NCBI RefSeq assembly: GCF_009914755.1
Contig: NC_060939.1
Origin: the human T2T-CHM13v2.0 reference genome, Homo sapiens
Direction: 5' to 3' (one strand)
DNA: 64,000 bases
Shown here: piece after piece, positions 1 through 64,000 of the stretch
Layout of the letters: each line of letters opens with the position of its first letter
Position numbering within the stretch: position 1 is the first letter of the stretch
Position numbers and translations under genes: made by a program
The notes under the pieces: model-generated
What the model was told of the DNA's origin: nothing
The model's database searches: none
The model's input: only the letters and a program-made list of their open reading frames with translations

Positions 1-269
1 TGACTGAGTGAATTGATTTTGTGGCTGTCCAGCAGCTGCAAATGCTTGTTCATTTGGAAGTTAAGCTCAGAGAAATGAGAAGGTACATCCTACATCCTTC
101 TGTGTCCTCTTCAACCAATTCACACTAATGGGGGTTATTTCACCCCATCCCCCTCCAATTGTATGGATACATCAGGGCTGGCTGATTAGAAAAGGTGACA
201 GTTCCACTGGGCTCATAGATTAGCATCAGCTAATCAGAGGTGGCTTCCTGGAGAAGCTAAGATTCAACC

Positions 270-441
270 TGCAGTTTTGCAACCCCACTGCACATAGAAT
301 CACTTGGGAGCTTAAAAACCCCAATTTCCATAGGCCACACCCCAGGCCAATGAAATAAAGATATCTGGGGCTGGGGCAGAGACATCAGCAATTGTTACAG
401 CTCCCAGGTGACGATTGGTAGCTGAGTTTGAAAACCTCTGG
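270..441. mobile_element. MER5-family hAT-Charlie MITE remnant
   Basis: Motifs 'gcacatagaatcacttgggagctt...ccacaccccag...ctcccaggtga...gtttgaaaacctctg' match recalled MER5A/MER5B consensus; boundaries approximate. Confidence 0.65.
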
Positions 442-1354
442 GTTAGAGGCTGGTTTTGAAAGACAGGGGTGACCCATGGGAGGGGCAGAAGGGTATCTGC
501 CCTGGGGGGAGTTCTGCCACTCTTCTTGCCTAGATGCCTGTGTTCTTTTTCTTTCTTTCTCTCTCTCTTTTTTTTTTTTAAACTCAATTCCAGCTCATTT
601 TCCCTGCTGACAAGTGGGAACATCTCCTTCCAGAGCCTACATTAATAACGCCTTGTATCCCCAGGGACATTATGAGCCTCTCTCTGTTCAGAGCCCCCTT
701 CCCTGCCCATCAAAGGCCATGGGCACCAGGAGGAGACAGGTGGGATTTACATGGTAACTCCAATTAAGACAAATGTCAGCTCCTTCTCTGCAGGCTGCCC
801 ACACTCACCCGGTCATGTAGCTCCTGCTCAGCGTGGGAGTTCAAGAATGCTTTGCTGTAGTTGTCAGGCTCCCATGGAAGCAGTCAGAAGGAAGCAGAAG
901 GAGATGGTGAGCAAGAGGGCAGGGCCGGCCCTGGCAACCCTGCTAGGAGGTGGCTCCCAAATCCCATATCTCCTTAGTATCATCCTATGGGGGCCACACT
1001 TAGAAGCTAACTTTAAGGGCTCCTGCAGGTCCCAGTCCCAGGGGCCGCAGGGCTTGCCGTTTGTTTCTCTGAGCCTGCTCAAGGGACCCCTACCAGCTGA
1101 AGGAGACCCTCAACCACAGTGAGGCCCCATGACCAGCGGCTTTGACTTCCCTCGGAGGACTGCCAGAAATGCAGAGCCTCAGGCCCGCCTAGCCCTCCTT
1201 AATGAGAACCTGCATGTGAACAAGATCTCCGGTAATGGAGACACATATTAACATTTGAGAAATGCTGGAAATGTGAAACTGGACCCAGGAAAGATGAACA
1301 GCTGCAGCATGCTGGGGATGGGAGCTCACCGTGGGGTCAGGAGCTCAAGGCTTA

Positions 1355-1907
<553 letters not shown>

Positions 1908-2374
1908 TCAGTATTTCACTGAAGAGCTCTCATTAACCCATTTGTAAATGGCAGCTCACGATGGTAATATAATCTACCCAACTTCACACAGGTAGTAGAG
2001 GCTGGAGCCCCTTGGAACCTGGTACTTTCTAATTCCAGAGCCTCCATGCTTAGCCATCATACAATTACTACAGTTTCCCTTTAACACCACCTGCTACCGC
2101 TACCTTCCCAAAAGCAAAAGCTTCCCCACCCAGCCATCCTTGGGCTCCCTTCCAACGATCAGGATATCAACACAGGGATAAATTGCATTGCATTACAAGT
2201 CAGAAGGCTGGTACCAGGTCCAGTTCCACCCCAGTGAGCCTGTGAGCCTACTGACTGCACTTTGCCTCGGCAACGGGCAGAGTTCTGCTCATCTCAGCTT
2301 CCTATCACCCCCGTAAGACTGTTTGGGTCAAAAGAGAAAATAACAGTGGGAGCTTTTGGAAAGCTACAGAAACA

Positions 2375-2610
2375 GGGTGGTGGATACAGTGGACTTTGGA
2401 ATCAGAGAAACCCAGAGTTCAAATTCCAGTTCTGCTATTTCTTGTGGACACAGGCAAGTTACTATAATCTCTGTGGGCCTCCGTTTACTCCTCTATAAAA
2501 TGGGAATCACAAAAAATATGCTTCGTAAGGTTGAAAAGATTAGAGATGGTTTGTTTAGAGGCTCTGGCACAATGCCTGGCACACAGAAGGCACTCAATCA
2601 GGGGTAACTG
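2375..2610 (+). mobile_element. MIR SINE, near full-length
   Basis: 'gactttggaatcagagaaacccagagttcaaattccagttctgc...ctataaaatggg...ggcacaatgcctggcacacagaaggcactcaat'. Confidence 0.85.
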
Positions 2611-3619
2611 CTCTTCTTTACCATCTTCACCATCATCATCATTAAACTCTTCCCTAGAAAGGAATCCTGGGAGTCCTGTGGGGTAAAATGGGAAGGTTCT
2701 GGTACCAAGGACATCAAAGAGGGACTGGCTATGCTCATTGTGTCCTGAAGCTGAGTGTGCTTGGCCAGATGGCTGGAGCGGGGCCTGGAGTGGACACGGA
2801 GTTTTGGAAGCTCCCTAACCAATGGTTGCCTGGTTAGCACAGTACCAGAGAGTTGCCAGATTACCTGGAGAAACTTAAATGTTTGGTTTTTTTGTTATTT
2901 AAATTAATTTATATGAAAATTACTTCTAGAATTTTCCTTTTCACATTTCCCTATCATCTTGTCCTCAGCCTTTTCATAACGACTTGTAGTCATGCCCAGG
3001 AACCAGCTGGTTGCACTGTGCTGTGATATAACATGCCCGTGGTGCCCTGGGCAGTGCAGAGATCCAGACAGCTATAGGTGGCTACCAGCAGATCCACCAC
3101 AGCTCTGGCCTTCCAGTTCAGACACTGAAGTCCCCTGTAAAAATGGAAACGTGAGTGGGAAGCACATAAAGTCATCGTGGTCCATGCCTTCCTGAACCAA
3201 CGAGAGAGAATTGATTTCTTGGATTGATAACAGGTATTTGGCTAGGCCCCAAAGTAGGGGTGGCCTCAGTTTGGGAAGCAACAAGAGGGAGGAGAATAGG
3301 ACTGGGCCTTGGGGCTGCATGTGGTACAGACAGGAAGGGATTCAGACCTTCGCGGTGAGTTCAGTAGTTTAGAAGAGGCCACAGTTAGGGTGGCTGAGGG
3401 GTGAACTCTTGTTGTCATCAGTGAAAACACTCTGAGATCCAGGGACAACATACGAGCGTCTGTAGTGGGTATGTTCAGAAAAGGCTTAAAAACTGATTGA
3501 GGATCAAGAGCCCCTGCTTCCCACAAGATAAAATCCCCACTGCTCAGCCTGGCATACAAGATCCCTCTTGATCTATCTAGTGGCCTATATCTCTATCTTT
3601 ATTTTTATCTGTAAAATAG

Positions 3620-3985
3620 CTTTTTTAAGCCCGTGATCTGAAGATATGGAAAGCATATGCATTAAATTTGCAGATGACTCAAAGCTGGAGGGGATGAGAG
3701 AATTAAGGTTCAAGATGATCTCGACAGTCAAGAATGCTGGGTCAAAAGCAACCAGATGAAATGTAGCATCAATAAATCTAATGTCTTGAATGTAGTTTCC
3801 AAAAATCAGTTGCACAAGAACAGGATGAGAGCAACCTGGCTGGACTGCAATTCACATAAAAAAAGATCAGGAGGTTTTAGTCTGCCTCAAGTTCAACGTG
3901 AGCCAGCTGAGTGATGCGGCGGGCTGGGGAGGGAAAAGAAACTTACAAAACACTCAAGCGAAAGCTTATGTTGCATTAACCCTTG
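3620..3985 (+). mobile_element. CR1/L3 LINE fossil, reverse-transcriptase region
   Basis: 3661-3693 translates IKFADDSKLEG, followed by degenerate QDDLD and KNQLHK-like blocks typical of CR1 RT. Confidence 0.8.
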
Positions 3986-4789
3986 GTGATGAGGGGAGAG
4001 AGAGAGATGATACTCTTTGTCATGGAGTGCGATACCCAGAAGGGATACTAACTTTAAGAACTGATCCTTACTGAGAACTCAACATGCACCAGGAAGTACA
4101 TCAGTTCATAAAATCTTCACAACATCTCTACGAGGTTACAGGCCAGGAGAGCAGGGTGCAGAGGGTGGATTTGCTTGCTTGTCCTAGCTCACACAGCTAG
4201 TGGGTGGTGGATCCGTGCTCTTGACCACCCCACTCTGTTGCCTTTCTGTTAGACAACACCTTGTCTACTTTCTCTTCCCCATTTCACAGATGAGGAGACA
4301 GGACCGGAACTGTGAGGACAATCTGTCTATAGTTAGGCAGTGAGCTGACTGCAGACTCAGGCTCTCCTGGGACCCTCTTCAGTCCTCCTTCCCTCTGCCA
4401 TGCTGGTTGGTTGCCATCCTGTTAGAGGGTTGAATACTTACGCTTAAAGATCTAAAGACTTCATTAAATTTCATGTGGCACTTACTCCACAATGTATCCC
4501 ACCTTACCCTGCCTTATCACACATAGTATAATGCAGAAGATTTAGTTATTCCTCTGTCCTGCGGAGTCCCACTCAAGGACGACAATTACCATGGCTCATT
4601 GAACTCCAGTGAGATATTCACAGTACAGAGGACATTGAGACCCTCACGGTACGACCCTCTACTATGTGTCTCCGTTTATGTTTCTAGGTGTTTTTAAAAA
4701 TGGTTTTCCAGTTAAACTGCTCATGGCCACCTCTCAGTCTTTGACTTCTTTCTAATTTGTCATAATTAACTAGGCTTTCAAATTAAACA

Positions 4790-5110
4790 GAACATTAATT
4801 GTGTATCTGCTATGTGCCAGGCACATTGCCAGGTCTTCCAAATATATTATCTCAGTTAAAATTATAACAACCTCGTGAGGTGGGTTACTGTTATCCTGAT
4901 ATCACAAAGAGAAAATTGACTGAATAGGGTGACCAACTGTGCTAATTTGCCCAGAATGGAGTGATCTCCTAGGACATGGGATTTGCGGTTTTAAAACCAG
5001 GACAGACCAGGGCAATTTGGGATTGGTTAGTCACCTCAGACACTAACTTTCCTGAGGTCACACAGCTAGAAAGTGGCTGAGCCAGGATTTAAAATCAGTT
5101 CTCCTGATAC
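4790..5110 (-). mobile_element. MIR SINE interrupted by MER81
   Basis: 'ctatgtgccaggcac...aacaacctcgtgaggtggg...gaggtcacacagctagaaagtggctgagccaggattt'. Confidence 0.75.
4925..5038. mobile_element. MER81 hAT-Blackjack MITE
   Basis: Terminal inverted repeats tagggtgaccaac ... gttagtcacctca, ~114 bp, internal 'taaaaccagga' as in recalled MER81 consensus. Confidence 0.75.
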
Positions 5111-5719
5111 TAAATAAAATCTTGGCAGAAATGAATGTAAAGGAAGAGTAAATAATAGACTCCGGGTGACTTTCTGGCCTCTGCTCAGCGTCCTTAAAGA
5201 CTTGTTTTGCTTACTTCCTTATTTTCAGTTCTATGTCAGAAAACCAGGTTCCTCCATATGTGAAACAAAGAGGAGAGTATCTACTTCCTGGGGCAGTTCT
5301 GAGCCCTGAGTGTTTAGAAAGAACTTGGCTAGCATTGCAGGGGTTCAAGAAGACTTCATTCCTTCCCTCTTCTCTGGCTTACATGGCCTGGATAGCTAAG
5401 CTGAGTTTTAGAGATGAGGAATTAATGGCACAGGGCTCAGATCTTAGAAAGCAATTCAACTGTAGTGCTGTGATGAATTTGGGGGTATCGTATGTTAAGA
5501 CAGACATTGACCAACTAGGATGTGTTGGACATGGCAAGGAAAGGTGACCCCAGTGATGAGGGACCAATGAATGAAGGCCCCCAAGAAAAGAACAAAGGAA
5601 CTGAGGAAGAAGAGACAACGGAAGGCAGACAGGGAGGCTGAGTTCTAGCCTTTAACGTGCTGTCGTGGGAAAGAAGATACCCAAGCTGTGAGGCCCTAGA
5701 GACCCATCCAAAACCAAGG

Positions 5720-5945
5720 GCAAAGTTACTGGGAGGCAGTTCTGGCTCAATGTCAGAAAAACTTTCCAACGATAAGATCAACAGAAAGCACTTTCTCAGA
5801 GGAAGATGACCTTCCTTCCCATCACAGGGACCAGGAAGGGGAGGCTGGGTGACCACTGCCAAGGGCTCTGTGGAGGGCATTCCTATAGTGAATATGAGGC
5901 TGGGCTAGACAAGCTCTCAGCTCCCTTCCAATTCTAGGACCCTCC
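5720..5945 (+). mobile_element. CR1/L3 LINE 3' end
   Basis: 'gggaggcagttctggctcaatgtcagaaaaactttccaac...aggctgggtgaccac...cccttccaattctagga' resembles the L3 3' terminus. Confidence 0.6.
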
Positions 5946-6769
5946 AGCAGCCATTGGCTCCCTTCCCTACAACTGTAAATATTTGTGCGTTCCCAAGTTA
6001 TAAAGTAGAGCTCTTGGCTTACAAAGGTCAGGACGACAAGGAACAATTTGCTTAGTGTTTCTTTAGGCTGTGTTGCCAAGACTTCTTGTCAACTGTGTTT
6101 GGAGTGGACACAAGCTGCAGGAGGTAGATAGATAGATTTGGTGAAGGGAGGATTATTCAAGAGGAAAGGATGCAAATGAAGATCATTCAAGAAAGCAGAA
6201 GCCAACCCAGAAAGGCAAGGACTCTTCCTCTGTGTGGCCACAGTATGTCACAGCAGAGCCCTGGCTCTCCTGGGTAGGTTCAGCCTTGGGGGCTTTTGTC
6301 CCCTTCCATAGGGCTTCCTATGGGAGTCATAAGGGTTACCCCCACCTCAGTGCCATGAGACAACACCCTTTGGCTTTGATCTGCGGACTAATTCTCCATG
6401 CCCATCTATGGGGATGAGGATGGAAGGGAGGATCACGTACTAAGTCAGGTTTTGGTGCCCACAGAAGCAGGCCTGAGTTTCAGCTCCCTTCCTGGGAGCT
6501 GATGCAGGGTGGGGTAGGGAGATGACAGGAGCACGTGGTGATTGGAAGTTGGAAGGGAGCCTTATTTTTGTTGCTGGCCTTTTGTTCCTTCTCAGTCTGG
6601 CTCCTCCACCACTGTGCTGTCATTCTCCTAAAAACAATCTGAGCAGGTTACTTCCCCACACCTTTCAAAGGAGCCCCTCCCCATTGTCCATCAACACAAC
6701 CTACTTTCCCAGGAGTGTGTCCTTTCCCACATGCCATTTCCTGGTCCAGAAAGCTTCTCTTGTCTTTGC

Positions 6770-6985
6770 ACTTCAGCTTCCTCATCTGAAAATTGGGGTA
6801 AAAATAGCATCTGGGCTGGGTGCAGTGGCTCATGCCTATAGTCCCTGCACTTTGGGAGGCCAAGGCAGGAGGATAGCTAAAGAAAAAAGCATCTGCCTCA
6901 TAAGATTGTAAGGATTCTATGAATGCGTATGTGTAGGGCCCTTAGAATAGCACCAGACATTTTGGGTTAGCTATTTCTGTTACCG
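6770..6985 (+). mobile_element. MIR SINE interrupted by an Alu stub
   Basis: 'cttcagcttcctcatctgaaaattggggtaaaaatagcatct' resumes after the insertion as 'gcctcataagattgtaaggatt'. Confidence 0.75.
6814..6882 (+). mobile_element. 5' stub of an Alu/FLAM (~65 bp only), TSD-flanked
   Basis: ggctgggtgcagtggctcatgcctatagtccctgcactttgggaggccaaggcaggaggatagct, then short A-rich tract; flanked by aaaaatagcatctg / aaaaaagcatctg. Confidence 0.85.
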
Positions 6986-7179
6986 TTTTGCTAGGGTGGC
7001 CAACTCCTACTCATCCTGGGAGACACCGCATCACCTCCTCTGTGAAGACTTCCTTGTTCTACTCAGACAAAGCTTTTGGTTTTTGGTTTGGTTTCGTTTC
7101 ATTTTTCTCTTGTTGTTTTGTTTTGCTGTTTACTTGGGGATTCCATGACGTTTATTTTTCAAGACGTTTTGTTGTTGTA

Positions 7180-7325
7180 ATTAGCCTACATGCTGGTCTT
7201 TCCCATTAGACTGGAGCTCCTTGGAGTGGGCAGAAACAGGTCTTACTCTGCCCTCGGTGGCCAGCATGACGTCTGGCACCTGGCAAGGGCTTCAGAAACT
7301 ATTGTTTCCCAAAGGAATGGAAAAA
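7180..7325 (+). mobile_element. L2 LINE 3' end
   Basis: 'cccattagactggagctccttggag...tctggcacctggcaagggcttcagaaactattg...aatgaat'. Confidence 0.65.
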
Positions 7326-8439
7326 TGAATAGATTAGAAAGCACCTCAGTGGTCCAGGGATCTGTTCCCTGGTGCTTATTAGGATGATGTTGTCCCAGCC
7401 TCAAGAGACCTGCTCCTTTCCGCACCTCCACCTCTGTCCCTCCCCTTCATCTTCACGTCATTGGAGAGACATTTCATTTTCCCACTTCCTCAAAACGTTT
7501 TGAATTTGGAAAATAGCAATCGTTTAGGAAAATGGGTAATTACCAAAGGCACAATCATGGAAAACATGTAACTCCTTGAGTCTTACTGAAATGTCAAGGA
7601 CTTGATTAGAGGGAGCCCCGGCCCTGGTGATCTGAAGAAAATATGATCTGTTTGTCCTAGAGGGGAAAGAAGGATCACTCTTTATTTACAAACCAGCCAG
7701 GCTAATCCCTTCTGACAATATGGGAAGTCATTCTGCTCTGCCGAAGCACTGTTTCAGGGCTCCCTTAAGGAAGAACTATCTTCTACTCAATTAAAGCAAA
7801 GCCTGAACTCGCTTTGACCCCGTCATTCCACAGCCAGGAAAGCAGGCTCCGCTCCTTCCAGCAGGGTGGCTGCCCGGGCTCCAGGCCGAACTCTTTTTCA
7901 TCAGGATGTCTCAAGCATTTACTGGGGTGAGAAACTGGGGAGTGGAAACCATCCCTCCCTGGTTCCTTCAGCCTGGCCCAGCCTTGGGTGCTAAGAAAGA
8001 GAGCTGCCGGAGAGGGAGATGGATAAAGTGTCCCTCGGGCCACCTCGGCCTGCCCAGCTCCTGGGGAGGCCCCAGCAGTCAGAATCAATGAGCAGCCACC
8101 AGCAGCAGGTAGGGGTGTCCCTGAAAGGCCTTCAATGCCCCACCTGTTTCCCCTGTCCCCTGCTCTATGTAGGTCAGTGCCTCCAACTCAGACCTGCCTG
8201 CCAAGCCCTGCCTCTGTCTGCAGGAGTGAGCAGTACCATTATTTACTGGAGACCAAAGCAAGACAGGCCGCATAGATGATCTTACTGGAAAACCACACAC
8301 TCAGCCAGTCCCCCCTCCCCTTCTCTTCCCCAAACACCACCAACCCCCAGGGAGGGAAAGAGCTTAGGCAGGCCAACTGCTGTAGGAAGCGGTACTTTAG
8401 CTGGGAAGATCATCTATACAGAAAAGCATAATTTTCTTC

Positions 8440-8960
8440 TTGCTCCTCTCAATTACAAAATAATAAGATTGTTAAAAATCCAATAGCATGAATGTCAATA
8501 TTGGCAGGGACAGCCACAGGAAATTTAATTGCACAATGGGTGCCAGTTAAAGATGGTATGTGCTCTTCTCGGCTTTTCTTAATTCTAATTAGGATAAAAT
8601 TTACTGATCTTACAGACTCACAAACAGAGGGTTGTCACTCCGCCAGGAATGGATCCTAACACTCTTGGCTTCCTTTTCTGAGCCTCTTGCCTTTTTTTTT
8701 CTTCCTCAAAACATCATCCCTGATTGGGACTTTTAGCTGATTTTGAACATCAGCTCTCCGGTTTCTTTGGCATGTCAGAGGGCCAGATGTTTTTTATTTG
8801 AGAGCAAATTGACACATTAAATTACACTGTGCAAACATTAAAGCCAGCCGAGGGTAAACAGGCCGAGATTCATTGAATTTTACGGGTCACAATAATGTTT
8901 ATGTAATTTAACAAATTCCTGCCCTGCTGCTGAGTCTCTCCAAGAAGTATTAATGTAAGA
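8440..8960. promoter_or_regulatory. Putative developmental enhancer / conserved non-coding element
   Basis: Apparently non-repeat AT-rich block with clustered TAAT/ATTA cores (ctaattag, ttaattg), TGACA/TGTCA, GTAAACA, TGTTTAT and TTTTACG motifs. Confidence 0.45.
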
Positions 8961-9140
8961 AAGATGAGACCTGCCCCGAGGCTGTCGTCCCATCCACCTC
9001 ACTGCGGCCTCTCAGAACCCTTGCCCAGCAGGTTTTAGAGTTGAGTAACTGAGTTCCCCTATGCAGAATTACTGCTTAGTCTGGCTCTGTCTTAAAGACA
9101 CAGCCTAGTTTCTTCCACATGAAGCCTGATGAAATACTCT

Positions 9141-9700
9141 TGGTGCTGGACATCTGCTGAGTTTGCCTGTCCGGGATGCCTCCACTCCTACTTTTGATAG
9201 TGGCCCTATGATTTTTCTCTAGGAATCATCATCCCATCCCATTTTCAGTTTCCCCAGTTCCTCTGGGGAAGATCCCACTCTCCGGCTCCAGGGATGAGCA
9301 TGTGCCTCAGGCCTGGTCCATCGGGGCCTTGCATCCCGCCCGTGGCCTTGGTGATTGGTTCAGAGATGGGAACGAGATCACATCTGGGTCAATGAGCATC
9401 CACCCCAGGACTTTCACAAAACTGGCAGAATAAGGAGCTCTCTTTCCACCGGTCTTAAGTGGTAAAATGTAAGTTGGGAGCTGCTGGGCGCCATCTGGCC
9501 ACCAGTTGGAAATGGCTGTTGGGAATGAGGCCAACACAGAAGAAAGTACAAACGGAGAAGGGCACATTCCCAGTGAGATTTTTTGAGCCCCTGGGTCCAA
9601 TTACAGCTGAAGTCTAACCTGGGGTTTTTGATTGTGTGAGTTAACAAATCCACTGTTTTGGTTAAGCCAGTTTGAGTTGAATCTCTATCATTTTCACCTT
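9141..9700 (+). mobile_element. MLT1 (MLT1K-like) ERVL-MaLR solo LTR
   Basis: 'gattggttcagagatggg...ggagctgctgggcgccatct...gaatgaggccaacacaga...ttaagccagtttgagttg'. Confidence 0.8.
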
Positions 9701-10179
9701 TTATTCAACAAAACAAAAGATTCGCCTATAGGTCTCTGTAGAGAATAGGACCTCTCCTCCACATTCCATGTGACACTGGGCTCCATGCTCACCTCTGACT
9801 CCCTAAAGCATTCCTAAGACTTCCTCCACCTCCTCTCCAGTCAGGCTGTTCTGTTCCTAAACACACACTGTGTATCTCACCTTGCTGCCACTTTATTTTC
9901 CTCCTGTTGCCTGCAGTGCCATTGTCCCCTATCTACCACCCATCCTCTAGGGCCAGGCTGAATTCTCCTTTCCACAAAGACAACTCCCTACCACTCAGAA
10001 CTCCCTCCTCTTAACTCCCAGAGGGCCTCAGTAAGTTCCACACCTCCTGGCCCTTAATTATATAAATTAAAAGTTATATTAATTATATTAATGTTTTGTT
10101 GCTTCTTGTATTGTATGGTTGTGTCTTCTCTTCTGTCTATTTATAGCTAGAAAAATGTCTGGCATAATTCTGGGCAAAT

Positions 10180-10360
10180 GAAATCACAGATTATTAATAT
10201 TTAAAGGTACCTTACAGATCATAAAAATCACCCTGCCCCCACAATTAGACAGATGAGGAAACTGAGACTCAGAGAAGTGAATTGACTGACCCAAGGTCAC
10301 ACAGCTGGTTTATTGCCAGACCAGAGATAAAATCGCAGCTCAGTGTTCTTTCCACAACAC
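10180..10360 (-). mobile_element. MIR SINE
   Basis: Well-preserved core 'acagatgaggaaactgagactcagagaagtgaattgactgacccaaggtcacacagct'. Confidence 0.85.
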
Positions 10361-11415
10361 GGAGCTCTATCAATTTGCTTGATTGATTTTCCAGTGAAGC
10401 ATATGTAGAGTTTGAATTGGGTTGGCATATTACCATATACTAATGGTACTAAGTCAGCACATTCAGAAGAAAGAACAGTAGACTTAAGAGAATCAAAAGG
10501 TATGTTTTCAAGTTCCAGCTGGGCTGCACGACCTTGGACAAGTCCTTTCACCCTTCTGGATCTCTATTTTCACAATAGCAAAAAATGAGGGTCTTGAACC
10601 AGGTCTGAGGACAAGTACTTTTTTTTGTGAGCCACCTCCCAGTGACTGATGGGGCAGCCCACAGCGCTGCGTGGGAAAGATCTGAAAGTGTATCTGAGCT
10701 CAGCAGGAAGAAGTGCTTTGAGTGATCAGCACTGTCTCTCTCAAGTTTGGGAGCCGGGGTCAGGGAATGTCAGGAAGCACTCCAGGTTGTGCTTCTTTAG
10801 ATGATTTTTGAGGTCTTTCCTACCCTGTCATTTGAGGTCATTTAAGTTGTGGTGAAAATGCAAATACAGAGCTCAGATACAACTTCAGGACCCCCATCCT
10901 GTTCTACCAACAGTGGCCTCCCTCTCACACCATGAAACTTCTGGACTCCAGGGACCCACAGCTGCACCCAACGAATTTCACTTTGGCCTGATCTTGGATC
11001 CACTGAGCAACAGAAATTTGGGATGTGAATTTGGTGGAGCTGGTGTGGACTAGGTCAAGCAATGAGAAAGGACACAGGATCATGGAGAGAAGTGGATGAG
11101 GGGAAGTCGGGGACCTGAGAACTCACTTCTATGTTTGCAGTGTTCAGCCCCTGGTAAGAGACCTCCTCCTGACATCCAAGGGGAAGCATGGAAGTGGTAC
11201 AGAGAGCCCCACAACTCTGGTCTGGGCTCCCGCAGAAGGCCAGGGGCCAGCACACAAAGGCCACTGTGAGGAGCAGACATCCGATGGACCAGCTTCTGAG
11301 GTGTCAGAGAGAGACTGACTCAAAGGCTCCATCCCACATCTGAAGGTCTGGACTTTCACCGGGAGCTCTTTCTTCCTTATTTTATGTAAACTTCAAGTGG
11401 AGATCGTAGTCCTAA

Positions 11416-11905
<490 letters not shown>

Positions 11906-11944
11906 TAGAGATGCAAAATTGAGTGAGACACATATTACTTGGCT

Positions 11945-12610
11945 CTCTTTCAGTTACAAGTGGCAGGAATAAAATCTAAAGTAGTTATAGGAAAAGAAAG
12001 GAAGGAAGGAAGGAACAAACGAACGAACAAATGAAGGAAGGAAGGAAGGGAGTGGGGAGGGAAAGAGAAAGAAAGAAAAGAGAGAGAAAGAAAGAGAGAG
12101 AGAGAGAAGGAGGGAGGGAGGGAGGAAAGAAGGAAGGGGAGAGAGAAAGAAGGAAAGAAAGAAAGAAAAAGAAGAAAGAAAGAAAGAAAAAGAAAGAAAA
12201 GAGAAAGAAAGAAACAAAGAAAGAAAGAAACAAAGAAAGAAAGAGAATAGAGATTATTTCTATTCGCTTGTAGAAGTAATCTACCTACCTTCAGGATAGC
12301 TGTATCCAGAAACTCAAATGATAGCATTGAAGATGGCCATCTCTCTCTCTCCCACCTCCCTTTATCTCTCCTACTGGCTCTCTACATGTCACAGGCAAGA
12401 TGAGTATTGGAAGCCCTGCCACTTTAGCAAGCCCAGAGCAGAAGGAAGGAAGGCTTCTGACTGGCCTGGCCTCGGGTCATGTGGCCAGGGAGCAGGCAGG
12501 ATCAGCCCCATCCAATCCTGGTGGAAAGAATTCTCTATAGGAAGGAAAGGTTCTACTCTAAGAGGCAACAAGTAAGCACAGCTCAGTGAAGTAAAACCAC
12601 AGAGGTATTT
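11945..12610 (-). mobile_element. MLT1 LTR interrupted by a GA-rich simple repeat
   Basis: 'tttcagttacaagtggcagg' and 'cttcaggatagctgtatccagaaactcaaatgat...tctgactggcctggcctcgggtcatgtg' are antisense MLT1 motifs. Confidence 0.6.
11992..12245. repeat. Compound (GGAA)n/(GAAA)n/(GA)n polypurine repeat
   Basis: ~250 bp almost purely purine on the + strand. Confidence 0.95.
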
Positions 12611-15600
12611 ACATCATTGTTTCTGGAGAGGAGGCATTTCCTCTTTTAGGAAACTCACATGCACACTGGAGTCCCTCTGGATTTTCATACCAAGTGCGTC
12701 CTCTTCCCCCCCCCTCCTTCTCCTCGACCCCCTCACCATCCCCACCACCCCCATGAGGCAGGGATGGTTACAATTCCTAGTTGACACTTAGTCCCTGCCT
12801 GTCCAGGGGCAGGGAGCCAATGGCAGTGTAACCGGCAGGTCTCTGGGTCTCTAGTTTTCTCCAGAGAGCACAATGACATGATGCTGACCGCACCGGCTGT
12901 GGACCGGGGCCCAGCAGTGCAGATGCTTCTGAGGCTTGTGGTTTAGTTCCAGCCAATGTCAACTTCTTTCTGTCTAACTTTAGAAATCCATGGTTGGCTT
13001 CCCTTGCATCAAAGAAGTCAAAGTATTCAACTCCAGAGGGTGTGCATTTTTAAAATGAAAACAATAACAACAAAATCAAAACAAAACCAGAAAGAGGAAA
13101 AGACAATCCAATGATCTTTTGGAGTCAGAGAGACTGTGCACAGAGAGCCCTGAGCTTCACAGAAATGCTCCATGACGGTGGTGAGCCTGAATTAAACATA
13201 TCTCCTCTGTTTTTAAAGCTAAAAAAAAATCCTAAATGACATTTAATTAGTAGACCTACTTCTTTCCTTCCCATCAAAGCCAAGTGTTTCATGCAGAGCT
13301 ACATTTCCTAAAAAGGCCCAGGGCTGGAAGCTGAGCTCCTTCACCTTGCGCATGATTCTACCCTGCAGACAGCATTCCCTCCCCAGTCCTCACGGCTGAT
13401 CTGATGAGTGTTGGTGAGAGAGCAAAGGGGGAAAAGAGTGCCCAGGGGATGTCCCCCACCCGAGGAAGAGGGGTGGCCATCAGGAAATCTGGCCAGATTC
13501 CCACTTTGTGCTTTCACTTGCTATGCCAATTTGAACAAGTGCCTGAGCTTTCTAGCCTGTTTCCTCATCTGTTAAAAGTGGGGAGTCCTGATACCTGGCC
13601 AGGCCACCTCATGGCATAAGATGTGGGCATTTTGAAAAACACTAAACCCTCTACAAAAGGATGAAATTGTTGCTAGTCAATCCCATGCCTTGAGAGGCCA
13701 GCAACAAAAACTTTCCCTTCTGATTCCAGAAGATCCTTTTCTTTTTGTTTAAGCATCGCTTCCCCTTTCTCCTGCCTTGTCCGTCTCCTTGGTTCTTCTC
13801 TTCCTTCCCCCCTTGTCCTGTGGGCACGTCATCTATCTGGTTTCCCAGCAATGGGAAGCTCAGAGAGGCGGTGTGAAGGCAATGCTGGCACTAGGGAGGT
13901 GGGGGTTCCCGAAAGGACTGAACTGGACTTGTGTAGGTGTCATAACTCGGAACCTCTATTTGTGTATCTTTTCCAGGTCATCTGGCCCTCCTCCCTCCCC
14001 TTGGACATGAGGGCTGTAAGAAAGCTTTAGTCCTTTTAGATCCAACCGGTGGCGTAACCCTCCAGGAAATTTTCCTCTGTTGGCTGCCCAAGTTGGCCAG
14101 ACAACTTATCCTCTGATTGGTGGGGTCACACATCATTCCAAGGGAATGGTTATTTTTTCTGAAGGCCATGACAGTGAAGGAGAGGGAGGAGCCTTAAAAT
14201 AAAATACACATAGACTCAGAGAAGACCAGCATGTAACACTGATGGGCTTACACAGACTTCAGGATTAATTTATAGACACTTCTGAAGTTAAAGTGACTCG
14301 TTCAGGCAGCTGAGGACAGGACAGGCCCACAGGCTTCCCAGGCACCCAATCTGCTGAGCCTTTCTTTCCATAGTTCCAGCTAATGCAGAGAAAGAAAAGC
14401 ACTGACCACAGCCCCACTGTGATTAAGCCCTAGGTGTGGGCACTCAAGACTCCTGGAATCAGAGTCCTATGTTTTTGTTTTTTAACTTCCTTTGTTTTTC
14501 CTTTTAAAATTGGCTCAAAATTGACACACAGTGAAATGCACATACGTTATCTTTGGATAAACATGCATACCATGTCAACCAAGGTATAGAACACTTCCAT
14601 TGCCTCAGAAAGTTCTTTTGTGTCCCTTCCACTCATATCCACCTCAAAGGCAACCATTCTGATTTTTATCACCAGGGCTGAGTTTTGCCTACCCTAGGTC
14701 TTCACATAAATGGAAAGCAAACTATACTTGTTCTTTTCTGTACTTTGCTTTCATGATGTCCGTGAGATTCATTCATGTTGTTCTGTGCATTGGTGATTTA
14801 TTCCAATCTCTGCTGGGTACTGTTCCAGTACATGAAGATACCACAAATTGTTTATCCAGTAGCTCTGTTCATGGACATTTTGGTTGTTTTTAGTTTTTGG
14901 CTATTGTGAATTAAACCGTAATAATGATCATTCATATACAAGTAGTTATGTAGACATATTTTCGTTTCTCCTGGATAAATACCTATTGATGGAATTGCTA
15001 GGTCACAAGTAGGCAAACGATTCAATTAATAAGAAATGTATAATTGAAGTGGTTGTACTATTTTACACTCACTGGCGGTGGATGAGGGTTCCAGTTGCTC
15101 CAGATCCTCACTAACATTTCATGTTGTCAGTCTTTATCCTGATGTGTGCGTAATAGTAGCTCATTGTAGTCTTAATTTGCATTCCCCTGATGATTAATGA
15201 TGTTGAACACTGCTTCATGTGTTTATTGGCTATTTTTATGCCCCTAGGTCACAAATACATTCTCCTAGGTTTTCTCCAAAAATTTTTATAGTTTTAGCTC
15301 TTATCATTAGGTCTATGATATGTCTAGAATTAATGTTTGTGTGTGGTGATACATAGGGCCCTAAGTTTATTTTTACCATAGATTTATCCAGTTGTTTGAT
15401 ATTTGTTGCAAAGACTTTCATTGCCCTGTTAAGTTGGTTTAGCACTTTGATTGAAAATCCATTCATGGTATATATGTGGGTCTATTTCTGGTCTTTCTAT
15501 TCTGTTCCATTACATGTCTTTCCTTATACCAATACCACACTGTCTTGATTATGTGGCTTGACTGTAAGTCCTGAAGTCAGGTGGTATAAATTTGTCTTTC

Positions 15601-16988
15601 TTTTTCAATATTGTTTGACAATTCTTTAGCTTTGTTTTTCCATATAAATTCATAATGACATGTTTCTTGTCATTTTCTACAAAAACATTTTGAGATTCTC
15701 TTTGGGATTGCTTTAATCCATAGATATATTTGGGAAGACTTGACATCTTACCAATATTGAGGTTTTCAGTTTATCAATATGGAATAGCTCCTCACTTATA
15801 AGGTCTATTTAAATGTCTTTTAGCAATATTTTGTCACTTTATGACAAATATTCTTTATATTTTGTTACATTTATTCCTAAGTATTTTGTGTTTTTAGATA
15901 TTAATGTAAAATGGCTTTAAAAATTTTAATTTTTCAATTTTTTGCTGCTAGTATATAGAAAGACAGTAGACTTTTGTATGATCTTGTATCCTGTGACCTT
16001 TAAAAATTCAGTTATTAGTTGCTTTGTTGAGTAAGTGGTTTAAATTTAAGCTTTTGTGCATAAAAAATGATACTGTCTATAAAGACAGTTTTACCTCTTT
16101 TGTTCAAATTTTAATGCCTTTTATTTCTTTATTGTTCTACTATTGCACTGTCTAGTATTTCCAGCACAGTGATGAATAAAAGTGGTAAGAATAGACATTC
16201 TTGCCTTATTTCCATCTTGGGGGGAAGCATTTAATATTTTATATTAAGTTATATTTATATAAAGTGTGAGTTTTTGACATATCCTTTATTAAACTGAGGA
16301 AATTATCTTCTCTTCCTAGTTTGATAAGATTTTTATTAGGATTGGATGTTGAATTTGCCAAATTATTTTTAGGGATCTATGGAGATGATCACATATTTTT
16401 TTTCCTTTCACATTTTTTTTTCCTTTATTTAATCAATATTGTGAATTACATTGTTTGCCTTTTCAAATGTTAAATTAACTTTACATTCCCAGGACAAACC
16501 CCACTTGGCCATGATGTATTATCTTTTTGTGTTACTAAATTCACTTTGTGAATTTTTTATTAAGACATTTTATATCTGTGTCTATGAAAGATGTTGGTAT
16601 GTACTTTTGTCTTTGTCAATTCTGGTATCAGGATTATGCTGGCCTCATAAAGTGAGCTGGGAAGTGCTCTCTCATTTTTTTTTCTTCTAAAAGCATTCTT
16701 TAATAAGATTAATATTATTCTTTCCTAAAGTATTTGATGAAATTAATGAGTGAGATCATCAGACACTGGAGTTTTCATGGTTAGAAGATTTTTACATTAA
16801 AGTCCATCTTTTTAACAGATACAGAGCTGTTCAATTTTTTTGTCTCTTTTTATGTCAGTTTTGGTGAGTTGTGCTTTTCAGATAATTTGTCCATTCTACC
16901 TACGTTATAAAATTTGATAGTATTGCTGTTCATAACATCATCTTATTATCCTTGAAGTGTTTGTAAGATCTGTAGTGATGTCACTTTT

Positions 16989-17072
16989 CTCTCTCTCCCT
17001 CTCTCTGTCTCTTTCTCCCTCTCTCTCTACATGTATATATACATACACACACACACACACACACACACGTAT
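16989..17072. repeat. Compound (CT)n-(AT)n-(AC)n microsatellite
   Basis: Directly visible. Confidence 0.9.
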
Positions 17073-17270
17073 ATATTTGCAATTTATATTTCTTTTTTCT
17101 CAACTAGTCTTACTAAAGCTTTATCAATTTTGTTCACCTTTTAAAAGAACCAGTATTTTCTTTGCTAGTTTTATCCATTGTTCTTCAATTTTCTATTCAT
17201 TATTATCATCTCTAATCTTTATTATTTCTTTCTAATTCTGGGTTTTTTTTTTCTTTTTGTAGCTTCTTAA

Positions 17271-17613
<343 letters not shown>

Positions 17614-20299
17614 AAGCATTTAAATACATAGTTCAAGCACTACTTTAGCTATATCCCACAAGTCTTGATATGCTGCATTTTCATTTTTGTTCTGTTTAAA
17701 ATATTTTCTAATTTTTCTTACAATTGCTTTTTTATGCAAAAATGTGTTGTTAATCTCCAAATATTTGGGAGTTTTCTAAATATATAAATATCTTATTGCC
17801 ATTGATTTCTTATTTCATTCCATTCTAGTCAGAGGACATACTATATATGATGTCAATCCTTTCAAATGTATTGATATGCATCTTTTGGGCCAGCACTTGG
17901 TCTGTTTTATTGATTGCTTCTTTGTACCTGAAAAGAATATGTACTCTGCAGGTGTGGGGTATAGTGATTCATAAATATCAGTAAGTTCAAGGCTGTTGGT
18001 ACTGTTATTTAAATCTTTTTATGCTTACTGATTATTTTTTGTGGGGAGGTGCTGGTGGTTTTAACATGTTATGAGAGAAGAATATTAATGTCTCCAACTA
18101 CGGTTGTTCACTTTTCTAGCTCTGCCTTTAGTTCTCTATGTTTTTCTTCACATATTTTTAAACTCTATTATTATATGTATCACATTACAATTACAATTTC
18201 TATGTCTTTCTAATGAATTACCCCCTATATCATTGTGAAATGATAATTCTTCTTGTCTTAATGCCAGTCAAGCTGTCTTCTGCTAATGTGTCTTTTTTAA
18301 TACTTCTACTTTTATTGATCTGTGTCTTCGTATTTAGAGTTTGTCCACATATTTTCCACTTCCAATGATCTCCATTTCTTTTTGCAGATTTGAGTTTTCT
18401 TTTCTTTCATCCTGAAGAACTTCTGCTGGTAACACATTCTCTCAGCCTTTACTTATTTGAAACTGCCTTTATTTTGTCCTCACTTTTGAATACTATTTTC
18501 ACTTGATACAGAGTACTGAGTACATCAGTATTTTCTTTCAGTATTTTAAAGATGCCATTTCATTTTTAGTGCTTTAAATTGTCATTCTGTTGTATTTAAA
18601 AGGCATTACTATTATAGTTTCTCTTGAGTATGTGATATGTCTTCTTTCTTATGACTGTTTTCAATGTATCTCTTGATTTTTGGTTTTCAGCAGATTCACT
18701 ATGATGTGCCTAGGTATAGTTATTTCTTCATATTTATTTTACTTGGGATTCACTGACCTTCTTGCATCTGTAGTTTGATGTTTTTCACCAAGTCGAAAGA
18801 TTTTCAGCCATTATTTTTTCATAATTTTTTCTATCCCTTTTTTCCCTGTGTTTTTCAGATTGAATTTCTATCGATATGTCATCAAGTCACTGAATCTTTC
18901 TTCCGTAATTTCCAATCTGCTATTAAATCCATCCAGTGAATTTTTTATTTCAATTATTCTTTTCAGTTTTAATAGATTCATTTTGTTATTTTTTTATTTC
19001 TCTTCTGAGATTCCCTATCCACTCATTGTGACCATACTTTCCTTAATTTTCTTGAACAAACTTAAAATAGATGCTTTAAAATTATCATCTGTTAGTTCCA
19101 ACATGTGAGACATCTTGGTATCTTTTTCTATGGACTGTTTTTCCTCTTTGTCTTAAACCACATTTTCTTTTTCTTGTAATGTCTAGTAATTCTTTTAAAT
19201 GTATACTGGACATCGTGGGTGATACGTCGTAAAGACTTTATATTCTGCCATCTTCTTTTGAATTTTTGTCCTGGAAGGCAGTTAAGTTGCTGGATGGTTG
19301 CTTTGAACTCATGGAGGCTTAACTTTTCACTTGTTTATACAGCATGTAATATTTGGTTTACCTTAGTTTTAGGGTGAATTCCTTGGTTCTGGAATATAAA
19401 TTTTGTTCTGCTAACTTGGTAGAAATAAAACTGCGGATTTTATCTCTGCAGCTGCAGGTGAGCCACAGCTGAACTCTCTGCTCAGCTTTATGGACTTCTA
19501 GCTGATGTTTCTGCTGGGCTTCTTGATGTCATTCCCATGCGGGCACAGTTCAGGGGTCAGTCAATAATTTGTGGGTCATTTATATGCAGATTTTGAGGCT
19601 TCTTCCTCAGAGGTTCTTTTTCAGGATGTCTCCCCTTTATTCCAGGTTCTTCTGGCGCCCTTGAGCTCCAACCTCTGATACCCAAAGTCAGAAAGACCAC
19701 AGTTTTCTACTTGAGTTCTAGTTACCCCATGCCATGAAAACAGGGGCACTGTGCGCTCAGGGGAAAAGCCAATTAAACATGAATTTCACCCAGTAAGGTT
19801 ATTTTCTTAAGCTCACTCTAGTTTCTGCCTCATTTTGGCAGCTCTCTAATGCTTTTGAGTGTTTGTTTTTAATACTTTTTTTCATGCATTAAAACTGTTT
19901 TTTATGGGATAATCTAATAGAAGCTATTCTGACACTACCAGCATAGGAACTTAGCCACTTCACTATCAAAGTTTTGGAAAAGTGATGCCCAGAGGGAAAC
20001 AGTGACCTGCCCAATATCACATAGTAGTTATCAGCTGAGCCAAGTCTTGAAACCAGGTTTCTTTGCTACTCTTGTTGTATCTTGCTGCTAGGCGACCTTT
20101 AATGCTTTAGAAAGGGCTACTGAATAAGATTCACATAGCGTCAGGAATCCTTATCATAAGTATGTGGAGGAAGTCAAAAAGGAACATGAGAAATTTCGAT
20201 GTCTAGTAGTTTTAGATCATTCAGAGCCATCAGGGAGCCAGGTAGTAGGTTACAGAGACAGAGGTTCAGCCTGTGGGCACTAAAAGGGACCAGAAATTC

Positions 20300-20720
20300 C
20301 ACAGTGCCATGGCTTTAAGTACCACCAAGAGGCTGGTATCTGCCCAGTTTTATATCTGTACTCCAGACCCCCAGGTACCTTAGACTCAATCCATTCAGAA
20401 CTAAACCATCCCGGTTTTCCCCATCCATGATGCATCTTCTCCTATGCTCCCCAGCTCTGATCAAGGTCTTACCATGAATCTACCTGGTTGTCCAAACTAG
20501 AATCTGAGAGCTCGTTCTTGACTCCTCCCTGGTTCGTTGTAGAGATTGACACAGATTCCACATCCTAAAAAGCTCCATCTCTTCCTTTCCATCTCTCTGG
20601 GCCCTGCTTTTATTCAGGGTTTCTTTCCTACTCCCTGGTTTATCATGATATGTCCCACGTCTGGTTAACTCCTACACACACCCCTGTCCAAAATTCCTCT
20701 ATTGCCAGATGCAGATGTGT
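20300..20720 (+). mobile_element. L2 LINE fragment
   Basis: 'cccagttttatatctgtactccagacc...ggtaccttagactcaat...aaactagaatctgagagc...ttcttgactcctccct' resemble L2 internal motifs. Confidence 0.55.
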
Positions 20721-22877
20721 TGCTCCCTGATCTCTCACAGTCTACTGGGGAAAACAGGCAGATTAACATCTGGCTATAATACATAATGATAAGCCCTAAT
20801 AGAAACTGTGAACTTAGACGGCATCAAATCCCCTGCATGGGGAACCCTCCTCTCTGCCTACAGGGGAATTCTGAGCAAACATCAAAGGGAGAGGAGTTTT
20901 CTCAATTACTCCTGGGCTCTACCCCACCTTGACCAGACACCCCACCTACGCTAAGTCAGGGCGCCTAAAATTGAACATTTTAGCTTCAAGGCGGGTGGGG
21001 AGAGAAGAGAAGCTTACATTTCAGACACAAAGAGAATAAAGAACAAAAGAAGCAATCGGGTATTTAAATATTTGTATTAATTACCACCTAAAATCAGTTT
21101 CCTAAAAATAAAGGTAAAAATTCTTCCTGACCATCCTCTCCAAGTGTCTCATTCTAAAAGTGAGAGTAAGACTGACTTCCTGTTTTTAAAACTTCAGAAA
21201 GTGGAAAAGGCAGAAGCAAGACGTTGAACAAGACATAGAGCTGCTCAGCACCTTCATTTCCTCCTCCTTAAGGAAGAAGGTGATCATAATCTTCCCAGGC
21301 AGCTCATAAGGCTACTGCTTATTTCAAATAAGACAGCAAACGCCAAGGCCCTTTGAGAAATTCAAGATGCGATGACAAGAGGAATTATTATACCAGACAC
21401 CTTTATGTTCCTTTTGCCTTCTCCGAATCTGTTGCGTCACCCCTCCAAGACTGATTGATATTCCAAAGACACAAAATAACTTAAACAATTCAGAGAGAGG
21501 CAGATCTGGAAGGTGGAAGTCTTCAATATTTCCAGGAGACAATGGGAGCCATGAATAATTCTAGGAGACAAGAAGACCATACAGAAATCCTCCTACTTGG
21601 TTTCAGTGTCCTTGATAACAAATGCCAAGACAGGCTATGAGATCTGGGAGAGTGGAGACCTGTGTTCTCACCTGATTTAAGGTCAGCATCCCTGGAAAGG
21701 ATCACACACCCAGATGAGAGGGGAGCATCCTGCTCTACTGCCTCCCTGCTGCACCATGTTGGGCACGTCACGTCACTGCTCTGAGCCTCAGTTTCTGACC
21801 CCCCTCCCTCCTTCCCACTTTCCCATAGTTGTTGGGAGGGCAAGAGGAGATCAGGGATGTGGAAGCTCTTTGCAAACTATAAAAGGCTTCATACATTTAC
21901 ATTGTTGTCATCACTATCTGCGTGACTTGTGCTTTGGTGGAATAAGTCCATCTGTGCAAGGCAGGCCTTTGAAGGTATTCTAAGCCCTGCAGGCCTCCAG
22001 CGGCCCTCAACGTAAGCCAGTGGTGGAGTATGGTTTTTATCAGGAAGGCTGGCGGGAGACCAGACGCCACATAGCCTGCAGAACCTCAGGATACAGGCCG
22101 GCCCCGCCAGGGCTACTTGACCCCAAACCATCCCAGGGTCCTGCTCTGGCCTTTGCAGTCCCCAGTTTCCATGTGGTACTAGGTCTTGGCGTGGTGTGGA
22201 GAAGGAGGTGTTCTCTTTCTCTCTGTTGCAAAGGAATATTAGGAAATGCATCCGGATTTAGATTCCCAAATGGAACTCCAAGCTGTCCCCTTAATTGATT
22301 TCTTTTGCTTCCCTCAAGTCCTCAAAAACGTGTCGACATCCATTTGGAGTTGCCATCCACCAGGCGCACACTGGCCAACTTTCTTCAATTAATGAGCTGT
22401 GACTGAAATTGAGAGCCTCACTTTCCACAGCCACGGCAGGAGATTGACCCTGCCTTGGCGATTAAACAAAATGTCAGTGCTGTGTCTGTGAAATATAAGT
22501 TATTAAAAACTGGCCACTCCAGCTAGCTCGGGCAGCACATTATCACTGATGACTATTGTCTTGGCTGTGGCTGGACATCCCCCGACACTCACCTCCAAAT
22601 TTGGCCTGTTTGCTGCTTGTGCCTTTGCTCAAGTCAGTCCCCCTGCCCTGCACGCCCTCTCTATAGCTATGTGCTTGTCAAAACACAGCCAGCCTTCAGG
22701 ACCCAGTTATTTGGATTTTTTATTCATTCAGTAAACATGTGTTGAATGTTCACTGTGCACCAGACTCTTGTCATTTATTCATTTCTATAAAAATGTATTA
22801 AATGAACAAGACAAACACCACCTTTATCCTCACAGAGCTCGGAGACTTGGAGGGACACATTTTGAAAGATGACTCTT

Positions 22878-23169
<292 letters not shown>

Positions 23170-23269
23170 TTTACTCTAAGGTGGCACAGTGGATTTAGGG
23201 CAGTGACAGATATGTATGAGTGCTATGGGGTACTGGGAAGGGGCACTGACTTCTGGAGAAAGTGCTATA

Positions 23270-23465
23270 TTTTTTAAACATTTTTGTAATTAAAAATTTC
23301 AAATATTTATTTGGAACTGTTTGACGAACCCCTCAGTGCCCACCACCCAGCTTTAGCATCATCGATCATCTCACAGCCAGCCTTTTATCTCTAATCCTAT
23401 CTGCCTCCCCACACTCTTGTGTTATTTTGAAGCAAATCCCAGACATCATGTTATTGTCTCCATGA
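23270..23465 (-). mobile_element. L1MC/L1ME 3' end fragment
   Basis: 'aaaaatttcaaat...cccaccacccagctt...ttattttgaagcaaatcccagacatcat'. Confidence 0.6.
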
Positions 23466-23554
23466 GTCCACACCCCTTCTAATCTGTACTGCTCAGTGGC
23501 TTTAGGCCAGCTTTATGTCAATAAGGGAGCCACCAAAGTGTCCAAGGAGCACTG

Positions 23555-23775
23555 ACCAGCCTTGGCGTCAGACAAATCTGAGTTCAAATCCTATTTCCCA
23601 CACCTGCAAAGCTGCTGACTGTGCAAACGACTTACCTACTCTGGGCCTTGCATTCCTCATGTACAAAATAGGGATACCATTTCTGAGTTTCTAGAGTTGT
23701 TCTGATAATTAAATGATGTAAAGTATATAAAGTGCCCAGCATGGCACCTGGCCCTGAATTGGTGCTCCATAAATA
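23555..23775 (+). mobile_element. MIR SINE
   Basis: 'gtcagacaaatctgagttcaaatcct...ctcatgtacaaaataggga...aaagtgcccagcatggcacctggc'. Confidence 0.8.
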
Positions 23776-23786
23776 TTCCCTCCCTT

Positions 23787-23984
23787 ACATCACACACCGG
23801 GGCCTGTTGTGGGGTGGGGGGAGGGGGGAGGGATAGCATTAGGAGATACACTTAATGTAAATGACGAGTTAATGGGTGCAGCACACCAACATGGTGCATG
23901 TATACATATGTAACAAACCTGCACGTTGTGCACATGTACCCTAGAACTTGAAGTATAATTAAAAAATAAATTAATTAAAAAAAT
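23787..23984 (+). mobile_element. 5'-truncated L1PA (L1PA4/5-like), 3' UTR only
   Basis: acatcacacaccggggcctgttgtggggtggggggagggggg...taatgtaaatgacgagttaatgggtgcagcacaccaacatgg...A-rich tail; perfect 14-bp TSD atattccctccctt at 23773-23786 and 23985-23998. Confidence 0.95.
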
Positions 23985-24126
23985 ATATTCCCTCCCTTGT
24001 CTTGCTGTGTCCTGGGTCACTGTGAGAGTACCGTGAAGCAGCTGAGTATGTTTGACTGATATTTCACTTCGGACATGCTAAGATGTGACTGGACATTCCC
24101 AGAGGTCAGACTCCTGACCACAGTAT

Positions 24127-24303
24127 AGGCCCAGCCCAGACAGCTATTACAGTAAGACTTCTTTAATGTCAGCCTCTCTCACCTACTCTTTACATAGTGT
24201 GGACTACTCTTTAAGCAGACCACTGGTCCACACTATGTAAAGAGTAGGTGAGAGAGACTGACATTAAAGAAGTCTTACTGTAATAGCTGTCTGGGCTGGG
24301 CCT
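24127..24303. repeat. Long near-perfect inverted repeat (78-bp arms, 21-nt spacer, 1 mismatch)
   Basis: 24127-24204 is the reverse complement of 24226-24303 except C24173 opposite A24257. Confidence 0.97.
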
Positions 24304-25214
24304 GAACCACCGTCACGTGAGTTCACTGCAGAGAGATGTTGCTTAAGTTTTGCAAAGTTCAAGTCGTGACATTGGCCATTCCTTTCACACTTCACAGTGC
24401 TTTGGGAAGAAGGGAGACTCTAGGCAAGGGAGAATGTGTGCACCTAAACTGAGCACTTGCAAGCTTGCTTTTCAAAGGCTCGACCTGCTTCTGGCTGCTG
24501 CGAGCACCAGCCTCCTCTCTACTCTGGGTGGCAGCTGGTGATAAAGCCCCAATAACTCAGACAAATGTGGTTGACGCCAGAGAGGAGTCAAGGGCCTGGC
24601 TGCAACGTCTGGGGCCAGCTTGGTCTTGGACCTCGCTGTATGTTTACAAGTTTCCTTTGACAATTCAGTTTTGAAGATGGGCTTCATTAAAGGGCAATTA
24701 TAGGTTAAGTAACTTGTTGGCTCATTGCCTAATGTGGAAAACTCGACTATGACAATCAGATAATTCTGAGATTAAGCAAGACAGCAATTGCTACTGAAAG
24801 AAGAAGCTTAGCAAGAGGATAAAAGACTCTCCAGCCATGACCTCATCCCAGCTGCCCGTCTGGGCAGGAAGTCTGGATTCAAGGGGCCAGCAGGCTCTGG
24901 GAACCTCTGGCATCGGGGGTGACCTCTTCTGGGAAAGGAGACCACAAAAGGCAAAGTGCTCTCCCATTGAGTGGCAAGATTCCCCTCTTCCTATAGGGCT
25001 TAATTCTCCCAGAGGCCTTCTCCTGGGTGCCAGGAGTGAGCCAAGCTGGTCTGTGCTGTGGCCTCTGTTTGTACCCGGCTGTTTTCCATCAGCCCACCCT
25101 TGCTAATACCTCCACTTTCCCTCTCCTTCCACATCTCTGACCATCCATGAAGCTTCCCTAATGCAGAAGGGGTGAATTACCTCAATATTCCTTGAGAACT
25201 TGGTGTCAGATAGG

Positions 25215-26111
<897 letters not shown>

Positions 26112-27969
26112 TAGATTTTTAGTTCCTGTGGGGCTGTGGTTCTGAAAAAGTGGTTCCCAACAGGCAGCAACAGCATCACCTGGGAATGTGTTAGGAAGTT
26201 TCCGGCCCAATCTGGCTCTCCTTGAGCCCCTGGAGTCCCTCAGGTTGGTGGCCACATGTCCCAGGTCTCCATGCCCCTGCTGCATGGAGGGGTCAGTGCC
26301 ATCCTGACTTAGCCCAGCTGATATTCACAAGGGCAGCATGGGGTGACAGCAAGAGCTGTGGATTAGCAAGGTCAGAACAAGGCTCCCAGACCTGGCCTGG
26401 GCCCTGCAGGACACATTCAACCCTCCTGAGCCTCACTTTCCTCATCTCCGAATGAGAGGCTCGGGAGTAAGGATTCTGGATCCACACTGTATGACACTTG
26501 GGTCTGCGGAGCTCTCTGCTGGACCCTGGGCAAGAGGCTGAGGTGGGTGCACGGAAAGATGGAACGGTGGTTCCTGCCTTCGCTGACCTTATAGTTCAGT
26601 TACATGCGGAACAGTGACACTCGGGTGACTAAAAACCAAGCCAGCTGCTTCTATTTCCAGGTTCAGGAGCAGGACACAAACACATGAGGCCCTATAAGCA
26701 GCAGGATACCACTGTGGGCTTTCTGGAGAGGGTGAGCCTTGAAAAGGGAGTTTGATTAAAAAGTAAAGGGAACACCCTCGAAGGAGGTGGGGAAACTGCT
26801 GAGCAAGGGCATGGAGACGGGGTTTTGTCGTGTGTTTGGAAGTGGGGACAAGACTCCCTGGCTCTCCCTTGCTTAATATGACACAGGCTGTGTCTTCCTC
26901 CCCGCACCTCGTAAAATCTTGCCTCTTCTGCCCCAGACAGCTGTGGACCTGTTTTTTCAGAGTATGTGCTCAGAATTACTTCTAGGTAGGCTCAGAGATT
27001 GGGTGGAGGCGGGGTGAGTGTGATGCTGTGATTAGATTCACCTTCAAGACTGAACCAGCCTCCCCACCGTTCTGATCCAGGCAGCAGCCCCATAACACAA
27101 GAGTTAAGAGGAGTTTGGAACGTGGATCTGGACTGTTGAGAGGAGGTGGAAGATGAGAAGTCCTAGGCCAGTGTAGGGAGGGAGAGAGCAGAGGGCATCT
27201 CTCATCGATTTGCTCATTTGTTCAATCAACAGCCAAACATTCACTGACTGTCTGCTCTGAGTTAAGGCCTATTCTGGCACTAGGACTGCAGAGCCTCCAT
27301 AGTTCTGGATATCTGTTAATGCTGAGCGTTTGGAGAGTTTGTCTAAACCCCCCATTTTACAGATGGGAAAACTGAGGCTCAAACCCAAGGCACACAAGAG
27401 GTCAGTGGCCTGGCCAAGATAGGCCAGGCCCAGGTATGTTCCCGCCAGCAAAAAGGGAATGACTCCAAGAGGCTGGAGCCTGTATGGACCCAAGCGTCAC
27501 CTGGCAGGAGAGGGAGAGTAAGCACAGATGCAGCCTCAGGGCCTGAGAGGGGTTGAAGTGTCCAGACGCAGATTCCCAAGAGTGGAACAATTAGCAACAG
27601 ACGAAATTCAGACAACTGGCCCCAGGGCAAGTTCAACAAACAGCCACCACAGGGCAGAGGTTTCTGGGAGTCTGGCCCCAAGCAGGATGGGGGCAAAGAG
27701 ACCAGGTACTGTGATTAAGTGCTGGAGGGGTTGGGGTTGTAGCCCCGGAGAAACTGATGTGCCTGGTCCTATGTGACAAAGGCAGGCCTGCAGGGTCCCA
27801 GAGTGAGGAGCCAGCCCCTCTGCAGCCCCTTTTGCCAGAGGCCACCGCTGATGCAGGGCTGAGCCTAGGAAAGGGCCCAGCACTAGAGCTGGGATGGAGC
27901 AAACCTGTGGCAGATCTGCTGGTGGCCCACAGCTGCAGAGCTGGAGGGCCTCAGCCAATAACAACATCA

Positions 27970-28190
27970 ATATAATAACAAGAAGGATGAGACAAGGCTT
28001 ACCATGCAACCAGCACTGTGCTAAAAACCTGTGTGCACTGTCTTGGTAAATCCCAGCAACAAGTATATCTCCATATCACAGATGAGGAAACTGAGGCACA
28101 GAAAGGTCAGGTCCTTGGTCAAGACCACACAGCTAGCAAGGAATAGAGCTGGACTTAAACACAGGGAGCTGGATTCTAGGGCCCATGTCT
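27970..28190 (-). mobile_element. MIR SINE
   Basis: 'acagatgaggaaactgaggcacagaaaggtcagg...caagaccacacagctagcaag'. Confidence 0.85.
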
Positions 28191-28224
28191 TGAAGGAATT
28201 CTCATCTCCTTTCTATGGTCCAGC

Positions 28225-28670
28225 CTTTTGATTATGTACATTTTCAAACATACATGAAAGAAGAGAAAATAGATATATGGACCCGCAGTGTATCTGTCAT
28301 CCAGCGTCAGTGTCGATCCACATTTTGCAATCTTATTTCTCCACAGACCTCACTATTTTTAGGAGAGGGCTAGGGTATTTTAAAGCAAATCACAGATATC
28401 GTATCCTTTCAACCTTAAGCACTTCAGTCTGCATATGGAATAGATAAGCATATTTTTCTTTCTCATACCGACTATGCTGTTATCACACCTAACAAAATCA
28501 GCAGTGACTTCTGGATGTCAGGGGTAAGTCTCTCTGATCATCTCCAAGATGGCTTTTTACAATTGCATCCAATCAGGACGCAAATTAGATCCACCCATTG
28601 CGTTTCGTTGCTCTGACACTCAGGTCTCTCTGATTCTCAAGTTTCCTCTCCCCACTTTCCCATGCCAACC
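28225..28670 (-). mobile_element. L1MC/L1ME 3' end fragment
   Basis: 'ttttcaaacataca...tattttaaagcaaatcacagatat...cacttcagtctgcat...tatcacacctaacaaaat'. Confidence 0.6.
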
Positions 28671-28749
28671 AGTTGAACCTCCTTTTATAGATGGGAAATG
28701 AGGCAGTGTTCGCGGTCTCTTCCAGGACTAGGCCCCAGCCAGCTCTAGT

Positions 28750-29200
28750 TCATTTCTGCTGCCGCCGTCGTGGCAGACCCTTCTCTTATTTATTCTTTTC
28801 TATTTGTGAACTAGCAGAGAAGTTAGCAAGAACGGGCATCCTCAAGCTCTGTGCGTTCTCAGGATATAATTCACTTTAATCTTTTAAGCATTTGACAGTA
28901 TTTGCTCGAAAGAAGGAGCAACAAGTACATAATTATTGCACTAATTAAGCTGCCAAAACACAAGCGTGAGGCAAGAGCACCTTTGAAACGGGGAGCCCAC
29001 GACGCATTAGCATCTGCTGTAAGCTTATTAATCACCTAACAGGCAATTAGCAAGCTGTTACTGTTTGAGGCTGCTATGTAAATAAATTCTTGGGTTAATT
29101 TCTTCCTCTGATAATAAAGAAAACATTATGAAAATTAGCTAAGCGACAATGTAAATGATCTTCACTGTTAATTATATGACAGCGTTACATATGCAAGGAC
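28750..29200. promoter_or_regulatory. Putative developmental enhancer / conserved non-coding element
   Basis: Apparently unique block with three TAATTA, two TGACAG, CCTTTGAA, TATGTAAAT and CAATTAG motifs plus retained CpGs. Confidence 0.5.
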
Positions 29201-29639
29201 CCCAGCGCTGATAAGGGACAGGCTCCCTCCTTCCCCATTGCCCATCCCCAGCCCCCACCTTGGCTCTGCCACTTTAAAAATAAAAGTGTTGACACAGGTA
29301 AGGAGGGGGAGCTTTGGGGACTGGAGTCACAGCTGTTTGCTTGCAGCTTGCCCAGAGCAACTGCCAACTCCTGCAAACTGGGATGTTTTGTCACCTGAAC
29401 CTCAAGTGGCCTTGGGCTGGACCTGTGACCCCAGCTGGCAGGAAGGGAGCAAGGAAGGGGCAGAGGACCAGGCCTGGGGTTCTCCCCACCCATGGCGGCC
29501 TGCTCCCTGAGGCCTCGCAGCAGTGCTGAATAGACTCCTGGGTTTATGTCATTGTCACATGGGGGAATTCCTGGGTACTACTGCGCATGTGGCATTGCTA
29601 GACAGAGGCCACCTAGCTCACCCATCTGGGTCAGGTGTG

Positions 29640-29890
29640 TGGCATGAGGCAGGTAGAGGCCCTGTAACTCAAGTTCAAATCCTGCCTCCACCACTCAATG
29701 TCTGTGTGACCTTGGACAAGTGACCAAACTCCCCTCAGCCTGTTTTTTCATCCGTGAAATGGAGATGATGGTACCAGAACCTGCAGAGGGTCGCTGTGAA
29801 CAAATATAAGGGATAATTCTCATAAAGCCCTTAGCACAGAGCCTGCCTATGGTGAGCACCGGATACATGCTCACTGGCATTATCATCACT
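29640..29890 (+). mobile_element. MIR SINE, near full-length
   Basis: 'gttcaaatcctgcctccaccact...tgtgtgaccttggacaagtgac...aaagcccttagcacagagcctg'. Confidence 0.85.
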
Positions 29891-30586
29891 GATCTGGTCA
29901 TTCCAAAAGACATTGATCATATGCCAAGATCTGTGCCAAGTGCAAGGAACCTCACAGCCTTGCCATCATGAGATGGGAGAGCCAGGGCATGCATGTCAAA
30001 ATAGCCAGCCCCGCCATGCAGCCAGGCCACGAGCCAGAGGAGAGGGACAGACCAGGGCCCGAGGTGTTGTGGCAAGTTGGGGAAGGGATGAAGCCAGTAT
30101 CTGGCTTTCTCAGGGGCTGGGTCTTGGGCACTGTTTTGGTTCTAAGCAAGTCCTGTAGTGTAATGGAGGGAGGATGGCTTTGGATCAGATGATGGTTTGT
30201 CTTCCCTTAAGGAAGCTCACTGCTCTGAGCCTTGTTTCTCACTTGGTTATGGAAGCAGAGGTAAGTGACAGGAAGCATCCAGCACAAAGCCTGACACGGT
30301 GGATGCACCATGAGGATGGGTCCCCTAAATTGTAGGATGGAGGGCAGACCAGAAAGCCTTCCAGCCAGGGTCAGCCTCTGAGACCTTTAAGGTCCTTTGA
30401 GCAGGGCAGAGGGGTCTGTGTACTACTGTTGATGGTTGCCCAGATGCCAGCATCTTGCTTGACCAGGTCCTGATGCGTGTTCCCTTACAAAAGCAATTCC
30501 CCGAGTTAGTCCTATCAGATACTCAATGAGGAAAGGGGTTCATGGTCAGTTGAGTTAAGGAAACACCCAGTTAAAAAGGTTTCTTT

Positions 30587-30866
30587 GCCAGGCGTGGTGG
30601 CTCATGCCTATAATCCCAGCACTTCGGGAGGCTGAGGCAGGTGGACCACAGGGTCAGGAGTTCAAGACCAGCCTGGCCAACATGGTGAAACCCCATCTCT
30701 ATTAAAAATACAAAAATTAGCCGGGCAGGGTGGCGGGCGCCTGTAGTCCCAGCTACTCAGGAGGCTGAGGCAGGGAATTGCTTGAAACCAGGAGGAGGAG
30801 GTTGCAGCGAGCGGAGATCACGCCATTGCACTCCAGCCCGGGCAACAGAGTGAGACTCTGTCTCAA

Positions 30867-30887
<21 letters not shown>
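30587..30887 (+). mobile_element. Alu SINE (AluSg-like)
   Basis: Full dimer with 23-nt poly(A); TSD aaaaaggtttcttt / aaaaagatttcttt. Confidence 0.96.
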
Positions 30888-30897
<10 letters not shown>

Positions 30898-31004
30898 CTG
30901 CAGGGCTTTTCTGAGCATCTAAACACTAATATGCCCATATCACAAAGTGCAAATGCTTCCATACATGAAGAGACCCTACAATCAATAACAAGACCAGCAA
31001 TCTA

Positions 31005-32535
<1,531 letters not shown>

Positions 32536-32544
32536 GCATGTAAA

Positions 32545-33050
32545 TCACAACTCATAGCAGACCTAGCCCGTCCTTTCCACCTTACCTGTCTCTTCTTCCA
32601 GCCTCAAGCAGTGACAGCACTGTGTGAGCATCAGCCCACTTCACAGAAGTGCCATCCTGCTCTTGCACTTCCTCTTGCTTCCCCTTCAGGGCATCTCTGT
32701 GGACCTTACCACTTCAGGACCACCCCTAGTGCCCACGATTGCCCAACTCAGACACAAGGGAAAATTATCTTCCATGGAGCCAATCTTCAGCCAATTGGAG
32801 ACTGGACCTGATGGAAATTTCTTCTCACTTGTCCTTTGCTATAGCAACCCTGAAACACAGTTTAATATGGCTTCTCAGGGAACAGTCCCTTGGGATCCAG
32901 CAATCAGTTGCACTTAGCGGCAGCCAGCTCAGTGTCAAATTCTCATGTCGGCTCTTCCTCCTCTGTGGCCACTCCCTAACCCTCTCCCTAGGACTGCACT
33001 TCTAATCAAGTCATAGCATCTAAGCTCTGTTTTTTAGGGGGCTTGAGCAC
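32545..33050 (+). mobile_element. LTR16-family ERVL solo LTR
   Basis: 'gccaatcttcagccaattggag...atggcttctcagg...gggatccagcaatcagttgcac...gcagccagctc...gctctgttttttaggggg'. Confidence 0.6.
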
Positions 33051-34316
33051 AGACAAGCTCTTTTGCACCTTTAGATTTCATCCCTTGTAATGTACCTACT
33101 AATACATACGTATATAATATACATATTATACACATTAGCATATATGTATGTGCTAATATGCACCTTGAATCTGCAAGAGGGGATAGAGAATAGCATATAT
33201 ACATTTCCTACTCTTGGTTGACTGTGGACCCTCTTTCTTGGGTACCCGCTGTCTTCTTGGCATTCCATGGGAAACAGTTGGTAATCCACCCCACACTGCT
33301 TTGCGTCCCAGTTCTGTCCTCTGGGGCCCCCTAGACGAGCCTCTGCCTTTATTCCATGACAACCACCTCATAAACTGAAGGCCATTATCCTTCTCCTCTT
33401 TTCCAGTTAAGGATCTTCTGCTACCTTAATAAGGTCTCTGACAGGCTCCCCCAGACCCCTTGACAGCTCAGCCGTTCTCCTCTCTACAGTCTTCAAACCT
33501 TGATGTGCTTTTTAATCTATGACACCTAGAAATAAATAAAAATCTTGGAAAGTGGCCGATGAGCACAGACAAAAATAAGGCTGTCACTCTTCCGGCTCTG
33601 GACGCGTTGGCTCTGCCCAGTCCGTGGAAGAGGAGAGACTTCCCTGTTTAGCGGCTGCATCACACTCTGGCTTCTATTGATCTCGTGGCCAACAGACTCC
33701 CCCCGGTCTTTTGCACAAGACCGGCTGCAAGCCAGCCTCCCACATCCTGTACTTAGGCAATCGATTTTTCTGAACCTGAAATGCAAAGCGCACACTCACT
33801 CATCCCTGGTAGGCTGTATCCTGCTAGAATCAGCCGCCGGCCCAGGCCTGCCAGGATCATGTGAATCCTAAATTGGCCAGCACAGCACAGGGAGGTGGAG
33901 AAATTTGCCCTTAGGCTGGTCTGCCACAAACTGACTGTGTGACTTTGAACAAGTTCTGTGTCTTTGTAGAGTGGGAAGGGGTGATCTCTAAGGTCTCGCC
34001 CAGCCTGACACTCTGAAACACTTGAATGATCACTCTCTCTCCCAGCTTTGTGATCAACCTGCCCTCTGTGTCTGCATCTACCAGGCTGCTGATCCAAGTG
34101 TGCTGATGAGTTCAGGGCCAAGCACAGACCTTGAAGGCAGGCTACCAGTGACCCCCTCTAGGTGGAAATGGAACCATCCATCAACCTATTTTGGCTAGGT
34201 TTGTTAAATGAGCTATGAAACCAGTAGCTGATTTATGACCAGCCTACATTTGGGTCTGTCTTCTGTTTACTATCCTGCCTTTTCTCATCCATTGGCTTGT
34301 ACATGTGAAAACACCT

Positions 34317-34611
<295 letters not shown>

Positions 34612-35380
34612 AAAACACCTAACACAGTGTCTAGCCGGAAGTCTAAGCAAGGTATGTGCACACTTCTTTTTGCTTCCTTCTCAGCTCTGCTATAACTATG
34701 TTCCTGCTCTGTATCTCCTGCCTTCTTTTATACCCAACTTGCCATGTGACTCCATGGCTTTGTGAAATGGACACGGGCTTTGTGACAACCGTGTTTGTCC
34801 AGCCGACCACTAAATTGGGCTGAGTGGTCACCAGGAGGTCCCCAGAAGACTGACCTCTGAAAAACTCCATATTAATTCCCATTGATCTTGGACCAAGGAG
34901 AGAAAACTTTACACTTGTTTTGCCTTAGTCTTGGGGTAGGAACTAGGTTTTATTTCCATTCTCTGTGTTTCTAAATCCTAACCCCATTGGAAAGATTATG
35001 GTGAGCACCTCAGGAAACTTTGCTTCCAAAGGCACATGGAACACACATCCAGGAAAATTAAATTTTACATTTAAATTTAAAAATTTATAAAATAAAAATA
35101 AAATGGAAATTCTTCCACCAATGTATTATCTAACAGGTGAAAAAATAATACAGACTAAAGAAAGAGAAAGATGGAAACACTGGTCTTTATGAAATGGACA
35201 AGATTCTCCCATTGAGTTACTGGAAAGATTGAATGCAATTCTATGTGGTCTCTCCTGGCAGATTGGCACATTGGGGGTGCTTAATGTTTTGCTTTTGTTT
35301 TTGTGTACGAGGGGTATTGGTTCTAATTATTCAGATGTTAGAGAGTTGGAGAGGTCTTTAAAGATCTGCTAATGAATCCT

Positions 35381-35680
35381 CTTTTTTTTTTTTCAGACAG
35401 AGTCTCACTCTGTGGCCCAGGCTGGAGTGTAGTGATGATCTTGGCTCACTGCAACCTCCACCTCCCAGGTTCAAGCAATTCTCCTGTCGCAGCCTCCTGA
35501 GTAGCTGGGACTACAGACATGGACCACCACACCCAGCTACTTTTTTTTTTTTGTATTTTTAGTAGAGACAGAGTCTCACCATGTTGGTCAGGCTGGTCTC
35601 AAACTCCTGACCTCAAATGATCTGCCCGCCTCGGCCTCCCGAAGTGCTAGGATTACAGGCCTGAGCCACTGTGCCTGGCC
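35381..35680 (-). mobile_element. Alu SINE (AluS)
   Basis: Antisense dimer; TSD atgaatcct. Confidence 0.96.
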
Positions 35681-35809
35681 ATGAATCCTTTCTTAGCAGA
35701 TAAGGACCCTGAGGCCCAGAGAGGAGCAGAAGGAGAGGCAGCCACTTGCTAGCTCTTCGTCCTCCCACCGGGAGACCATGTTAAGTTGCTAATGATAGTA
35801 TAAGGTAGT

Positions 35810-36040
35810 GATAATGGCTAACACGCATGGAGTACTCACTATGTCCTACCACTGTTCTCCCACCCCATCCTCACAACAACCTTACGAGAGAGGTATGATT
35901 ATTTTTTCAAGTTTCTAGATGGGGAAACAGAGACACAGAAAGGTTAAGCAATTTGCTCAAGGTCACACAGCAAGTAAGTGGCAGGGCAGGGCTTCTACTC
36001 CAGCAGGCCAGCCTCAGAGGCTGCAAACCCAAAGGGCTAA
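35810..36040 (-). mobile_element. MIR SINE
   Basis: 'atcctcacaacaaccttacgagagaggta...agatggggaaacagagacacagaaaggttaagcaatttgctcaaggtcacacagc'. Confidence 0.85.
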
Positions 36041-36129
36041 AGCAATGTCTGGGAAAGAACACTGCCTCCCTGCTTCTCCTCTTGCCACTGAAAGGGACTC
36101 TCCTCACAGCTGCAGCTCCTGTCCTCGTC

Positions 36130-36665
36130 AACCATTAGCTGGCCAATGCCATTCCTCCACTCAGCCCCCTGAAGGACCCCTCATTGGGTGAGAATCAAAC
36201 CACACACCCGCTTTCCTCCTCGGTCCACACGTGACTCTGGCCTGTCCGAGCTCCTGCTCACTGCCCTCCAGCCACACAGGCCTCCTGGCTGTTCCTTGAA
36301 CCCACTGAGTTCATTGGCTACTCAGAGACCACACACCTACTGTTTCTTCTGCCTGGAACACTCTTCCCCTGGGTTTAATTCAGGTCTCTGCACAAATGTC
36401 ACCTCCTCAGAAAGGCTTTCCCTGAACCATTGAAAGTTCTCCTCTCCCTCCCTTGACTGTCATTCTCTTCCCCCTCCCTTGCTTTATTTCTCTTCCCAGT
36501 GCTTATCCTGACCTGACAGGGGTTTGCATGATCTATTTGGGCCTCCATTATTTGCCTCCCCCACTAGAAGGTGGGAGGCCGTGAGCTCCCTGCTGCATCC
36601 CTAACACCTAGCACAGTGCCTGGCACATTGCAGGCATCCAATCCATCTTTGTTAAAAGAATGACT
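36130..36665 (+). mobile_element. L2 LINE 3' portion
   Basis: 'ctccagccacacaggcctcctggctgttccttgaac...aaatgtcacctcctcagaaaggctttccctga...cctagcacagtgcctggcaca'. Confidence 0.85.
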
Positions 36666-37469
36666 AGATGCAATTGCCTCACTCTCCTGACATCCAGGCC
36701 AGGGCTCAGGCACCAGGATCACCTGCTGGATGAACACAATCAGCACAGGCAGGAGGCAGCTGTCTTAAACATCCCCACCCTGGACTCCTCCTCCACATGT
36801 TGAATCCTGGAGAACAGACAGGGGAGAGCTGGCTTTCTAGGGTGCAGTGGGCAAGAGCAGCCCGGGGAACTCATCATCAGGGTCTAAAGGGCACATAGGG
36901 AACAGACTGGAGCCAGGGGCCAGGAACAGGGGAGGAAGCAGCCCCCACAGGGCTAACCAGGCCCAAGACAGCATCATTTCCAAAGGCCCATCCACGAGGA
37001 TCCTAGTATGTAGAGCCAAGGCTTGAAAGCACAGACTCCAGAGCCAGCCCACCTATTCCTGGTCAGTAACCTTGGACAACCAGTGCTCAGCTGGCCTCCT
37101 CATCTGCAAGGCTGCAGTGGAATGAGCTGCTGGACATGAAATGCCCAGCCCAGGGCCTGCAGGGCAGAGATGCTTGTCACACACACCTTTCTCCTCTCTT
37201 TGGTTCACCTTTCCCCTTTTCTCCTTCCCCTAACTCTCCAATACCTTTGCCCTTCACACTTTCCTTCAGAGTCAGGCTGGCTAAGGCTTCCAGGCTGATG
37301 CATTGTCCATGAGGGCAGGGAAGACACTCCCCCAAAACTTATATGTACTGTATTGAGTCTTCCAGAGACCCTGCACACTTTCTCCTAAGCTCAAGAGCTC
37401 CTGGAACATGGCACTGGAGGCGCCTTGATTACATGCAAGAGGAGAGGAAGGGAGTCCACAGTACTTCCT

Positions 37470-37880
37470 TGTGTTTGTTTCTGTACTTGAAGTAAAATTC
37501 ACGGGACATAAAATCAACCATTTTAAAGTGTACAGTCCAGTGGCATTGAGCGCCTTCATGGGGTTGTGCAACCATCACCTCTATCTAGTTCCGGAACATT
37601 TTCATTGCACCCAAAGGAAACTCCATACTCATTACACGGTCTTTCCCCATTCCCCCTGAGCCCCTGCAACCCCGAGCCCTCCCCGAGCCCCTGCAACCAC
37701 TAGTCTGCTTTCTGTCTCTGTGGATTTGCCTATTGCGGACATCTCATTTAGATGGAGTCATACAATGTGATCTTTGTGTCTGGCTTCTTTCACTCCATGT
37801 AATATTTTCGAGGTTCATCCACATCGTAGGAGGTATTAGTACTTCATTTCTTTTCAGGGCTGAATAATATTCCCCAGCAG
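37470..37880 (-). mobile_element. L1MB 3' end
   Basis: 'cataaaatcaaccattttaaagtgtacagt...ttgtgcaaccatcacc...ttcatttcttttcagggctgaataatattcc'. Confidence 0.85.
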
Positions 37881-39365
37881 CACTTCTTAATTCATAAGAA
37901 AGACAGTGGCCATTCCACATTTGGGCAGGGCTTTTCCTGGAGCTGGGCAGGGGCATGTGGAAGGAATTCAAAGAAGGAGTAAGGAGGGAAGACAGGGAGT
38001 AGGAAAGACGGAGGAAGGAGGGAGGGAAAGAGAGAGGGAGGGACGCCACCCTATAACAAGGATGAATGCAAGCAGCAGGGCTCAAGAGGATGCAGCTTCC
38101 AAGCCATGAGGGTGCATTTTGGTGACACTCAAAGATCAGCGAACGGTAAACACCTGAGCTAGGCAGCCCCGGGCTGGGCACGAAGCCCCAGAAGTTACAG
38201 CTTCTGCCCTGTGCATCTCGCCCACTCGCCGTTCTCACAACTTTCTCTTCTTGCACATGGGTCCTTTGGCAAGGCTGGCACCCCTGCCACCCTGCAAAGA
38301 CAATGAACACCCCACTCTTTGGAGAGGCCTTTCCTCTCTTCCACTGCTGGGGGACCTTGGTGCGCGTCAGGGTAGCTGCAGGGGCCGACTGCACTGTCCT
38401 GGCACCTTTGCCAGATCACAGAGGCCTGGACCCCCCACTACTTAGCTGTGGGCCAGAGCTTTGGCTTTGCACTTTGTGTCGAGGAGACATTCAGGGGACA
38501 AGCCAGGGCAGACGGGACTCCCACGTTCTTCGTTTGTTCCTTCACAAGGGTGTGGGGGTGGAACTGCAGGATGGGGCTTCCCTGGGATGGTTTAATTCAG
38601 TACAGAGACCCTTGTTTTTCCTGGAGCTTGGAAAGCCAGTTCTCCACACCTGGGGCTTAGCTGTGTCATGCCAGGGAGCCCAGCCAATCGAAATATTGAC
38701 TGAAGTCAGGTTTGAAGGCTTTTGATGACCCAGCTTTGTTTGTGTTTAATGGGCTTGGAAATTTAGATGCCCTTCCAATTCAAACTGGTCTGCCAAGGGT
38801 CTTTTCCCCCTCCCTGTTTTGTTTTGAATATTGGTTTGTTAAGTGGTTCACAAGAAAAATTCAGGTTTGGGTTCGGTTCAAGGATCAACAAATGTGTGCA
38901 GTTAGTTCTGGTCTGGGGTGCGCGGTTCAGACCAGTCTGAGGCTTTGGTTCAGAGAGAGAGGACAAAGCCCGCCGTTCACCGGGCAGGAGGAAGCACCGG
39001 CCCCCCTGCCCCTGCGGCCCCGCTGTGGGCCTGGGCCCGGCCTCTGCTGCATTTAGACTGGGAGCTTCAGCCCTCCAACCCCGGTGTGTCTCCGGAGGGC
39101 AGCACTGTTTGATTGATTTTGAAAGTACGACAGTAAAACAGTTAATAAAAACCCGATAGGTCTGTGCAGAGGCACTCCCCATACCACCTAAATGAGCGCT
39201 ATTCATCAAGGCTGGGCACAGACGCCCGGAGCGCCTCATACAGAGGAGGGGTTGGGTAACCACTGCCCAGCGCCTCAGGGACCCCAGCTTCCCCTGTCTG
39301 CTCTCAGCCCCCAGTGAAGATGAAAACGTCTGCCTCTGGAATTCCAGCTTCCCCTTTTATTAAGG

Positions 39366-39548
39366 CAGCGGTTCTCAAAGTGTGGTCCCAGAACCGCCAG
39401 CAGCATGGCCCCTGGGAACAGGTTAGAAATGCATATTCCTGGACCCCACTCCTTGCTAAGCCTGAACTCTGCGGTTGGGGCCCAGCTATCTGTGTCTTGT
39501 CAGGCCCTCCAAGAATTCTGATGCAGGCTCCAATCCAAGAATCCTGCT
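39366..39548. mobile_element. MER5A hAT-Charlie MITE
   Basis: cagcggttctcaaagtgtggtccc...gttagaaatgca...gggcccagctatctgtgt...ttctgatgca. Confidence 0.85.
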
Positions 39549-39829
39549 CTATAAAGTCTCCTCCACACTCCAACTCATCACACACCTTGAGTTTTCAAAC
39601 CTTGTGTTTCCTCTCTGTCAAAAAATACTTGACAAATCCAGATAACACTAAGGCTGGAAGTTTTGGAACAGAGGATGAAATAGCAACCCTCCACTCAACA
39701 CTAGAGATCTGCGTGGCAGCTGATGAGAAGGAGGGTCTTTTGGGGGCTGGAGTGGGCTGAAGGAGCACTGTCTGCCCCAGCTCTTTCTGCTTTTTCAGAG
39801 TACTGGGACAGGAGAGGTGGAAAAGGTTC

Positions 39830-40060
39830 AGGGTGTGTATCTGGAGCTGGAAGGCCTGGGCTCAGGTCTCCACTCAGACCCGTGCCTGCTGTGTGACCTT
39901 GGGCAGGTCATGTCACCCCCTGTACTTTTTAGTTCCCTCTTCTGAGAACTGGGGACAATAATAGGATGCATCTCATAGGACTGTTGTCCGTGAATAAATG
40001 GAAAGTTCTTGGGACAGGCATCTGCTCCTCTCATGGGGACCACCAGGTGTGCTCTCGAGC
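39830..40060 (+). mobile_element. MIR SINE
   Basis: 'gctgtgtgaccttgggcaggtca...ctggggacaataatagg...ctcataggactgttgt'. Confidence 0.75.
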
Positions 40061-41098
40061 TCCCAGCAGCTCCCCTTGGGTCCAGGCGCCTACACCTCTG
40101 TCCACAGCCAGTAGATATATGTGAGGATGTGTGTTCTTGCTGGCCAGTGTGGGGGTGCTCCTGTCCTTGGAGAGGCAGAAACTCCACTGCATGATCTTGA
40201 GGATGGGGCAGTGGCTCCATCATCATCACTCTCACCCTGGTGGGGATAGCAGATCCCTGCACTGCTGGTCCTGTGGCTGTGGTCACCCAATGGTGGCCCC
40301 GACAAGTAGCCCTGCTGCCATATATAATTCCCCAGAGGAGACAAGAGAGGAGAGAACAGGGGTAGTGGAAAAGTAAGAATGGATATGAAGAAGGAAGAGA
40401 GAGAAGCACATGGAGACAAAGAGAAGGATATGGGAAGAAAAAGAGGGGAGGACTGGAGGAACAAAGGCATGCAGAGATGGGGAAGATGTGGAGATGGACG
40501 AGAGAGAAAGAAGAAAGGGACGAGAAGGCGGGGCTCTGCTCCTCTGCACCAGTCCATGCTCTGCAGTCTGTGAATTAGCCAGGCTGTGTATGTGAGTAGA
40601 AGACCAGCCTCTCAGAGCACCTGACCTTTGAGAGAGGCAGGTGAATGCCTTTACCCTGATCTTGGAACCTGAATGTGGCCACACCAGCCTCACCTTGACC
40701 AAGGAGCTGGAGTGTGGCTGGTCAGCCACTGCCCACATGTCCAGAAATGGAGGCTGAGGGGTCCCCTATGAGGAGCTGTGCCAGGAGCAGGTCTCACGCA
40801 GGGTGAAGGAAGCTGGCAGCTGTCTCTCCACATCAGCCACAGGTTCCGGTGGCACCAAGTTTCCCCTCCCTGCCCTACCTGGCCATCTGCCCTGCTGCAC
40901 TCAGGCCCAGGCCTCTGGGCTCACTAGAGGACCTGCTGTGTGGGTCCTGACATTGCTGCCAGTGGCTCTGAGACTCTCCTGCCTGAGACTGCCACGTGTC
41001 AGCTCTACCGTAGCTTTTGCCTGCAGTTTGTGGAGTGAGAGGTTGTGTCATTTGAACAACAGCAGGTCATGGGGAAAATGCCCAGGCATGGCAAGAAT

Positions 41099-41281
41099 CA
41101 GGGGCGCCCTCCAGTAGGGCACAAGGAGCACACCTGTGCAGTTGTTTACATATAAGAGCCCCTGCCAAGGGGCTCAGGGGGTTGCTCACCAAACAGGCAT
41201 CCTGGAGTAGGCTGCATCCACCCGGGAGAGGGACCCGCTTTCTAATTGTGCAAAGGTGCCTGATGATTTGGCAGAACCCTG
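41099..41281. mobile_element. MER91A-like hAT-Tip100 MITE
   Basis: caggggcgccc ... 'ggctgcatccacccgggagaggga...tttctaattgtgcaaaggtgcc' ... accctg termini. Confidence 0.65.
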
Positions 41282-42419
41282 GATTCCAATAAGTGCTGTG
41301 CTAAATCTGGAGAAAGCCCAGCCTGCCCCTCCTGGACACCACCACGCAGCACTTTACAAAACATCTATGTATTCTAGTCCGCACCCTGGGTGAATCTAGC
41401 CTGCAGAGTGGTTTGTTTTTTTTCTGTTGTCATTGTTGTTTGTTTGTTTGTTTGTTTGTTTTTCCTATTCAGGTTCCATTTCTTTCATTCAGTTGAAGTG
41501 CCTTGAGAAGGGGATGCACCTTCTTGTAGGTCGCAGCCGCCTCCTCTCCCTCCTGTCCCAGCCACCATCCCTGCAGGCCCTGGCCTCTGACTCATCTCCT
41601 AGAGCAACCGGATGGCCTCGGATAGGCCCACTGGTCTTTGGAAAAGTCATGAGGGACACAAGCAGATGTCCAGCTCAGCTTTGTGGTCCTGGCCTGGGCA
41701 ACCCCCTGCTCCCTCAGAAGAGGCCTCTGGGGAGGAGGGGTCTACAGGGAACAGAGGAGGGGGTGGGAAAGTGGGGTGGATGCAGGAGAAGCCAGGGAGG
41801 TTTGACTGGCTCAAGAGGTAATGGCGCTGTCTGGAGGCCAGGACGCTGAGATCTCTGGGATCTTTGACCCTCGGAGACTCTGCTCCCCAGTTTGTTCTCC
41901 CTGTTCCCCTCTGGCCATTTCCCTGGAGATGTTAGCAATCCAAGCCCTCAAAACACAAAGGCTTGTGTGTTTGCCTTCCCAGATCTGGACTGTATTCTGT
42001 GTTGTGGGGGAGGGGATGGCTTTAGTTCAGCGCGAAAGCTCATTATAACCCCAGAAAGAAAGCAGGGGTCAGTGTGGGGGCCATCAGGGACTGAGGGGAG
42101 GCACTGGGGGATGTGTGCAGGGGGTCCCCATGCCACCCAACCCTGGGCTGAGTGGGCCCCTGCAGACCCTGGGGACGCAGACTGTCCCACCCCAGACCTG
42201 TGCTCACACCACCCCTCGGACACCACTGGGCAGACGGGCGTTCTATGGGCCCCCGCTCTGTTGATCCAGGCCAGGCTGATGTGCAGATGGGTGATGGCAG
42301 TGATACCATGCCTTGTCCCCTCCCAGATCGCCTGCTCTGCCTGGTGGGGGACATAAAGCCTTACCCAGGCATAAAGATTCCTAGTGTTTGCCAGATGCTT
42401 CTCACTGTTACCTGGATGC

Positions 42420-42640
42420 ATTTGTTTTCATTTTAGTTATACTTTTATTTTTAGTGTGCATGAGAAAAATAAAATGAATACATCAAACAGTGGTTAAATG
42501 GATTTATGGCCTAGGATGGAACTAAGTTAAATGTTAGTTGATTTAAGGAAATACATTAAGTAAATAATAGTACAGGTGGTAGACAGATAAAGTTAAAAAA
42601 TGTGTTGGAACGCAAAAGGCTGAAGTTTGGTGAACTCTTT
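42420..42640. mobile_element. hAT-Charlie DNA transposon remnant (MER113-like)
   Basis: 'aaataatagtacaggtggta...ctgaagtttgg' recalled terminal motif; subfamily uncertain. Confidence 0.45.
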
Positions 42641-43289
42641 GTTGTCCCAGGCAAGGGTGAGGCTCCCCAACTGCACTGTGCCTTGTCCCATCTTATCCTG
42701 CCCTGCCCAGTCCCTAACACAGGCTCAGCCCAGGAGACACTGAAGGAGACTGGCTTTCACAAACACAGAGGACACCACAAGCCCCAAACTTGCTCTGGGG
42801 CAGAGCAGCTGCTGGGGGTGGGGAGCAGTTTATGTGGCTTTTGTCCACATCTTTTCTCCAGCAGCCTTCGATCCACCCTTTCAAGGGGTGCATTTAAGAA
42901 AGCTGGATTCCTAGGGAGGCACCACAGTCTTGCTCCCCCCAAAACAGAACTGGAGACAACAGAGCTGCAAATAAAAAGAGGCTTTGGAAACACACTCACT
43001 CTGAACAACCCACTCCTTAGGAGCCAGAAGGTCCAGACAGTGGCTGGGAGACCTCCACGCAGCCCCTTCACCTCTCCTCCTCCATCCAACACGATCACAT
43101 CGCCCATTTTGTGCTGAGTGGGGAATGAGAGGATGCATGAAATGCTTTGGGAAGTCCAGGGTGCATGGCAAGGGTTCCGATTTCTCCACTCCCTGCCACT
43201 GCCTGCGGGTCACCCTTGCCCACTCTGCTCCACAACCCAGGGCTCCTGGGATTCGGTGGAGGGAAAAGCCCGTGAAGGGGACAAATGGA

Positions 43290-43650
43290 TGAGGAAACAG
43301 CCCCTACAGCCCCTCTCAGCAAGATCAGCGCCGCAAAGGTAAACTGCCCACAATGCATTAGCTGGCTTTGTCAGGGAAATTGCTTTAGCCTAGCATCATT
43401 TTTTATGTGCCTGTTCAATAAAATAATTATTGATAGCCTCATCCATTTAAGTCACAATCAAAATAGCAGCCAGGATGGGGCAGCCCTATATTATATCACC
43501 AGACCGAGAACTATTTTCTATAAATTCACAAATACATTCACATTTAGGTGAAAAATTATGCCGTCTAGGATCAAATATATCAGAGGCTGGGAGCCGGGAG
43601 GGAGAGGGCCGGGGTCTGAGGGCTTCTTCATTATTCATTAGTGAAACACG
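43290..43650. promoter_or_regulatory. Putative developmental enhancer / conserved non-coding element
   Basis: AT-rich apparently unique island in GC-rich flanks with CAATAAAA, TAATTA, TATTGAT, TTTTATG, ACAAT and GATCAAA motifs. Confidence 0.45.
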
Positions 43651-45104
43651 CAGGAGCGGGAGGAGCAGCCCTGTGCCTGCCAGTGGGCATCATGGATGGT
43701 AGAGAAGAGATGCCAGTCCCCACTGGAGGCGAGCGATGCTGGCCCTATCTGAAAGCCAGGCAGGCAGAGAGCACCAGCTTTTCCAAGGAGGAAGAAATGA
43801 ATACGTGTGAGTTAGGAGAGAAACCCATGATTCCCCAGGTGTTAAGAGCTGTGTGCCAATTATCCAGCAATTATCACCATCCAAGATGGTGGGGCAGCTG
43901 CAGAGAGAAAAGAGCAGTAGGGGTTGGGGGTGGGAAGGTGGAACCTGAGCCAGGGTAGAGTGAGAGCGAGTGGAAAAGAACAATGGCCAAGCATTGTTGT
44001 GTACCAGGCCCTGTGCTGGGCCACCAGTCGTCTCATCGATCCCCCCAATGGGCCACTGCTGAGGCGAGGGCCTGAGGCTCAGGGGGGGAATTCACTCCTC
44101 CAAATGTGCACAGCTTGTAAAGGGCAGAGCTCGGCTTTCTCATCTAATCTCTCAGAGGCCAAGTTGTGTTCTGGAAGGGCCTCATTCAATAATTTATTGG
44201 TAGGTGTGGACTGGAGTTGGAGGCGTTCAGAGTAGGGGCAGAATGGGGATTGCTTGTTTATTAAGGTTTCTTGTCTGCTTGTGTGTTTGGAGAAAAAATG
44301 TGCTTGGCCAAAGCACCAGCACTACTTTCTGAAAGTGAGAAGGTAAGGGAATTCGGGAGAAATCAAGAAAACAGCTAACTTCTGCATCATGGAGGTGGTG
44401 TGGGCCTGGCTGGGTGCAGGCTGTCCAGGGCCAGGCCTAACTTATCTGCAGGGCTTTCTTCAAAACCCCATCCACTTAAGGATAACCCCAGCAAAGGTCC
44501 CTTCCTGGTCTGCCTCTCCACCCCACCTCTATTTTTAATCGCTTTCCCTCCCACCCCCATGCCACCCCCACCTCCCACCCCAGGAAGCTCCTAGTGCTCA
44601 TGTACCAGTGCAGATGGGTTCTCTCTGCCCGGAAGTCTGCATTTTAAATGATTTCTAATTATGACTTGAAAGGCTCTGACTCTGGAGATGGGATTTCAGG
44701 AGTTGGCAAAGTATTCTAAGGTCTGGAGATGTCTCCCCCTTGTTGCCCCTAAAATCATACCCTATAGAGCACTGTCTTCCCACTTCTGTTCAGGGCCAGT
44801 CCTGAGCCTGTGCCTTCAGTGACACACAAAGTTCAGGGGTTCTGGTGTTGGAGGCATAGATAGGAAGACTTTGGACAGGGAAACTCTTAAAGCTTGCTTC
44901 CTGGTACTTGACCCTCCTCTTGCCTCCTTTAATTAACAAGAGCCCATTTCATTACCTGTGATCTTACCTGGCAAGGCATTTTACTTGTAGGATTTATCTT
45001 GGAAAATCCTGGCCTCATGCACAAACAAACTCAGGTCTTAACCTGGCCCTGAATACCCATCTTTCCTGTTTGGAGAACTGTCAGCAGCCTCATCAAAATG
45101 ATGG

Positions 45105-45715
45105 GGCCCCTTTGGAAAACAGCCTGGCCGTGCCACAGATGTTAAACACAGAGTTACCACAGGATGCAGCAATTCCTCCCCTGGGCATAGATACCCGAGA
45201 GAATGGAAAACATGGGCCCACACAAAGGGTTGGAGAAGAATGTGCAGAGCGCCATTATTCATGATAACCAAAAGTGGGAACAACTCAAATGTCCATCAAC
45301 AAATGAGTGGATAAACAAAATGTGGGATAGCCATACAATGAAATAGCACTCAGTAAAAAAGAATGACGTGTTGATTCATGGCACAAAATGGATAAACGTC
45401 GAAAACAAAGCGAAAGAAGCCAGTCACTAATAGACCACATATTGGATGATCCCACTTCTGTATAATGTCCAAAATAAGCAAAGCCATACAGATAGAAAGT
45501 AGATTTACGGTTGCCTAGGGTTGAGGTGTATAGGGAAGAATTGTTAGAAGGAAATGAGGAGTGAGTGCTAATGGGTATGGGGTTTCTTTTGGGGGTGATA
45601 AAAAGGTCCCCAAATTGATGGTGGTGATGGTTCCATACTTCTGAACACACAGATTGTACTCTTTAAATGGGTCAATTGTATGACATGTAAATTATATCTC
45701 ACTCTGTTAAAAGCA
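45105..45715 (+). mobile_element. L1MB 3' end
   Basis: 'tttggaaaacagcctggc...gttaaacacagagttacca...aaatgtccatcaacaaatgagtggataaacaaaatgtgg...ggtttcttttgggggtgat...aaattatatctc'. Confidence 0.85.
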
Positions 45716-45817
45716 AATAAAGATTATGCCCATTACTTGGCTGCCAAGGCCTCTAAAACCTTGCTCCTCCTGATGGCAGCCCTTCCACCTGCCTTCCACT
45801 CATGCCCACAAACCTGA

Positions 45818-46367
<550 letters not shown>

Positions 46368-48621
46368 ATTTGTGACTCTTATCTACTGGATGAGTAGCCT
46401 CCCGTGGCAGGCACTGCCATGAACCACAGGCCAGAAAGAGACGGAGACCTTCCCAGTACCACATGGTTGATCAGGGGATGAACCAGGGCTGGCCCTCCGT
46501 CCCTGGGCTTTCCATCGACGGTTCCCCTCTACCATCACTGGGCAAGGCCCCTAAAAGACAGCCTCGCCCACCCATTGGCTCCACGACAGGCAACTTTTTA
46601 CAGATAACGACATGACAGCCCCTGCTGGAATTAAAGCAGGAAGGTTGGGGTGGGGAGGGCAGTTCCCCCACAGGCTTTCGTTGCTAGGCCCTCTGCGGTG
46701 TAATAACTCTCCACACACCTGTCCAGCCCAGCTGTTACAGAGCACTTTCCCACCATTAACTCGTGCCTCTGGGAGATGCGCAAATGCCAGCTCGATTTGG
46801 GTGGTGGAAGGTGGGTGGGGAACCATCTGAAGCTTAGGCCTGACAGATGCAGAAGGCTCCAGGCAGGGTGGAGGTAGCCTCTGGGGAGCCTATGGGTTCC
46901 CCATAAATGTCCCAAAGTTGGGCAGATGAATAAGGGTGGGGATGCCACTGGGCTCAAGCAGGTCAGTCTCTTTTAGGGTCAAGTATTGGCCACCAAGGTC
47001 ACTTGGCCAGCTTTCCCCCAAGCTGATTTGATATCCCAGGCTCCAGGTCAGATTCCAGTTCCAGAGTCTCCGCCCTTCTGAGATGCCCACAGCAGGGAGC
47101 AGCCACATTGATCCAGGAGGGCCTGACCCCAGCTGCATTCTCCATCTATCATCCAGAGGGCACACCAGGTAAATATGCCATCCCTGAAGCCGGGAGATCC
47201 TGAGGCCTCCCGGAACAGGATGTCCATACAGTGATTGAACAAATGCCTGTTTACACAGCATCCTCGCTGCAGACATTGCTGAAACAACCACATCAGGCTG
47301 CCTGCAGCCCCCCTGGACTGAGGTCTTTGACCCTCTGGGCTTGGCTAGAAGGGTGCAGTGAAGGTACAGTGTGGCTGTGTAGGGTATGTCTCAAATCACA
47401 AGGGCATGCTGGGGAGAGAGGTGGGAGTAAGGGGCTCCTCCTCCCAGGAAAGGCAAAGGGCCCAAGATGAGCCCCAGACATCCTCTGCTTGAGGATGGTC
47501 CTCTCCATCCCAACTAGGCCCAGAAGGCAGGTCCAGATTCAAAGACAGGTGTGGAAAGGAGGCGGGTCCACCTGCAGGGTCTATGGTCTTTAAGGGAAAG
47601 ACCATAGATGGGTGGCCCATGATGGAGAGGGTGGACACAGCAGGGAGACCCAGGGCATAGCGCTCCCAGCCTGGAGAAGGAGGAGAGGAAGGGAATCTTC
47701 CCCCACCATGTGGCCATGTTGGGCTGCTGCACCTCCTGGCCCACCAGCTGGGCAAACGCTGGGGCTGGCCTACCACGCCGGGAGCCAGCCTTTTCCCGGT
47801 GTAGGGCACCTGTGTACAGAGTGGCTGGGGCCTGGATGCACATTAGGGACATCCCCTGCATTGTGGTGGGGCTCACTCCATCATAGGAACACGGGTGTGC
47901 ATCCACACATGCTCACAAAAACACATTCATTCAAGAAATATTTATCAATTAAAAGCTTTCTAGAGACAAATGAGAATGAGAACACAATTTACCAAAACCT
48001 ATGAGAGACAGCAAAAGCAGTCCTAAGATGGAAGCTTATAGCAATGAACGCCTATATCAAAAAAGTAGAAAGATCTCAAATAACAACCTTACCTTATTCC
48101 TCAAAAAACTAGAAAAACAAAGACAATCTAAGCCAAAAACAAGTAGAAGGAAAGAAATAATAAAGATCAGAGCAGAAATAAATAAAATAGAGATGAGGAA
48201 AATGATGCAAAACGTCAACAAAATAAAAAGCTGATTTTTTAAAAAGACAACAAATCTTTAGCTAGACTAAGAAAAAAAACTCAAAATAAATCAGAAATGA
48301 GAAAGGAGACATTACAACTAATACCACAGAAATACAAACTATGACTACCACGGTAGTTGCAACAGATTACCATGAACAACTATGCACCAACAAATTGAAA
48401 AACCTAAAGGAAATGGATAAATTCCTATACACATACAACCTACCATGAATGATTCATGAAGAAGCAGAAAACCTGAACAGACCAATAAATAATGAGTAAT
48501 AAGATTGAAGCAGTAATAAAAAGCTCCCATCAAAGAAAAGCCAAGGGCCTGATGGCTTCACTGCTAAATTCTACTAAACATATAAAGAAGAGTTAACACC
48601 ATTTTTTCTACTCAAACTATA

Positions 48622-48979
48622 TGTATTAGTCTGTTCTCACACTGCAAATAAAGACATACCCGAGACTGGGTGATTTATAAAGAAAAAGAGGTTTAATGGA
48701 CTCACAGTTCCATGTGGCTGTGGAGGCCTCACACTCATGGTAGAAGGAGAAAGGCGTATCTTACACTGTGGCAGGCAAGAAAGAACGAGAGCCAAGTGAA
48801 AGGGGAAACCCCTTATAAAATCATCAGCTCTTGTGAGACTTATTCACTATCACAAGAGCAGTAGGGGGAAACCACCCCCATAACTCAGTATCTCCCACTG
48901 GCTCCCTCCCACAACACCTGGGAATTATGGGAGCTACAATTCAAGATGAGATTTGGGTGGGACACAGCCAAACCATATG
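48622..48979 (-). mobile_element. THE1 (THE1C-like) MaLR solo LTR
   Basis: tgtattagtctgttctcac...gagatttgggtgggacacagccaaaccatat is the reverse complement of the THE1 LTR. Confidence 0.93.
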
Positions 48980-48989
48980 AAAGAAAGAA

Positions 48990-49077
<88 letters not shown>

Positions 49078-49103
49078 AAGAAAGAAGAGAGAGAGGGAGA
49101 GAG

Positions 49104-49192
<89 letters not shown>

Positions 49193-49203
49193 GAAAGAAA
49201 AAA
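48979..49203. repeat. Compound (GAAA)n/(GA)n microsatellite
   Basis: ~225 bp purine-only tract. Confidence 0.97.
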
Positions 49204-50222
49204 TGAAGAGGAGGGAATACTTTCACATTTATTCTACAAGACCAGCATTACTCTGATACCAAAACCACACAAAGATACAACAACAACAAAAGAAAACTAC
49301 AGGATAATATCCCTCATGAACACTCATGCAAAAATCCTCAACAAAATACTAGCAAATCAAATTTAATAACACATTGAAAAGATCAGTCACCATGATCAAG
49401 TAGGATTCATCCCAGTGACACAAAAATGGTTCAACATACACAAATCAGTACATGTGATACATCACATTAACAGAATCAAGGACAAAAACCATATAATTAT
49501 TTCAATAGATGCTGAAAAAGCATTCATTAAAATTCAAAATCCTTCATGATAGAAACTCTCAACAAACTAGGAATATATAATACCTCACCACAATAAAGGC
49601 CATATATGGCAAATCCACAGCTAACATTATACTGAATGGGGAAAAGTTGAAAGTTTTTCCTCTGAAGTCTGGAATAAAAAGGGATGCCCACTTTCACCAC
49701 TTTTATTCAACATAGTACTGGAAGTTCTAGCCAGAGTAATTAGACAAGAGAAAGAAATAAAGGGCATCCAAATTGGAAAGGAGGAAGTCAAATTATCCCT
49801 GTTTATAGATGGCATGATTTTATATATAGAAAACTCTAAAGATTCCACACACAAAAATGTTAGAACTAATAAAGTAACTTAGTAAATTTAAGGATAAAAA
49901 TATCAACATACAAAAATCAGTAGTATTTCTATACACTAATAGCTAGCTATCTGAAAAAGAAATCAAGAAAGGAAATACATTTACAATAGCTACAAAAAAA
50001 TACCTAGGAATCAATTTGACCAAGGAGGTGAAAGATCTCTACAATGAAAATTCTAAAACACTGATGAAAGAAATTGAAGTGACAAGTAAATGGAAAGATA
50101 TTCATGAATTAGAATAACTAATATTGTTAAAATGTCTATATTACTAAAACTAATCAATGGATTCAATGCAATTCTTATCAAAATATCAATAACATTCTTC
50201 ACCAAAGTAGAAAAAAACAAAG

Positions 50223-50515
<293 letters not shown>

Positions 50516-53109
50516 AAAAAAACAATCTTAAAATTCATATGGAAAGTCAAAGACCCCAAATAGCCAAAGCAATCTTCAACAAAAAGGATAAAACTGGAGG
50601 CATCACACTACCTAACTTCAAAATATACTACAAAGCTATAGTAACCAAAACAGCATGATACTGGCATAAAAACAGACGCATAGACCAGTAGAACAGAATA
50701 GAGAACTCAGAAATAAATCCCTGCATTTTCAACCAACTGATTTTTGACAAAGACACTAAGAACACACGTTGGGGAAAGGATGGTCTCTTCAATGCATAAT
50801 GCTGGGAAAACTAGATATCCACAGGCAGAAGGATGAAACTAGAGCCCTATCTCTCACCATATACAAAAATCAATTCTAAATTGATTAAAGACTTAAATGT
50901 AAGATTCAAAACTATGAAAATTCTAGAAGAAATATGGGAGAAATGCTTCATAAAATTGGGCTGGGCAAGGATTTTTTGAATAAGACCTAAAAGGCATAAA
51001 AGCAAAAATAGACAAATGAGATTACATCAAGCTAAAAAGCTTCAACAGCAAAGGAAACAATCAATAAACTGAGCAGGTAATCCACAGAATGGGAGAGATT
51101 ATTGACAACTATGCAGCTGACAATGGGTTAATATTTAGCATATGTAAATAACTCAAACAACTCAATAGCAGAAAAACAAATAATCCAATTAAACATGGGC
51201 AAAGACCTTCTCAAAATAAGACATACAAATGGCCAACAGATATATGAAAAAAAGTTCAACATCACTAATCATCAGAGAAATGCAAATGGAAACCACAGTG
51301 CAATATTACCTCACCCCAGCTAGAATGGCTATAATCAAAAAGACAAAAAAAAATAACAAATTCTGGCAAGGATGCAGAGAAAAGGGAATTTTTATATTCT
51401 GTTGTGGGAATGTAAATTAGTATAATCATTATAAAAAAAACAGTATGGAGGCTCTTCAAAAAATTAAAAATAAAACTACAATATAATCCAGCAATCCCAT
51501 TCCTGGGTATACATCCAAAGGAAATAAAAATCAGTATGTCTAAGAGATATCTGCACTCCCTTGTTTATTGTGGCATTATTCACAATAGCCAAGATATGGA
51601 ATCAACCTAAGTGTCCATCTAATGATAAACAGATAAAGAAAATGTGGTATGTATACACAATAGAATACTATGCAGTCATAAAACAAAATGAAATCCTATC
51701 ATTTGTGACAACACAGATGAACCTGGAGGACATTATGTTAAGTGAAAAAAGCCAAGCACAGAAAGACAAACCCTGCATGATCTCAATCATATGTGGAATC
51801 CAAAGAAGTTGATTTCATAGAAATACAGAGGAGAATGGTGGCCACCAGAGGCTGGGGAGTCTCTTCAATAAATGTTCTCTTCAATAAATGATGCTGGGAA
51901 AACTAAATATCCACAAGCAGAAGAATGAAACTAGAGGCCTCTCACTATATACAAAAATCAACTCTAAACGGATTAAAGACTCAAATGTAAGATTCAAAAC
52001 TATGAAACTTCTCCCAGTGGAGAGACCGGGAGAGGTTGGTTAACAGGTTCACAGTTATAGTTAGACAGGACAAATAAGTTCTGGTGTTCTATTGCACCAA
52101 AGAGTGATCACAGCAAATAACAATGTAGTGTAGATTTCAAGATAGCTAGAAGATTTTGAATGTTATCACCATAAAAAAAGATAAATGTTTTAATTGATGG
52201 ATATGATAATTACCACAACTTTTTCATATGTATGCATGCATTGAAACATCACATTGTCCTCCTAAAATACATATTATTATGTGTCAATTATAAATAAGAA
52301 TTAAATATGATAAAAGAAATATTTATTAAGCACTTACTTTGCACCAGAGCTTCTTCCAAGTTTTGAGAATACAGCAATGAACAAAACCATCTCTGCCCTC
52401 ATAGAACTCACATTATTGGCAAAAGGGTGCCAATTAGAAAGGAGACCCTATTGCAGCCCACGGAGGGTGAGCCACAGCAGGGTGGGGTGTTGCCTCACCA
52501 GGGAAGCACAAGGGGTCAGGGATTTCCCTTTCCTAGCCAAGAGAAGCCATGACAGACTGTACCTGGAGGAATGGTACACTCCCGTCTACATACTGTGCTT
52601 TTCCCAAGGTCTTACCAATCGGCAGACCAGGAGATTCTCTCCCGTGCCTGGCTCGGGGGTCCCACGCCTACGGAGACTTGCTCACTGCTAGCACAGCAGT
52701 CTGAGATCGACCTATGACACTGCAGCCTGGTGGCGTGAGGGGTGTCAGCCAATGCTGAGGCTTGAGTAGGTAAACAAAGTAGGTAGGGAAGCTCAAACTG
52801 GGCAGAGCCCACCGCAGCTCAGCGAGGCCTACCACCTCTCTAGACTCCACTTCTGTGGGCAGGGCATAGCTGAACAAAAGGCAGCAGACAACTTCTGCAG
52901 ACTTAAACGTCCCTGTCTGACAGCTCTGAAGAGAGCAGTGGTTCTCCCAGCACAGTGTTCAAGCTCTGAGAACGGACAGGCTGCCTCCTCAAGTGGGTCG
53001 CTGACCCCCATGTAGGTTGACTGGAAGATACCTCCCAGTAGGGGCCGACAGACACCTCATACAGGTGGGTGCCCCTCTGGGACGAAGCTTCCAGAGGAAG
53101 GATCAGGCA

Positions 53110-53177
53110 GCAATATTTACTGTTTTGCAATATTTGCTGTTCTGCAGTATTTGCTGTTCTGCAATATTTGCTGTTCT
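53110..53177 (+). repeat. 17-bp tandem repeat x4 (gcaatatttgctgttct) in the L1 5' UTR
   Basis: Copies start at 53110, 53127, 53144 and 53161. Confidence 0.92.
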
Positions 53178-53372
53178 GCAGCCTCCACTGTTGATACCCA
53201 GGCAAACAGGATCTGGAGTGGACCTCCAGCACACTCCAACACACCTGCAGCTGAGGGGCCTACTGTTAGAAGGAAAACTAACAAACAGAAAGGAATAGTA
53301 TCAACATCAACAAAAAGGAAATCCACATCAAAACCCCAACATCAAAGACCAAAGATAGATAAAACCACAAAG

Positions 53373-54407
53373 ATGGGGAGAAACCAGAGCAGAAAAACTG
53401 AAAATTCCAAAAACCAGAGCACCTCCTCTCCTCCAAAAGATCGCAGCTCCTTGCCAGCAACGGATCAAAACTGTACGGAGAAGGAATTTGACGAGTTGAC
53501 AGAAGTAGGCTTCAGCAGGTCGGTTATAACAAACTACTCTGAGCTAAAGGAGCATGTTCTAACCCATCGCAAGGAAGCTAGAAACATTGAAAAAAGGTTA
53601 AATGAATGGTTAACTAGAATAAACAGTGTCAAGAAGTGCTTAAATGACCTGATGGAGCTGAAAACCACAGCATGAGAACTTCGTGATGCACACATAAGCT
53701 TCAATAGACGATTCGATCAAGTGGACGAAAGGACAAAAGGATATCAGTGATTGAAGATCAAATTAATGAAATAAAGTGAGAAGACAAGATTAGAGAAAAA
53801 AGCATGAAAAGAAACACACAAAGCCTCCAAGAAATATGGGACTATGAGAAGAGACCAAATCTACATTTGATTGGTGTACCTGAAAGTGACGGGAAGAATG
53901 GAACCAAGTTAGAAAACACTCCTCAGGATGGTATCCAGGATAACTTCCCCAACCTAGCAAGGCAGGCCAACATTCAAATTCAGGAAATACAGAGAACACC
54001 ACAAAGATACTCCTCAAGAAGAGCAGTCCCAAGGCACATAATTGTCAGATTCACCAAGGTTGAAATGGAGGAAAAAATGTTAAGGGCAGCCAGAGAGAAA
54101 GGTTGGGTTACTCACTAAGGGAAGCCCATCAGAACTAACGGCAGATCTCTCAGCAGAAACCCTACAAGCCAGAAGAGAGTGAGGGACAATATTCAACATT
54201 CTTAAAGAAAAGAATTTTAAGCCCAGAATTTCATATCCAGCCAAACTAAGCTTCATAAGCGAAGGAGAAATAAAATCCTTTACAGACAAGAAAATGCTGA
54301 GAGATTTTGTCACCACCAGGCCTACCTTACAAGAGCTCCTGAAGGAAGCACTAAACATGGAAAGGAACAACCAGTACCAGCCACTGCAAAAACATGCCAA
54401 ATTGTAA
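53373..54407 (+). pseudogene. LINE-1 ORF1p (RNA-binding chaperone), disrupted
   Basis: MGRNQSRKTENSKNQSTSSPPKDRSS...; premature stop at 53675 and frameshifts; later fragment SLQEIWDYEKRPNLHLIGVPE. Confidence 0.93.
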
Positions 54408-54470
54408 AGACCATTGATACTATGAAGAAACCCCAACAATTAATGAGCAAAATAACCAGCTAACATCATA

Positions 54471-58300
<3,830 letters not shown>

Positions 58301-61111
58301 GCAATGAGAACACATGGACACAGGGCAGGGAACATCACACACTGGGGCCTATCGGTTGGTGGGGAGAGCTGGGGGAGGTGTAGTATTAGGAGAAATACCT
58401 AATGTAAATGTCAAGTTGATGCGTGCAGCAAACCAACATGGCACATGTATACCTATGGAACAATCCTGCACGTTGTGCGCATGCACCCTAGTACTTAAAG
58501 CATAATTTTAAAAAAGCAAAAGAAGAAAGGAGACCCTATCTAGTCATATGCTGTCCGCCAATTAGAGTCAGTCCCACCGACCACTGATTTCTTACGTGCT
58601 CTTCTTTCTGTTCAGAACCCATCTGCAGAGCCTCTGGAGCCTTGAAGGCAGTGGCCGGCAGTTCCCACCACAGCCCTCTCTCCTGTCTCCTCCCGGATTC
58701 TCTTTGCTTTTAACATTTCTGTTCCCTCTCCGAATTCCCTGCTCTGTTATCTGCCCCCCACCTCTCCATCCCCTCCACCACCTTGAGGTCTCTCCCCAGA
58801 ACTTTCTCTCTCTTAGCAGTGGAAGCTGAGCACAGGGGAACCCTGGTCTGCAGGAGCTGAACTGGCCTTGGCACCCACACCTGCCTGGGGACAGCCAGGA
58901 GGAGCTCCACCCACTGCTAGCCAAGCTGTCCCTCACGACCATCATGGGGCAAGGGCTGGCCACCTATGGAGTCAGCCAAGTGGGTTTCTTGTGCCTCTAG
59001 GAACATCCAGTAAAATCTCTTGGTTCCCAAATTAAAGCAGCCACCATTTCGTGAGTGCTTCCTATGGGCCAGGCTCTGGGCTCAGCCCCTAGAAGCATTA
59101 CCTATTTTAATGCTCCAACAACAGCAGGCACAGTTATTGTAACTTAATTCCCCGGAGAGCACACAGAGCATGAGGGGACTTCTCAAGGTCCCAGAATAGG
59201 AGAAAGGCAAGGCCAGGCTTAGACCCCCCGACATGCCTGCTGTTGGCCCCTGTCTCTGCTGCCTCCCCCATACTCTGTCCCTAGACTTTCCTCCATGAAA
59301 ACTGCTTTTCAATTTAATTTTTGTTTAACTTTTATTTTATTGGGCAACACTTTATCCTATAAAATAGACTGAGTGTTCCCTACACGAGAACTGCTTTTGT
59401 CCTCGAGTGGAGTCCAATGAAACCCACTGAATTTGTCACTGATAACAGCTGAAGGTGTGCCCTTCCCAGGGCCGTTCGCGTGTCCTATACTATATTCTTC
59501 TAGGCCCAGACAATACATCTGTGATGGCAGAATTTCAAACAGACAGGGAGTGGAGCAGATCACTTTGATTTGGGAATGGGGCAGCCCAGAGGTCCCGCAA
59601 CACCCCCTCCAGGAGGCTGCCTCCTCTGCTGTCTCATAAAGCTGCCCCATCCGCCCGCCACAGTGAAGCAATCAGACCCTCTGTTCCCTTGTTCACTGCT
59701 CACCTAGCTTGGCTCCGAGACCAGTGTTGTAGACCTATTAATTATCAGGATAATTACGGACGGGGAAATCCAGACACAGATACAATCAGTGCCCTCCTCC
59801 ACCTCCCCGCACACGCCCCTCCCGGTCTCCCTGACATCCTGGTGTGCACTGTGTTCCCCTGCCATCTCCACGCTGCGGCTCCTACTAGACCCACCCCTGC
59901 CGGTGCCAAAATGCCCAAAGGAAGGCTGAGTCATGCTCTGGCCTGCCCAGCCGCAATAGTCATGCTGCAACTCCCATGGAAAACCTCCTTTCACCCACTC
60001 CAGAGGTCTGAGACACCCTAATGGGCCAAGTCCTTTCCCCTCACCCATAGAGCTCAAACTGCCTCTCACCTTGCCCCCTTCCAACTCAGGCTGTAGAAAA
60101 CACTGGATAAAGTAAGGCTTACTAACCAAGCATCCCTGCACCTAAAAATGGACCGCTTAATTTCAGGACCCCCTGAAATTGTCAGCAAAAGTTTCTCTGT
60201 GCACATCTGTACATTTAGCTGGGAAGACTCCACAGCTTATATCAGATCGTCACAGAGTCCCAAGCCCCAATGGGGTAAGAATCTCTGAATCTAACATGTC
60301 ACAGAGACCACCCCCTATAACACTTTACCAAGAACTTAATCCTCCATGAGCTCGCCTAATGCCTGCTCCTCTGTGGACAGGCAAGCCATCACTTGGGTTG
60401 GGAGCACCAGCCTGCAGCCAGACTACCTGGGTTTTTCATCCCAATACTGCCACTTTCTAGCTATGTCACCTCGGTTTCCCTGTCAGAAAAAAATGAGACC
60501 ACATGGCATCTTGGTTTCCTCCTTGGATCACTACAGGGAGTGGCAGCAGCCTGGCTGCTCCAATTGGAACTTAAAAATCACTAGGGATCATGCAGGTCAT
60601 AAACAAAAGGAAGAAGCACTACTATGGACTCAGGCTGCAGTTACAGTCAACAACCCTCCCTCCACCAAGATCAGCACAGAGAGTCTCTCCCCAACATCCT
60701 CATATCACAGCACGCTCCAGGACTGGGGAATCCCTGAGGATGGCTCAGGGCAGCCCAGCCTCCTTTCTGAAAACAGGATTCAGAGCTCATAGAAGCCTCC
60801 CTGCCCTGGGAGTCTCAAGAGAGCACTTAAGCACAGACACCTGGTTTAGCTTGGTAGGCACCCCTAGCCTGCGGAGCTTACCCCCGCCGCACACATCTGG
60901 AGAGTCAACCATTACAAAGAGAAATAGCAGGACTGGTCCTGCCCCTCCGGGATGGTGCCGCCAGTCTAGAGTAAAATGCCAAGCACGGGCTCAAGACTCC
61001 TGCCGAGGCCAATGGTAAGCCAGGCTGCTTCAGGAAGGGAGGGAGGAGAAGGGAGGGAAGAAGAGAGGGAAGAGGAAGGAGGGAGAAAGGGATGGAAGAG
61101 GGAAGAGAATC

Positions 61112-61256
61112 AGAGAGGGAGGGGAGGAGGAAGAGAGAGAAGGCGGGAGGAAGGAAGAGAGGGAGGGGAGGAGGAAGAGAGAGAAGGCGGGAGGAAGGAA
61201 GAGAGGGAGGGGAGGAGGAAGAGAGAGAAGGCGGGAGGAAGGAAGAGAGGGAGGGG
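61112..61256. repeat. 44-bp purine-rich minisatellite, ~3.3 identical copies, within a GA-rich tract (61035-61291)
   Basis: Unit agagagggaggggaggaggaagagagagaaggcgggaggaagga; its single C recurs at 61144, 61188 and 61232. Confidence 0.92.
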
Positions 61257-61350
61257 GAGGTAGAAGGGAGGAGAGGGAGGGAAGGAAGGAGGCTCTTCAA
61301 GCCTCTCCAAGCCTCTCCATCCCTCCCTCTTCAAGGCAAAATATACTTTC

Positions 61351-61382
<32 letters not shown>

Positions 61383-61659
61383 CAAAAAAAACCCCCCTTC
61401 ATCCTTTTCCTTTCTGAACAAGAGCTTTGTAACACTAGATGGTTGATCCGAAAATAACTATTTAGCCCTTAGACAGAGGTGTTTTTTAACAGGAGAAGCT
61501 GAGATATTTTGAAAGCCACCCCTGAGGGGAGAAAGTTGTGCAGAAGGCACTAATTGTCAACGCTCCCCAAGGACAGCCTGCCTGTTCCAAGGCAGGAGGA
61601 AAGGGCCGAGCTGTCAGCGCCCGATTCCTGGGGGAGTCTGCCTCGCCCGCGCTCAGCCA

Positions 61660-62000
61660 GCCAGGCCAGCTTCCTGCCCGGCATGGAGGAGATAAAACAC
61701 AGGAACACAGACGATCTTACATAACCGAAGCGGGACTGAACATTTTCAGCAAATTACCTCTGTTATGAGCTCTGCCATAAAATCGCCTCACAAGTGAATT
61801 TAGTTTTTCTTCCCTCCGTGCCCAATCAATTAGCACATGAGTAATACCAAGCCCATTAGGACAAACTGATGCCGGGGGAGTTATGTCATCTGCTATAGAA
61901 ATGATTGCTTAATATACCAGTTGGCTCCGAGGAGCTCTTAGCCACACACAATCTTGCCATAATCGATAGCAACAGTCAAACAACGCTGTTTCCAACGAGA
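61660..62000. promoter_or_regulatory. Putative developmental enhancer / conserved non-coding element
   Basis: Apparently unique block with GCCATAAAA, ATCAATTAG, ATCGAT, ATAGCAAC and TGTCA motifs and several retained CpGs. Confidence 0.45.
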
Positions 62001-62554
62001 ACACTGCTGGGCAGAGCCTGAGCCAGAGCCAGTGTCGGGGACACAGAAGCTGAGTGGGCCCCAAATACCAGCTCCCTCCCTCCACCTTCCTCCTCCAACC
62101 TCCCCTCCCTGCTGCTGCCCTTCAAAGCCAACAGGAGAAGCCTGATGGTGGCTCAGAGAAATAGAACCCCGGACAGGTGGGGTGGGGGCAGCGACGGTGA
62201 GAGGGAGTGTCACTGTGGGGGCAGGGGAGTGTGCAGAGAAAGCCTGGAAGACAGGGCTTGCCAGAGCCTGGGAGTTGTGGGAATTCCTATCCAAGAGAAA
62301 AAGGAAAGGCATGGAACTCTTTCTGCCTCCATATTTCCTAGCAACTGCAGAATGGGCTTTCAAAAGGAATATTGAAAGATGTGTGAGATTAAACCCTCCG
62401 TGGAGCTGAGCATATGTGCATGCTCAAGGCATGTGTATGTGTGCACGTGTGTGGGCACATTCACACATATAAGCATAAACAAGGACAGGTGCCCACACCT
62501 ACAAGTATATGTTTACATGTATGCATGTACAGTTGGTGGGGTCAGCATGGAGGG

Positions 62555-62557
<3 letters not shown>

Positions 62558-62606
<49 letters not shown>
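62558..62606. repeat. (TG)24 microsatellite within a degenerate purine-pyrimidine alternating tract (62410-62672)
   Basis: Directly visible. Confidence 0.97.
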
Positions 62607-62608
<2 letters not shown>

Positions 62609-62839
62609 CTACTGGAGTACTGCATACATGTGTGCATATGAGTATACATTTGTGTGCAGGTATGTGCATGTGTTCCTATTATCCTAGAATGCAGCCGTCC
62701 TGCAAGATTAGCCGGCCTCCCCTATCACGTTGTTCAATCACAATTCTGGGCTGCAGAAACCAAAGGTAAAAGCTAAAAGCCTTTTCCCCAAGATGATAGG
62801 GAAGAGAGACAGCGAACTGCAGCTGGCAGCCACCTGAGC

Positions 62840-63070
62840 GTGGCATCATGGAAAAGTACCAGCTTGGTTTTGGAGCTAGATCGCCCTTGGATCTGGGCCC
62901 TGCCCTGCCATCTAGAAGGGCAAGTTCTTTAATTTCCCTGGGCCGCAGTTGCCTCATCTGTAAAACAGAGATGTCAGCGTGACCCCAAGAAGGCTAGGCT
63001 AAGGGTTGGTGCGCAGAAAGCACTTAGCAGAGCCTGCCAGAGGAAGCATGCACTCAACTCAGCTATTGTG
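62840..63070 (+). mobile_element. MIR SINE
   Basis: 'gggcaagttctttaatttccctgggccgcagttgcctcatctgtaaaacagagat...aaagcacttagcagagcctg'. Confidence 0.8.
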
Positions 63071-64000
63071 ATTCACTGCTGTGCTCCTGCCATCTCCTTG
63101 GTTGCCCAGACAAGGACCCAGATCTCCAGCCCCTCCCTGCTCCAGGCGAGGCTGAGGGAGCCACTCCATTTCCCTCCTAGCACCTCAGAGAAGAGTTGCC
63201 ATATCCCAGAGTGTGAGCACATCTCACTAGCAGTGTTTGCAGCCTTAGTCTCCACCCATCTCCTCTGGGCAGGCCCCTCGCCCCCTGGCTAGCTGGATGT
63301 CTCGCTGGCAAAGTAATTCTTGGCCTCCATAGTCAGGCAGAGCTGCTTTCAACTAGCTACAAGCCCATGGGCCGGGGGCAGAGAGGGTGAGGGCCCAGCT
63401 TACATGGGTGAACCCAGGAGTCTGGCATCTCACACACAGCAAAAGAGACACTGGCCTTGCAAACCTTAAATCCTTTACAGATGAGGAAACAAGTTCCCAA
63501 GGTCAGCCAGTGAGTTAGAGCCAGGGCCCGCATCAGACCCAGAGATGTGGGTGTGGAAGTGGGATTTTGTTCCCATGTCAGTGGCAGGGTTGGGGGTAGG
63601 GGAGGCTGGACCACAAAGCATGCTGGGAGGGAAAATGGACCTGTGGCTATGAGGAGGGGCAAATTAATAACTGGGTATTGTGGGGAGCAGAGGAATGGGT
63701 GCAGAAATGAGTGTCCAGTCCTCTGAAATGTTCCATGTTTAGAAGCAAGTTGAGTGCCCTCTTTTCCTCCCTAGCCTCATTTTACCCATTCATAAAATGG
63801 AAGAATGGACTCTCTAAGCCTACTCTCTCTCCCATGTTTGATGCTCTGGGACTGGGCTGTCGGGTCCCTGGGACATGGTTGCATGAGCTATAATCTTGCT
63901 AGCAGCCGTGGATGGAGAGGTGGGAGTGGAGAGATTCTGGGGTGGTGCAGCTGTGCTCCTGCCCTCCGCTCCTGTTGTAGTGTGGAAAAAAGTATTCTTC

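What the first reader, a model, noticed from the sequence alone, without database searches (positions are those of the whole stretch)
24127..24303. Unexplained 78-bp-arm near-perfect inverted repeat: candidate hairpin-RNA (young miRNA/endo-siRNA) locus or cruciform
Seen: 24127-24204 (aggcccagcccagacagctattacagtaagac...catagtgtggac) is the reverse complement of 24226-24303 with one mismatch (C24173/A24257) around a 21-nt spacer. On a minus-strand transcript that mismatch becomes a G-U wobble, so the whole 78-bp stem would pair. The arms are complex sequence resembling no Alu, L1, MIR or MITE I recognise, and I see no TSD. Established: long short-spacer inverted repeats are rare and unstable in mammalian DNA, can extrude cruciforms, and when transcribed are substrates for Drosha/Dicer, ADAR and PKR. 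Inverted duplication is a known route to new miRNA genes. Inference: a recent or actively homogenised fold-back duplication that may be a lineage-specific small-RNA gene.
Basis: partly seen in the sequence, partly recalled or inferred. Interest (0 to 1): 0.85.

Follow-up and report, generated by a model that had tools for sequence, protein, structure and literature searches.

The report
Single-copy template-switch-type inverted duplication
A 177-base stretch of gene-free human chromosome 15 is an almost perfect fold-back copy of itself, most likely a by-product of DNA copying that briefly switched strands, and nothing found so far shows that it is a gene.

Summary
Bases 24127-24204 and 24226-24303 are reverse complements with 1 mismatch in 78, around a 21-nt spacer. 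As RNA it folds at -154 kcal/mol on the + strand and -162 on the - strand, with z about -24.

The arm and both flanks occur only at this locus in the T2T genome. The same search returns 157 to 2294 candidates for three known repeats, down to 71% identity. No target-site duplication or gapped extension of the repeat is significant. A dispersed palindromic transposon is therefore rejected.

All Rfam miRNA matches are below threshold and driven by structure alone. The stem is more than twice the roughly 35 bp that miRNA processing prefers. No gene is annotated here, and the arms have no other genomic match that could be a target.

Best reading: a neutral inverted duplication made, and perhaps re-homogenised, by short-range template switching. 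One mismatch gives an age of about 6-13 My, with a 95% interval of 0.2-71 My.

There is one unconfirmed lead. A published great-ape template-switch event, a cluster of 20-21 nt with human as the ancestral state, maps about 350 bp from the spacer by my approximate liftover. The small-RNA-gene idea is unsupported. Interest is low to moderate.

The parts
24127..24204 (.). Left arm of the inverted repeat (78 nt, GC 46%, no CpG)
   Evidence: its only genomic matches are itself and the right arm
24205..24225 (.). 21-nt spacer (the loop). It differs from its own reverse complement at 15 of 21 positions, including both ends, so an inversion would appear as a 21-nt mutation cluster.
24226..24303 (.). 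Right arm, the reverse complement of the left arm at 77/78 positions
   Evidence: (99% on the minus strand)
24173..24173 (.). The single mismatch: C here against A at 24257. It is C:A in a plus-strand RNA and G:U in a minus-strand RNA.
24183..24213 (+). 10-nt direct repeat CTACTCTTTA at 24183-24192 and 24204-24213. The offset is 21, equal to the spacer length. The second copy straddles the arm/spacer junction and could pair with 24238-24247 in a shifted register. It may be a footprint of a switch point; this is unexplained.
   Evidence: 9/5000 shuffles reach a 10-nt run, but 44/646 real 99-nt tiles of the window do

Best explanation
This is a single-locus local inverted duplication. One arm is a reverse-complement copy of the other, made in one step when a DNA polymerase briefly switched template at a replication fork. 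In the four-point template-switch model this is type 1-4-3-2 / 3-2-1-4, which creates one inverted repeat around a spacer. Later switches within the repeat may have flipped the spacer or re-homogenised the arms. It lies in intergenic, non-repetitive DNA and is most likely selectively neutral. Its consequences would be structural only: it could form a hairpin on single-stranded DNA during replication, and an 81-bp-class RNA hairpin if it happened to be transcribed. Shown: the structure, its uniqueness, the lack of a gapped extension into the flanks, and its low divergence. Inferred: the mechanism, the neutrality, and an age older than the human-chimpanzee split.
For: (1) The arms are 77/78 complementary. 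Gapped local alignment of the flanks, inverted or direct, is no better than shuffles.

(2) The arm and both flanks are unique in the 3.1-Gb assembly (one first-look candidate each, the locus itself). The same tool returns 2294, 157 and 270 candidates for three masked repeats, with hits down to 71-72% identity.

(3) Nearly every pair is Watson-Crick at the DNA level, with a single transition. This points to a DNA-level copying process rather than long selection on an RNA fold, which would tolerate G:U pairs and bulges (inference).

(4) The size is within the published range. The longest template-switch fragment in complex human sequence was 90 bp (PMC9435742 passages). The maximum 2->3 fragment in great apes was 128 nt (PMC7954356 passages). 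A loop-inverting event of up to 83 bases is described at hsa-mir-4713 (PMC10710096 Results). Type 1-4-3-2/3-2-1-4 makes a single inverted repeat (PMC5453318 passages).

(5) One mismatch gives 6.4-12.8 My at 1e-9 to 0.5e-9 per site per year, with a 95% interval of 0.16-71 My.

(6) Lead, not proof. Event 1182 of Walker et al. 2021 is at GRCh38 chr15:70339631-70339651 and spans 20-21 nt. It is labelled 'partially_significant' with human 'ancestral', and is listed only under 'Intergenic'. It is the only listed event inside the window's estimated GRCh38 span and lies 348 bp from the estimated position of the 21-nt spacer. The chance that any of the 4017 events falls that close to a given site is about 9e-4. 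A second catalogue reports 59 human-chimp microinversions of 17-33 nt, all flanked by inverted repeats of 3-75 nt per flank, only two of them over 50 bp (PMC8755829 passages).
Against: No outgroup sequence could be examined. The ancestral state, which arm is the copy, and what it replaced are all unknown, so the defining test of a template-switch event was not run.

The liftover behind lead (6) rests on my recalled GRCh38 coordinate of MIR629, anchored to its T2T position. That coordinate was not confirmed in any paper. The estimate misses event 1182 by 348 bp. With no net indel, the event would fall in the L1 fragment at 23857-23877, which the authors' repeat filter should exclude. The event's alignments (S1 Data) were too large to read. 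A pure spacer inversion should be 'reversible', and might be expected to be filed as 'ambiguous_placement' rather than 'partially_significant'.

Microhomology at the inferred switch points is minimal (read).

In-register complementarity of the 60 nt outside the arms is 24/60 against a window mean of 15.0. Only 232 of 20000 random places reach that. This is a weak, post hoc hint that the boundaries are not wholly sharp.

The product cannot tell replication switching apart from break-repair fold-back synthesis.
Confidence: 0.6

Rival explanations
1. The product is the same, but it was made during double-strand-break repair rather than at a replication fork. A resected 3' tail snaps back on a few bases of inverted microhomology and copies itself. 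It is then joined to the other end by fold-back templated insertion, polymerase-theta-type end joining, or microhomology-mediated break-induced replication.
For: Fold-back templated inverted duplications at breaks are documented (PMC11724301, abstract start only). The microinversion paper argues for a break-repair model at inverted repeats (PMC8755829 passages). The arms have little junction microhomology, and end joining tolerates that (read).
Against: The reported break-induced inverted insertions are mostly about 5-34 bp (listing), well short of 78 bp. No deletion scar or filler can be assessed without an ancestral sequence. Nothing here separates the two mechanisms.
Confidence: 0.2
2. The near-perfect 78-bp repeat is the re-homogenised core of an older, longer palindrome. 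That palindrome could be an ancient palindromic DNA transposon or an old template-switch product, with outer parts that have since decayed.
For: In-register complementarity outside the arms is 24/60 and 35/100, against window means of 15.0 and 25.1 (232 and 493 of 20000 random places reach these). Template switching is known to convert imperfect repeats into perfect ones (PMC5453318 and PMC8794818 passages).
Against: Gapped alignment of the flanks is not above shuffles. No other genomic copy was found at a sensitivity that recovers repeats of 71-84% identity. No TSD was found. Forty per cent identity held in register without indels is implausible for old neutral DNA. The excess is post hoc, over several lengths tried.
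Confidence: 0.07
3. It is a functional hairpin-RNA locus, either a young miRNA or an endo-siRNA (hpRNA) gene. A transcript through it, best from the minus strand, folds into the long stem and is cut by Drosha and/or Dicer into ~22-nt RNAs.
For: The hairpin is very stable on both strands. Template-switch hairpins are a documented source of new miRNAs (PMC10710096). Sub-threshold hits to several miRNA models exist.
Against: All 11 Rfam hits in 24090-24340 are below the gathering score. The best is mir-5444 at 44.5 bits against 90. The hits fall on both strands and in unrelated families, and the alignments show pairing without sequence identity. The stem is 78 bp or more, against the ~35 bp preferred (text). 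Only 57 of 6054 (0.9%) suitable template-switch hairpins in genes are miRBase loci, and 99 of 111 template-switch miRNAs are intragenic, whereas this site is intergenic with no annotated gene (hub annotation). The arms have no other genomic match, so no trans target with extended complementarity exists. A search of paper texts for a 15-nt stretch of the arm found nothing. Expression was not testable.
Confidence: 0.05
4. It is an assembly or sequencing artefact of this one assembly.
For: Only one assembly could be examined here.
Against: Artefactual palindromes from long-read libraries are typically read-scale, not 78 bp (recalled, not tested). The two arms differ at one base, which a pure fold-back read error would not produce. 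If the literature lead is this locus, it is also present in GRCh38 and in ape alignments.
Confidence: 0.02

Closest known systems
Short-range template-switch mutations (four-point model; Loytynoja & Goldman 2017, Walker et al. 2021, Loytynoja 2022)
   Same: A reverse-complement copy of adjacent unique sequence lies within about 100 nt, forming one inverted repeat around a spacer with unrelated flanks. The size is inside the reported range of up to 90-128 nt.
   Different: At 78 nt the copy is far above the median 2->3 length of 12 nt. The event itself, meaning the ancestral against the derived state, was not observed here.
Template-switch-born miRNA hairpins such as hsa-mir-4713 and MIR633 (Monttinen et al. 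2022, 2023)
   Same: A perfect stem is created in one step. Later loop inversion occurs at the same hairpin, which may parallel the published event near this spacer.
   Different: Those stems are miRNA-sized (a 28-nt switch at mir-4713), mostly intronic and expressed. This stem is more than twice as long, intergenic, and has no expression evidence and no Rfam membership.
Human-chimpanzee microinversions flanked by inverted repeats (PMC8755829)
   Same: Inverting segments of 17-33 nt are flanked by inverted repeats of up to 75 nt per flank. This locus has a 21-nt spacer between 78-nt arms.
   Different: Whether this locus is one of the 59 is unknown.
Palindromic MITEs that seed miRNA families (for example MADE1 with mir-548; recalled, not from a call)
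   Same: Short hairpin-forming inverted repeat.
   Different: Those are dispersed in many copies with TSDs. This one is single-copy without a TSD.
Long hairpin endo-siRNA loci (fly hpRNAs, mouse oocyte hairpin siRNA loci; recalled, not from a call)
   Same: Long near-perfect stem that Dicer could in principle process.
   Different: Those arise by inverted duplication of a target gene or pseudogene and silence it in trans. These arms match nothing else in the genome.

Membership tests
Template-switch-generated inverted repeat (four-point model type 1-4-3-2 / 3-2-1-4) | A fragment is the reverse complement of sequence lying within short range on the same molecule | tested here: met
   77/78 complementarity, 21-nt spacer
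Template-switch-generated inverted repeat (four-point model type 1-4-3-2 / 3-2-1-4) | Donor is complex, non-repetitive sequence containing all four bases | tested here: met
   GC 45-46% with all four bases. Unique in the genome, with repeat controls positive.
Template-switch-generated inverted repeat (four-point model type 1-4-3-2 / 3-2-1-4) | An ancestral or outgroup sequence lacks the copy, and the difference is explained better by one switch than by a linear alignment | not testable with these tools
   No primate genomes are held. The alignments of the published event 1182 (S1 Data) were too large to read.
Palindromic MITE / non-autonomous DNA transposon | Many dispersed copies in the genome | tested here: not met
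   One first-look candidate, the locus itself, for the arm and for the 231-nt element at E<=10. Controls find 157-2294 candidates at 71-97% identity.
Palindromic MITE / non-autonomous DNA transposon | Target-site duplication directly flanking the terminal inverted repeats | tested here: not met
   Direct similarity of the flanks is not above shuffles.
Canonical miRNA gene | Stem of about 35 bp with an apical loop of 10 nt or more | tested here: not met
   The stem is 78 bp plus extra pairs in the loop. The 35-bp preference is quoted from PMC10710096.
Canonical miRNA gene | Membership of a described miRNA family | tested here: not met
   0 of 11 Rfam matches in 24090-24340 reach the gathering score; the best is 44.5 bits against 90.
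Canonical miRNA gene | Transcription, and ~22-nt reads with Drosha/Dicer ends | not testable with these tools
   No expression data are held. No gene is annotated in the window (hub annotation).
hpRNA / endo-siRNA locus | A trans target with extended complementarity to the arms | tested here: not met
   The arm matches only its own two copies genome-wide.
Cruciform motif / recombinogenic palindrome as catalogued (spacer up to about 8 nt in invertiaDB) | Very short or absent spacer | tested here: not met
   The spacer is 21 nt. The invertiaDB definition is a spacer up to 8 bp with no arm mismatches. A review states that a longer spacer lowers the risk.

The most novel reading that the evidence does not exclude
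The repeat is a hominid-shared quasipalindrome that keeps being rewritten by template switching, with its spacer flipping between lineages or even among people. In some tissue, for instance the germline, it is transcribed and diced into small RNAs. That would make it a living intermediate in the birth of a hairpin-RNA gene from intergenic DNA.
Probability: 0.05. Interest if true: 0.6.

Novelty: new member of a known kind. Interest (0 to 1): 0.3.

Why it matters
It is a clean, unusually long example of the raw material that template switching supplies: 78-nt arms against a median copied fragment of 12 nt in great apes. A perfect hairpin has appeared in unique intergenic DNA. Such sites may be places of replication stalling and recurrent complex mutation. 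They can confuse read mapping and variant calling. Rarely (0.9% of suitable hairpins in genes) they become miRNA genes. If the literature lead is right, the site also documents repeated switching at one hairpin in apes. On present evidence it is not a gene, and it is an ordinary member of a described mutation class.

Tried and rejected
(1) Rfam at permissive E-value over 22000-26500 and over 24090-24340 gave only sub-threshold, structure-driven miRNA hits on both strands. Membership of a known RNA family is rejected.

(2) MITE reading: rejected by genome-wide uniqueness with positive controls and the lack of a TSD.

(3) A longer decayed repeat: gapped alignment was negative. Ungapped in-register matches are weakly elevated. 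This is kept as a low-probability rival.

(4) Soft-masking information: the window file is all upper case, so none is available.

(5) A full-text search of papers for a 15-nt stretch of the arm found 0 papers.

(7) A phrase search 'chr15 70x' in the Walker supplements gave 0 files. This probably reflects how the tab-separated columns are matched, so it is not evidence. I then read parts 6, 8 and 9 of 28 of the table directly and searched by number.

(8) I tried to confirm my recalled MIR629 coordinates in papers. The one paper returned was irrelevant.

(9) Supplements of PMC9435742 are PDFs and unreadable here. S1 Data of PMC7954356 is too large. Any of these may name this locus.

(10) I tried to explain the 10-nt direct repeat with one- and two-step switch models. 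No single-event model fitted, so it is left unexplained.

Full report
**The observation.** The arms are 24127-24204 and 24226-24303, 78 nt each and 99% complementary, with 21 nt between them. A base-by-base comparison finds one difference, C24173 against A24257, which is a transition. The arms are 45-46% GC, contain all four bases and have no CpG.

Folded as RNA, the plus strand gives -154.3 kcal/mol (z -24.4) and the minus strand -161.9 kcal/mol (z -23.8). None of 200 shuffles matches either value. As DNA the plus strand folds at -95.1 kcal/mol, z -22.9. An independent-base expectation for such a repeat in 3.1 Gb is about 8e-34.

Across the whole window, 11 inverted pairs within 300 nt were listed. 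Only one other has long arms: an inverted Alu pair of 229-nt arms at 84%.

**Copy number.** The held genome is the 3.1-Gb T2T assembly that the window comes from. Searching it with one arm returns only the two arms themselves, at 100% and 99%, from one first-look candidate. The left flank 23999-24126, the right flank 24304-24700 and the whole element with short flanks (24100-24330) each return only their own locus, even at E<=10.

The tool warns that its first look is selective, so I ran three controls on stretches that NCBI masks as repeats. The 198-nt insert at 23787-23984 gave 2294 candidates, of which 40 were scored at 92-97% identity. Stretches 12027-12253 and 61029-61295 gave 157 and 270 candidates, with hits down to 72% and 71% identity. 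The search therefore does see old dispersed families, and the repeat is not one of them.

**Boundaries.** Gapped local alignment of the left flank against the right flank was compared with 300 shuffles at flank sizes of 60, 150, 300 and 600 nt, in both inverted and direct orientation. No comparison stands out. The best is the direct orientation, where 34/300 and 39/300 shuffles score as high. There is therefore no target-site duplication and no gapped extension of the repeat.

One result cuts the other way. Counted in register without gaps, the 60 nt outside the arms are complementary at 24 positions, against a window-wide mean of 15.0. Only 232 of 20000 random places reach this. For 100 nt the count is 35 against 25.1, reached by 493 of 20000. 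This is weak and post hoc, and I cannot explain it.

**Internal detail.** A 10-nt direct repeat occurs at 24183-24192 and 24204-24213. The second copy begins on the last base of the left arm and fills the first nine bases of the spacer. The offset of 21 equals the spacer length. Only 9 of 5000 shuffles of arm plus spacer contain so long a run, but 44 of 646 real 99-nt tiles of the window do. It allows an alternative, shifted pairing with 24238-24247. It may mark a switch point or a second event. I tried one- and two-step models and none is compelling.

**Known RNA families.** Permissive Rfam scans gave several miRNA-model hits centred on the hairpin, on both strands and from unrelated families. 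All are far below their gathering scores. The best is mir-5444 at 44.5 bits against 90, followed by mir-3618 at 37.7 against 99 and mir-609 at 34.5 against 98. The printed alignments show compensated pairs and almost no sequence identity. This is what any perfect hairpin would score.

**Age.** One difference in 78 aligned positions gives 6.4 My at 1e-9 per site per year and 12.8 My at 0.5e-9. The Poisson 95% range is 0.16-71 My. If the arms had diverged freely for 37 My, the chance of seeing at most one difference is 0.02-0.22. For 80 My it is 0.0001-0.014. Homogenisation would reset this clock, so these figures are minimum-information estimates.

**What the literature offers.** Template-switch mutations copy a nearby fragment in reverse complement. 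Type 1-4-3-2 and its mirror 3-2-1-4 create a single inverted repeat (PMC5453318, passages).

- In human variation data the longest event in complex sequence was 90 bp (PMC9435742, passages).
- In great apes the median copied fragment was 12 nt and the maximum 128 nt (PMC7954356, passages).
- Such events created at least 18 human miRNA genes. However, only 57 of 6054 suitable hairpins in genic regions are miRBase loci, and 99 of 111 template-switch miRNAs are intragenic.
- Pri-miRNAs strongly prefer a 35-bp stem (PMC10710096; abstract and introduction, whole Results).
- Switching can also invert loops and restore perfect pairing in existing hairpins (PMC8794818, passages).
- A review notes that longer arms, higher identity and shorter spacers raise the risk of breakage. 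It also cites about 180,000 spacer-less palindromes over 40 bp in the human genome (PMC7999016, passages).
- Break-induced fold-back insertions are mostly 5-34 bp (PMC11724301, listing only).

**A lead to a published event.** S2 Data of Walker et al. lists the 4017 events in GRCh38 coordinates. I read parts 1, 6, 8 and 9 of 28. The chr15 rows I saw are ids 1107-1243.

To place the window on GRCh38 I first located mir-629 in the T2T genome at chr15:67,901,605-67,901,687 (Rfam RF03558, 108 bits). I compared that with its miRBase GRCh38 position, which I recall from memory and could not confirm in any paper. This gives an offset of about 2,177,774. The first TLE3 coding exon at T2T 67,918,385-459 is consistent with my recalled GRCh38 position of the TLE3 5' end.

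With that offset the window spans roughly 70,315,775-70,379,774 and the spacer falls at about 70,339,979-999. Exactly one listed event lies in that span: number 1182, at 70,339,631-70,339,651, which is 348 bp away. It is labelled 'partially_significant' with human 'ancestral' and an unresolved type. In S3 Data it appears once, within the 'Intergenic' sheet, and not under lncRNAs, promoters, TF sites or enhancers.

Its span of 20-21 nt equals the spacer. Inverting the spacer would change 15 of 21 positions, including both ends. With no net indel the event would sit inside the masked 198-nt insert at 23857-23877, which the authors' repeat filter should have removed. A few hundred bases of net indel over the 260 kb between anchor and locus is ordinary.

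Separately, a catalogue of 59 human-chimpanzee microinversions of 17-33 nt reports flanking inverted repeats of 3-75 nt per flank, only two of them above 50 bp (PMC8755829, passages).

I put the chance that event 1182 is this spacer at about 0.6. If it is, both arms predate the human-chimpanzee split, the site is present in GRCh38 and in ape assemblies, and it has switched more than once. Against this, a pure inversion should be detectable in both directions and might have been filed as 'ambiguous_placement'.

**Interpretation.** The best-supported reading is a neutral, single-locus inverted duplication produced by short-range template switching and possibly re-homogenised by later switches (confidence 0.6). 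Break-repair fold-back synthesis gives the same product and cannot be separated from it here (0.2). A re-homogenised core of an older palindrome is kept at 0.07 because of the weak flank signal. An assembly artefact gets 0.02.

A functional hairpin-RNA gene gets 0.05. The stem is more than twice the size that miRNA processing prefers. The site is intergenic with no annotated gene, and the nearest annotated lncRNAs lie about 16 kb upstream and 48 kb downstream by the hub's table. No known family matches. The arms have no second genomic match that could serve as an siRNA target. Transcription and small-RNA reads were not testable with these tools, so this is absence of support, not disproof.

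**Verdict.** The structural interpretation is supported as the most likely one, and the small-RNA-gene interpretation is unsupported. It is a new, or possibly already catalogued, member of a known mutation class. Interest is 0.3.

Noticed in passing
window 23773-23998: A 198-nt insert (23787-23984) ends in an A-rich tail and is flanked by a perfect 14-nt direct repeat at 23773-23786 and 23985-23998. It has at least 2294 related places in the genome at 92-97% identity. By recall it looks like the 3' end of an L1 element, a 5'-truncated retrotransposition with its target-site duplication. It lies 143 nt upstream of the inverted repeat.
   Followed up: partly
window 30652-31233 (masked 30582-30898 and 30996-31326): Two repeat elements in inverted orientation, with 229-nt arms at 84% complementarity and 124 nt between them. 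They are probably an inverted Alu pair, the usual kind of long double-stranded RNA and editing substrate if transcribed.
   Followed up: no
window 24067-24126 and 24304-24363: The 60 nt outside each arm are complementary in register at 24 of 60 positions, against a window mean of 15.0. Only 232 of 20000 random places reach this. Gapped alignment shows nothing. The effect is weak and unexplained.
   Followed up: partly
window 24218-24228: A small palindrome straddles the spacer/right-arm junction, with five bases on each side of a central C. Its axis is off-centre relative to the main repeat. Seen by eye; its significance was not tested.
   Followed up: no
L003 5605-5687 (T2T chr15:67,901,605-67,901,687): The mir-629 locus in the TLE3 region scores above the Rfam threshold on both strands, 108 bits on the minus strand and 72.3 on the plus. 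This illustrates how symmetric hairpins match miRNA models in either orientation.
   Followed up: no
window 12027-12253 and 61029-61295: Both masked stretches belong to old dispersed families with hits at 71-84% identity. Several hits overlap one another at offsets of about 100-250 nt in the same places, which suggests internally repetitive elements. The families were not identified.
   Followed up: no
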